A stretch of DNA of 28,204 bases. It comes from a phage. Both the position numbers and the translations under genes were made by a program. The stretch lies in NCBI GenBank assembly GCA_021454005.1, contig GCA_021454005.1_3939.2. The stretch is one strand, 5' to 3'. This document shows, piece by piece, positions 1 through 28,204 of this stretch (position 1 is the stretch's first letter; every line of letters begins with the position of its first letter). The notes below the pieces were generated by a model. The model did not search any database and had not been told where the DNA came from. It saw nothing but the letters and a program-made list of their open reading frames with translations.

Positions 1-191
1 AATTGATGGTTACAACTAACGTTAACACAAAGGTAAAACGTTTTTACATGCAAATTTGTGGCGTATGGTCTAGAATATCAGAATCTGACTATTGCAACTA
101 TGTAGAAACAGCTATAAACTCTAATTGCTACCTTACAAGAAATACTAAGAATTTTACAAGGCAAACAGCGATTTACTATTACGATAAATAA
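1..191 (+). CDS. hypothetical protein, 3' portion (may start upstream of the window)
   Basis: ORF in frame 3 ending TAA 189-191, immediately followed by a type-A cassette; no recognisable motif. Confidence 0.35.
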   Translation, partial: LMVTTNVNTKVKRFYMQICGVWSRISESDYCNYVETAINSNCYLTRNTKNFTRQTAIYYYDK

Positions 192-197
192 AAGTAC

Positions 198-280
198 TTT
201 ACATGGGGCTTATAGTTCGATAAAGTAAGCCCCAGATAAAGAGCTTTACCAAATTAACCCTTAAACTAGGAGATTCAAAA
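198..280 (+). promoter_or_regulatory. type-A leader cassette: TTTACA-N17-TAAAGT promoter-like hexamers enclosing hairpin GGGGCTTA/TAAGCCCC, then conserved SD (TAAACTAGGAGATTC..AAAATG)
   Basis: -35-like TTTACA 198-203, -10-like TAAAGT 221-226, inverted repeat 205-233, GGAG about 9 nt before ATG 281. Confidence 0.55.
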
Positions 281-664
281 ATGGCATATCGTGCACCTAA
301 ATTCATCAACAAAGACAACTTTCGCAACGCACTGGAGAAGTCACTTGATGAAAATTTTAAAGGCAACATTATCGTTGTTCACGCATTCAATTTTAAGTAT
401 GATGTAAACGGGAATAGAATCAACCATTACACGGCAACCATGTTAGATGGTACACTTTCAAGTGAAAAAGCCGTACTAAATGCACTGGCAGGACGTGGAA
501 AGGTATTAGTAAGATGTGATAAGAGACGTTATCAGGGCGGTGCATATGGTTATGATGATGCTGTTTACCATCTTGAAAATATGGGCTATCAAGTAGAAAA
601 AGCTGGAGCATCACAAATCATCGGCAGCGATGGTTATGTAACTATCTTCAAAATTAACAAATAA
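281..664 (+). CDS. hypothetical protein (127 aa)
   Basis: ORF with ATG directly after the conserved GGAG leader. Confidence 0.65.
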   Translation: MAYRAPKFINKDNFRNALEKSLDENFKGNIIVVHAFNFKYDVNGNRINHYTATMLDGTLSSEKAVLNALAGRGKVLVRCDKRRYQGGAYGYDDAVYHLENMGYQVEKAGASQIIGSDGYVTIFKINK

Positions 665-669
665 AGTAC

Positions 670-750
670 TTTACAAGGGGCTTATAGTTCGATAAAGTAA
701 GCCCCAGATAAAGAGCTTTACCACTCAATCCTAAATTGGAGAACTTAAAA
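670..750 (+). promoter_or_regulatory. type-A leader cassette (promoter-like hexamers + hairpin + SD)
   Basis: near-identical copy of the 198-280 cassette; TTTACA 670-675. Confidence 0.55.
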
Positions 751-1044
751 ATGGCTATTATCAAAAACGTTGTAATTACTGCAAAGACTCGTGATGACGC
801 TCGCGTTATGGCTAAAAAGTTATGCGGGAAAGTGGTTGACAATGGAAAACAATCTGCTGTAAGGTGGGGCGTGAAGGTTGATAAACAGTTGAAGTTAAAA
901 AATTCACCGATAAACCTTTTTACATGTGTAAACACTATCGGGAAGACAAATGTATACACGAAAAAGGCATACATTAGACGCGTAGCATTAACATCCCCCA
1001 TTCGTACAATGAGAAGTTATGCAAAGCTGAAAATTAACAAATAA
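751..1044 (+). CDS. hypothetical protein (97 aa)
   Basis: ATG at 751 preceded by GGAGAACTTAAAA; ORF-track start 736 lacks an SD. Confidence 0.6.
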   Translation: MAIIKNVVITAKTRDDARVMAKKLCGKVVDNGKQSAVRWGVKVDKQLKLKNSPINLFTCVNTIGKTNVYTKKAYIRRVALTSPIRTMRSYAKLKINK

Positions 1045-1049
1045 AGTAC

Positions 1050-1129
1050 TTTACAGGGGGCTTAAAAGCTGATACCTTAAGCCCCAGATAAAGAGCTTTA
1101 CCAATAAATCCTAAACTGGAGATTCAAAA
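1050..1129 (+). promoter_or_regulatory. type-A leader cassette, variant hairpin GGGGGCTTAA/TTAAGCCCC
   Basis: TTTACA 1050-1055; hairpin arms changed in a compensatory way. Confidence 0.5.
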
Positions 1130-1642
1130 ATGAAAACTGTAGACGCTACCTTTGAAGTTGTAAAAGAAAAATTCACTATTATTTATGAAGCTGTCAATTG
1201 CTTTGAAGCAAGCCATAATCTTGATAATTGGGAATTTACAGATGACCATCAAGGCGGTGTGACGATTAAAAATCCTAGCTGTCAGCGTAATGAATTTAAA
1301 TATGCAATCCCTTTACATTACAGCCTTAAACAGCTTTCAAGTGACTATGCAAAACAAGGCCGGGCAAATCCATCAAAAGAGGCTTACATCAGCTTACAGA
1401 AAGAACTAGAAAGAGATTTAGAGGCTTCAGAATATAACATTGCCGCGAAAGTTGTAGATGCAAATGGCAGCACTGTTTTAGAAAGTTTTTATATTGGTTA
1501 CGCTTTCGATTGGTGCTACAGTGACGGCGATGATTTAGAGGATAGACTAAAAGAAGAGGTGAACAACGCAGACGCAGAATCTGAAGTATTAGAACGTTTG
1601 GAATCGTTGAAAGACTCAGTGATGAATATCTTTAAGAACTAA
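1130..1642 (+). CDS. hypothetical acidic protein (170 aa)
   Basis: ORF after conserved leader; D/E-rich C-terminal half. Confidence 0.65.
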   Translation: MKTVDATFEVVKEKFTIIYEAVNCFEASHNLDNWEFTDDHQGGVTIKNPSCQRNEFKYAIPLHYSLKQLSSDYAKQGRANPSKEAYISLQKELERDLEASEYNIAAKVVDANGSTVLESFYIGYAFDWCYSDGDDLEDRLKEEVNNADAESEVLERLESLKDSVMNIFKN

Positions 1643-1651
1643 ATAGATTCC

Positions 1652-1734
1652 TTTACACGGGGTTATCAAGCTGGTAGGATAGCCCCAGATAAAGAGATTT
1701 ATCAAATAAAGCCCTTAAACTAGGAGATTCTAAA
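1652..1734 (+). promoter_or_regulatory. type-A leader cassette, variant hairpin GGGGTTATC/GATAGCCCC with -10-like TAGGAT at the conserved spacing
   Basis: TTTACA 1652-1657; hairpin arms co-vary relative to other copies. Confidence 0.5.
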
Positions 1735-2031
1735 ATGAAATTATCAAATAAAGTCCGTGAAAATTTAAGCAAGTTACTTAATAAAATTGATTTCATTGAA
1801 ACATCAAGAAATAGTCATGATGTTATGGAATGGTTACACGGAAAAATCAAAGGCCGTCGTGTAGTGATTTGCTTATGGAACAGTTGCAGGGAGTATAAAA
1901 AACCTGTATTGCAAGTCAATATTTATGATGATACTTTTAAAAGTCCTGTAAAATCTAAAAGCGATTTATTAGAATCCTATGAGATAACTGTAAATGGCAA
2001 AGTATCACGTAAAGAGGAAACACCATGTTAA
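1735..2031 (+). CDS. hypothetical protein (98 aa)
   Basis: ORF after conserved leader (GGAGATTCTAAAATG). Confidence 0.6.
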   Translation: MKLSNKVRENLSKLLNKIDFIETSRNSHDVMEWLHGKIKGRRVVICLWNSCREYKKPVLQVNIYDDTFKSPVKSKSDLLESYEITVNGKVSRKEETPC

Positions 2032-2357
2032 TGACTGGTATCACTGCAATCATTGCTATTTTCGCTCTATATAAGGCATATAAAGCCTATAATCTAGCAA
2101 ATAAGGCAACCACCCAGCAGGTTAGCAATAGCCTTGTAGAAAGCTTTCTAGGACGTTTAAGTGATGAGCAAATAAAGCGGCTAGAGATGAGCTTCAGATA
2201 TAAAGCGAAAACCTATCAGATAAGTGACATCTTCAAAGATAATTTTCAGTTAGTTGATGATTATAATTCTCTGATAAATGCTTTAAATGTCAGTGACTTA
2301 AAAGACTACTACGCTGTAATTGTTCAAGAATTGAGCAAACGAAAACAAAACTGTTGA
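2025..2357 (+). CDS. hypothetical small membrane protein (110 aa, N-terminal hydrophobic helix)
   Basis: ATG overlaps the upstream stop by 7 nt, GAGG upstream; N-terminus TGITAIIAIFALY is hydrophobic. Confidence 0.55.
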   Translation: MLMTGITAIIAIFALYKAYKAYNLANKATTQQVSNSLVESFLGRLSDEQIKRLEMSFRYKAKTYQISDIFKDNFQLVDDYNSLINALNVSDLKDYYAVIVQELSKRKQNC

Positions 2358-2446
2358 CACTGGTTTTTAGATAGATTAAATTACACATCAACGGGGAGGG
2401 AATGACCTTCCCCACTAAATAAAGTCCTAAACTGGAGATTCTGAAA
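2354..2446 (+). promoter_or_regulatory. type-B leader cassette: sigma70-like promoter TTGACA-N17-TAAATT, 5'UTR hairpin GGGGAGGG/CCTTCCCC, conserved SD
   Basis: TTGACA 2354-2359, TAAATT 2377-2382, G/C-rich inverted repeat, GGAG 9 nt before ATG 2447. Confidence 0.65.
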
Positions 2447-2605
2447 ATGTTTTGTGCAGGTGATAAAGTTGTCTGGAATGATATAGATGACGGTTTATGT
2501 ACGAAAGTTGTTGTTATCCTAGAAATTGATTATATCACTGGTGTTGCAACTGTAGCAGATAATGATATAATCTTTGATGTCTTAATTAGTGAACTGTCAA
2601 AATAA
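2447..2605 (+). CDS. hypothetical protein (52 aa; below the ORF-track size cutoff)
   Basis: ATG 2447 directly after conserved type-B leader; translated by hand to TAA 2603-2605. Confidence 0.5.
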   Translation: MFCAGDKVVWNDIDDGLCTKVVVILEIDYITGVATVADNDIIFDVLISELSK

Positions 2606-2630
2606 AACCCTTAAACTAGGAGCTTTTAAA

Positions 2631-2903
2631 ATGTACACTACTAACAATGGTCGCACCTTAAATGTCACCTTGCGTCACTATGTAGACGGTGTGATGTGCT
2701 TTGAAGATTTACGGGCTGAGCAACACATCTTAAATTGGCAAGTTGCAGGACTCCAAAAAACTGCTACAGGATACGGGAAAAAGATTCCAACCAGTTGGAA
2801 AGTATACTACGAAGGACGTTTACGCAGAATTTATCAAGATGTGCAAAGCAATAGCGCATCGAGTTACATTATAGTAAAAGGCAAAAAACTGCATTTAATG
2901 TAA
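2631..2903 (+). CDS. hypothetical protein (90 aa)
   Basis: ATG 2631 after CTTAAACTAGGAGCTTTTAAA; ORF-track start 2589 lacks an SD. Confidence 0.6.
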   Translation: MYTTNNGRTLNVTLRHYVDGVMCFEDLRAEQHILNWQVAGLQKTATGYGKKIPTSWKVYYEGRLRRIYQDVQSNSASSYIIVKGKKLHLM

Positions 2904-2908
2904 AGTAC

Positions 2909-2989
2909 TTTACAAGGGGCTTATAGTTCGATAAAGTAAGCCCCAGATAAAGAGCTTTACCACTAAATCCTAAATTGGAGAACTTAAAA
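2909..2989 (+). promoter_or_regulatory. type-A leader cassette (about 99% identical to 670-750)
   Basis: TTTACA 2909-2914; hairpin GGGGCTTA/TAAGCCCC. Confidence 0.55.
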
Positions 2990-3394
2990 ATGGCTATTAA
3001 TAACCGTGAATTATCAATTTTAAAAGCACGTTTGACCGTTAACCGGATTAATGTTATCACGTCATCAGCACCAGATGAAACACTGCAAAACATTATTGGG
3101 AAGATTCAAAGTGTTATCTTAGACGTTGAAAGCGTAAAAAACTCATTGACTGACGTTGCAGCAGGTATCACGCTAGACGGTGCACAACATGAAATGGCCG
3201 ACATGTTAGGCAAATCTAAGGTAATGAATAAAGAGTTAGATTTGAAAATGTTCCGATTTGCTGTTAAAGTGTGGTTATCTGTCGAGTATGATGCTAACTT
3301 TGCAATCGCTGACTTTTTCGCCACTTGGTTGCAGCGTAATTTGGCAAATCACGATTTCCGTAATATCTGCGATGCAATTTATGCAGAACTATAA
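2990..3394 (+). CDS. hypothetical protein (134 aa)
   Basis: ATG 2990 after conserved leader; ORF-track start 2975 lacks an SD. Confidence 0.6.
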   Translation: MAINNRELSILKARLTVNRINVITSSAPDETLQNIIGKIQSVILDVESVKNSLTDVAAGITLDGAQHEMADMLGKSKVMNKELDLKMFRFAVKVWLSVEYDANFAIADFFATWLQRNLANHDFRNICDAIYAEL

Positions 3395-3404
3395 AAAATT
3401 TTTG

Positions 3405-3497
3405 TTGACACTGGTTTTTAGATAGATTAAATTACACATCAACGGGGAGGGAATGACCTTCCCCACTAAATAAAGTCCTAAACTGGAGATTCTGAAA
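3405..3497 (+). promoter_or_regulatory. type-B leader cassette (100% identical to 2354-2446)
   Basis: TTGACA 3405-3410, TAAATT 3428-3433. Confidence 0.65.
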
Positions 3498-3701
3498 ATG
3501 GCTATTATTAATGGTTTAACCATTGAAACTACACACATCAAAGATATCAAAGTTGGTGATATAGTCCTTTCCCACGGCGTAGAAAAAACTGTCACTGCAA
3601 AGGATATCAAAGAGGATTCTTTCATGGGTAGGACTCTCTTCGGTGATTCTTATTGCTTAGGCTATCTTGCAGTTTTAAAAGTTGTCAAAAATAACAAATA
3701 A
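3498..3701 (+). CDS. hypothetical protein (67 aa)
   Basis: ORF after conserved leader. Confidence 0.55.
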   Translation: MAIINGLTIETTHIKDIKVGDIVLSHGVEKTVTAKDIKEDSFMGRTLFGDSYCLGYLAVLKVVKNNK

Positions 3702-3706
3702 AGTAC

Positions 3707-3787
3707 TTTACAAGGGGCTTAAAAGTTGATAACTTAAGCCTCAGATAAAGAGCTTTACCACTAAATCCTAAACTGGAGATTCTAAAA
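3707..3787 (+). promoter_or_regulatory. type-A leader cassette, variant hairpin GGGGCTTAA/TTAAGCCTC (G.U wobble)
   Basis: TTTACA 3707-3712; arms pair only with a G.U wobble. Confidence 0.5.
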
Positions 3788-4330
3788 ATGAAATGTTATC
3801 ACGGAACTACTCAAGAAAATTTCCTCAACCTGATTAATAACGGTGATAAACCATCAGGCGCATGGAATTGTTCGGATATGGACGGCAATTTTTACGTGTA
3901 TCCAGAAAATAAAATCTATGGCGACGATGATGAAGAGATAACATCGGAGGGCATTCAGCAAGCTCTAGGGAACGCCACTATTACGGCGGCCTTCCAGATG
4001 AAAACCCAAAATATTGTTATCTTAGAACTCGATATTCCAGATGATGAGCTAAATGATGATTATTCTTGTGATAATATGTCGAGTGTAGCAAGTTTTACAG
4101 AGTACTTTGATGTAAACTGGATTAAAAAGGTCTATACAACAGAGTTTAACGCTATGTATTCGCCTTTTTGTCTTCCTTCACTGGATAACCCAAATATGAA
4201 CTATCTTGATGAGACATTAGAACTACTTGCTAAAAGTGTTCAACAGTCGGACAGTATTCAGGTTTTTTGTGACATCATAGATACACTGACAGGAAACATT
4301 GCAGAAGAGGATTTAAAGAGCTTTTTCTAA
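3788..4330 (+). CDS. hypothetical strongly acidic protein (180 aa)
   Basis: ORF after conserved leader; runs of D/E (GDDDEE, DIPDDELNDDY). Confidence 0.65.
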   Translation: MKCYHGTTQENFLNLINNGDKPSGAWNCSDMDGNFYVYPENKIYGDDDEEITSEGIQQALGNATITAAFQMKTQNIVILELDIPDDELNDDYSCDNMSSVASFTEYFDVNWIKKVYTTEFNAMYSPFCLPSLDNPNMNYLDETLELLAKSVQQSDSIQVFCDIIDTLTGNIAEEDLKSFF

Positions 4331-4362
4331 AAACCTATGCAATCACCTTATAAACACTAATC

Positions 4363-4382
4363 AGCCCCTTGTAGGGGCTTTT
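4363..4382 (+). terminator. intrinsic terminator-like hairpin AGCCCCT-TGT-AGGGGCT followed by TTTT
   Basis: perfect 7-bp inverted repeat plus T-run, 33 nt after stop 4330. Confidence 0.55.
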
Positions 4383-4396
4383 AGAGGGCTTAAATC

Positions 4397-4630
4397 ATGC
4401 TTACAACCGTTTATCTCATCCTCTCAATTTGTAATGGTCATTCATGCGATTTTAAAGGGCTTGAAGAGTTTACAGGAAGTAAAGAAAATGCTATTCAAGT
4501 TTGCCAGATAGCAAGACAAGACTATCCCGCCAGTGATGATATACAATGTTACTTTAAGACAGAAGATGAAGACGGTATCTATTTTGACAGCGTAGATGGT
4601 CAGTATGAAATTATCATTGAAAAAGACTAG
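4397..4630 (+). CDS. hypothetical protein (77 aa)
   Basis: ORF with AGAGGG 7 nt upstream of ATG; lacks the conserved leader. Confidence 0.5.
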   Translation: MLTTVYLILSICNGHSCDFKGLEEFTGSKENAIQVCQIARQDYPASDDIQCYFKTEDEDGIYFDSVDGQYEIIIEKD

Positions 4631-4722
4631 ACAAGCCTGATAAAAATCTGTAAATTGTCAATCAACGGGGAGGGAACGACCTTACCCACTAAGTACAATC
4701 CTTAAACTAGGAGATTCAAAAA
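4628..4722 (+). promoter_or_regulatory. type-B leader cassette (TAGACA-N17-TAAATT, hairpin, SD)
   Basis: -35-like TAGACA 4628-4633 overlaps stop codon TAG of the upstream gene; TAAATT 4651-4656. Confidence 0.55.
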
Positions 4723-5064
4723 ATGGCTTATGTAACCGTAATTACCGATAAAGCTGGCGCATCTTGGTCAACTCAAGTAAGTGATAAGATGTCACCTATG
4801 CAGTGCCTAAAATACTTTGAACAGTGGAACAAAGGCGAGGACACAAGCCCCTTTCAAGTGATGCAGATTATCCATGTAGATAATGAAGGGAATAAAACGG
4901 TTTTAAATAGTGAGTACTACGCAAGCCGTTTTGAAACGAGAAGTAAAACAATGAAGCTTTTACGTGAATCCGGTTATGCCCATATCGCCGCGTTAATCTG
5001 GGATGACCTGCTAAAAAACCAACGTATCAGCTATGTAAAACCTGAAAAAATATTCATCAGTTAA
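4723..5064 (+). CDS. hypothetical protein (113 aa)
   Basis: ORF after conserved leader. Confidence 0.6.
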   Translation: MAYVTVITDKAGASWSTQVSDKMSPMQCLKYFEQWNKGEDTSPFQVMQIIHVDNEGNKTVLNSEYYASRFETRSKTMKLLRESGYAHIAALIWDDLLKNQRISYVKPEKIFIS

Positions 5065-5096
5065 TCAATAACTTACAAAAAACTTTTAAAAAAATG

Positions 5097-5125
5097 TTGA
5101 CAATACCCCTTGACATTGGTAACTT
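5097..5125 (+). promoter_or_regulatory. sigma70-like promoter TTGACA-N17-TAACTT with no gene immediately downstream
   Basis: TTGACA 5097-5102, second TTGACA inside the spacer, followed by a C4/G5 inverted repeat. Confidence 0.4.
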
Positions 5126-5193
5126 TGTTCGAGGGGGTTTATCTAAAAGGGATTCACTTAAAAGATTCTTTATAGATAAGCTCAAAAAATTAC

Positions 5194-5284
5194 TTGCAAT
5201 CAACTATCAAAACAAGTAAATTACTAATCAACGGGAAGGCAATAACCTCCCCACTAAATAAAGTCCTAAACTGGAGATTCTAAA
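5194..5284 (+). promoter_or_regulatory. type-B leader cassette (TTGCAA-N17-TAAATT, hairpin, SD)
   Basis: TTGCAA 5194-5199, TAAATT 5217-5222. Confidence 0.55.
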
Positions 5285-5815
5285 ATGAACAAATTTCAAG
5301 CTATCAACTTCATTCGTTCAAATGCTGTAATGTCTAAGCCTGTAAAAGATACATACGAATTCCGTTGTAATGGGGTACATTTCGCAACAATCACCAAATC
5401 AGAAAACGGGGCTTATTACGTTCATCGTCGTAATGTTTCAACCGTTGTAGTCTCTCACTTTATGCAAGCTGTAGCGGAATTATTACCGTTATTCTTAGAG
5501 ATTTACTTAGATGAGTGTAAAAACGTTCACAACCACGTTAAAAGCCTTTTAAACGGTTATAAAATGGCTTATGAACGCTCTATCAAGTCCTTAAACAAGT
5601 TTTACAATGCACCTGCAAACACTGTTTCAATGGCTTATGATGTAAACGGTGAGTTAGTTAGTCTCTTTAAAGTGGAAGAAATTAAACTGTATAATCTACG
5701 TCCTAGTGGTTACTCTAAGACTCTTGGTGAAGGTTTAACGTTCAATATCAAGAACTTAGAAAAAACTTTAAAAGATATTGAAAAAGATATTGACGAGACA
5801 ATAAAAAGTCTGTAA
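5285..5815 (+). CDS. hypothetical protein (176 aa)
   Basis: ORF after conserved leader. Confidence 0.65.
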   Translation: MNKFQAINFIRSNAVMSKPVKDTYEFRCNGVHFATITKSENGAYYVHRRNVSTVVVSHFMQAVAELLPLFLEIYLDECKNVHNHVKSLLNGYKMAYERSIKSLNKFYNAPANTVSMAYDVNGELVSLFKVEEIKLYNLRPSGYSKTLGEGLTFNIKNLEKTLKDIEKDIDETIKSL

Positions 5816-5881
5816 ATTGTCAATCAACGGGGAGGGAATGACCTTCCCCACTAAATAAAGTCCTAAACTGGAGTTATCAAG
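5790..5881 (+). promoter_or_regulatory. type-B leader cassette (TTGACG-N17-TAAATT); -10 overlaps stop codon of the upstream gene
   Basis: TTGACG 5790-5795, TAAATT 5813-5818 (TAA 5813-5815 is the stop of CDS 5285-5815). Confidence 0.6.
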
Positions 5882-6145
5882 ATGGAAAACGTAGAATTAA
5901 CCACACTTTTACAAATTGCAACTGACAAAGAAGATGTAGCACTGTTTCACCGTATCGAAAGCGATTTATTCAATGGTGAAATCATCAAAGAATCTTATGA
6001 AGTTGTCGGATTCAAAGATGGTAAAGCGTTTGGCTTTTTTGACCTCGACAAAGGCAACGCTGTCACAAAGTATGATGTTGTATCTTGTGAGATTCTTACA
6101 AAATACAACGAAAAAAGGCTTGCAACATACGCCAATATGCAGTAA
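5882..6145 (+). CDS. hypothetical protein (87 aa)
   Basis: ORF after conserved leader. Confidence 0.55.
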   Translation: MENVELTTLLQIATDKEDVALFHRIESDLFNGEIIKESYEVVGFKDGKAFGFFDLDKGNAVTKYDVVSCEILTKYNEKRLATYANMQ

Positions 6146-6211
6146 ATTACTAATCAACGGGAGGTGATAACCTCCCCACTAAATAAAACCCTTAAACTAG
6201 GAGATTCTAAA
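6120..6211 (+). promoter_or_regulatory. type-B leader cassette (TTGCAA-N17-TAAATT, hairpin GGGAGG/CCTCCC, SD)
   Basis: TTGCAA 6120-6125, TAAATT 6143-6148 overlapping stop TAA 6143-6145. Confidence 0.55.
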
Positions 6212-6460
6212 ATGGCAACTATCCGCGCTACTGTCAATGCCTATGGCTGTTATACTCTGGACGTTAAATTCGATATTGGTGGAACTGATGAGTGTTTTTC
6301 ATTAGTGAAGACAGTTATCAAACAAGTTATTCCAGATTATAACCCTACTGATGACTTCTGGAAAGATGCTGTAAAAGAGGCATTAAACGACGAGCATCAC
6401 TATCATTACTGGGGTGACTTGATTGTTTCCCTGTACTACAATAAACAAGGTTACAACTAA
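6212..6460 (+). CDS. hypothetical protein (82 aa)
   Basis: ATG 6212 after conserved leader; ORF-track start 6164 lies inside the leader hairpin. Confidence 0.55.
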   Translation: MATIRATVNAYGCYTLDVKFDIGGTDECFSLVKTVIKQVIPDYNPTDDFWKDAVKEALNDEHHYHYWGDLIVSLYYNKQGYN

Positions 6461-6498
6461 TCGACGCAGCGGGGCTAAATAGCCCCAGATACCTGAAC

Positions 6499-6523
6499 AG
6501 CCCCTATTTAAAGGGGCTTTTTA
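6499..6523 (+). terminator. intrinsic terminator AGCCCCT-ATTTAA-AGGGGCT-TTTTT ending the plus-strand small-gene array
   Basis: 7-bp perfect inverted repeat followed by T5; preceded by a second hairpin GGGGCT-AAAT-AGCCCC at 6470-6485. Confidence 0.7.
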
Positions 6524-6892
6524 CGTCTATCGAATCCTTATACAATCTCTTTCCATCACCTTTCCAGAATCTTCCCACTGATTCGATAGAACCTATCTCA
6601 TACCTTAAAAGCAATAACTCTATAGTCTACGCTATAACCTCTTATCAAATCAACTTAAATATAAGCCCATAACCCGAAAGGGAAGGGCAACCGTTTAAAC
6701 GCTCTATAAAGCTCTATAACAGCCTTATCAACCTAACTTAAGGGATTGCATTAACTCACCCTTAAAAGCCCTTTATAAAGCTTCTCAGAGACTTAAAAGA
6801 ATCTTATAAGGGTGTAAGCTTTATTATCTCGTTAGCTATCTTGTGAACTACTAAACAAGCCCCTTGATAGTAACTGAAAAGTATGTTATAGG

Positions 6893-6933
6893 GGCTATAA
6901 AGTTACGTAAAAGAGGCTATAAAGTTACGTAAA
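6893..6933. repeat. tandem direct repeat GGCTATAAAGTTACGTAAA x2 (22-bp period)
   Basis: identical 19-mers at 6893-6911 and 6915-6933. Confidence 0.8.
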
Positions 6934-7324
6934 TGCTAGCCCCCTTAACATCCTTTTAACAATTTCTTAACAATCCCTACATAGTTATGCTTTTAAGGCA
7001 CTTGTTAGCAACTTGTTAGCCCCTTGTTAAATCTCTGTTAAGACCACGTAAAAGCCTTGTAAGAGTCTTTGACATAGCCTTAAAAGCTCCTGTAAAGCCC
7101 TATAAAGAGCTATCTGTACATTTGGGGTGTAACTACTAGGAAGAGACTTAAAAGGGGCTATAAAGAGCTATAGAGAGCTTTTAAGAGGTATGTTTAAAGA
7201 ATCACTAAGAGGGAAAGGGAACGATAAGAAAAGAAGTAGTGACCATGTTAATAGCTTGTTAAAAAGATTAAACACTTGTTAGAAACTTGTTAATTATCTT
7301 AACAAAATAACTCTTTAAAATTAA

Positions 7325-7478
7325 CTTGTTAGCTCTTGTTAGTCATCTGTTAAGATTCTGTAAAGCCTATTCAGCACTTGTTAAGAAACTGTTAAAGCCT
7401 TGTTAGTTCTGTTAAGAATCTGTTAAGACCTTTGAAGAGTTGTTAAGAAGATGTGAGAACTGTTAAGAGATTGTTAAG
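7325..7478. repeat. array of at least 12 direct iterons (C)TTGTTA(A)G / CTGTTAAG at about 10-12 bp spacing
   Basis: copies start at about 7325, 7335, 7347, 7358, 7377, 7389, 7399, 7410, 7420, 7439, 7460, 7471; more copies at 7001-7045 and 7258-7300, some inverted. Confidence 0.75.
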
Positions 7479-8092
7479 GATATTTTAAAATTTTGCAAAG
7501 GGGATGTTACAGGGATGTTAAGGGCTACCAAGCAGATATACATCCTAGACAGATATTTTTCAGTTCCTTCAAAAACCCTAAAAAATGACTTGATAGTCCT
7601 ATTTTATAAAAATTTTAAAATTCTGAATAATTACCTAGACAGCCTTTTAAAAATACAGGTAATAACAGGCTTATAAGATACCTTGTTAGTACCGTGTTAG
7701 ACCTTGTGAGATAAGGTCTGTGAAGATATTCCTGTTAAGTTTGTTAAAACAGTCTATATAGAGGCTTAGTAATACCTAGTGAACACCTATAGAGGGTATC
7801 ATAGCTGACATAGAGATTAAGAGGTGTATAGGAGCTTCTAAGAGGGTATAGAGAGATAGTTAAGGTGATTGTATAGGTTGTTAAGAAGGCTTGTTAGAAG
7901 AGTGTTTAGATGGCTATTTAGAAGGGCTATACAGAGGGCTATTAAGACCACTAGATAGTTACTAAGATACTATATAGTACTATATAACTATATAGAGAGT
8001 AAGATTAAGAAGGTTGTTAAGAAGGATAGATATTTTGTTCACATATGATGGTGACCCAGAGGTTGGGACAACCGATAAAATTTTATAAAAGT

Positions 8093-8117
8093 AAAAAGCC
8101 CCCAATTAAGGAGGCTC
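8093..8117 (-). terminator. intrinsic terminator for the minus-strand operon (AGCCTCC-TTAATT-GGGGGCT + T5 as read on the minus strand)
   Basis: inverted repeat 8098-8116 followed on the minus strand by a U-run (A-run 8093-8097 on plus), 11 nt past stop 8128. Confidence 0.55.
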
Positions 8118-8127
8118 TTAAGATATT

Positions 8128-8676
8128 TTAAATCAGTGTTTCCAGAACTGTTTTTAGTGATGACTTGGTTGTCTGATAAAAATGAGTAAAGCCATTGTTG
8201 TTATCAAATACCTGCATCATGATATCATCTCCCTTGATTGGGTACACTCGGATATCATAGTGAAAACCATTAAAGACACAAGAACCACTACAGAATGTAC
8301 TAAAGTCAGCCACTGAGATATACTCTTCATGTCCTGTGATTTTTATACAAACACCTTTACTCGGTCTCTTAGGATTGATATCTTGCATCACAGACATACT
8401 CTGTCCACCAAGAGATACCATAGTGACCACTTTACGGTTCTTCTGTCTAAAGTACATCTTAACTTTCTGCAAAGTGTCTTCATAGAATGGATAAGACCTT
8501 TCTACAAAGATTCCTTCAAGTGGCTCTTTACCATTTTCAACTTCTCTGTTATGCCGTACTGCAAAGATAATTTGTTCGAACCAGTCAAGATTTTCTTCGG
8601 AGAGTGCTTCCCGAACATCCTTCCAGTCAAGTACTAAGTAGTTACCTTCAACTTCTTTTAAGTTATCTTTTTCCAT
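8128..8676 (-). CDS. hypothetical protein (182 aa from the internal ATG; the ORF extends to 8751)
   Basis: long minus-strand ORF; ATG 8751 has its GAGG abutting the start codon and overlaps the upstream gene by 62 nt, so Met26 at 8676 is preferred. Confidence 0.5.
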   Translation of the reverse strand: MEKDNLKEVEGNYLVLDWKDVREALSEENLDWFEQIIFAVRHNREVENGKEPLEGIFVERSYPFYEDTLQKVKMYFRQKNRKVVTMVSLGGQSMSVMQDINPKRPSKGVCIKITGHEEYISVADFSTFCSGSCVFNGFHYDIRVYPIKGDDIMMQVFDNNNGFTHFYQTTKSSLKTVLETLI

Positions 8677-8689
8677 ATCTATCACACCA

Positions 8690-9154
8690 TTATCGTAAAA
8701 CTTGATATTCTGGTACTGCGAATTTATTACTATTGTTCTTGATGAGGTCATCCTCTGAAACTAAAAATGTAATACCACATAAGTGTCTGTAACGACTATC
8801 ATACTCGAATATCTTAAACAGATATTTACCATCATGATAAACCTGTTGCACTTCACCTTCTGCAACAATCTCGCCTGTAATAAAATTTTTTAGTTTATAC
8901 ACATTACCAACTTTAGGTACTGTTTTCATCTCAGGCTCTTTTAGTGCTACACCTATTTTTGCATCACCGAGTAAATGAGAACTCTCAAAAGCTACGTGTT
9001 TCATATAAGCTTCTGAGCATTCCCAGATAAAACAATGTACAAGAACCTTAGCAGCATGTCTTGAACAGTTCAACTTATCACAAATTTCTGTGTACATCTC
9101 ATCTTTAGTTGAGTTGTCAAGCATTGCTCTTTGCACTATCTCTTTTACTTTCAT
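8690..9154 (-). CDS. hypothetical protein (154 aa)
   Basis: ORF with GGAGAG 4 nt upstream of ATG on the minus strand. Confidence 0.55.
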   Translation of the reverse strand: MKVKEIVQRAMLDNSTKDEMYTEICDKLNCSRHAAKVLVHCFIWECSEAYMKHVAFESSHLLGDAKIGVALKEPEMKTVPKVGNVYKLKNFITGEIVAEGEVQQVYHDGKYLFKIFEYDSRYRHLCGITFLVSEDDLIKNNSNKFAVPEYQVLR

Positions 9155-9572
9155 AAGCTCTCCGAATAACCCTATTAAACATTTCTAAAGTCAGCTTTCC
9201 AGATTCTAAATGTGGCATGATGAGTTTTAAAGCTTTTTCAACATCATTCACAACATCTATTATACCTTCTGCATAGGCTTCTACAAGGATATCTTTTACG
9301 TTTTGTTGGTTACCTTTTTGTGGTATCACTAGACGCATATCAAAATCATTTGCTTGAGGATGGTCACTGCCACGCCAATAACCCTCTTTGTTAAAGCTGA
9401 TGTAGTTGCCGTGGTAAAAGTGTATACCATTAACTTTAAACTTTTCCAGTACAAGGCATTGAATGGGGTATTCAGTATCCCAATCCCTGACTCCTAGAAC
9501 CTTCACTGTTGCGATATACTTCTGTGTTTTTGCATCTATGATGTCAAGTTCTTGACCAGCTATGATTTGCAT
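9117..9572 (-). CDS. hypothetical protein (151 aa)
   Basis: ORF with AAGGTAG upstream of ATG. Confidence 0.55.
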   Translation of the reverse strand: MQIIAGQELDIIDAKTQKYIATVKVLGVRDWDTEYPIQCLVLEKFKVNGIHFYHGNYISFNKEGYWRGSDHPQANDFDMRLVIPQKGNQQNVKDILVEAYAEGIIDVVNDVEKALKLIMPHLESGKLTLEMFNRVIRRAYESKRDSAKSNA

Positions 9573-9625
9573 ATTCGCTACCTTCTAAGTTTCTACAAAG
9601 GGGCTATCAAGTAACCCCTAAGTTA

Positions 9626-9850
9626 TTACTCAGACTTTTCAGTCTTCTTATCGGATTTCTTACTAGTCTTCTTCTCAGCTTTCTGCTCAGGTTCCTTCTC
9701 AGAAGTTGCCTTGATAACCATATCAAGAAGCTCTGATAAGTCACTCTTCAGCAAAGTAACAGGCTGCTCGTTGTAGAAGTTTTTGTCAAGATAAACTTTG
9801 AACTCTTCTATAGAAGGAAATCCAAAAATTGGTACAGGTGTCTTAATCAT
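9626..9850 (-). CDS. hypothetical lysine-rich protein (74 aa from Met8)
   Basis: GGAG 9 nt upstream of the third in-frame ATG; C-terminal K/E-rich tail. Confidence 0.45.
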   Translation of the reverse strand: MIKTPVPIFGFPSIEEFKVYLDKNFYNEQPVTLLKSDLSELLDMVIKATSEKEPEQKAEKKTSKKSDKKTEKSE

Positions 9851-9925
9851 TTTTAGTTTCTCCATAAGCATCTTTCAAGATTGCCTTGTTAATCATTTCA
9901 GCGATTGCAAAACGAACACATACAG

Positions 9926-10429
9926 CTATAATTGTAGGTTGCATTCTTTACTTACCTCTTCAAGTTTAATCTCAGAGTCCTTAAGTCGTTTCTTATGAAC
10001 TCTGAATCTTATTAGTGAGATGATGATACCAGCTAAAGGAACAGCATACAAGTACCAAACATCATGTACCTTTGCAGTAATCTGTGTGATAGTTAAATCT
10101 TGAGCTATGTAACTGATTGCTGATACGGCTAGTAATGTTGCTAAGAAGAAAACCAGTATCATAGCAATATTCAGACAACCTCTGGCATGGTATTCATGCT
10201 TAATGCACTTATTCTTCTCTTCAACAACCCTGTTGTAGTCGTTTGTAAAGTCTCTGTAGAAAGCTTTTAAGTATTCTTGAGTGTAGCCTTCAAAGCAACC
10301 TGTGCCGTACCAATAATCACCACCAAAGTGTGCTATGATACCGGTATCCCCATTTGGTTTGGTTACTCTCAAAGAGGTGTGATGACGAGTATCCTGATAA
10401 TCTATCTTATATCTTTCTTCGTAAATCAT
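9926..10429 (-). CDS. hypothetical membrane protein (167 aa, two predicted TM helices in the C-terminal half)
   Basis: GAGGG 8 nt upstream of ATG; hydrophobic segments IAMILVFFLATLLAVSAISYI and LYAVPLAGIIISLI. Confidence 0.55.
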   Translation of the reverse strand: MIYEERYKIDYQDTRHHTSLRVTKPNGDTGIIAHFGGDYWYGTGCFEGYTQEYLKAFYRDFTNDYNRVVEEKNKCIKHEYHARGCLNIAMILVFFLATLLAVSAISYIAQDLTITQITAKVHDVWYLYAVPLAGIIISLIRFRVHKKRLKDSEIKLEEVSKECNLQL

Positions 10430-10644
10430 TTTCCAATCCCTCTCAATCGTTTATTCCACTCAAGGTCAACAAGTCTTTGCAGGACTTTCCCTCTAGGTGT
10501 TACACCTTTTAAATCTGCATCGTAGCAACGGTAAAAGTCACCTTCAGCGTGTTTACCATAGCACTTTCTTATATTCTGACTTCTACGATATTGCTCTAAC
10601 AGGGACAGTTTGTAGTAATCTTCAACTGTAGTTAGCTTTTTCAT
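10426..10644 (-). CDS. hypothetical protein (72 aa)
   Basis: GGTGA upstream of ATG; stop overlaps the downstream start. Confidence 0.5.
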   Translation of the reverse strand: MKKLTTVEDYYKLSLLEQYRRSQNIRKCYGKHAEGDFYRCYDADLKGVTPRGKVLQRLVDLEWNKRLRGIGK

Positions 10645-10727
10645 TCTTTCACCATGAATCCTCTTAAGAAACTAAAAAGGGAACTACCTCTCGATAGCTC
10701 CCATCATAGTTAACATTGTATATTTGG

Positions 10728-11309
10728 TCAAGAGTATTTTTTAGGCAGTAATGCGCTACGTTTGTTACTCTCTTCACTCAATAGTGCGATAAATTCGTCG
10801 CCTTTACCTTTCCACGGGCTGAATGAAGGGATATGTTCGCGGATAGCCTCAATCACTGTTTTAAGTGCTGTGTTCTTCATCCACCAATCAGAATCTGCTG
10901 ATGCTACCACGTAGTATCCACCGTCATCAGTTAAAATTGGCTCTGAAATACATGGTGAAATCAAAGTGGTGATGATTGAGCCGTTGTTCATGTAGTATGT
11001 GCGCTTCATAACCTTTTCAAGAAGCTTGTGAAGGTCACCAAACAGTGTTACAAGTTCTTTGTGGTCGATGTCTTTTTCGAGGCTTGCTCGGTACTTCAAT
11101 AGTGCAGCATCAACCTCTCTGTCATTAAACTTGAAATATTGAACTTCATCAACAAGGCAAACACTGATATTGTTGACATTCATAGTCAACTTACAGACTT
11201 TTGCAGGAGAATTGATACTTGGTTGAAAAAGTGCAACACAACCTTCAATGTTCCCAAAATGTTGTACTAGTGTTACTTGTGGGGTAATATTCTGTTGCTC
11301 TTCGGACAT
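10728..11309 (-). CDS. hypothetical protein (193 aa)
   Basis: GAGGA 7 nt upstream of ATG; ATG shares its A with the upstream stop TAA (ATG 11309-11307, TAA 11311-11309). Confidence 0.6.
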   Translation of the reverse strand: MSEEQQNITPQVTLVQHFGNIEGCVALFQPSINSPAKVCKLTMNVNNISVCLVDEVQYFKFNDREVDAALLKYRASLEKDIDHKELVTLFGDLHKLLEKVMKRTYYMNNGSIITTLISPCISEPILTDDGGYYVVASADSDWWMKNTALKTVIEAIREHIPSFSPWKGKGDEFIALLSEESNKRSALLPKKYS

Positions 11310-11653
11310 TATAGTTTCCTCATTAAATACTTTTTAAGTTGTGTGTTAGGTTTCTCAAAAACTTCTATAGAAGATATCTTGACAGATTCACCACGCATAC
11401 CTGTGTGTTTGAATATATAGTACTCTAACATCCCTATATACTTTGCTGGTAAGTCATGTTTGACATACACCGTTACAGAATCTTCAAATTCAACAACCTT
11501 TGTACCATCTTTGTAGTTAAACTCTTTAGGATGGTTGTAGTTGTCGATGTCGTACATTAAAAAGAGTCTTTTCCGTTGCATATCAAGCTTATTTGTTAAA
11601 GACTCTTTGATATCTGAGAAGTTTTTGTACACTGTGACATGGAGCTTACTCAT
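11309..11653 (-). CDS. hypothetical protein (114 aa)
   Basis: ORF, translationally coupled to neighbours. Confidence 0.55.
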   Translation of the reverse strand: MSKLHVTVYKNFSDIKESLTNKLDMQRKRLFLMYDIDNYNHPKEFNYKDGTKVVEFEDSVTVYVKHDLPAKYIGMLEYYIFKHTGMRGESVKISSIEVFEKPNTQLKKYLMRKL

Positions 11654-11939
11654 CGTTAAACTCTCTGACGAAGAAATAGTTGACTTTGTTATTACCTACC
11701 ATAAGGTCAAAGCAGGTATTCTCAAAAGGTTTGTTGTAGGCATCATATGAAACATATGGGTCAGCTACTTGCTTAGTAGTGAGCTTTTTACTTGATGGGT
11801 TTAAGAGGCCACCATACAGTTTCTTGATAGCCTCTTCTACAACAGACCAGATGATTTCGTCAGTAATTTCTTCGTACAGGTCAAGTTCACGCTCTAGTGA
11901 GAAGTCACAAATAGGGAAAATAACCTGTACTTTACTCAT
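11646..11939 (-). CDS. hypothetical protein (97 aa)
   Basis: GGTGA 7 nt upstream of ATG. Confidence 0.55.
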   Translation of the reverse strand: MSKVQVIFPICDFSLERELDLYEEITDEIIWSVVEEAIKKLYGGLLNPSSKKLTTKQVADPYVSYDAYNKPFENTCFDLMVGNNKVNYFFVREFNDE

Positions 11940-12334
11940 TAACGAATCACCTGTGAGACTTGAATTGCTTCAGTTACTGACAAGTCACCTACTTTCTCTT
12001 CTTTGATAAAGGTGAAGGTAAGTTCAACAGGCTCTCGCTCTTCTTGCTCAACTGGAATACCATTAAGCTCATCAAAGATTGATTGGGTTGTCCAATCTTC
12101 ACCACCATCTGGGTAGTGGATTGCGTAAAGTGGAAACTCTAAATTATACCAAGCAAAAACAGGGCAACCATCTGCATCATCTCGACATCTGTGGAGATAT
12201 GTGTTTGTACCTTCAAAATGCAAATGGAGATTACCATTCTTCTCAAATAGAAGAGCATCTTGCAGGTCTAGTTCCTCATTTTCGCTGTAACGGCTGACAT
12301 CAACCTTAACATGGATATGACTGTTATTATTCAT
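11939..12334 (-). CDS. hypothetical protein (131 aa)
   Basis: GAGAGG 6 nt upstream of ATG. Confidence 0.55.
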   Translation of the reverse strand: MNNNSHIHVKVDVSRYSENEELDLQDALLFEKNGNLHLHFEGTNTYLHRCRDDADGCPVFAWYNLEFPLYAIHYPDGGEDWTTQSIFDELNGIPVEQEEREPVELTFTFIKEEKVGDLSVTEAIQVSQVIR

Positions 12335-12725
12335 AAAAACCTCTCTCTGCTTGTTCGATTTTTGCTCTTAAAATTTCGCAATGTTGTAAATGGTAGTTAG
12401 CTTCTTGTTCATGTGTTGCTAACTGCCTTTCCAGAACAGTTTTATAGTAACCTGCAAGTTGCTCTTTTGTCAACGGGTGTTCTGAAATAATATCAAGTCC
12501 ACTTTCGCCAAGAGGGTTGAATTGTCCATGCTCATTGACATTGTAAGTCTCAAACTTGAACAGACCATTGTTCACAGACTCAATAGGCGACAGCTCAACA
12601 AGCTCTACAGTAAACCGTGTATATACCTTGTCACCTCTTGAAACCACATTGCTTCCGACAATGCGTACAAGCGAGCCATTACGAGTGTACTTAAAAGTTC
12701 CAAAGTCACTAGCCCAAAGCTTCAT
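12327..12725 (-). CDS. hypothetical protein (132 aa)
   Basis: AAGGAG 7 nt upstream of ATG. Confidence 0.6.
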   Translation of the reverse strand: MKLWASDFGTFKYTRNGSLVRIVGSNVVSRGDKVYTRFTVELVELSPIESVNNGLFKFETYNVNEHGQFNPLGESGLDIISEHPLTKEQLAGYYKTVLERQLATHEQEANYHLQHCEILRAKIEQAERGFYE

Positions 12726-12740
12726 AGTTTTCTCCTTAGA

Positions 12741-12767
12741 AAATAAAAAAGGCTCCCGAAGGAGCCT
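12741..12767 (-). terminator. terminator-like hairpin (GGCTCC-TTCG-GGAGCC then U-run on the minus strand) directly downstream of the endolysin gene
   Basis: perfect 6-bp stem 12751-12766 with an A10 run on the plus strand at 12741-12750. Confidence 0.55.
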
Positions 12768-12776
12768 ATGAAGATA

Positions 12777-13241
12777 TTACTTTGGATATACACTGTCAAG
12801 ATAAATGTCAGCTTCCATTCTACGTCTGTTTTTCAGGCCGTTTGAAGTGACCTTCTTACCTTTTACTGTAACCTTGTTCCACCACTGCATAGCTTCTGCA
12901 CAACCGACCTTATTACCAGCATTGTGGCGCTTGATAAATGTAGAGTCCTGCATAGCTGTGATACCAATGTTGTATGTTTCACTTACAAGTGCATCAAACT
13001 CATTCTGAGAAGTTGGAACCTTGATGGCTTTGTTCACTGCTGCAACGAACTTTTCAACATCTGCAAGAAGATACTGTTCAGCTTGTTCAGCGGTAATCTT
13101 CATACCCATCTTAACAGGCTTCCCACCAATACGAATTGTCCCATACCCGATTGTAGGGATTCCGGCAGAGTCTTCGTAAGCCTCTAACTTCAGACCTTCA
13201 AAGAACTTAATAGCTTCTAAACCTTTTCTTGAGAGTTGCAT
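12777..13241 (-). CDS. endolysin, glycoside hydrolase family 24 (T4 lysozyme-like muramidase)
   Basis: N-terminal motif EGLKLEAYEDSAGIPTIGYG matches the T4-lysozyme catalytic E...D...T region; GGAGG 5 nt upstream of ATG. Confidence 0.85.
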   Translation of the reverse strand: MQLSRKGLEAIKFFEGLKLEAYEDSAGIPTIGYGTIRIGGKPVKMGMKITAEQAEQYLLADVEKFVAAVNKAIKVPTSQNEFDALVSETYNIGITAMQDSTFIKRHNAGNKVGCAEAMQWWNKVTVKGKKVTSNGLKNRRRMEADIYLDSVYPK

Positions 13242-14125
13242 TATGCCTCCCCTGCTGGGTTAACTGTAACTGTTGCCGCATTAGATGTTACAGAGCCACC
13301 TGCGCCAGTCACTACACAGGTGTAGCTTCCTGCATCAGCAGCGGTTGCACCTTCTTTGGTGTAAGTTGCAGCAGTTGCGTCTGGGATGACTTCCTCACCT
13401 TTCTTCCACTGATAACCTGTCGCACCTGTTGCCACAACATTCAGTGTTAAGGTCTCACCTTCAGTGATTTCTTGATTGGTTGGTTGCTGAGTGATTACCG
13501 GAAGTGCATTCACAGTCACTGTTGCTGCATCTGAGGTAACACTTGTTCCACCCTCTCCAGATACAACACAAGTGTATGAACCAGCGTCAGAAGGTGCTAC
13601 TGACTGTTTTGTGTAAGTTGCAGAATTGGCACTAGGGATGTCCTCACCATCCTTCTTCCACTGATATCCAGTGGCGTTAGTTGCTAGAATGCTTAGAGTA
13701 AGTGTGCCACCCTCATTGACTGTTTGACCTGTTGGTTGCTGAGTAATTGCTGGTGGCTTAATAGCATCCTTCAACTTAGCATTCAACATTGAGAACGGCT
13801 TAACTCTTGCCAGCCATTCACAATAAACTGTATCAACGTCTTTACCATTGATAATTGCATATTGTAAGTCCATAAAGAAGTCAGACGTTCTCATTTGAGC
13901 ACCAACGCTGTAAAGCAACTCATCACTAAATGGAACTTTGTAGTCTGGTTTGTAGTCAAACTTCTTAACTTCTGCAATATCAGCTTCAGGCCAATACGAA
14001 CTATAGGTAAGTGGTAAAATAGCCTCTTGATATGTTCTAAAATCATATCTCTTACCAGCCTTTACGTTCGCAACGAAGCCCTTCACAAACTCTTTGAAGT
14101 CTGGGTAAGTCTTTGCTTTAATCAT
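13241..14125 (-). CDS. protein with N-terminal domain of unknown function plus two tandem Ig-like domains
   Basis: two about 85-aa repeats (ITQQPT.Q...EG.TLTL...ATGYQWKK....IP.A..ATYTK......DAGSYTCVV.G.GG..TS.AATVTVN) with the Ig-like Y.C motif; N-terminal 120 aa paralogous to CDS 14122-14493. Confidence 0.7.
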   Translation of the reverse strand: MIKAKTYPDFKEFVKGFVANVKAGKRYDFRTYQEAILPLTYSSYWPEADIAEVKKFDYKPDYKVPFSDELLYSVGAQMRTSDFFMDLQYAIINGKDVDTVYCEWLARVKPFSMLNAKLKDAIKPPAITQQPTGQTVNEGGTLTLSILATNATGYQWKKDGEDIPSANSATYTKQSVAPSDAGSYTCVVSGEGGTSVTSDAATVTVNALPVITQQPTNQEITEGETLTLNVVATGATGYQWKKGEEVIPDATAATYTKEGATAADAGSYTCVVTGAGGSVTSNAATVTVNPAGEA

Positions 14126-14493
14126 TTCTTTTTAGCCTCTAAATGTGCGTTTAGTCTAAAATAACCTTTGTGATGCGGAGATACATCACCAACAACAATA
14201 CCTTTAACCTTATAGCCTTTACCAATTACATACTGGATATCCATAAGGAATCTTCCAAGTCCAACAATATGGAACATTGGATATAATAGGTTCTCAGAAT
14301 CTGGAATATTGATTTCAGGTTTGTAGGTACGCTGTTCGATTGTTGGTGTAATATCTTCTTCAGGCCATTTGCTGAGTCTCCATGTCAAAGGTGTTGGGAT
14401 AACATCATTAAGGTTGTACCTTTCACCATTTTGCACGGAATTGATATAGGATTGTAGGAAGCAATAAAAGTCTTTTGCACTCTTAGCTTTCAT
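14122..14493 (-). CDS. hypothetical protein (123 aa), paralog of the N-terminal domain of CDS 13241-14125
   Basis: shared motifs MxKAKS..DF, G(E/K)RY, WPE(E/A)DI, YKP(E/D), F(L/F)MD(I/L)QY(V/A)I, LNA(H/K)L. Confidence 0.6.
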   Translation of the reverse strand: MKAKSAKDFYCFLQSYINSVQNGERYNLNDVIPTPLTWRLSKWPEEDITPTIEQRTYKPEINIPDSENLLYPMFHIVGLGRFLMDIQYVIGKGYKVKGIVVGDVSPHHKGYFRLNAHLEAKKK

Positions 14494-14540
14494 TAAGTAT
14501 CCTTATAAATAGTTAAAGGGGCATCAGCCCCTATTCACAC

Positions 14541-15131
14541 TTAAGCTTTGGTCTTAAGTAGGTTCTTAAGTTTTTTAAGATTCATACTCTCATCAAACTT
14601 AAAACCAAATCCATTGACATAATCAATGAACTCGGATTTCTTACTGAGTGACAATGCGTAACTCATATCAAAGTTCTTACTTGTTTCTGCGTCTGGACTA
14701 GAGTTCACATCAAATGAAATTTCCGTAGGCTCTTGCTTACTTTTTCTCATATTATCAACCAACAAACATGTATAGTTTGCTGGATAGAAATTTACACTAC
14801 CATCAACGTAGCTGTACTTATTATTATGGATAAGGTTGGAAAATACCTTAAGGAATGTTTCTGAGTCGTGGCAAACAAGTTTGAATTGGCTGCTCTCTCC
14901 AAGCGCAACTAATGAGTACGGACTTTCACTATCAAAGTCATAATTTTGATTCGATGCCGTTACTGTTACACGCATCAAGTTATTAGCAATAGTCTTCTGT
15001 TTAAAAGAATTTTGAACATAGTGAAGACCTCTATCACACTGATTGACTAGCTCTTTAAGCAGGTCATTTGCATATGGTGAATTAATTGATACAGAGCCAT
15101 CACTATTGTAATTAAAACTTACTGTTAACAT
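14541..15131 (-). CDS. hypothetical protein (196 aa)
   Basis: AGGAG upstream of ATG. Confidence 0.6.
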   Translation of the reverse strand: MLTVSFNYNSDGSVSINSPYANDLLKELVNQCDRGLHYVQNSFKQKTIANNLMRVTVTASNQNYDFDSESPYSLVALGESSQFKLVCHDSETFLKVFSNLIHNNKYSYVDGSVNFYPANYTCLLVDNMRKSKQEPTEISFDVNSSPDAETSKNFDMSYALSLSKKSEFIDYVNGFGFKFDESMNLKKLKNLLKTKA

Positions 15132-15358
15132 TTTTCAGTTCTCCTGCGGTTTATAATTTTGCTGCAATAGAGAAACGAAGTAAACTCACTGGAAGAAACC
15201 ATTAAGTGTTGTTCACTAGATTGAGCCATTGCCCTGAAATACATTCCAGTCAAAGCATCATAGTGACTATTCTTTCCAATTGAGGTTATATAGCCATGAC
15301 TCTTTGCAGTTTGATATAAATCTATAATATCTGCGATTTCTAATTGGGAACTACACAT
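15125..15358 (-). CDS. hypothetical protein (77 aa)
   Basis: GAGGA 8 nt upstream of ATG; overlaps the neighbour by 19 nt. Confidence 0.45.
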   Translation of the reverse strand: MCSSQLEIADIIDLYQTAKSHGYITSIGKNSHYDALTGMYFRAMAQSSEQHLMVSSSEFTSFLYCSKIINRRRTEKC

Positions 15359-15501
15359 AGATAATCCTCTTGTCTTCTGTAATTTTGAAAGAACAGGTAC
15401 AGACCAATTTCAGAGGACGAATAGTAGATTAATTCTACCCTTTTTGATTCCTTACAGTGATTGGTATTCTTACCTTTCTTCGGTTTATTTGATTTTCTCA
15501 T
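15340..15501 (-). CDS. hypothetical small basic protein (53 aa), first gene of the minus-strand operon
   Basis: AAGGAG 6 nt upstream of ATG at 15501; the ORF-track start 15522 lacks an SD. Confidence 0.4.
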   Translation of the reverse strand: MRKSNKPKKGKNTNHCKESKRVELIYYSSSEIGLYLFFQNYRRQEDYLCVVPN

Positions 15502-15676
15502 TAAGTCTCCTTTGTAGAACAAGGCAGACCTACAGCTTTAAGTAAGATGGTACAGTAATCAATACAACAAGTCAAGAACTATTGCAAGTTAAAAAAGTTG
15601 TTGACAAAGTACTTGACAAGGTGTAGGCTTATAAATACTTAGAAGATAACTTAAAAGGTTCCTCTAAAAAGGCTAT

Positions 15677-15697
15677 TTAAACAGATATCTTTCTGGA
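15677..15697. promoter_or_regulatory. palindrome AGATATC-TTTCTG-GATATCT in the divergent promoter region (operator-like)
   Basis: perfect 7-bp inverted repeat between the divergent operons; TTGACA hexamers at 15599 and 15615. Confidence 0.4.
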
Positions 15698-15750
15698 TAT
15701 CTATCTTTTATCTTAAAAGCCTTTTAAGAGGTCTTATAAGAGGCATACCA

Positions 15751-16122
15751 ATGAAAAACAGAACAAACAAAGGCCAGTTTAAAAAAGGCCAGTCTGGAAA
15801 CCCATCTGGAAGACCAAAAGGCTCTCGTAACAAAAGCTCACTTGTAAAAGCTCAACTGACCATTGATAATTCTGCTGAGTTTGCTGCAAAGTTGTTTGAG
15901 GCGGTTGTTACAAGGGATGCTGCTAAGCTTGCAGAGTTCGGTTTGACGACTGACGATGTAAACCTGAAGTCGATGATGGAGGCTGGTAAAACCATCATGA
16001 CTCACTCAGCAGGTGAGATGAAAGCGATTGCAGCAGACACTAAGAAGACCCCTGATAATGGTGGTCAGTCTCAGACAGATAACAAACCAACGTTCTCTGC
16101 TGTAGCGACTCTCAAAAAATAA
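15751..16122 (+). CDS. hypothetical protein with basic N-terminal motif KKGQSGNPSGRPKG (DUF5681-like, from memory)
   Basis: AAGAGG 8 nt upstream of ATG; N-terminus GQFKKGQSGNPSGRPKGSRNK. Confidence 0.6.
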   Translation: MKNRTNKGQFKKGQSGNPSGRPKGSRNKSSLVKAQLTIDNSAEFAAKLFEAVVTRDAAKLAEFGLTTDDVNLKSMMEAGKTIMTHSAGEMKAIAADTKKTPDNGGQSQTDNKPTFSAVATLKK

Positions 16123-16134
16123 TTTTAAAAGGTG

Positions 16135-16164
16135 TTGACAGACTCTACAAAGTTGCTCTAAAGT
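16135..16164 (+). promoter_or_regulatory. promoter TTGACA-N18-TAAAGT overlapped by inverted repeat GACAGACT/AGTCTGTC
   Basis: hexamers at 16135-16140 and 16159-16164; 8-bp inverted repeat arms overlap both hexamers. Confidence 0.5.
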
Positions 16165-16203
16165 CTGTCACATCAACAAACAAATGAGAGAAGAGAGTAA
16201 AAT

Positions 16204-17619
16204 ATGAGCGAATTATTTAAACATGCGCACCTTCATGCAGGTCGAACTGAAAATGGTGCTGTAAACCATACTTCATCAATGTCTGCTCTTGTAGACTTTT
16301 ACAAAGCTGCTGGTTCAAGCCGTAGCAACGTAGAAATCTTACCAGACCTGTTCTACAAAGCTTTGCGTGAGGATGTTGATGTTGCAGTTCGTATTTTGCT
16401 TCATATGCGAGATGTACGAGAAGGTATGGGTGAGCGTAAAGCCTTCAGAACTGTTTTACTTCAAGCGATTGAAGACAAAGTTTTAGAGCCTACGCAGGTT
16501 CTTCGCATTATGGATAAGATTGCAGAACTTGGTCGTTTTGATGACTTCAAAATCTTCGTAGGTACTCGTTTCGAGACAGATGCCTTCAAACATCTAGAAG
16601 CAGCATTACTAGACCCTGCAACAGCAGGTTTGGCGGCTAAGTGGTTACCACGAGTCAAACCACGTCATAAGCAGTTTGTAAAACGTTTCTGCAAGTTTGC
16701 CAACTTGAGTGAGAAAGAGTACCGCACACTGTTGTCTGCACTATCTGATACAGTTGAGCAAAAAATCTCTGCTAATGAGTTTGGTAAGATTGACTACAGT
16801 AAGATTCCTTCACTTGCTGCTGCACGTTACCAAAAACTGTTTAACCGCAAAGATGGAGAACGCTACAAAGCTTACATCGAGTCCTTATCAAAGGGTGAGG
16901 CTAAGATTAATGCTGGTGCTGTTTACCCATACGATGTAATTAAATCTGTTAAGCATGGTAATGCAGATGTTGCTAATGAGCAGTGGAAAGCACTACCAAA
17001 CTGGATGGCAGAGGGTGAAAACATCTTGTGTATGTCTGATGTTTCAAGCTCAATGTCTTGGGTGAATTTTGGTTCAATTACTGCTCTTGATATTGGTGTT
17101 TCACTTGCATTGTATGTAGCAGAACGTAATACAGGTTGCTTTAAGAATGAGTTGATGGTTTATTCAACAAACCCTCACTTCATCGAACTGAGTGGTGATT
17201 TACGAAACCGTCATCGTCAGGTGATGCGACACGTTGAATATGGCTCAACTAACTTACAAGCAGCTTTTGACCGTATTCTTGAAACAGGTAAAAGAAACAA
17301 CTTGACTCAGAAAGATATGCCAAGTAAGCTTATCATCTTCTCCGATATGGAGTTCAATCAGGTTGATGGAGCTAACGGTCGTACAAACTTTGAAGCAATT
17401 CGTAGTAAGTACAAAAAAGCTGGATACGAAATGCCTCAACTGGTATTCTGGTACTTAGCAAACCGTAATGGTACTTGCGAAGTATCTGTTAAGGATAACG
17501 GTGTGGCAATGGTATCTGGTTTTTCTCCAGCTACTTTAAAAGCTCTGCTTGGTGGTGAGAAGTTTGACCCAATCAGCGTAATGCTCAAAGCAGTAATGAT
17601 TGACCGTTATATCTGGTAA
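16204..17619 (+). CDS. vWA-domain protein (MIDAS motif D-x-S-x-S) with N-terminal region resembling DUF2828/TROVE-like proteins
   Basis: 471-aa ORF; DVSSSMS (MIDAS-like) at about residue 280 and downstream IIFSDMEF; N-terminal TENGA...SALVDFY...R..DVREGMGER pattern recalled from DUF2828-type proteins. Confidence 0.7.
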   Translation: MSELFKHAHLHAGRTENGAVNHTSSMSALVDFYKAAGSSRSNVEILPDLFYKALREDVDVAVRILLHMRDVREGMGERKAFRTVLLQAIEDKVLEPTQVLRIMDKIAELGRFDDFKIFVGTRFETDAFKHLEAALLDPATAGLAAKWLPRVKPRHKQFVKRFCKFANLSEKEYRTLLSALSDTVEQKISANEFGKIDYSKIPSLAAARYQKLFNRKDGERYKAYIESLSKGEAKINAGAVYPYDVIKSVKHGNADVANEQWKALPNWMAEGENILCMSDVSSSMSWVNFGSITALDIGVSLALYVAERNTGCFKNELMVYSTNPHFIELSGDLRNRHRQVMRHVEYGSTNLQAAFDRILETGKRNNLTQKDMPSKLIIFSDMEFNQVDGANGRTNFEAIRSKYKKAGYEMPQLVFWYLANRNGTCEVSVKDNGVAMVSGFSPATLKALLGGEKFDPISVMLKAVMIDRYIW

Positions 17620-17637
17620 AAAGTTTTAAAAAGGGTA

Positions 17638-17666
17638 TTGACAATGTGTTTGATACCCTTTAATAT
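17638..17666 (+). promoter_or_regulatory. strong sigma70-like promoter TTGACA-N17-TAATAT flanked by inverted repeat AAGGGTAT/ATACCCTT
   Basis: hexamers at 17638-17643 and 17661-17666. Confidence 0.65.
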
Positions 17667-17728
17667 GTTCTACATAGAAACGAAACGAGAGCTTTTCTAA
17701 GATACTGAAAAATATTTTAAAAAAGTTC

Positions 17729-17758
17729 TTGACAACCACTAAAAAATAATGTTAAAGT
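17729..17758 (+). promoter_or_regulatory. promoter TTGACA-N18-TAAAGT with inverted repeat AACCACT/AGTGGTT, 27 nt upstream of the first tRNA
   Basis: hexamers at 17729-17734 and 17753-17758. Confidence 0.55.
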
Positions 17759-17784
17759 GGTTACATAGAGTTTGAAAAGTTTAT

Positions 17785-17861
17785 CTCTGTTTAGCTCAGC
17801 TTGGTAGAGCGTTCCGTTTGGGGCGGTAAGGCCGGAGGTTCAAGTCCTCCAACAGAGACCA
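17785..17861 (+). tRNA. tRNA-Pro (anticodon TGG)
   Basis: hand-folded cloverleaf: acceptor CTCTGTT/AACAGAG, anticodon loop TTTGGGG, T arm GGAGG-TTCAAGT-CCTCC, CCA encoded. Confidence 0.7.
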
Positions 17862-17868
17862 AATTAAT

Positions 17869-17946
17869 GTTCCAGTAGACAAAATGGTAAAGTCACCACT
17901 CTTTCAAAGTGGATATCTGAGGGTTCAAATCCCTTCTGGAACGCCA
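17869..17946 (+). tRNA. tRNA-Glu (anticodon TTC)
   Basis: acceptor GTTCCAG/CTGGAAC, anticodon stem CCACT/AGTGG, loop CTTTCAA, T-loop TTCAAAT, CCA encoded. Confidence 0.75.
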
Positions 17947-17953
17947 GTTTTGA

Positions 17954-18025
17954 CAGAAGACCAATTACAGCAAGCTTAATCTACTCATCTGACACGAAAT
18001 CGGACAAAGAAGATATTTGGTCTGG
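17954..18025 (+). ncRNA. spacer element copy 1: CAGAAGACCAA..TACAGCAAG...TTGGTCTGG (terminal 7-bp stem AGACCAA/TTGGTCT)
   Basis: conserved ends and covarying stem shared with copies at 18120, 18507, 18594. Confidence 0.5.
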
Positions 18026-18036
18026 TCATTGAGAAT

Positions 18037-18113
18037 TGCGGGTATAGAGAAAGGGCGTCTCACATGTCTCATTAGCATGGTATCGGCAGGTTCGACTCCT
18101 GCACCCGCCTCCA
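18037..18113 (+). tRNA. tRNA-Met (anticodon CAT)
   Basis: acceptor (T)GCGGGT/ACCCGC(C) with one unpaired position, anticodon stem CATGT/GCATG, loop CTCATTA, T arm GCAGG-TTCGACT-CCTGC, CCA encoded. Confidence 0.6.
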
Positions 18114-18119
18114 ATTTTG

Positions 18120-18179
18120 CAGAAGACCGTATTCAGCAACAAAATACTTTTTGCGGATAAAAGAAAAAACACGGTCTGG
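18120..18179 (+). ncRNA. spacer element copy 2: CAGAAGACCGT..TTCAGCAAC...ACGGTCTGG (stem AGACCGT/ACGGTCT)
   Basis: same architecture as copy 1 with a compensatory change in the stem. Confidence 0.5.
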
Positions 18180-18190
18180 CAATGTATTAA

Positions 18191-18267
18191 GGTTAGGAAG
18201 CACATAAGGTATGTGCGGTCGCCTGTTAAGCGAATGGCACAGGGTTCGAATCCCTGACTAACCGCCA
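18191..18267 (+). tRNA. tRNA-Asn (anticodon GTT)
   Basis: acceptor GGTTAGG/ACTAACC (one mismatch at 7-66), D stem GCAC/GTGC, loop CTGTTAA, T arm CAGGG-TTCGAAT-CCCTG, CCA encoded. Confidence 0.65.
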
Positions 18268-18275
18268 AATTAAAT

Positions 18276-18363
18276 GTGTCGTTATCCCGTAGATGGTAGC
18301 GGTGGGGACTGTAAATCCCTTGTCATTGAGACTCGGTAGGTTCGACTCCTACACGGCACACCA
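18276..18363 (+). tRNA. tRNA-Tyr (anticodon GTA), long variable arm
   Basis: acceptor GTGTCGT/ACGGCAC, loop CTGTAAA, variable stem GTC-ATTGA-GAC, T arm GTAGG-TTCGACT-CCTAC, CCA encoded. Confidence 0.7.
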
Positions 18364-18368
18364 ATAAA

Positions 18369-18445
18369 GGCTATGTAGTTTAACTGGAGAAAATACTCCC
18401 CTGTCACGGGAGATGATGTGAGTTCAAGTCTCATCGTAGCCGCCA
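18369..18445 (+). tRNA. tRNA-Asp (anticodon GTC)
   Basis: acceptor GGCTATG/CGTAGCC, anticodon stem CTCCC/GGGAG, loop CTGTCAC, T-loop TTCAAGT, CCA encoded. Confidence 0.75.
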
Positions 18446-18506
18446 ATTTTGAGAGGGCTATTTAGCCCCTCCCTTAAAGAGTTCTTACGAGTATTCTTTA
18501 AAGGAG

Positions 18507-18580
18507 CAGAAGACCAAATACAGCAAGAATGTATGAAATTTCAAGCCAATTTAATTTTGAAAATTTAAAACTTGGTCTGG
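18507..18580 (+). ncRNA. spacer element copy 3: CAGAAGACCAA..TACAGCAAG...TTGGTCTGG
   Basis: same architecture; stem AGACCAA/TTGGTCT. Confidence 0.5.
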
Positions 18581-18593
18581 CTCAACAAATTTA

Positions 18594-18725
18594 CAGAAGA
18601 CCGTTTACAGCAAAACTTAAACAATCTATTTCTCCGGTAAAGAAAAGGCGAAGGTTCGATTCCTTCACTCGGCAGATGTCGAGTTGGTGTAATGGTAGCA
18701 CTTAAGATGATAAACAACGGTCTGG
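18594..18725 (+). ncRNA. spacer element copy 4 (long form) with terminal stem AGACCGTT/AACGGTCT, containing tRNA-half-like hairpins
   Basis: CAGAAGACCGTTTACAGCAAA at the 5' end and AACGGTCTGG at the 3' end; interior carries a T-arm-like hairpin, an acceptor-like hairpin and a D-arm-like hairpin. Confidence 0.45.
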
Positions 18726-18726
18726 T

Positions 18727-18870
18727 AATTATCTTTGTAGATAAGTTATTAAGCTTACATGTGAGTATGCGACCACAAAGGGTGAAAGGGTAAATTCTAG
18801 ATTTAAACCCAAAAAGGCACATCGCTACAGACCTTAAGCAAGTCTGGGTAGCTTATCTACAAAGATAATT
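18727..18870. repeat. 19-bp perfect inverted repeat (AATTATCTTTGTAGATAAG / CTTATCTACAAAGATAATT) flanking 106 nt
   Basis: arms at 18727-18745 and 18852-18870; could be a long-stem RNA or a miniature inverted-repeat element. Confidence 0.6.
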
Positions 18871-18874
18871 TAAT

Positions 18875-18950
18875 GGAAGTGTAGCAGAATGGTGATGCGG
18901 CAGACTTTTAATCTGACAGGCGATGGGTTCGAATCCCTCCACTTCTACCA
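18875..18950 (+). tRNA. tRNA-Lys (anticodon TTT)
   Basis: acceptor GGAAGTG/CACTTCT (G1.U72), loop CTTTTAA, T-loop TTCGAAT, CCA encoded; close paralog of the tRNA at 20101. Confidence 0.65.
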
Positions 18951-18954
18951 ATAT

Positions 18955-19031
18955 GGTTCAGTCGCAGATAAGGTAATGCAAGGGTCTCATAAGCCCTATG
19001 AATGTGGGTTCGATTCCCATCTGAACCTCCA
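18955..19031 (+). tRNA. tRNA with anticodon CAT (Met, initiator, or Ile2/lysidine type)
   Basis: acceptor GGTTCAG/CTGAACC, anticodon stem AGGGT/GCCCT (three G-C pairs), loop CTCATAA, T arm GTGGG-TTCGATT-CCCAT, CCA encoded. Confidence 0.65.
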
Positions 19032-19032
19032 A

Positions 19033-19108
19033 GCTGGTATAGTTAAGAAGGTTATAACACTCCCCTGATAAGGGAACATCGGTGGTTCGATTCCACCTAC
19101 CAGTACCA
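19033..19108 (+). tRNA. tRNA-Ile (anticodon GAT)
   Basis: acceptor GCTGGTA/TACCAGT, D stem GTTA/TAAC, loop CTGATAA, T arm GGTGG-TTCGATT-CCACC, CCA encoded. Confidence 0.7.
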
Positions 19109-19123
19109 ATTTCAATAAAGTTG

Positions 19124-19152
19124 TTGACATTGAGATGTGACTACTTTATAGT
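19124..19152 (+). promoter_or_regulatory. sigma70-like promoter TTGACA-N17-TATAGT inside the tRNA array
   Basis: hexamers at 19124-19129 and 19147-19152; about 200 nt of unassigned sequence follows before the next tRNA. Confidence 0.6.
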
Positions 19153-19355
19153 AACCTTAGTTTTCGTTGCGTAGCGTCTATTTTGCAAATTTAAAATAAA
19201 TGCAAACGACAATGTTTTTCTGGCAGTAGCTTGATAGGCTAAACACCAGTGAGGTCTTCCAATCCCTCATCAAAGAATTTGGCGTACTAGCCCACGGTAT
19301 GATTAATAAGGTGGGCATCTTTAAGGGCTTTCTAAGAGAGTCTTTAAAGATTAAT

Positions 19356-19432
19356 GCACCCTTAGTTCAATTGGATAGAGCAACGGTCTTCTAAATCGTT
19401 AGTTACAGGTTCGAATCCTGTAGGGTGTGCCA
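19356..19432 (+). tRNA. tRNA-Arg (anticodon TCT)
   Basis: acceptor GCACCCT/AGGGTGT, D arm GTTC-AATTGGATA-GAGC, anticodon stem ACGGT/ATCGT, loop CTTCTAA, T arm ACAGG-TTCGAAT-CCTGT, CCA encoded. Confidence 0.75.
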
Positions 19433-19450
19433 ATTAGTTAGCAGATTACT

Positions 19451-19490
19451 TAGACGACCTAAGCGGGTCTTCCTGTAGGGAGGTGGTCTG
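19451..19490 (+). ncRNA. possible degenerate fifth copy of the AGACC...GGTCTG spacer element
   Basis: TAGACGACC...GGTGGTCTG with 6 of 7 stem positions pairing; weaker match. Confidence 0.25.
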
Positions 19491-19574
19491 TATCTCATGT
19501 TTTCCAGAACATGTAAATAATCTGAGAAGGGGCTTTACAGTGTTGAGATAATACGGTAAGCTTCGAATTACAGT

Positions 19575-19657
19575 ATGGGACGATGTTAAGACTCTAAGGC
19601 ATGAGCAACGGCCTCCAAAACCGTTTCAAAGGGGTTCAACTCCTCCGTCCCATGCCA
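19575..19657 (+). tRNA. tRNA-Trp (anticodon CCA), atypical (about 7 extra nt between acceptor stem and D arm)
   Basis: acceptor ATGGGAC/GTCCCAT (7 of 7), anticodon stem ACGGC/ACCGT with loop CTCCAAA, T arm AGGGG-TTCAACT-CCTCC, CCA encoded; D region does not fold canonically by hand. Confidence 0.5.
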
Positions 19658-19670
19658 AAGTCTTATTAGG

Positions 19671-19758
19671 GGTAGGTAGCGGCTAATGGTAGCCAAACTG
19701 TCTTGAAAACAGTTGCCACTGTAGAGATACGGTGAGGGTTCGACTCCTTTACTTACCG
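19671..19758 (+). tRNA. tRNA-Ser (anticodon TGA), long variable arm
   Basis: acceptor GGTAGGT/ACTTACC, anticodon stem ACTGT/ACAGT, loop CTTGAAA, long variable arm, T-loop TTCGACT; CCA not fully encoded. Confidence 0.7.
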
Positions 19759-19914
19759 CCTAATAAGATTTACACCGTCCATGCTTGCTCGCATTTTCGG
19801 TTTATCCCTCGTGTATTGTCGTACACTGATAAAGCACCTAGTAGGTGTCACGGAGAAGAGATAATATCAAGCTCTCCAAAGGTTCTAGTCACCGGATTAA
19901 ACAAGACTATGCAA

Positions 19915-19935
19915 AGACCTATTTAGGTCTTTTTA
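19915..19935 (+). terminator. intrinsic terminator AGACCT-ATTT-AGGTCT-TTTTT within the tRNA array
   Basis: perfect 6-bp inverted repeat plus T5. Confidence 0.6.
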
Positions 19936-20014
19936 GAGGGCTTCTAAGGTTATTAGTCGCTTGTTGTGGAACCTTGTTGCTCAGGTTCTTAGAAGTTCTC
20001 TAAAAAGATTTAAT

Positions 20015-20093
20015 GGGAGATTGACGGCAACTTGGTAGACCTATCTCGCTTAGAACGAGATGCTTGAGGGTTCGAATCCCTTGTCTCCTACCA
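20015..20093 (+). tRNA. tRNA with anticodon TAG (Leu by the standard code) but a short variable arm
   Basis: acceptor GGGAGAT/GTCTCCT, anticodon stem (A)TCTCG/CGAGA(T), loop CTTAGAA, variable region about 4 nt, T arm GAGGG-TTCGAAT-CCCTT, A73, CCA encoded. Confidence 0.55.
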
Positions 20094-20100
20094 AATTAAT

Positions 20101-20176
20101 GCAGGTGTAGCAAAATGGTTATGCGGCTGACTCTTAATCAGTAAGACGATGGGTTCAATTCCCTCCACCTGTACCA
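20101..20176 (+). tRNA. tRNA-Lys (anticodon CTT)
   Basis: acceptor GCAGGTG/CACCTGT, anticodon stem GCTGA/TCAGT, loop CTCTTAA, T-loop TTCAATT, CCA encoded. Confidence 0.65.
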
Positions 20177-20182
20177 GACATT

Positions 20183-20258
20183 GGGGATGTAGTTTACATG
20201 GTTAAAACATAAGTTTTGCAAACTTAAGTACAGGGTTCAATTCCCTGCTTCTCCACCA
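20183..20258 (+). tRNA. tRNA-Ala (anticodon TGC)
   Basis: acceptor GGGGATG/CTTCTCC with a G3.U70 pair (Ala identity element), D stem GTTT/AAAC, anticodon stem TAAGT/ACTTA, loop TTTGCAA, CCA encoded. Confidence 0.75.
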
Positions 20259-20264
20259 ATTAGT

Positions 20265-20339
20265 GCATCCATAGTTTAAACGGGAAAATTACAGTCTTCC
20301 AAACTGAGGTTGAGGGTTCGATTCCCTCTGGATGCTCCA
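20265..20339 (+). tRNA. tRNA-Gly (anticodon TCC)
   Basis: acceptor GCATCCA/TGGATGC, loop CTTCCAA, T arm GAGGG-TTCGATT-CCCTC, CCA encoded. Confidence 0.7.
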
Positions 20340-20346
20340 AATTAAT

Positions 20347-20422
20347 GCTCCTATCGTATAATTGGCTATTACGGTTGCCTTGTAAGCAACTTATCAGGGT
20401 TCGAATCCTTGTGGGAGCACCA
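20347..20422 (+). tRNA. tRNA-Thr (anticodon TGT)
   Basis: acceptor GCTCCTA/TGGGAGC, anticodon stem GTTGC/GCAAC, loop CTTGTAA, T-loop TTCGAAT, CCA encoded. Confidence 0.75.
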
Positions 20423-20517
20423 ATTCAGAGGTCAAGTGAAAGACCGCTGGTGTCAACTGAAGACCGTAACAAATTCCACGGAGTTGAGTTAGCGGCACAA
20501 CTTCAGACCTCTTTCAT

Positions 20518-20592
20518 GCTCGCTTAGTTTATATGGTAAAACATCACCCTTACAAGATGAAGAAAAAGGTTCAAGTCCTTTAGTGAGTACCA
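20518..20592 (+). tRNA. tRNA-Val (anticodon TAC)
   Basis: acceptor GCTCGCT/AGTGAGT (two G.U pairs), D stem GTTT/AAAC, loop CTTACAA, T arm AAAGG-TTCAAGT-CCTTT, CCA encoded. Confidence 0.65.
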
Positions 20593-20593
20593 T

Positions 20594-20671
20594 GTTCCAG
20601 TATCCCAATTGGCAGAGGATGCAAGCTCAAACCTTGTATTAGTGACGGTTCGAATCCGTCTTGGAACACCA
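20594..20671 (+). tRNA. tRNA with anticodon CAA (Leu by the standard code) but a short variable arm
   Basis: acceptor GTTCCAG/TTGGAAC, D arm ATCC-CAATTGGCAGA-GGAT, anticodon stem GCAAG/CTTGT, loop CTCAAAC, variable region about 6 nt, T arm GACGG-TTCGAAT-CCGTC, A73, CCA encoded. Confidence 0.55.
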
Positions 20672-20676
20672 ATTTT

Positions 20677-20752
20677 GCAGGATTAGTTCAAATGGATAGA
20701 GCAACAGTCTACGAAGCTGTTAATAGGGGTTCGAATCCCTTATCCTGCGCCA
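20677..20752 (+). tRNA. tRNA-Arg (anticodon ACG)
   Basis: acceptor GCAGGAT/ATCCTGC (7 of 7), D arm GTTC-AAATGGATA-GAGC, anticodon stem ACAGT/GCTGT, loop CTACGAA, CCA encoded. Confidence 0.8.
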
Positions 20753-20769
20753 GATAAAAAGGTGATACT

Positions 20770-21012
20770 ATGCAAACATTAACAGTAGTTGAACATGAAA
20801 ACTGTGAGAATATTGAGTTTGTCAGGGTCATTGGTGTTGAACACCACATTTTCTTAAAAGTAGGGTACTTATGTGACCCCGCTAGAGTAGAAAGATTTAT
20901 ACGTGATTGTTTTGGTGGTAGACAGCTAAAGAGTGTTATTTTTGAGACAGTTTTACCAGAAGGTTTAGAAACGAATAATAACATTTATCTCCTTACAAGG
21001 ATTAGACGATGA
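20770..21012 (+). CDS. hypothetical protein (80 aa) embedded in the tRNA array
   Basis: AAGGTGA 5 nt upstream of ATG; stop overlaps the next start (ATGA). Confidence 0.55.
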   Translation: MQTLTVVEHENCENIEFVRVIGVEHHIFLKVGYLCDPARVERFIRDCFGGRQLKSVIFETVLPEGLETNNNIYLLTRIRR

Positions 21013-21566
21013 GATATTTAAAATATGCTTCATGGATTTTCCTAGCTTTGCTAGAACCATTAGCAGCAACCTTAGCAGTTATCTTAGCACCTTTCGTAGT
21101 TCCATTTTACAGTGAGAAGAAAGGCCACTTACCTTTCGGATTTAGATGGATGGAGACATATGACAACCCAATTGATGGTGACGAAGGTCATATCGAACGA
21201 TGGGCTAAGATTAGAAAGATTGGTAAGCTGGGTGTCTACATGCAGAGAGTCGGATGGCTCTGGAGAAACAAAGCTTATAACTTCTCTTACCATGTATTAG
21301 GAAGAGATGTAAAAGATGTTACTAAGTGGAAAGGTAATATCAACGTAAGTTCTGACCCTGAAGATAATCAGACAGGTTATCTCCTAATGTGGAACAGTAA
21401 TGCTTGGGGATTATTCGCTTTTATCCCATCAATTAAAGTCTTTGGTAAACAGTTTTACTGGAGAATTTATATTGGATGGAAACTAAAAAGTGTTGTCCCA
21501 GAAGAAAGAGCATTCTCAAGGGAAAGAGTTATGTTGGCATTCTTTATTCATCCACTGAGAAAGTAA
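21009..21566 (+). CDS. hypothetical membrane protein (185 aa, N-terminal TM segment)
   Basis: translationally coupled to the upstream ORF; N-terminus WIFLALLEPLAATLAVILAPFVVPF is hydrophobic. Confidence 0.6.
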   Translation: MRYLKYASWIFLALLEPLAATLAVILAPFVVPFYSEKKGHLPFGFRWMETYDNPIDGDEGHIERWAKIRKIGKLGVYMQRVGWLWRNKAYNFSYHVLGRDVKDVTKWKGNINVSSDPEDNQTGYLLMWNSNAWGLFAFIPSIKVFGKQFYWRIYIGWKLKSVVPEERAFSRERVMLAFFIHPLRK

Positions 21567-21574
21567 AGATTTAA

Positions 21575-21650
21575 AGGGGATTAGTTTACAAGGTTAAAAC
21601 CTCGGTCTTTGAAATCGAAGAAGTTGGTTCAATTCCAACATCCCCCGCCA
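21575..21650 (+). tRNA. tRNA-Gln (anticodon TTG)
   Basis: acceptor AGGGGAT/ATCCCCC (position 1-72 unpaired A.C), D stem GTTT/AAAC, anticodon stem TCGGT/ATCGA, loop CTTTGAA, T arm GTTGG-TTCAATT-CCAAC, CCA encoded. Confidence 0.65.
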
Positions 21651-21652
21651 AT

Positions 21653-21731
21653 GCTCCATTACTCCAATTGGCAGAGAGGCCAGACTTAAAATCTGTGTTA
21701 TGTATCGGTTCGAATCCGATATGGAGTACCA
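21653..21731 (+). tRNA. tRNA with anticodon TAA (Leu by the standard code) but a short variable arm
   Basis: acceptor GCTCCAT/ATGGAGT, D region CCAATTGGCAGAG, anticodon stem (C)CAGA/TCTG(T), loop CTTAAAA, variable region about 7 nt, T arm ATCGG-TTCGAAT-CCGAT, A73, CCA encoded. Confidence 0.55.
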
Positions 21732-21736
21732 AATTT

Positions 21737-21812
21737 AGCGGTATAGCATAACTGGCAATGCAACAGTCTCTGAAGCTGTCCTATTAAGGTTCAAATCCTT
21801 ATGCCGCTGCCA
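21737..21812 (+). tRNA. tRNA-Gln (anticodon CTG)
   Basis: acceptor AGCGGTA/TGCCGCT, anticodon stem ACAGT/GCTGT, loop CTCTGAA, T arm TAAGG-TTCAAAT-CCTTA, CCA encoded. Confidence 0.65.
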
Positions 21813-21843
21813 CTTCTAAGGGTTCTTACGAGAGTCCTTAAAT

Positions 21844-21919
21844 GTGGCCTTATCATAAATGGTAATGACCCATGCTGTGAACATGGTCTATACGGGTTCA
21901 AATCCCGTAGGTCACCCCA
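21844..21919 (+). tRNA. tRNA-His (anticodon GTG)
   Basis: acceptor GTGGCCT/AGGTCAC, D stem TCAT/ATGA, anticodon stem CCATG/CATGG, loop CTGTGAA, discriminator C73, CCA encoded. Confidence 0.75.
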
Positions 21920-21924
21920 ATTTA

Positions 21925-21999
21925 TAGTCCAAGTAGCTTATATGGTTAAAGCGCGTGTCTGAAAAACATGAGAAGAGGGTTCAAATCCCACTGGACTAC
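21925..21999 (+). tRNA. tRNA-Phe (anticodon GAA)
   Basis: acceptor TAGTCCA/TGGACTA (7 of 7), anticodon stem CGTGT/ACATG, loop CTGAAAA, T-loop TTCAAAT; D arm irregular; CCA only partly encoded. Confidence 0.6.
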
Positions 22000-22017
22000 C
22001 AATTTCAAAGGTGCTTA

Positions 22018-22752
22018 ATGAAAGAGATGACAGAACAAGGTAAGGAGATTTTTAATCTCTTAAAAACCGGTAAAGGGTTTTCTAACCCACTTATTACTGG
22101 TGCAGCAGTTCTCGGTGGAACCGTAGCTGCCTCTACATCACTTGTAAGCTCTATTAGTTCTGTAACAGACCCTACAATGCAGGAGAAACTTGTTGCTGCT
22201 GGACTTACAACAGTCCTTCTAAACAGCTTTACAACAAGCCTTACAAGCACTACAGCAACTACTAAGACCCTGACAGACTACGGTCAAAAATCTATTGATG
22301 AGTTTTCATCACGTATGCAGGTAGCAAAGGGATATTCCAATGTTATGGGTGCAGCAGGAGAACAAGTTGGTTGTACACCGTTCAGTGGTATTATGGGTGT
22401 TGCTACAGAATATGGTCAAAAAGCTATTGATACGATTAACAGTACACTAGAGAGTGTTAACGATGTATTAAGTGACTTACAAGACGCTATTGACAAGGGT
22501 CTTGATACTGTTTCTGATTTAGCTAACCAAGCTGTCAGTAAGATTAATGAAGGTATCTCAAAGATTACAGCTTATGCAGATGAAGTTGTGCAGATGATTG
22601 AAGAAGAAGCTGCCCTTATTGCAGAGTACCTTAAAACGAATATCAATGGGTTCTTAGCAGGTATCTTACCAGACTGGTTTGACGATGCCTGTAAAACTGG
22701 TGTAATTGACACTATTGCAACACCAGAAATGAAGAACGCATTACAGAAATAA
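22018..22752 (+). CDS. hypothetical Ser/Thr/Ala-rich protein (244 aa)
   Basis: ATG 22018 with AAAGG upstream; the ORF-track start 21955 lies inside tRNA-Phe. Confidence 0.6.
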   Translation: MKEMTEQGKEIFNLLKTGKGFSNPLITGAAVLGGTVAASTSLVSSISSVTDPTMQEKLVAAGLTTVLLNSFTTSLTSTTATTKTLTDYGQKSIDEFSSRMQVAKGYSNVMGAAGEQVGCTPFSGIMGVATEYGQKAIDTINSTLESVNDVLSDLQDAIDKGLDTVSDLANQAVSKINEGISKITAYADEVVQMIEEEAALIAEYLKTNINGFLAGILPDWFDDACKTGVIDTIATPEMKNALQK

Positions 22753-22754
22753 AT

Positions 22755-22847
22755 GGAAGATTAACCCTAAAAGGTAAGGGAGCAGTTTGCTAAACTGCCA
22801 GTAGCTGAGAAATCGGTGTACCAGTTCAAGTCTGGTATCTTCCTCCA
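22755..22847 (+). tRNA. tRNA-Ser (anticodon GCT), long variable arm
   Basis: acceptor GGAAGAT/ATCTTCC (7 of 7), anticodon stem GCAGT/ACTGC, loop TTGCTAA, long variable arm, T arm ACCAG-TTCAAGT-CTGGT, CCA encoded. Confidence 0.75.
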
Positions 22848-22851
22848 ATTT

Positions 22852-22927
22852 GAATCCGTGACAGAAATGGCTATGTGCCTGTCTGCAAAACAGGTTTATA
22901 AGGGTTCGAGTCCCTTCGGATTCTCCA
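22852..22927 (+). tRNA. tRNA-Cys (anticodon GCA)
   Basis: acceptor GAATCCG/CGGATTC (7 of 7), anticodon stem CCTGT/ACAGG, loop CTGCAAA, T arm AAGGG-TTCGAGT-CCCTT, CCA encoded. Confidence 0.8.
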
Positions 22928-22964
22928 AGTTATTTTACTCTCTCTCAATTAAAATAATAATAAT

Positions 22965-23024
22965 GCCCTGCTATAAGTATTCTTCCTTTCGCTACCGAAG
23001 AGTATTTTTAGACAGGGCTTTTTT
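22965..23024 (+). terminator. compound terminator after the tRNA array (outer stem GCCCTG/CAGGGC with nested stem, then TTTTTT)
   Basis: inverted repeat 22965-22970 / 23013-23018 followed by T6. Confidence 0.55.
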
Positions 23025-23089
23025 ACAGAGTTATACTTTATAAGAAGGCTTATACAGTATGTCTCTGACGTACATTGTGGTTTCTCCTT

Positions 23090-23113
23090 GACGGTCTCTG
23101 TGCCGTCTTTTTT
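23090..23113 (+). terminator. intrinsic terminator GACGG-TCTCTGTG-CCGTC-TTTTTT
   Basis: 5-bp G/C stem plus T6, immediately upstream of the packaging module. Confidence 0.6.
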
Positions 23114-23149
23114 AAGGAGAAACATGGTTAATTATTTGGAGAAAACATA

Positions 23150-23350
23150 ATGAGTGAGACCGTTTACAAAGAACTTTATGAAGCTAATAAAAAGCTAGAA
23201 TTTATGCAGAACACTATCATGGCAATTGCAGATAGATTATCTGTAGCAACAGGTATTGATATTAAAGAAGCATCTATGGATGCACTTCTTGATGCTGTTG
23301 ATGAAAAGTTCGAAGTTAAAAAAGAAGAGACTGCTACAGACTCTGAATAA
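23150..23350 (+). CDS. hypothetical small acidic protein (66 aa) immediately upstream of the terminase
   Basis: GGAG 9 nt upstream of ATG; the position is where a small terminase subunit would be expected, but no motif supports that. Confidence 0.55.
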   Translation: MSETVYKELYEANKKLEFMQNTIMAIADRLSVATGIDIKEASMDALLDAVDEKFEVKKEETATDSE

Positions 23351-23371
23351 TTCTATTTGCGGAGGCGCTTA

Positions 23372-24973
23372 ATGGACTTAAATGCTGTTAAGCAGAAGCG
23401 AGTGGAAGATGTTAGGAAAGTCCTAGCTGGAGAGTTGGGGCTTTCTGATGAAGTAAAAGAAATTATTAAATCATTCGGTAAAGACCCCTCTAAATTCCTT
23501 CCAACTCAAATTCTGACTTTATTAAGATACACACCAGACCAAGTTCGCCTTATCTTTAAATTGATGACTGATAAGAACTATGTAGCCCCTCAGCCGGGTT
23601 CTCAAGAGGTCTTTTTAAATACTAATGCTGACTTGGTTCTCTATGGTGGTGCTGCTGGTGCTGGTAAGACTGCCGCATTGTTAATGGACTCTTTAAGATT
23701 TATTGAAGACCCTAACTATAATGCTGTATATTTCCGTCGAAATACAACACAGTTACAAGGTGGTTTATGGCCTGCTGCAAAGAAACTATTTGGTAAGTTT
23801 GGTGGGATTCCTCACGAGCAGAAAATGACTATCACATTCCCTTCTGGGGCAACTATCAAGTTTACCTACCTAGAACTTGAAAAGCACGCTGAAGGTCATC
23901 AGGGTATTGAATACTCAGCTATTTACTTTGACGAAGGTACACACTTCTCTGCTTCACAGATTTCATACCTACAAACCCGTCTACGTTCTGGTGCTGAAGG
24001 CGATTCATACATGAAGATTTCCATGAACCCAGACAGAGACCACTTTATTTACGATTGGGTAGAGCCATTCTTAGATGAAGAAGGCTACCCAGACCCTGAA
24101 AAATGTGGTCGTATTCGTTGGTATGTTATGAACGATGGTGTGATGGTTTCTGATTGGGAGAGAGACAAGATTCTTGAAATGTTCCCTCTTGAGATTCCTC
24201 AAACATACACCTTCATCTCTGGTACGATTGATGATAACCCAATTCTTGACTTCTTAGAACCTAAATATCGTGGTAAGTTGGAAAACAACACACCTGTAAA
24301 CGTTGCAAGACTTCGTTTCGGTAACTGGAAGGCTCGTGCAGAAGGTTCAAACTATTGGCAAAGACAATGGTGTGAGATTGTTGATTCACTCCCAGAAGAT
24401 GTGTTTGATGTCAGAGCATGGGACTTAGCAGCAACTTTACCATCTGAGATTAACCCTAATCCAGACTGGACAGCAGGTGTTAAGATGGGTAAATCTAAAA
24501 AAGACGGTTGCTATTATATCATTGATGTAGTAAGATTTAGAGATAGACCCTCTGGAGTCGAAACACAAATTAATTTGACTGCTGAAAGTGACGGTAAGCG
24601 AACTGGTATTTTTATCCCTCAAGACCCAGGCGCTGCTGGTAAATCCTACGCAACATCCCTCATCAGGAAACTTGCCGAGAAAGGCTATCGTGCAAGAGCT
24701 AAACCAACAAATAAAGATAAAGTTACCCGATTTGCGGGGTTTTCTGCTGCTTCTGAAGCTGGACTTGTAAAAGTCTTGAGAGGTAGTTGGAATGAAGCTT
24801 ACTTCCAAGAGCTTGAAGGCTTTTGTGGTGATGGTAAAACTAAAGATGACCAAGTGGATGCTACCAGTGATGCTTTCAACAGTCTTAACGAAGTTAAATT
24901 ATTCAAGCCACCATCAATGGGTGCTCACACAGACTTAGTGAGAGGAAACCCATATGAGGGGCTTAGACGTTGA
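23372..24973 (+). CDS. terminase large subunit
   Basis: Walker A-like LYGGAAGAGKT, Walker B-like AIYFDEGTHF, C-terminal acidic residues consistent with an RNaseH-like nuclease domain; ATG 23372 with GGAGG 7 nt upstream (ORF-track start is TTG 23357). Confidence 0.85.
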   Translation: MDLNAVKQKRVEDVRKVLAGELGLSDEVKEIIKSFGKDPSKFLPTQILTLLRYTPDQVRLIFKLMTDKNYVAPQPGSQEVFLNTNADLVLYGGAAGAGKTAALLMDSLRFIEDPNYNAVYFRRNTTQLQGGLWPAAKKLFGKFGGIPHEQKMTITFPSGATIKFTYLELEKHAEGHQGIEYSAIYFDEGTHFSASQISYLQTRLRSGAEGDSYMKISMNPDRDHFIYDWVEPFLDEEGYPDPEKCGRIRWYVMNDGVMVSDWERDKILEMFPLEIPQTYTFISGTIDDNPILDFLEPKYRGKLENNTPVNVARLRFGNWKARAEGSNYWQRQWCEIVDSLPEDVFDVRAWDLAATLPSEINPNPDWTAGVKMGKSKKDGCYYIIDVVRFRDRPSGVETQINLTAESDGKRTGIFIPQDPGAAGKSYATSLIRKLAEKGYRARAKPTNKDKVTRFAGFSAASEAGLVKVLRGSWNEAYFQELEGFCGDGKTKDDQVDATSDAFNSLNEVKLFKPPSMGAHTDLVRGNPYEGLRR

Positions 24974-24989
24974 TAGCTAGGTGAGAAGA

Positions 24990-26456
24990 ATGGCAGATAT
25001 TACAGAAACACAAGAAAGCTTACCACCATTTAGAATGGGTGAAGTAGGTTCTTTGGGTCTGAAGGTTAAGAATGGAAGAATCTATGAAGAACCTCGTCAG
25101 GCACTAAGGTTCCCTGAAAGTATTAAAACTTTCCAATTAATGATGCGTGACCCTGCTGTAGCAGCATCTGTAAATATTATTAAGATGTTTGTCAGAAAAG
25201 TCAACTGGAGATTCGTACCTCCAAAGGGAAAAGAGCAAGACCCTAAAATGCTTGAAAGAGCAGACTTCTTTAATTCTTTAATGGATGACATGGAGCATGA
25301 TTGGGCAGATTTTATTAATTCTGTAATGTCATTCTGCACTTATGGGTTCTGTGTTAACGAGAAAGTTTATAAGAAGCGACAGGGTAAAAAAGGAAAGTAC
25401 CAGTCAAAATTTGATGATGGTCTAATTGGATGGGCTAAATTACCAATCAGAAACCAATCAACACTTGATAAGTGGTATTTTGACGAAGACTTTAGAAAAG
25501 TTACTGGTGTTAGACAGAATCTGAGAAATGTTTCACATATTGCTGGAGCAATTAATCTCGGAGAAAGGCCACTAACAAGAAAACTTCCACGAGCTAAATT
25601 CATGCTGTTTAAGTATGATGATGAATATGGAAACCCAGAAGGTCGTTCACCATTACTTAATGCCTATGTACCGTGGAAGTATAAAGTTCAGATTGAAGAG
25701 TACGAAGCCGTTGGTGTTTCAAGAGACTTGGTAGGTATGCCAAAGATTGGTTTACCACCAGATTATCTGGATGAAAATGCAGAACCTGAAAAGAAAGCTT
25801 TCGTACAATACTGCAAAACTGTTGTTAACGATATGATTGCTAATGATAGAGCAGGTTTAATCTGGCCTAGATATATCGACCCAGATACTAAAGAGGATAT
25901 TTTCGAGTTCTCATTAGTTTCTAGACAGGGTGCTAAAGCATACGATACAGGTTCTATTATTGACAGATATTCCAAGCAGATTATGATGGCATTTATGTCA
26001 GATGTTCTTGCTATGGGTCAGTCAAAATATGGTTCATTCTCTCTTGCAGATTCTAAGACAAGCTTACTAGCGATGTCAGTAGATATTCTGCTGAAGCAAA
26101 TTAAGAACGTAATTAACCGTGATTTAGTTGCACAGACTTATGCTCTTAATATGTGGGACGATGAAGAACATGTACAAATCACATATGATGATATCGAAAC
26201 TCCAGACCTTGAAGCAATTGGTTCTTATATCCAGAAGACTGTTGCAGTAGGTGCTTTGGAAGTTGACAAAGAGCTATCTAACAAGCTTAGAGAGCATATT
26301 GGTCTTCCTCCTGCTGATGAGTCTCAGCCAGTATCTGAAAAGCTTTCTCCAAATAGCCAAAGCCGTTCAGGAGATGGTTATAAGACCGCTGGAGAAGGTA
26401 CTGCAAAGACACCTTCAGCGAAAGACCCAAGCACAGCAAATAAGGCAAATAAATAA
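24990..26456 (+). CDS. putative portal protein
   Basis: 488-aa ORF immediately after the terminase and upstream of the prohead protease; assigned by size and synteny only; ATG 24990 with AGGTGA upstream. Confidence 0.6.
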   Translation: MADITETQESLPPFRMGEVGSLGLKVKNGRIYEEPRQALRFPESIKTFQLMMRDPAVAASVNIIKMFVRKVNWRFVPPKGKEQDPKMLERADFFNSLMDDMEHDWADFINSVMSFCTYGFCVNEKVYKKRQGKKGKYQSKFDDGLIGWAKLPIRNQSTLDKWYFDEDFRKVTGVRQNLRNVSHIAGAINLGERPLTRKLPRAKFMLFKYDDEYGNPEGRSPLLNAYVPWKYKVQIEEYEAVGVSRDLVGMPKIGLPPDYLDENAEPEKKAFVQYCKTVVNDMIANDRAGLIWPRYIDPDTKEDIFEFSLVSRQGAKAYDTGSIIDRYSKQIMMAFMSDVLAMGQSKYGSFSLADSKTSLLAMSVDILLKQIKNVINRDLVAQTYALNMWDDEEHVQITYDDIETPDLEAIGSYIQKTVAVGALEVDKELSNKLREHIGLPPADESQPVSEKLSPNSQSRSGDGYKTAGEGTAKTPSAKDPSTANKANK

Positions 26457-26956
26457 TGGCTGAAGTTATCTCTATTTCAAATGCTACACGAGTGCATTCG
26501 TATAGAGGTGTTCTTATCATTACTGACAAGTTATCTGTAGAGGCTGGCTCAAGGGTCAGCCTTTCAGGTTATGTAAGTGATGGTGGAACCTCTGACGTTT
26601 TCACTATTTGCAGGTTACTTGATGCTCCAATGAGTGGAAAACCGTTTATTTCAGGAAATTGTAGTGAAATTGTTAAAATTCCATTTGACAGTTCATGCCT
26701 TTTGGGTGTAAAGTTATATAACTGCGAGAATAAACGTATCAATGTTAATAGCATTGAAGCCGCTTTCATTACCCTCGACACTGCATTTCAATCTCCAATG
26801 ACAGTTAATAAAGAAACAAACAGACTTGAATACATTTTTTCACAAAATGATTACAAAGTACTTGTCAAAGGCAAAGTATATGATATGATTGTAAATGTGG
26901 TAGATGAATCTGGTAACCATTCAACAGTCCTTAAACAAAAAGTAAGGTTTAATTAA
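26456..26956 (+). CDS. hypothetical protein (166 aa), head module
   Basis: ORF translationally coupled to the portal gene (ATG overlaps the stop). Confidence 0.55.
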   Translation: MAEVISISNATRVHSYRGVLIITDKLSVEAGSRVSLSGYVSDGGTSDVFTICRLLDAPMSGKPFISGNCSEIVKIPFDSSCLLGVKLYNCENKRINVNSIEAAFITLDTAFQSPMTVNKETNRLEYIFSQNDYKVLVKGKVYDMIVNVVDESGNHSTVLKQKVRFN

Positions 26957-27288
26957 TGGGAACATTAACTATTGATGGTAAGAATAAAATCCTCGCCACG
27001 CTAACCCCAACGACTATTATTTTACACAATGTAGACCCAACGGCAGACCCTACAGCAAATAAGGTTACTCAGCCAGTGGCTATTTATTTTTCTGAACCGG
27101 ATAATGGCTTAATTGCCTCAGAAGATACAGTTAATATTACTGTTCCAGCTTCTGCAACGGTCTCACACTATAGCTTGTGGGATGCTAACGATAAATGCGT
27201 GGCAACTGGTGCTCTTAGCAAACCTCAATTCTTTGCTGAAGAAGGTATCTATGTTATCTCTTCAGTCTCTGTAGATTTAAACAAATAG
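26956..27288 (+). CDS. hypothetical protein (110 aa), head module
   Basis: ORF translationally coupled to the upstream gene. Confidence 0.55.
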   Translation: MGTLTIDGKNKILATLTPTTIILHNVDPTADPTANKVTQPVAIYFSEPDNGLIASEDTVNITVPASATVSHYSLWDANDKCVATGALSKPQFFAEEGIYVISSVSVDLNK

Positions 27289-27299
27289 GGTGAGTAAAA

Positions 27300-28204
27300 A
27301 TGAGTTCGAATATCTTCAGACTTGCTGATAGATTATTCAACCAACCTTTACTAGCCACTGAATCATTAGCTCACTCAGCAGCAACTTATGTGAATAACAG
27401 ATTGCTGGGTGATGTCCAAGCAGCAGTAAACTTTGATAAACCCAAAGGTGAAGCAAGAAGTCTTTTAAAAGTAAAAGATGACATTGCTATTATCCCTATT
27501 ATGGGTGGTTTAACCCATCGTATGACATTCATTGATGCAATGTGTACAGGTGGATTAAGTTCTTATGAAGGTTTGCGTAGAGGCTTTGACGAAGCTTTAG
27601 CAGATGAGTCAATCAAGACTATTGTTCTGCACATCGATTCTGGTGGTGGTGAAGCTTCAGGTTGCTTTGAATTAGCACGTCACATTATGGCTTCAAGAGG
27701 CCAAAAGAAAATTATTGCTTATGTAGATGAGTTCGCTTGTTCCGCTGCATACGCTCTTGCATCTTCTGCTGAAGAAATTATTGCATCACCAGATGCAGAT
27801 GTTGGTTCTATTGGTGTAATTATGGTTCATCAGGAATTAACTAAGGCATTTGAAAAGAATGGCGTAACAATTAACGTCATCAAAGCTGGTGAGTTTAAAG
27901 GTATGGGTTCACCATTCCAAGCACTCTCAGAAGAAAGCAAAGAAAGACTTCAAAAGAGAATTAATGATACCTACGCAACCTTTACAGGTTTTGTAGCCGA
28001 ATCTCGTAATCTCTCTGAAGAAGCTGTAAAGAATACTGAGGCGAATGTTTATTCTGCTCAGGAAGCTCTTGAACTTGGTTTAATTAACTCAATCATGTCT
28101 CAAGATGATTTCTTAAATTACTTACAAGGTTCTGAAGAGGCTCCTGTAAGTTTAAACGTTAACAATTCAGGTGAAGAAATGACTGAACAAGAAAAGCAAG
28201 AACT
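27300..28204 (+). CDS. prohead (head maturation) protease, S49/SppA-ClpP-like family; 3' end beyond the window
   Basis: hand-translated open frame from ATG 27300 (AGGGTGAG upstream) to the window end; motifs IVLHIDSGGGEA and FACSAAYALAS match the S49 serine-peptidase core. Confidence 0.75.
   Translation, partial: MSSNIFRLADRLFNQPLLATESLAHSAATYVNNRLLGDVQAAVNFDKPKGEARSLLKVKDDIAIIPIMGGLTHRMTFIDAMCTGGLSSYEGLRRGFDEALADESIKTIVLHIDSGGGEASGCFELARHIMASRGQKKIIAYVDEFACSAAYALASSAEEIIASPDADVGSIGVIMVHQELTKAFEKNGVTINVIKAGEFKGMGSPFQALSEESKERLQKRINDTYATFTGFVAESRNLSEEAVKNTEANVYSAQEALELGLINSIMSQDDFLNYLQGSEEAPVSLNVNNSGEEMTEQEKQE

What the first reader, a model, noticed from the sequence alone, without database searches (positions are those of the whole stretch)
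18640..18870. tRNA-half-like hairpins in permuted order, followed by a 19-bp inverted-repeat element
At 18649-18676 there is a canonical T arm (GAAGG-TTCGATT-CCTTC) followed by a 7-nt acceptor 3' strand ACTCGGC and a discriminator A. Three nt later (18680-18705) comes a perfectly complementary acceptor 5' strand GTCGAGT followed by a D arm (TG-GTGT-AATGGTA-GCAC). The 3' half of a tRNA therefore lies upstream of the 5' half with a 7 of 7 acceptor match, but no anticodon arm can be formed from adjacent sequence. Options are a circularly permuted or split tRNA-like RNA, a rearranged tRNA pseudogene, or a three-hairpin structured RNA that is part of spacer element copy 4. Directly downstream, a perfect 19-bp inverted repeat (18727-18745 and 18852-18870) encloses 106 nt and abuts tRNA-Lys(TTT).
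Basis: seen in the sequence. Interest (0 to 1): 0.65.

Follow-up and report, generated by a model that had tools for sequence, protein, structure and literature searches.

The report
Phage Y RNA with tRNA-like domain
The "scrambled tRNA" is the tRNA-mimicking core of a small non-coding Y RNA, one of four encoded just after a Ro60-like RNA-binding protein gene in a FelixO1-type phage; this points to the unidentified RNA partners of a phage protein already shown to counter a bacterial defence.

Summary
Rejoining 18678-18702 with 18629-18674 gives a full cloverleaf that ARAGORN calls tRNA-Thr(GGT).

It is not a broken tRNA gene. The order V hairpin, T arm, closed acceptor hairpin, D arm, enclosed by a 5'/3' helix, is the published topology of YrlA-type bacterial Y RNAs. 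The acceptor hairpin shows compensatory changes across Felixounavirus, Mooglevirus and Suspvirus, while the "anticodon" drifts.

In 75 diverse phage contigs carrying DUF2828 genes, 75 such modules lie within 500 nt on the gene strand against 2 on the other strand. A covariance model built only from non-Ounavirinae examples finds the window element at 55.5 bits; the best tRNA junction scores 28.3.

The 19-bp inverted repeat is a conserved long RNA hairpin, not a mobile element.

Verdict: a new variant of a known kind. RNA expression, protein binding and function are inferred, not shown.

The parts
16204..17619 (+). Gene for a 471-aa Ro60-like protein (Pfam DUF2828 + DUF7788; PHROG 850 'RNA-binding protein'). 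It is the presumed protein partner of the RNAs below.
   Evidence: - Pfam and PHROG hits.
- AlphaFold2 model, pLDDT 88.7.
- Foldseek: the top 11 PDB hits are all Ro60/TROVE.
- MIDAS residues D279, S281, S283, T349 and D381 are invariant.
- 98% identical to Bas63 gp130.
17638..17758 (+). Two sigma-70-like promoter matches (17638-17666 and 17729-17758) upstream of the tRNA and Y-RNA cluster.
   Evidence: These are consensus matches only. No terminator-like site was found on the + strand between 17760 and 19100.
17954..18025 (+). Module M1, a short Y-like RNA between tRNA-Glu and tRNA-Met: CAGAAGACCAA-UUACAGCAA ... UUGGUCUGG.
   Evidence: Closing helix AGACCAA/TTGGTCT.
18120..18179 (+). Module M2, a short Y-like RNA between tRNA-Met and tRNA-Asn: CAGAAGACCGU-AUUCAGCAA ... 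ACGGUCUGG.
   Evidence: Closing helix AGACCGT/ACGGTCT, which covaries with M1 and M3 (AA/TT against GT/AC).
18507..18580 (+). Module M3, a short Y-like RNA with an internal hairpin (UUUCAAG...UUUGAAA).
18594..18725 (+). Module M4, the YrlA-like Y RNA that contains the reported element.
   Evidence: - The minimum-free-energy fold of 18590-18728 gives the closing helix plus V, T, AS and D hairpins.
- RNAalifold gives the same structure.
- Identical in Bas63.
18598..18605 (+). Closing helix, 5' strand AGACCGUU.
   Evidence: - Pairs with 18716-18723.
- Completely different but complementary sequences in other DUF2828 loci and in Yersinia phage P778.
18606..18613 (+). Conserved single-stranded motif UACAGCAA (family consensus U-W-Y-CAGCAA) immediately 3' of the helix strand. 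Proposed protein-recognition motif.
   Evidence: Present in all four modules (family D8). Also present in the modules next to DUF2828 genes in unrelated phages. Its role is inferred.
18629..18645 (+). V hairpin (looks like an anticodon arm): UUUCU-CCGGUAA-AGAAA.
   Evidence: The loop varies among relatives (CCGGTAA, CGGTAA, CTGGTAA, CTCAAAA, CTATGAA) and the hairpin is degenerate in Moogle.
18650..18666 (+). T arm GAAGG-UUCGAUU-CCUUC.
   Evidence: Invariant across the Ounavirinae sampled. The stem covaries across the wider family.
18667..18684 (+). Closed acceptor-stem hairpin (AS): ACUCGGC-AGAU-GUCGAGU. The predicted RNase P site lies between U18677 and G18678.
   Evidence: - Three pairs have compensatory changes within the Ounavirinae.
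- 7 of 7 pairs covary in the wider family.
- RNase P cleavage is inferred from the M. smegmatis YrlA precedent.
18687..18701 (+). D arm GUGU-AAUGGUA-GCAC, preceded by the U8-like U18685.
   Evidence: Invariant across the Ounavirinae apart from one loop base.
18716..18723 (+). Closing helix, 3' strand AACGGUCU, followed by GG.
18727..18870 (+). The stem is about 25 bp, encloses a variable 100-nt interior and ends 4 nt before tRNA-Lys.
   Evidence: - Repeat arms: (I2).
- z = -5.96.
- Compensatory changes in the stem at alignment columns 321/464, 329/456 and 336/449.
- Its role as a processing stem is inferred.

Best explanation
**What it is.** The element is the tRNA-like domain of a phage-encoded Y RNA of the YrlA type (module M4, 18594-18725, + strand). 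M4 is the largest of four tandem Y-like modules (M1-M4). All four are transcribed with the tRNA cluster directly downstream of a Ro60-like protein gene (16204-17619).

**Proposed working, step by step.**
1. The modules are released from the polycistronic tRNA transcript by the host tRNA-processing enzymes that cut the flanking tRNAs, and possibly by cleavage of the long 18727-18870 stem. This step is inferred.
2. Each module folds into a stem formed by its 5' strand (AGACCnn) and 3' strand (nnGGUCU), with the conserved single-stranded UWCAGCAA beside it. The structure is shown by covariation. That this is the docking site for the Ro60-like ring protein is inferred from genomic linkage.
3. In M4 the interior folds like a tRNA L-shape whose acceptor end is closed by a loop. 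It presents a tRNA elbow (T-loop/D-loop) that can recruit or distract a tRNA-recognising factor. The fold is inferred from conserved tRNA tertiary positions and from the solved Salmonella YrlA structure. The partner is unknown.
4. The acceptor hairpin has 7 bp stacked on a 5-bp T stem, so RNase P may cut 5' of G18678, as it does in M. smegmatis YrlA. This would leave a two-piece tRNA mimic. Moogle-type relatives even encode G-CCA at that 3' end. This step is inferred.

**Likely biological role.** The resulting RNP probably remodels host RNA metabolism or counters defence during infection. The near-identical Bas63 protein gp130 is an experimentally shown counter of the ppl defence system.
For: **Topology.**
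- V hairpin, T arm, closed acceptor hairpin (AS) and D arm lie inside a 5'/3' helix. This is the published YrlA layout (PMC4201824; 10.1101/312249).
- tRNA-core positions are kept: U8, A14, G18 G19, A21 and the T loop UUCGAUU. The un-permuted sequence is called a tRNA by ARAGORN.

**Selection on the RNA structure.**
- AS pairs change in a compensatory way across three genera: ACTCGGC/GTCGAGT, ACACGTT/GGCGTGT and ACCCTTC/GAAGGGT.
- The G-U pairs make the structure specific to the + strand.
- In ten unrelated phage examples 98% of cells are paired and 13 of 16 pairs have double changes. 0 of 500 shuffles reach the observed value on four of the five measures, and 1 of 500 on the count of pairs with a change on both sides.

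**Protein partner.**
- The upstream DUF2828 protein has the Ro60 fold.
- PhageMaP independently noted that Bas63 gp130 (98% identical) is Ro60-like and lies upstream of the tRNAs (PMC11482910).

**Linkage across diverse phages.**
- In 75 diverse DUF2828 loci, modules with a 6-bp closing helix plus CAGCA number 75 within 500 nt on the gene strand, against 2 on the opposite strand. They occur in 46 of the 75 loci.
- Nine of the 14 module-bearing loci checked have no tRNA called within 6 kb.
- T-AS-D cores with GNRA or UUCG-capped AS sit inside such modules.

**Family recognition.**
- Rfam YrlA (RF02553) hits several of these at E 7e-6 to 4e-5, below its gathering score.
- Model R2, built without any Ounavirinae sequence, finds 18646-18705 at 55.5 bits, E 1.5e-12.

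**Paralogy within the window.** The four modules covary in the closing helix, AA/TT against GT/AC.
Against: - There is no expression, processing or binding data for these RNAs. Everything after the structure is inferred.
- Rfam YrlA gives no hit in the window even at E up to 5-10.
- The YrlA motif GNCGAAN0-1G is absent from the 5' region and UWCAGCAA stands in its place.
- The closing helix is separated from the tRNA-like core by 23 and 14 unpaired nucleotides, looser than in Salmonella YrlA.
- The protein is Ro60-like by fold only, with 11-16% identity. Neither the sequence nor a profile of it hits Ro60 in the PDB, and Pfam TROVE is not matched.
- In PhageMaP, gp130 alone rescued T7 on the ppl strain without any Bas63 RNA. 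At least that activity therefore does not need the phage Y RNAs.
- Only a minority of DUF2828 loci have a clear T-AS-D core: about 10 of 77 loci have a non-junction hit at E <= 0.05. None was found near the gene in Vibrio phage phi-pp2.
Confidence: 0.78

Rival explanations
1. It is a tRNA mimic that works independently of the Ro60-like protein. It could be a decoy or sponge for tRNA-targeting defence nucleases or tRNA-binding host factors. It could also be a processing 'punctuation' element recognised by RNase P within the tRNA operon.
For: - The element sits in a tRNA operon and keeps the RNase P determinants, a 7-bp AS stacked on a 5-bp T stem.
- Some relatives encode R-CCA in the AS loop.
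- gp130 counters ppl without phage RNAs.
- Phage tRNAs are known counters of anticodon nucleases (PMC10264068, listed; not read).
Against: - The tRNA-like core is always embedded in the closing-helix/CAGCAA module. That module tracks DUF2828 genes even where no tRNA genes exist.
- The anticodon-like loop, the usual nuclease target, is the least conserved part.
- This rival is compatible with the main explanation as the effector function of the RNP.
Confidence: 0.12
2. It is a functional permuted or split tRNA-Thr(GGU). It would be cut by RNase P, given a CCA end, aminoacylated as a two-piece tRNA and used in translation.
For: - The un-permuted sequence is a complete cloverleaf called tRNA-Thr(GGT).
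- No other Thr(GGT) tRNA is in the cluster.
- Sf17-type relatives have a canonical CUGGUAA loop.
- Moogle encodes G-CCA.
- M. smegmatis YrlA does get a CCA end.
Against: - The 'anticodon' differs among close relatives: GGT, CAA, ATG, a 6-nt loop, or none in Moogle.
- The window has C33 instead of U33 and no encoded CCA, whereas the T-arm-to-3'-end alignments of the cluster's tRNAs end in an encoded CCA.
- AS-less versions exist in other phages.
- The break at position 26/27 is enclosed in a larger conserved helix that a tRNA would not need.
Confidence: 0.04
3. It is a decaying remnant of two tandem tRNA genes, the 3' part of one and the 5' part of the next, with no function.
For: Tandem duplication followed by loss of the outer parts is the standard route to permuted genes. 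Some public records annotate a 131-nt 'tRNA-Thr_GGT' or pseudo-tRNAs here.
Against: - Compensatory changes hold the 3' strand of the 'first' gene paired to the 5' strand of the 'second'.
- T and D arms are invariant across genera while neighbouring spacer positions change.
- The same design with engineered-looking tetraloops recurs in unrelated phages.
- The region matches 253 phage records, 213 of them over at least 80% of its length, and the permuted order is kept in all seven diverged genomes aligned.
Confidence: 0.02
4. For the inverted repeat only: the 18727-18870 segment is a miniature inverted-repeat mobile element inserted next to tRNA-Lys.
For: The terminal arms are perfect over 19 bp and enclose about 100 nt. 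The interior differs strongly between the window type and the pSJ21/Moogle type.
Against: - It occupies the same position in all genera sampled.
- Arm substitutions are compensatory.
- There is no second copy in the window.
- A second, unrelated long hairpin (19923-20013) sits in the same position relative to the next tRNA run. This points to an RNA-level role such as a processing stem.
Confidence: 0.04

Closest known systems
YrlA (Y RNA-like A; Rfam RF02553) of Salmonella Typhimurium, Mycobacterium smegmatis and mycobacteriophages
   Same: - Order of elements: 5' strand, V, T arm, closed acceptor hairpin, UR dinucleotide, D arm, 3' strand.
- Conserved T and D arms, with variable AS and V.
- Encoded on the same strand within a few kb of a Ro60-type protein gene.
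- A 7-bp AS, as in M. smegmatis YrlA, which RNase P cleaves and which then receives CCA.
   Different: - No GNCGAAN0-1G motif. UWCAGCAA stands next to the closing helix instead.
- No Rfam hit in the window, and sub-threshold hits only in relatives.
- The partner protein is DUF2828, Ro60-like by fold but not a sequence-detectable TROVE protein.
- Four modules are interleaved with tRNA genes.
- Long unpaired linkers separate the closing helix from the tRNA-like core.
Thermus phage phiLo Ro60 with Yrl1/Yrl2 (PMC12135203)
   Different: The phiLo Yrls were picked by a CGAA motif in an internal bulge and are described as stem-bulge-stem RNAs. In that study they bind the protein and host PNPase in vitro. 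Nothing comparable has been tested for the FelixO1-type RNAs.
Deinococcus radiodurans Yrn1
   Same: It is a Y RNA with tRNA-derived T-arm features that tethers the Ro60 orthologue Rsr to an effector, PNPase.
   Different: In Yrn1 the T and D parts are in the opposite orientation, with an anticodon-arm-like hairpin between them. A few DUF2828-linked modules (L085, L116) look like this, but the window's M4 does not.
Circularly permuted tRNA genes of Cyanidioschyzon merolae and some archaea (from my own knowledge, not checked here)
   Same: The 3' half of the tRNA is encoded upstream of the 5' half, and the two are joined through the acceptor stem.
   Different: Those genes yield normal decoding tRNAs through a circular intermediate made by the splicing endonuclease. 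Here there is no conserved anticodon, the break is enclosed by an extra helix, and the host has no such pathway.
Two-piece (permuted) tmRNA
   Same: The T arm and acceptor 3' strand are encoded before the acceptor 5' strand.
   Different: ARAGORN finds no tmRNA, no Rfam tmRNA_permuted hit covers this locus, and there is no conserved tag reading frame.

Membership tests
YrlA-type Y RNA (Chen et al. 2014; Rfam RF02553) | Conserved T stem-loop with a tRNA-type T loop | tested here: met
   GAAGG-UUCGAUU-CCUUC at 18650-18666. Invariant in the Ounavirinae sampled.
YrlA-type Y RNA (Chen et al. 2014; Rfam RF02553) | Conserved D stem-loop with GG, placed 3' of the T arm | tested here: met
   GUGU-AAUGGUA-GCAC at 18687-18701.
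YrlA-type Y RNA (Chen et al. 2014; Rfam RF02553) | [quoted passage not shown] | tested here: met
   18667-18684. Three covarying pairs within the Ounavirinae and 7 of 7 in the wider set.
YrlA-type Y RNA (Chen et al. 2014; Rfam RF02553) | Less-conserved V stem-loop upstream of T | tested here: met
   18629-18645. Variable loop, degenerate in Moogle. CUAU at 18626-18629 fits the YUAY that begins V in most YrlA RNAs (sequence; feature).
YrlA-type Y RNA (Chen et al. 2014; Rfam RF02553) | Stem formed by the 5' and 3' regions enclosing the tRNA-like domain | tested here: met
   AGACCGUU/AACGGUCU. Different but complementary sequences in P778 and other loci.
YrlA-type Y RNA (Chen et al. 2014; Rfam RF02553) | GNCGAAN0-1G motif near the 5' end (putative Rsr contact) | tested here: not met
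   Absent from the 5' region of M1-M4. The only GGCGAAG (18647-18653) overlaps the V/T junction. UWCAGCAA occupies the equivalent place.
YrlA-type Y RNA (Chen et al. 2014; Rfam RF02553) | Reaches the Rfam RF02553 gathering score (69 bits) | tested here: not met
   No YrlA hit in the window at E <= 5-10. Related DUF2828-linked elements score 25-42 bits.
YrlA-type Y RNA (Chen et al. 2014; Rfam RF02553) | Encoded within about 4 kb of a Ro60 orthologue, on the same strand | tested here: met
   M4 starts 975 nt downstream of the Ro60-fold gene 16204-17619, on the same strand. Caveat: the protein is Ro60-like by fold, not by Pfam TROVE.
YrlA-type Y RNA (Chen et al. 2014; Rfam RF02553) | Bound by the Ro60 protein; carries pseudouridine-55 and dihydrouridine | not testable with these tools
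   Needs RIP or EMSA, and CMC or alkali primer extension.
Ro60 / TROVE protein family (for the upstream gene) | HEAT-repeat ring plus C-terminal vWA domain with a MIDAS motif | tested here: met
Ro60 / TROVE protein family (for the upstream gene) | Sequence-level match to TROVE (Pfam) or to solved Ro60 proteins | tested here: not met
   Pfam gives DUF2828 + DUF7788 only. phmmer and profile searches of PDB sequences give no Ro60 hit.
Permuted tRNA gene producing a decoding tRNA | Conserved 7-nt anticodon loop with U33 and a fixed anticodon | tested here: not met
   C33 in the window. Loops of 6 or 7 nt, with anticodons GGT, CAA, ATG or none among relatives.
Permuted tRNA gene producing a decoding tRNA | 3' half upstream of the 5' half, with a complementary acceptor | tested here: met
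Two-piece (permuted) tmRNA | Detected as tmRNA, with a tag reading frame downstream of the acceptor 5' strand | tested here: not met
   ARAGORN finds none. The Rfam tmRNA_permuted weak hit lies elsewhere, at 19050-19234. The ORF through the region is broken by indels in relatives.

The most novel reading that the evidence does not exclude
DUF2828 proteins and their CAGCAA-motif RNAs could form a large, phage-specific branch of the Ro60/Y RNA system with its own recognition code. One search scored only the 8000 best candidates and found 2838 homologues among them, mostly from viral metagenomes. The tRNA-like members would be cleavable by RNase P into two-piece, CCA-ended tRNA mimics. The resulting RNP would be a general anti-defence or host-takeover device in virulent phages of enterobacteria, vibrios and many uncultured hosts. 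This would explain how Bas63 gp130 counters ppl.
Probability: 0.3. Interest if true: 0.8.

Novelty: new variant of a known kind. Interest (0 to 1): 0.62.

Why it matters
**What was already known.**
- Y RNAs and Ro60 are conserved from bacteria to humans.
- The role of the tRNA-like domain of bacterial YrlA RNAs, and its binding partner, remain unknown.
- A 2024 preprint showed that the Ro60-like protein of the Felixounavirus Bas63 counters a bacterial defence. It could only guess that "some tRNA genes" might be its Y RNAs.

**What this analysis adds.**
- The likely Y RNAs are not the annotated tRNAs. They are four unannotated modules in the inter-tRNA spacers, partly hidden under spurious ORF annotations.
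- They define a recognisable motif and structure shared by DUF2828 loci in many phages.

**Why that is useful.** It offers a genetically tractable E. coli/Salmonella phage system for asking three questions: what Ro60 and Y RNA complexes do, what binds the tRNA elbow mimic, and whether RNase P cleavage and a CCA end matter. It also corrects the annotation of FelixO1-type therapeutic and typing phages.

Tried and rejected
**Searches that found nothing at the locus.**
- ARAGORN on the native sequence finds nothing here.
- Rfam at its gathering score finds only the ordinary tRNAs. At permissive E-values it gives a partial tRNA hit (22 bits, 18617-18667) and no YrlA.

**Coding reading, rejected.**
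- A 58-aa + strand ORF (18529-18705) and an 85-aa - strand ORF (18565-18822) cross the element. Public records annotate similar CDSs.
- The start codon is not conserved.
- 1-, 2- and 4-nt indels occur among close relatives inside highly conserved sequence.

**Permuted tmRNA, rejected.** ARAGORN and Rfam find none at the locus, and there is no tag frame.

**Mobile-element reading of the inverted repeat, rejected.** The repeat is syntenic, its arms covary, and it is single-copy in the window.

**Sequence-level link of the protein to Ro60.** The protein sequence and an alignment profile both failed against PDB sequences. Only fold comparison worked.

**Method problems and gaps.**
- MAFFT alignments of whole modules from diverse phages were structurally inconsistent. 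I therefore seeded a core model from five consistently aligned sequences and re-aligned with Infernal.
- My generic closing-helix plus CAGCA finder has appreciable background genome-wide: about 3 hits per window in shuffles and 8 stray hits in the real window. It is informative only through the near-gene strand asymmetry and the clustering.
- The supplementary tables of Chen et al. 2014 are not held. I could not check whether FelixO1-type phages were among their 22 phages.
- No clear module or T-AS-D core was found next to the DUF2828 gene of Vibrio phage phi-pp2.
Full report
**1. Context**

The window is the tRNA region of a FelixO1-type phage (Ounavirinae, Felixounavirus). The Asp-to-Lys spacer matches 252-253 phage records. 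Most are 95-99% identical, and there are more distant copies in Mooglevirus and Suspvirus. ARAGORN finds 26 tRNA genes, all on the + strand, and nothing between tRNA-Asp (ends 18445) and tRNA-Lys (starts 18875).

**2. The observation**

- T arm 18650-18666
- acceptor 3' strand 18667-18673
- A18674 and GAT
- acceptor 5' strand 18678-18684
- UG
- D arm 18687-18701

One of the seven acceptor pairs is G-U.

UUUCU-CCGGUAA-AGAAA (18629-18645) lies 4 nt upstream of the T arm. Rfam's tRNA model aligns 18617-18667 to model positions 7-64 at 22 bits. Joining 18678-18702 to 18629-18674 gives a 71-nt sequence that ARAGORN calls tRNA-Thr(GGT) with a full cloverleaf.

The locus therefore holds a complete tRNA-like sequence, circularly permuted at position 26/27, with the acceptor end closed by a 4-nt loop. 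The inverted repeat is real and slightly longer than reported.

**3. Comparative evidence within the subfamily**

I aligned the spacer from seven diverged genomes.
- The T and D arms are invariant.
- The acceptor hairpin changes in a compensatory manner: ACTCGGC/GTCGAGT in the window, ACACGTT/GGCGTGT in the Sf17, SUSP2 and pEC-M719 types, and ACCCTTC/GAAGGGT in Moogle.
- On twelve distinct variants, three acceptor pairs have changes on both sides and 98.8% of cells are paired.
- The anticodon-like loop is not conserved. It reads CCGGUAA, CGGUAA (6 nt), CUGGUAA, CUCAAAA or CUAUGAA, and the hairpin is degenerate in Moogle.
- ARAGORN assigns the un-permuted relatives to Thr, Pro, Leu, His or nothing.

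No relative has an ordinary tRNA at this site. This rules out a recent rearrangement or a pseudogene, and it argues against a decoding role.

RNAalifold adds a helix that encloses the whole domain, AGACCGU (18598-18604) with ACGGUCU (18717-18723). The single-sequence minimum-free-energy fold of 18590-18728 reproduces the closing helix and the V, T, AS and D hairpins.

**4. Four paralogous modules**

The enclosing helix belongs to a repeated unit:
- M1, 17954-18025
- M2, 18120-18179
- M3, 18507-18580
- M4, 18594-18725

Each starts with CAGAAGACC + (AA or GU) + n + U(A/U)CAGCAA. Each ends with the complementary (UU or AC) + GGUCUGG. The AA/UU and GU/AC alternatives covary between modules. M1-M3 are 60-74 nt. 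M4 carries the tRNA-like insert.

All four copies are present in most related genomes sampled; 24 of the 34 loci searched show four motif matches. Yersinia phage P778, whose protein is 54% identical, has equivalent modules with different but complementary helices: GGACUGU...ACAGUCC, GGAUUC...GAAUCC and GGACUC...GAGUCC. Each is followed by the same U-W-U-CAGCAA motif.

**5. The neighbouring protein**

The gene directly upstream (16204-17619, + strand, 471 aa) is Pfam DUF2828 + DUF7788 and PHROG 850 'RNA-binding protein'.
- An AlphaFold2 model from a 34-sequence alignment has mean pLDDT 88.7.
- Foldseek against the PDB returns Ro60/TROVE structures as the top eleven hits (E about 1e-8, TM 0.5-0.65), followed by vWA domains.
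- The MIDAS residues are invariant in the family.
- Sequence searches do not see the relationship.

The protein is 98% identical to Bas63 gp130. The PhageMaP preprint reports gp130 as Ro60-like by structure and as a counter of the ppl defence. [quoted passage not shown] Bas63 carries an identical M4, annotated only as part of a minus-strand hypothetical CDS.

**6. Match to the known YrlA design**

Chen et al. 2014 describe YrlA RNAs as follows (PMC4201824):
- a 5' motif;
- an optional V stem-loop;
- a nearly invariant T stem-loop;
- a non-conserved acceptor-like stem-loop;
- a nearly invariant D stem-loop;
- pairing of the 5' and 3' regions;
- a location within 4 kb of a Ro60 orthologue, on the same strand.

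[quoted passage not shown] It also notes that M. smegmatis YrlA, with a 7-bp acceptor stem, is cut by RNase P and receives CCA (10.1101/312249). The window's M4 fits every structural point.

It departs in three ways. It lacks the GNCGAAN0-1G motif, with UWCAGCAA in its place. It does not score against Rfam RF02553. Its partner protein is a fold-level rather than sequence-level Ro60 homologue.

**7. Generality: linkage to DUF2828 genes in unrelated phages**

I fetched 80 viral contigs encoding DUF2828 relatives; 75 of them are 39-48% identical to the window protein.
- A strict descriptor scan for T arm, fully paired acceptor hairpin and D arm gave one hit in the window. In the 75 loci it gave seven strong hits with stems of 6 bp or more. 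Four are capped by GAAA, GUAA or UUCG tetraloops, and all lie on the gene strand.
- Each hit sits inside the same kind of module: a closing helix of unrelated but complementary sequence, then U-W-Y-CAGCAA, then the tRNA-like core, then the 3' strand followed by (U/A)G.
- I then searched for any 6-bp closing helix plus CAGCA. Within 500 nt of the gene there were 75 modules on the gene strand and 2 on the other. They occur in 46 of the 75 loci, often 30-35 nt after the stop codon or as arrays of three just upstream.
- Of the 14 module-bearing loci checked with ARAGORN, nine have no tRNA gene within 6 kb, so the linkage is to the protein gene and not to tRNA clusters.
- Rfam's YrlA model hits several of the tRNA-like cores below threshold but significantly: 41.9 bits with E 6.7e-6, and 39.1 bits with E 4.4e-5.
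- A covariance model seeded on five sequences recovered more examples.
- A second model, built only from ten non-Ounavirinae matches, finds the window element as its top hit at 55.5 bits, E 1.5e-12. All tRNA-tRNA junctions in the window score 28.3 bits or less.
- On those ten sequences 98% of cells pair. 13 of 16 pairs have double changes, including all seven acceptor pairs. 0 of 500 shuffles reach the observed value on four of the five measures, and 1 of 500 on the count of pairs with a change on both sides.

**8. Proposed mechanism**

Shown:
- the RNA secondary structure, by covariation;
- the tRNA-core sequence features;
- the Ro60 fold of the neighbouring protein;
- a strong, strand-specific genomic linkage between the protein family and the module family.

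Inferred:
- The modules are co-transcribed with the tRNAs. Promoter-like sites lie at 17638 and 17729, and no + strand terminator-like site was found before 19100.
- The enzymes that mature the flanking tRNAs would release the modules.
- The closing helix with the adjacent UWCAGCAA would be the docking site for the Ro60-like ring.
- M4's tRNA elbow would recruit or distract a tRNA-recognising factor, as proposed for YrlA.
- The 7-bp acceptor hairpin stacked on the T stem makes RNase P cleavage 5' of G18678 plausible. Moogle-type relatives, and elements in L098 and L068, encode R-CCA directly after the acceptor 3' strand. This would expose a tRNA-like 3' end after cleavage.

One caution: gp130 alone rescues T7 on the ppl strain. 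That activity therefore does not need the phage RNAs.

**9. The inverted repeat**

18727-18870 folds into a stem of about 25 bp around a 100-nt interior (z = -5.96).
- The stem is conserved, with compensatory substitutions, while the interior differs between lineages.
- It starts 2 nt after M4 and ends 4 nt before tRNA-Lys.
- A second, unrelated long hairpin (19923-20013, z = -6.07) ends 1 nt before tRNA-Leu.

I read both as RNA-level features, probably double-strand processing stems that separate segments of the precursor. They are not mobile elements. This reading is an inference.

**10. Novelty and verdict**

Y RNAs with tRNA-like domains next to Ro60 genes are known in bacteria and some phages: mycobacteriophages, CcrColossus, phage G and phiLo. 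For Felixounavirus only a speculation existed. A full-text search for DUF2828 found no paper linking it to Y RNAs.

New here:
- identification of the actual RNAs, four unannotated spacer modules of which one is YrlA-like;
- their distinct motif;
- their embedding in a tRNA operon;
- the generalisation to the large DUF2828 family.

I rate it a new variant of a known kind, with interest 0.62.

Noticed in passing
window 19574-19657 (+): An uncalled tRNA-Trp(CCA)-like sequence. It has a perfect 7-bp acceptor (ATGGGAC/GTCCCAT) followed by G-CCA, an anticodon loop CUCCAAA, a T arm AGGGG-UUCAACU-CCUCC and an aberrant D region. Trp is the only amino acid missing from the 26 tRNAs that ARAGORN calls. 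Rfam gives only a 23-bit tRNA-Sec hit.
   Followed up: partly
window 19923-20013 (+): A second long hairpin with 26-nt arms, 85% complementary, z = -6.07. It ends 1 nt before tRNA-Leu(TAG), mirroring the 18727-18870 hairpin before tRNA-Lys.
   Followed up: partly
window 18452-18506 (+): Two conserved hairpins directly after tRNA-Asp: GAGAGGGC...GCCCCUC and a hairpin of about 17 bp with one compensatory change. This stretch is almost invariant across three genera. Function unknown.
   Followed up: no
window 19050-19355 (+): Weak Rfam hits to tmRNA_permuted (19050-19234, 29.2 bits) and tmRNA (19166-19355, 15.2 bits), each at E 0.0017. A near-consensus sigma-70 promoter match lies at 19124-19152. 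The first hit begins inside tRNA-Ile, whose T arm may account for it (not checked), but this 247-nt tRNA-free gap is unexplained.
   Followed up: no
window 18529-18705 (+), 18565-18822 (-); Bas63 bas63_0137/0138; FelixO1 ORF94: ORFs and deposited 'hypothetical protein' CDSs overlie the Y-RNA modules and the long hairpin. Frame-breaking indels among close relatives, for example a 1-nt indel in the V loop, indicate these annotations are spurious.
   Followed up: partly
L085 5735-5832; L116 5756-5829 and 7418-7516; L071 5830-5874; L067 5879-5924: Other DUF2828-linked modules carry tRNA parts in different arrangements. Some have D arm, anticodon-like arm and T arm in the normal order, as in Deinococcus Yrn1. 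Others have T and D arms with no acceptor hairpin at all. This suggests that the tRNA elbow is the selected feature.
   Followed up: no
L035 (Yersinia phage P778) 9010-9150 and 9360-9390: A tRNA-like sequence with acceptor GCGGGUG/CACCUGC and an insert of about 70 nt before its T arm, plus an orphan T arm. Both lie in a 690-nt gap of that phage's tRNA cluster.
   Followed up: no
window 15751-16122 (+); L035 5558-5917: A DUF5681 gene immediately precedes the Ro60-like gene, both in the window and in the distant Yersinia phage. It may be a conserved third component.
   Followed up: no
L005/L016/L034 (Moogle type); L098 7563-7618; L068 7987-8052: These acceptor-hairpin loops encode a discriminator plus CCA directly after the 3' strand: G-CCA-AACA, G-CCA-AU and A-CCA-AAAUCU. 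The window's loop (AGAU) does not.
   Followed up: partly

Follow-up and report, generated by a model that had tools for sequence, protein, structure and literature searches.

Bacteria rescue stalled ribosomes mainly by trans-translation, a pathway that is also a drug target. In the tmRNA of E. coli residues U85 and A86 set the frame in which translation resumes, and one-piece tmRNAs, at 363 nt, are defined by an acceptor stem with G3-U70, a T arm and a 3' CCA. In the two-piece tmRNAs (RF04321; alpha-proteobacteria, cyanobacteria and others) the tag template is separate from the RNA with the charged 3' end and the two are joined by base pairing, and among known systems they come closest to a coding piece that acts in trans; both pieces derive from one gene and pair via the acceptor stem and helix 2. 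Complete tmRNAs are also borne by phages, for example the cluster C mycobacteriophages, often beside phage tRNA genes, and these are full molecules that ARAGORN detects. Phage RNAs that base-pair with an abundant host non-coding RNA are known in AgvB and AsxR of EHEC prophages, anti-sRNAs or sponge RNAs whose targets are Hfq-dependent regulatory sRNAs and which carry no template function. Small stable RNAs within a phage tRNA cluster are known from T4 as species 1 and 2 (rnaC and rnaD), which are co-transcribed and co-processed with the tRNAs; we know of no tag frame or tmRNA complementarity in either. To our knowledge no viral factor targeting tmRNA has been described, and none appeared in the literature searched. 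Rfam and the literature gave no description of a phage tmRNA-like RNA, of an RNA antisense to tmRNA or of phage tag peptides, and the literature on Felixounavirus transcriptomes held nothing relevant.

The window, by which is meant the whole stretch of 28,204 nucleotides of phage DNA that was analysed, comes from a Felix O1-like myovirus with 97.8% identity to Felixounavirus AN17P8, and 283 related records were found. By ARAGORN and Rfam it carries a tRNA array at 17785-22927 with 26 tRNA genes, all on the plus strand; the features of the element described here lie on that strand too. Between tRNA-Ile (19033-19108, found by both programs, 62 bits) and tRNA-Arg(UCU) (19356-19432, also found by both, 62.8 bits) there is a gap, 19109-19355, without a tRNA by ARAGORN or by Rfam 15 at gathering thresholds. 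A preliminary description had drawn attention to a consensus promoter here followed by about 200 nt with no tRNA or ORF before tRNA-Arg at 19356, and this holds on inspection: 19153-19355 is tRNA-negative and contains no credible ORF, overlapping only with short mechanical ones. The Rfam scan and the search for conservation in related phages which it had proposed gave tRNAs as the sole matches at gathering thresholds, with weak tmRNA and tmRNA_permuted matches at permissive ones, and matches to 19153-19355 in 596 phage records, unrelated families included.

The same description had grouped 19153-19355 with other, similar spacers of the array as possible small stable RNAs or processing elements co-transcribed with the tRNAs. 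The similarity does not survive, as 19153-19355 alone is conserved in unrelated families and the three others searched are lineage-specific: for the spacers at 18446-18874, 19433-19670 and 19761-20014 no cross-family conservation was found, and their matches lie in Felixounavirus-like phages only. The hairpins it reported do exist and fold as proposed, namely CATGTT-TTCCAG-AACATG at 19497-19514, the nested inverted repeats in 20423-20517 and the motif TTAAGRG-TTCTTACGAG-CTTTAA shared by 18472-18503 and 21817-21842, although a degenerate search for further copies of the TTCTTACGAG hairpin gave nothing informative. Long hairpins make up most of the other spacers; they stop directly ahead of tRNA 5' ends (18727-18870, z = -6.3; 19915-20013, z = -5.9; and 21817-21842) and are gained and lost between related phages. 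For 19153-19355 a promoter-driven small stable RNA, co-transcribed with the tRNAs, is supported as a prediction by conservation, covariation and promoter placement; the other spacers may be processing signals or small insertion cassettes as readily as small RNAs.

Sensitive BLAST with 19109-19355 against 50,697 phage records returned the 596 matches, around 1% of sequenced phage genomes. The family takes in virulent phages of myovirus, podovirus and siphovirus type, and lambdoid prophages besides. The central 100-125 nt are 71-87% identical in unrelated phages, among them Klebsiella siphoviruses, Ackermannviridae (Det7), Schitoviridae (Pollock, St11Ph5), swi2, PJ16 and Erwinia phages. At least 122 phage or prophage loci carry the element, in Felixounavirus, Erwinia Kolesnikvirus, Ackermannviridae, Schitoviridae, several siphoviruses and lambdoid prophages; these 122 members, with 68 distinct arm-plus-tag sequences, come from two pattern scans of IMG/VR together with fetched phage loci. 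The element is unannotated in every locus, and usually adjoins phage tRNA genes. In virulent phages it has its own promoter and tRNA genes as neighbours, and in lambdoid prophages it sits in the late leader, a non-coding stretch between the antiterminator Q gene and the holin gene. Complete E. coli genomes carry it in 137 of 5426 cases (2.5%), annotated in none. In some carriers it is embedded in RNAs of 500-700 nt with extra long hairpins, some of which have T-arm-like tips, with closed ends and no CCA. We are in very little doubt that the RNA family is real, and 19159-19355 is, as read from sequence, a structured RNA of about 197 nt belonging to an RNA family that is widespread in enterobacterial phages and derived from tmRNA.

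The predicted fold of 19153-19355 has an energy of -58.5 kcal/mol, with z = -3.8 against shuffles. Structure was assessed on an alignment of 21 sequences over all lineages, for five specified elements, namely the pre-tag hairpin, the two-part helix 5 and two H-type pseudoknots. Pairing holds in 91% of the cells of their 35 pairs, and in 17 of the pairs both partners change; none of 500 shuffles attains these values, and sliding the partner columns by one to three positions lets pairing fall to 27-43%. The weakest element is the pre-tag hairpin (UAUUUUG/UAAAAUA at 19179-19198, taken from the fold), which occupies the position of tmRNA PK1 and is followed by AUAAAU and then the resume codon; its equivalent in other lineages, CUUUGCGG/CCACAAAG, is 77% paired with weak covariation. 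A helix-5-like hairpin (19220-19249) holds the stop codon in its loop, with an outer stem CUGG...CCAG that is 100% paired and goes from G-C to A-U in four sequences, and an inner stem that is 87% paired with two pairs changed on both sides. In pseudoknot A (19250-19282) stem 1, UGAGG/CCUCA, is 97% paired with three covarying pairs, and stem 2, in which the loop CCAA (19259-19262) pairs with UUGG (19279-19282), is 98% paired, also with three covarying pairs (CCAA/UUGG, CCAG/CUGG, CCGA/UCGG). Pseudoknot B (19283-19316) has a stem 1, CGUAC/GUAUG, that is 97% paired with two covarying pairs, a stem 2, GCCCAC/GUGGGC, that is 93% paired with four, and a conserved loop AUUAAUAA. A 3' terminal hairpin (19317-19351; -17.4 kcal/mol, z = -4.9) ends 4 nt before tRNA-Arg, and is swapped for a different hairpin in some Felixounaviruses (L008, L044 and L061-type loci).

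Within this structure there is a reading frame of the tmRNA tag type (19202-19234), GCA AAC GAC AAU GUU UUU CUG GCA GUA GCU UGA, encoding ANDNVFLAVA followed by a stop, to be set against ANDENYALAA of the enterobacterial host ssrA. The frame was exposed by aligning the window with a Klebsiella phage and Det7, and Rfam tmRNA models align the region to their own tag with high posterior probability. Between 24 and 68 distinct sequences were compared for codon-periodic conservation: in codons 1-3 and 10 only the third position varies (GC[A/U], AA[C/U/A], GA[C/U/A], GC[N]), the stop is fixed at codon 11 across the family, and the 17 peptide variants all fit A-N-[D/E]-x-x-[F/Y/V/M]-L-[A/M]-[V/A]-A, position 6 being F, Y, V or M. 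The hexamer AUAAAU stands directly upstream of the resume codon GCA in 22 of 26 variants. We conclude from these features that the putative frame is a homologue of the tmRNA tag on which selection acts at the protein level. The part of the ssrA tag that binds SspB corresponds to the conserved A-N-D/E and aromatic residues, and the C-termini read LAVA, LMAA or LAAA in place of the host ALAA. As a counterpoint to any benefit from swapping tags, LAAA and LMAA still resemble ordinary ClpXP degrons.

With a one-piece tmRNA the phage RNA has in common the resume codon GCA after an A-U-A context, a 10-codon tag that opens with A-N-D/E, is aromatic at position 6 and is rich in Ala at its C-terminus, and a helix-5-like hairpin whose loop holds the stop codon; H-type pseudoknots also come after the tag. 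Unlike a tmRNA, the phage RNA is without acceptor stem, T arm and CCA end (model positions 1-55 and 295-374); a permissive search with the Rfam tmRNA model (RF00023) aligns positions 56-294 only, at 11.6-15.2 bits against a gathering threshold of 47. Where a one-piece tmRNA has three downstream pseudoknots and PK1, the phage RNA has two covarying H-type pseudoknots downstream with no third, and a simple hairpin upstream of the tag. ARAGORN detects no tmRNA either in the window or in some 90 homologous loci searched together with 400-500 nt of flank, in contrast to the complete phage tmRNAs, and in the Felix O1-type version the promoter and tRNA-Arg bound the RNA so that there is no room for a tRNA-like domain. 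Going by the parts that the sequence encodes, the RNA is not a tmRNA. Without a tRNA-like domain it would be unable to be charged with alanine or to enter the ribosome alone.

What the phage RNA has, and no tmRNA has, is a 5' arm antisense to tmRNA itself. Its first nine nucleotides, the 5' seed AGUUUUCGU (19159-19167), are perfectly antisense to host tmRNA nt 97-105, ACGAAAACU, which in the verified E. coli ssrA sequence is the tag codons Asp3-Glu4-Asn5 and the first base of Tyr6. The seed motif (A/G/U)GUUUUCG(U/G) opens the conserved core in all members, and its core GUUUUCG is invariant through the 122 members and 68 distinct sequences; both IMG/VR scans returned only members that share the one seed, and none with a different one. 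Contiguous complementarity to host tmRNA nt 96-106 runs to 8-10 nt in 68 of 68 distinct sequences, and complementarity of the seed to the phage's own RNA is at most 6 nt. In the minimum-energy fold of the tmRNA host nt 99-107 are unpaired. Host nt 68-108 are identical in E. coli, Salmonella, Enterobacter, Raoultella, Erwinia, Pectobacterium, Serratia and Proteus, and the invariance of the seed may be put down to this invariance of its target across Enterobacterales host genera; the tmRNA differs at nt 97-105 in Yersinia similis (ACCAAGACU), Photorhabdus (ACGAACAAU) and the Aeromonadaceae (ACGAAACCU).

The complementarity extends beyond the seed into a longer antisense arm, in the window AGUUUUCGUUGCGUAGCGUCUAUUUUGC (19159-19186), which is complementary apart from a few mismatches and bulges to E. 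coli tmRNA nt ~78-106, that is the linker, the resume codon and tag codons 1-6. Across the family the arm is 28-38 nt long and antisense to host nt ~68-106, a region that begins on the 3' side of PK1, crosses the resume codon and reaches codon 6. A second block, GCGAC, would pair with host G87-C91 (GUCGC), resume codon included, and the variants GUGAC, GCGGC, GUGGC and GCGAU would all retain pairing with the host by G-U wobble. The arm is antisense to the host and not to the phage's own tag, and the tag region of the phage differs from that of the host at -3 to -1 (AAU vs GUC) and in codons 4-6. Local alignment of the window arm to ssrA scores 28, with none of 200 shuffles as good. Reverse-complemented arms always align to ssrA nt 68-106 and most variants beat 200 of 200 shuffles, although as many as 11% of shuffles equal the score of a few arms of Ackermannviridae type or from other single loci. 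When the complete RNAs of six lineages are compared with ssrA, the arm comes out as the best antisense match; the whole-RNA score is 36 in lambdoid copies, against a shuffle maximum of 24-26, and 26 in the window, against a shuffle mean of 16.9 with sd 2.3 (about 4 sd, 1-2% of shuffles being as good). The predicted duplex energy is -26 kcal/mol for the window and -23 to -39 kcal/mol across lineages. Part of the arm is also able to fold with the start of the phage's own tag or to form the pre-tag hairpin. Pairing of the phage RNA with host tmRNA seems likely from this complementarity.

The sigma-70-type promoter at 19124-19152 (-35 TTGACA at 19124-19129, a 17-nt spacer and -10 TATAGT at 19147-19152), found just where the preliminary description had put it, agrees with 11 of 12 consensus positions and is the top site within 16.5-23.5 kb. 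That stretch has 15 promoter-like sites in all against 13.9 expected, and because such sites occur at chance frequency the weight of the promoter evidence lies in its conservation. Relatives keep an identical promoter ahead of the element, and do so even where a hairpin of 89 nt has been inserted downstream of it, which in some Felixounaviruses separates the promoter from the seed; phages swi2 and PJ16 have analogous promoters, TTGACA-17-TAGATT and TTGACA-17-TATTGT, 11 nt upstream of the homologous element and its seed motif. In the window transcription is predicted to start at ~19159, coinciding with the seed motif, and in several virulent phages promoters put the 5' end of the transcript at the seed or close to it. 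In lambdoid and Schitoviridae copies and in some Felixounaviruses the seed is not 5'-terminal, as a 5' hairpin precedes it. At the other end RNase P cleavage at the 5' end of tRNA-Arg would set the 3' end of the upstream RNA, and we infer release in this way because just 4 nt separate the terminal hairpin from the tRNA.

How these features may work together can be sketched as follows. A strong promoter would transcribe the RNA together with the downstream tRNAs, and an RNase P cut at tRNA-Arg would free it. The seed would then anneal to the single-stranded tag region of host tmRNA, and the extended pairing would mask the host resume codon and first tag codons. The phage hairpin-AUAAAU-GCA template would so be tethered beside the host PK1, tRNA-like domain and SmpB, with the A-U-A context preserved, and ribosomes rescued by host tmRNA might read, in place of ...ALAA, the phage tag (...LAVA, ...LMAA or ...LAAA); at a minimum, host tagging would be blocked. 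Docking on the host tmRNA is suggested because the tag looks translated yet its RNA has no access of its own to the ribosome, and the arm it is joined to is complementary to the one molecule able to deliver a tag template. That the RNA docks on host tmRNA by its arm, and substitutes or at least blocks the tag template, is the reading we lean towards, by a modest degree. Its stronger form, a parasitic coding piece by which rescued ribosomes resume on the phage template and the tag is rewritten (template swapping), is possible and is put forward tentatively. In having its template separate from the RNA with the charged 3' end this arrangement would resemble the two-piece tmRNAs; in contrast to these the phage encodes no acceptor piece, and the predicted pairing is with the mRNA-like domain of a complete host tmRNA. 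With AgvB and AsxR it would share base pairing of a phage RNA with a host non-coding RNA, and with T4 rnaC and rnaD a setting in a tRNA cluster. Among the closest entities compared, none has both a tag template without a tRNA-like domain and an antisense arm directed at tmRNA.

A simpler alternative to template swapping is a pure anti-tmRNA, with the tag frame untranslated, in which the RNA silences or sequesters tmRNA as an antisense, possibly with RNase III cleavage, or acts as a decoy for factors of the mRNA-like domain. The arm and its energetics are the best-supported functional feature of the RNA, a strong promoter suits stoichiometric titration, and the loading of a trans-paired template has no known mechanism, all of which this alternative accommodates. 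What makes us consider it unlikely is the tag frame itself, since codon-periodic variation, conservative replacements, a fixed stop and a kept AUA context are hard to explain without translation, and also the two conserved pseudoknots, needless in a plain antisense RNA.

Less probable again is an autonomous structured RNA with no link to host tmRNA, which might bind SmpB, ribosomal protein S1 or ribosomes, or serve in a leader or in processing; the arm would then owe its complementarity to a captured piece of ssrA that was duplicated in inverted orientation. In favour of this, the element is clearly of ssrA descent, its long versions are embedded in the multi-hairpin RNAs of 500-700 nt, and part of the arm doubles as the 5' strand of the pre-tag hairpin. 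However the seed is the most conserved part across otherwise diverged families and has no intramolecular partner, the second block tolerates precisely the changes that leave wobble pairing with the host intact, and the phage's own tag has diverged at the positions that the arm matches.

A genuine two-piece (permuted) phage tmRNA, whose acceptor would be a neighbouring tRNA or some tRNA-like RNA, encoded elsewhere in the phage, that has escaped recognition, is very improbable. It draws on the constant position of the element beside tRNAs or tRNA-like hairpins and on a weak Rfam tmRNA_permuted match at 19050-19234 (29 bits, threshold 47), but that match borrows the T arm of tRNA-Ile, a bona fide tRNA, and falls to 15 bits without it, and a two-piece tmRNA using tRNA-Ile was rejected for this and for the want of a complement in the tRNA array. 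The tRNA array of the window has no sequence to pair with the 5' end of the RNA as an acceptor strand, matches to ACGAAAAC, sought as a cis-encoded partner of the seed, being overall at chance level with a single exact plus-strand match in the window at 2339-2346, far upstream of the element; swi2 and PJ16 are also without a suitable partner nearby, and ARAGORN reports nothing in the homologous loci. Last and hardly credible at all is a non-functional spacer, a decayed tRNA or tmRNA pseudogene (prompted by a TTCCAATCCCTC repeat match and by the T-arm-like UGAGG...CCUCA) or a tiny ORF (MQTTMFFWQ then stop, from the ATG at 19200), as conservation crosses families with compensatory changes, the T-arm-like stem is stem 1 of the covarying pseudoknot A, and several members lack the start or the stop of the ATG frame, whose residues also change radically.

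A neighbouring ORF of the DUF2828/DUF7788 type, which gave no match in a PDB sequence search, had prompted a Y RNA/YrlA reading of 19153-19355; this was rejected, as there is no stem between the 5' and 3' ends and no Rfam match to Y RNA or YrlA, and its supposed T arm is again UGAGG/CCUCA of the pseudoknot. Elsewhere in the array an element at 18593-18727 does fit the Y RNA/YrlA architecture, with a tRNA-like domain having T and D arms and a long stem between the 5' and 3' ends.

For annotators the element is a new RNA gene in many therapeutic-phage genomes (Felixounavirus, Kuttervirus and Klebsiella phages). The hypothesis of docking on host tmRNA is directly testable, since it has a 9-nt seed, a defined target and a predicted tag peptide that would be detectable by mass spectrometry. 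A plausible setting for its action is that of host defences cleaving tRNA or mRNA, which stall ribosomes. If the RNA blocks or rewrites the ssrA tag, then phage tRNA arrays would be linked to the control of ribosome rescue and proteolysis. Were template swapping to prove true, a tag template could work without a tRNA-like domain of its own, a third template would enter into one translation event, and the degradation tag would be rewritten on all proteins rescued during infection. Trans-translation reprogrammed by a virus would then be a first, as would a natural tmRNA hybrid between two organisms.

Within the 5' part of the tRNA array (17953-18727) lie four stem-loop units (unit 1, about 17953-18030; unit 2, about 18119-18181; unit 3, about 18506-18581; unit 4, about 18593-18727) which have in common a covarying stem of the form 5' CAGA-AGACC(GU/AA)...ACAGCAA ... 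(AC/UU)GGUCU-GG 3'. Unit 4 is predicted to fold as a cloverleaf with T, D and anticodon-like arms and with a tetraloop capping its acceptor stem (ACUCGGC-AGAU-GUCGAGU); this predicted fold has the same architecture as the bacterial YrlA Y RNAs. No match to the units of 17953-18727 was found in Rfam. Just upstream of the array the ORF at 16204-17619 carries DUF2828 and DUF7788 with a vWA-like DxSxS motif, so that its product is possibly Ro60/TROVE-like; a PDB sequence search with this ORF gave no match. Phages with YrlA RNAs adjoining Ro60 genes are already known (PMC4201824). The 5' strand of the repeat units (CAGAAGACCGU, at 18119-18129 and 18593-18603) is the reverse complement, at 10 of 11 positions, of ACGGUCUUCUA (19382-19392), which in the phage tRNA-Arg(UCU) makes up the 5' half of the anticodon stem-loop; this complementarity may reflect chance or descent from a tRNA.

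Near-perfect long hairpins, at 18727-18870, 19317-19351, 19915-20013 and 21817-21842, terminate 1-5 nt upstream of the 5' end of a tRNA gene. Among Felixounaviruses they are polymorphic for insertion and deletion, some being only partly matched between relatives, and in loci of the L026 type an 89-nt hairpin is inserted between the promoter and the seed, the conserved motif of the tmRNA-like element that is complementary to host tmRNA. These hairpins may serve as signals for RNase processing or may represent small mobile hairpin cassettes.

A tRNA-Trp(CCA)-like gene at 19576-19651 has a perfect 7-bp acceptor stem and a CCA end, with an irregular and oversized D arm; in the window it was missed by ARAGORN and by Rfam tRNA, its sole Rfam match being a weak one to tRNA-Sec (23 bits), and at the equivalent position in some relatives (L036, L054) ARAGORN calls a tRNA-Trp. 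Seven Felixounavirus relatives (L011, L026, L051, L054, L059, L066 and L068) have, downstream of the tmRNA-like element and in place of tRNA-Arg(UCU), a different tRNA-like sequence, GGGGCGUAUCUCAGCGGUCUUCUAAACCGCC...GCGGGUUCGAGUCCUGCCGCC, in which a UCU anticodon loop is present and a normal D arm absent, and for which ARAGORN made no call in any of the seven.

Outside the Felix O1-like phages, in lambdoid prophages and siphoviruses (L010, L030, L003, L099, L100, L001), the tmRNA-like core sits inside a 500-700-nt RNA in which long hairpins, GGUAAGAGCAUUG...CAGUGCUCUUUCC with CACAAC/GUUGUG on either side, are repeated; some of the long hairpins bear a T-arm-like GGxGGUUCGAAUCCxCC at the tip. 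A 3' motif in these carriers, CACCACAA, is complementary to UUGUGGUG, which is located after the first hairpin. In phage St11Ph5 (L098) a gene annotated as tRNA-Ala(cgc) at 1275-1346 is located upstream of the tmRNA-like element, 112 nt from its seed and 155 nt from the BLAST match to that element; this gene does not encode CCA and has a G-U pair at 4-69, not 3-70. This tRNA-Ala(cgc) is a possible candidate for the acceptor piece of the tmRNA-like element.

Follow-up and report, generated by a model that had tools for sequence, protein, structure and literature searches.

Conserved class I leucine tRNA genes without a long variable arm in the tRNA array of a Felixounavirus

Introduction

By the textbook rule the tRNALeu of bacteria carries a long variable arm, and S. 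coelicolor is the single bacterial exception that has been studied. The 28,204-nucleotide stretch of phage DNA analysed here (the window; GenBank assembly GCA_021454005.1, contig GCA_021454005.1_3939.2) is a Felixounavirus, a Felix O1-like phage of E. coli and Salmonella, in which an original prediction, made from the letters alone, had pointed to three tRNAs with leucine anticodons that seemed to lack this arm. That prediction considered three options, namely leucine tRNAs of class I shape, tRNAs of a different identity, or wrong folds. Phages with these three arm-less tRNAs, conserved nearly base for base, grow on E. coli, Salmonella and Shigella; either enterobacterial leucyl-tRNA synthetase (LeuRS) charges a natural type I tRNALeu or the conserved genes have a role other than decoding. 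The question bears on tRNA annotation, on models of class II tRNA evolution, on the design of orthogonal tRNAs and on how phage tRNAs evade tRNA-directed immunity.

Results

The three genes lie within a closely spaced array of 26 tRNA genes (17785..22927, plus strand; ARAGORN and Rfam), most of which encode CCA and among which three small ORFs are interspersed; the gene order is that of Felixounavirus ASO1A (98.4% identical). ARAGORN returned the leucine genes at exactly the coordinates originally predicted, all on the plus strand and each with an encoded CCA: tRNALeu(UAG) at 20015..20093 (79 nt including CCA; Rfam 30.5 bits, gathering score 29), tRNALeu(CAA) at 20594..20671 (78 nt including CCA; 44 bits) and tRNALeu(UAA) at 21653..21731 (79 nt including CCA; 47.5 bits with alignment). 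ARAGORN and Rfam place the predicted anticodons identically, at 20051-20053, 20628-20630 and 21687-21689, respectively, and RF00005 aligns to all three tRNAs end to end (model positions 1-71). A73 is read from the sequences of all three, as had been proposed, and the first pair of tRNALeu(UAG) and tRNALeu(UAA) is G1.U72. Elsewhere in the window, the ORF-free stretch 6300-8300 gave no Rfam match, and a PDB sequence search with the 471-aa protein encoded upstream of the array gave no match.

Each of the three tRNAs forms the cloverleaf of RF00005, with a 7-bp acceptor stem, a D arm, a 5-bp anticodon stem, a 7-nt anticodon loop with U33 and a 5-bp T stem with a GTTCRANYC loop. A variable region of 4-7 nt had been predicted; measured from the ARAGORN cloverleaves and by separate parsing of the sequences, the variable loops are UGCUU (20061-20065, 5 nt), AUUAGU (20638-20643, 6 nt) and GUUAUGU (21697-21703, 7 nt) in the UAG, CAA and UAA tRNAs, respectively. 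Class II tRNALeu has a stem-loop arm of at least about 10-13 nt, and the arms of E. coli leuW, leuX and leuZ are 13, 13 and 15 nt long. As had also been noted, other tRNAs of the same array do keep a long arm: tRNATyr(GUA) (18276..18363, 88 nt), tRNASer(UGA) (19671..19760, 90 nt) and tRNASer(GCU) (22755..22847, 93 nt), all class II, on the plus strand and called by ARAGORN, show an extra hairpin in their minimum-energy folds.

The short variable regions could in principle stem from a wrong fold or a misplaced anticodon, the genes really being class II tRNAs or pseudogenes. The single-sequence minimum-energy folds of ViennaRNA are not all cloverleaves and score weakly (z from -0.5 to -1.8), and in the Rfam alignment the acceptor register of tRNALeu(UAG) is moved by one base. 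As such single-sequence folds are uninformative for tRNAs, we used comparative evidence in their place. Among 41 distinct class I tRNALeu homologues, 96.9% of pair cells are standard and 19 of the 21 pairs vary on both sides; the covariation score of the short-loop cloverleaf is 0.98, compared with 0.24 for shuffles and at most 0.19 for slid registers, and covariation is seen in all four helices. Without CCA the tRNAs are 75-76 nt long, a length into which an arm of at least 13 nt cannot fit. Since the two programs agree, there is no space for the arm and the 41 homologues covary, wrong folds are excluded, and the near-perfect conservation across hundreds of genomes speaks against pseudogenes; to an artefact of either kind we assign practically no chance.

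The D regions of all three tRNAs had been likened to those of class II tRNAs, and this holds in full for two of them. In the ARAGORN cloverleaves the D arm of tRNALeu(CAA), UCCC AAUUGGCAG AGGA, and that of tRNALeu(UAA), CUCC AAUUGGCAG AGAG, have a 3-bp stem, a 13.22 mismatch and a 9-nt loop, the design of E. coli leuZ, leuX and leuW (for example, GCGA AAUUGGUAG ACGC). The placement of G18G19 typical of tRNALeu, as in AAUYGGYAG, is exact in both and loose in tRNALeu(UAG), whose D arm is irregular (ACGG-C-AACUUGGUAG-ACCU): one additional nucleotide stands past position 13, another lies in the D loop towards its 5' side, and C11.C24 is a mismatch. Which bases of this tRNA count as A14 and A15 hinges on how the additional D-loop nucleotides are positioned.

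The architecture is not peculiar to this genome: arm-less tRNALeu is widespread in phages and in some bacteria. All three are near-identical in more than 250 phage records: tRNALeu(UAG) has matches in 408, tRNALeu(CAA) in 292 (160 at 99% identity or more) and tRNALeu(UAA) in 264 (216 at 99% identity or more), and their identity is 95-100% in hundreds of genomes of Felixounavirus, Suspvirus and Mooglevirus. In distant orthologues (Kolesnikvirus, a Yersinia phage and T5-like phages) the stems differ and yet the changes are compensated; the tRNALeu(UAG) orthologue of phage Shy has an entirely different anticodon stem in which pairing is retained. Class I tRNALeu also occurs in other Ounavirinae, T5-like phages, one phage of the Herelleviridae and a large number of IMG/VR contigs. 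Actinomycetota have it in the form of single genes, and a class I tRNALeu(UAA) with the D arm UA GCCC AAYNGGCAG AGGC is common there. Of tRNALeu(UAA) genes sampled in a length-neutral way, about 60% of the viral matches and about 30% of the matches in bacterial genomes are class I, and the long-arm rule for bacterial tRNALeu is thus much leakier than stated. The D arms fall into two subtypes, U8-A9 with C13.A22 and U8-G9 with G13.A22, a sequence difference which suggests that class I tRNALeu may have had more than one origin.

Phage T5 was considered as an experimentally studied case and rejected, because the tRNALeu(UAG) of T5 proper is class II (85 nt, variable region of 13 nt); among T5-like phages class I tRNALeu is confined to some, KookSpook being one. 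Notes in the GenBank record of T5 describe suppressor-type tests of its tRNAs. The alignment of the class I tRNALeu(UAG) of KookSpook with the class II tRNA of T5 has one 8-nt gap, exactly in the arm. We do not claim that the KookSpook gene arose from the T5 gene by simple deletion of the arm, since the other sequence, including the acceptor stem, is too divergent; replacement is as likely as direct deletion. Searches of the accessible literature turned up no account of class I tRNALeu in phages, and the term "type I tRNALeu" only in PMC6614811.

The identity set of E. coli LeuRS includes A73, U8/A14, A15:U48, G18G19, A20a, U54/A58 and C56, and the enzyme is reported not to need the long arm and still to charge minimal tRNALeu that lack it (PMC9976931). 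A73 is present in the three tRNAs of the window and, like the A15:U48 Levitt pair, in all 41 class I homologues, in which U8, A15, G19, A20a, U33, A35, U48, G53, U54, C56, A58, C61 and A73 are all invariant; A14, G18 and U55 are each at least 90% conserved. G18G19, A20a, U54-A58, G18:U55 and G19-C56, elements of E. coli LeuRS recognition, are likewise found. The combination of A73, A15:U48 and GGNA occurs in 42 of 43 class I and 31 of 39 class II leucine tRNAs, compared with about 6% of the other tRNAs from the same loci.

These elements bear on whether tRNAs with leucine anticodons might be charged with a different amino acid, either through recoding or because their identity has been misannotated. 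A class I shape is what synthetases other than those for Leu, Ser and Tyr expect, and in some GenBank records the genes are entered as tRNA-OTHER, Undet or even Thr. The close relative Sf14 has equivalent tRNAs, with the anticodon loops of the window in the UAG and CAA tRNAs and a difference at position 32 in the UAA tRNA. Published isotype models of tRNAscan-SE rank Leu first for these Sf14 tRNAs (67.4, 49.1 and 60.2; PMC12482277), and for the UAG tRNA the models for Ile2 (65.7), Lys (63.4) and Arg (60.0) come near. The synthetases of these near-scoring isotypes, however, require anticodon bases that are missing here (identity rules in PMC9976931), and the leucine-specific combination of D loop, Levitt pair and A73 is present in the phage tRNAs. 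With G-C, U-A and U-A at 3:70, the three are without the G3:U70 of tRNAAla, and they lack the long arm and the G73 of tRNASer. All six leucine codons are used in conserved proteins such as the terminase, where no reassignment was apparent on an informal look. As the LeuRS elements are kept, G3:U70 and G73 are absent and Leu ranks first in the Sf14 models, we consider a different identity very improbable. With wrong folds excluded, the class I leucine tRNA is the option of the original prediction that stands.

Over 26 sampled ORFs of the window, leucine is encoded by TTA (29.5%), CTT (28.3%), CTA (13.2%), TTG (11.5%), CTG (11.0%) and CTC (6.5%), so that TTA, CTT and CTA, which are minor codons in the host, make up 71%. 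The anticodons of the three tRNAs match this usage. The statement that they decode all six leucine codons is probably too strong: standard wobble for these anticodons covers UUA, UUG, CUA and CUG, plausibly CUU, and CUC not safely, and the reading of all CUN codons by the UAG tRNA would require four-way wobble by U34.

Discussion

Based on our data we propose that these genes encode genuine, selected class I tRNALeu that would probably be charged by the LeuRS of the host and supply the leucine codons preferred by the phage. Such a tRNA is an ordinary tRNALeu body in which a loop of 5-7 nt takes the place of the long variable arm. Host LeuRS would read the retained A73, U8-A14, A15:U48 and the D-loop G18G19 and A20a, with G18G19 at the place specific to tRNALeu, A20a two nucleotides further downstream and the elbow built by U54-A58 and G19-C56. 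Since all the features reported for E. coli LeuRS are kept, the host enzyme most likely leucylates the three tRNAs, and the charged tRNAs would then bring the AT-rich codons TTA, CTT and CTA within reach of phage translation. That the three tRNAs are expressed, that LeuRS charges them and that ribosomes use them is what we infer.

Several points are counted against this explanation. In the work of Fan et al. (2019, PMC6614811) the type I tRNALeu(CAA) of S. coelicolor was not charged by E. coli LeuRS, which the authors say "only charges type II tRNALeu" and has a leucine-specific domain with a preference for large variable loops. In the crystal complex, so far as its citation in PMC6614811 describes it, the C-terminal domain of the E. 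coli enzyme contacts 47f-47i at the base of the arm, a contact that is lost in the phage tRNAs. Also counted here, for tRNALeu(UAG), are its weak, irregular D arm, with a score barely above the Rfam threshold (30.5 vs 29 bits), and the narrow lead of the Leu over the Ile2 model for its Sf14 equivalent (67.4 vs 65.7).

The failed charging in vitro also favours another view, that the tRNAs are made and remain un- or poorly leucylated in enterobacteria. They would then serve mainly to draw host toxins or nucleases directed at tRNA to themselves, as decoys or sponges, or play some other non-translational part. Phage tRNAs are known to neutralise tRNA-cleaving defences, as the tRNATyr of T5 counters retron-Eco7 and that of T6 counters Septu (PMC11555353, PMC13096335). 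A decoy, however, would need fewer features than the A73, CCA, U33, 7-nt anticodon loop and elbow that are all invariant here, and one aimed at an arm-directed enzyme would be expected to retain the arm. The anticodons fit the phage-preferred codons, and E. coli tRNALeu variants without the arm are charged by the E. coli enzyme (PMC9976931). Weighing both sides we regard a decoy as distinctly unlikely, and we favour tRNAs that decode.

If the three genes do supply charged tRNALeu, one may ask why the arm was lost. As LeuRS does not need the arm, its loss is possible, and being dispensable it may have been free to go, a secondary inference, as is the thought that its absence would remove a handle for seryl-tRNA synthetase (SerRS). 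Its absence may also remove a handle for toxins or defence nucleases that select class II tRNAs, or cut them, at the variable arm. It is conceivable, if rather doubtful, that the loss was adaptive and not neutral, phages having repeatedly evolved or acquired a tRNALeu that LeuRS can charge and that arm-directed toxins or nucleases of the host do not see; the tRNA could equally be invisible to a host-shutoff nuclease of the phage itself. We know of no enterobacterial defence aimed at the arm of tRNALeu. Infection by T4 leads to cleavage of a host tRNALeu, which is mentioned as background and not as evidence. Were the adaptive reading true, the phage would keep a private, attack-proof supply of leucyl-tRNA, and LeuRS of the E. 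coli type would have to be efficient on natural type I tRNALeu, which contradicts the published statement that it charges type II only.

Among the closest known systems are E. coli leuZ (UAA), leuX (CAA) and leuW (UAG), which share their anticodons, A73, the A15:U48 pair and the elbow bases of the T loop with the phage tRNAs and, with the CAA and UAA tRNAs, the 3-bp D stem, the 13.22 mismatch and the loop AAUYGGYAG. They differ in their variable arms of 13-15 nt as opposed to loops of 5-7 nt, in the anticodon loop of the UAG tRNA (UUUAGGU with G37 in E. coli, CUUAGAA with A37 in the phage) and in the D arm, where the phage CAA and UAA tRNAs have U8-A9 with C13.A22, whereas those of E. coli have U8-G9 with G13.A22 or A13.A22.

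A leucine anticodon combined with a short loop of about 5 nt in an otherwise complete tRNA is common to the phage tRNAs, the tRNALeu(CAA) of S. coelicolor and animal mitochondria. The S. coelicolor tRNA, which we liken to those of the phage by its description, has a 5-nt variable loop, is leucylated by a bacterial LeuRS (PMC6614811) and is the sole biochemically studied precedent that we found. Its own LeuRS, however, has a leucine-specific domain adapted to type I tRNALeu, and leucine identity there is reported not to involve A73 (PMC6614811), whereas the phage tRNAs must work in enterobacteria. In animal mitochondria tRNALeu(UUR) and tRNALeu(CUN) are likewise class I, with A73 and A14 as identity elements (PMC9976931), but their elbows are degenerate and they are served by a dedicated mitochondrial LeuRS, unlike the fully canonical elbow of the phage tRNAs (G18G19, U54, U55, C56 and A58).

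For the idea of evasion the precedent is the tRNATyr of T5, which has a divergent variable loop and thereby resists PtuAB of retron-Eco7, a host defence directed at this region (PMC13096335, PMC11555353). Like the phage leucine tRNAs it is a phage copy of a class II tRNA with a variable region unlike that of the host, and yet it is a tyrosine tRNA whose arm is altered, not deleted. The logic of charging proposed for the phage tRNAs rests on engineered arm-less or minimal E. coli tRNALeu, for which PMC9976931 reports in summary that E. coli LeuRS needs A73 and the tertiary core of the D and T loops and not the arm. Those molecules are laboratory constructs charged with reduced efficiency, whereas the phage tRNAs are natural, conserved genes.

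Results

Within the window, ARAGORN identifies 26 tRNA genes, all on the + strand in 17785-22927, and 24 of them exceed the gathering score of the Rfam tRNA model. Three are leucine tRNAs on the + strand, tRNA-Leu(UAG) (20015-20093, 79 nt), tRNA-Leu(CAA) (20594-20671, 78 nt) and tRNA-Leu(UAA) (21653-21731, 79 nt), which the original prediction had described as carrying A73 and apparently lacking the long variable arm that the Ser and Tyr tRNAs of the same array possess. ARAGORN returned the three anticodons at identical coordinates, placing none of them elsewhere and finding no arm of 13 nt or more, and A73, followed by an encoded CCA, could be read directly in each. According to the ARAGORN cloverleaves and our own parsing, the variable loops are UGCUU in Leu-UAG (5 nt), AUUAGU in Leu-CAA (6 nt) and GUUAUGU in Leu-UAA (7 nt). 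With 75-76 nt ahead of the CCA, a class II arm cannot fit, and in the Rfam alignment all three cover the entire 71-position class I consensus. The long arms of both Ser tRNAs (90 and 93 nt) and of the Tyr tRNA (88 nt) were likewise borne out, as they fold as hairpins.

Over the tRNA region, the window shares 98.4% identity with Escherichia phage vB_EcoM_ASO1A (Felixounavirus, Ounavirinae); 368 phage records match this region, with hosts that are mostly Escherichia, Salmonella and Shigella. The Leu-CAA gene matched 292 phage records (160 with at least 99% identity), the Leu-UAA gene 264 (216 with at least 99% identity) and the Leu-UAG gene 408, with more variable identity. These genes are mostly annotated as tRNA-Leu and in a few records as tRNA-OTHER, Undet or Thr; the window's leucine genes are thus already public as tRNA-Leu annotations. 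For the same three tRNAs of the Moogle-like phage Sf14, Leu ranks top in the tRNAscan-SE isotype scores each time, in a paper that makes no mention of the variable region (PMC12482277).

Directly upstream of the array lies a gene for a 471-aa protein (16204-17619, + strand) with Pfam domains DUF2828 and DUF7788, assigned to phrog_850 'RNA-binding protein'; its homologue in phage CHB7 is annotated vWA/DUF2828. A PDB sequence search with this protein gave no match. The domain combination may resemble that of Ro60-type (TROVE + vWA) RNA-binding proteins, and the protein's conserved place beside the tRNA genes may be meaningful. Three + strand ORFs within the array, of 80 aa (20770-21012, phrog_14202), 185 aa (21009-21566, DUF7338) and 244 aa (22018-22752, DUF7217), are conserved in relatives and are of unknown function; at equivalent spots in relatives there is instead either an HNH endonuclease or an ORF of the PD-(D/E)XK 'tRNA endonuclease-like' kind. 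The array also contains longer spacers (e.g., 18446-18874, 19109-19355 and 19761-20014). In the T5 record (NC_005859), 'stable RNAs with unknown functions', some called tRNA-like, are interspersed among the tRNA genes (6285-6645, 7809-7980, 8839-9084 and 16849-17567). Elsewhere in the window, about 1.6 kb between converging gene blocks (~6460-8128) is free of ORFs of at least 60 aa, the longest being 53 aa; Rfam detected no family there at E <= 0.1, and the equivalent region of the 98%-identical phage ASO1A is unannotated save for flanking terminators.

Comparison by structural segment with E. coli K-12 leuZ (UAA), leuX (CAA) and leuW (UAG) showed that the D arm of Leu-CAA and Leu-UAA is of the tRNALeu-specific kind found in the host, with a 3-bp stem and an unpaired 13.22 couple. 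Their D loop is AAUUGGCAG, the host counterparts being AAUCGGUAG and AAUUGGUAG, and their final variable nucleotide is a U able to form the A15:U48 Levitt pair. The main difference is the variable arm, 13-15 nt in host tRNALeu as compared to loops of 5-7 nt in the phage. Leu-UAG is less regular. When set against its counterparts in T5-like phages and the host, its D arm contains a C11.C24 mismatch and two additional nucleotides, the first separating position 13 from A14 and the second lying in the 5' half of the loop; ARAGORN and Rfam disagree on the register of its D arm or acceptor stem, and it passes the Rfam threshold by a small margin. At position 37 it carries A, whereas host tRNALeu(UAG) has G37, the m1G37 site. 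The orthologue in phage Shy shares the additional nucleotide before A14 and the C11.C24 mismatch, yet its anticodon stem is wholly different and fully paired (CCAUC/GUUGG vs UCUCG/CGAGA), which argues for selection on structure.

An alignment of 41 distinct class I Leu tRNAs, including the window's three, is almost free of gaps. The short-loop cloverleaf forms standard pairs in 96.9% of pair cells, compared to 59.6% in shuffled sequences and 36-46% in slid registers; both sides change in 19 of the 21 pairs, and the covariation score is 0.98 as against 0.24 (shuffled) and at most 0.19 (slid). U8, A15, G19, A20a (the A two nucleotides past G19), U33, A35, U48, G53, U54, C56, A58, C61 and A73 are invariant, and A14, G18 and U55 are conserved in 90% or more. 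In E. coli, the elements that specify leucine identity are A73, the A15:U48 pair, G18G19 and A20a, with the interactions G18:U55, G19-C56 and U54:A58 (PMC9976931), and A14 has been added as a further element (PMC6614811; mitochondrial tRNALeu section of PMC9976931). The anticodon and the long arm are both dispensable for it, and variants without the arm are still substrates (PMC9976931). In the alignment, the class I Leu tRNAs keep this set in full, the dispensable arm alone being absent. Of the Leu tRNAs, 42 of 43 in class I and 31 of 39 in class II carry the combined signature A73, A15:U48 and GGNA, which is present in about 6% of the remaining tRNAs (roughly 730) at the loci that hold them, a rarity indicating that it marks Leu tRNAs rather than phage tRNAs generally. 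Two D-arm subtypes were seen, U8-A9 with C13.A22 (window CAA and UAA, and also actinobacterial genes) and U8-G9 with G13.A22 (window UAG and some of the class II tRNALeu, E. coli leuZ among them), which hints at more than one origin.

Further ARAGORN runs covered other phages, both related and unrelated. All Leu tRNAs were short (74-79 nt) in Suspvirus CHB7 and SUSP1, Kolesnikvirus phiEa104 and phi63_307 (anticodons CAA, AAG and UAA), a Yersinia phage, the T5-like phage KookSpook, Aeromonas phage Akh-2 (Demerecviridae) and Lactobacillus phage LpeD (Herelleviridae). In these loci the arm is retained by all Ser tRNAs and by all Tyr tRNAs that occur there. A first IMG/VR pattern scan yielded at least 120 loci; among those listed, 24 of 61 Leu tRNAs did not exceed 78 nt, while none of the 23 Ser tRNAs was below 86 nt. 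A second scan, blind to variable-loop length, required only the anticodon loop CUUAAAA followed, after 12-30 nt of any sequence, by the T loop GGTTCGAATCC. Among the first 120 matches per collection, ARAGORN confirmed 70 class I Leu(UAA) (variable region 5-7 nt) and 43 class II (12 nt or more) in IMG/VR viral contigs, and 33 class I (5-7 nt) and 72 class II (13 nt or more) in GTDB species genomes. Class I tRNALeu is clearly common, though the fractions are rough, as they rest on the first 120 matches, the scan may be biased towards one class by the T-loop sequence that it required, and IMG/VR is not dereplicated.

Among the GTDB matches listed, class I genes are mostly solitary and in Actinomycetota (Nonomuraea, Nocardia, Microbacterium, Leucobacter and Kibdelosporangium; several are MAGs), with a few in other phyla or in tRNA arrays. 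The solitary tRNALeu(UAA) genes (loci L255, L273, L286, L289, L319 and about 25 others) have A73 and the D arm UA GCCC AAYNGGCAG AGGC. A Rokuibacteriota Gly-Cys-Leu cluster with a class I tRNALeu(UAA) mirrors E. coli glyW-cysT-leuZ. Intermediate variable regions of 9-12 nt occur in viral Leu tRNAs (L088, L097, L034, L036 and other loci), so that phage tRNALeu do not fall into two clean classes but grade almost continuously in arm length between 17 and 5 nt. One IMG/VR contig (L106, 6857-7451) holds class I Leu(CAA) and Leu(UAG) beside an 87-nt class II Leu(UAA) in one array, and one phage can thus hold both architectures.

Discussion

According to Fan et al. 2019 (PMC6614811), E. coli LeuRS did not charge Streptomyces coelicolor type I tRNALeu(CAA) and 'only charges type II tRNALeu', whereas the Streptomyces enzyme relies on its leucine-specific domain to charge type I. 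If this result generalised, the phage class I Leu tRNAs would stay uncharged in their hosts, which is hard to square with their conservation and intact identity set, and the arm-less E. coli tRNALeu constructs that remain substrates (as summarised in PMC9976931) argue the other way. The experimental interest of our finding lies in this conflict; in the searchable literature we found no test of enterobacterial LeuRS on phage arm-less tRNALeu.

Leucine codon use in 26 window ORFs (5,241 codons) is TTA 29.5%, CTT 28.3%, CTA 13.2%, TTG 11.5%, CTG 11.0% and CTC 6.5%, whereas in E. coli CTG makes up about half and CTA is the rarest. The three anticodons (UAA, CAA and UAG) thus match phage-favoured codons, as is usual for phage tRNA sets. 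We consider it likely that the window's three are working leucine tRNAs charged by the host LeuRS.

Neutral loss of a dispensable element is our default explanation for the missing arm. An adaptive loss, to which we give a rather low probability, is plausible because class II tRNAs are targeted at their variable region by several systems. Retron-Eco7 PtuAB and Septu cleave tRNATyr in its variable loop, a fate that T5 tRNATyr escapes by having a different one (PMC13096335; PMC11555353), while the abortive-infection toxin AbiEii, like MenT3, has an apparent preference for long-arm class II tRNAs (bioRxiv 10.64898/2026.01.19.700257).

We found no statement in the searchable literature that phages, well-known coliphages included, commonly encode arm-less tRNALeu. 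Phages possess both kinds, at times in syntenic positions, since the Leu tRNAs of T5 itself, like those of a T4-like Aeromonas phage, belong to class II. Type I tRNALeu was previously known from animal mitochondria and one Streptomyces study; among bacteria its distribution is far broader than the single S. coelicolor case of the literature.
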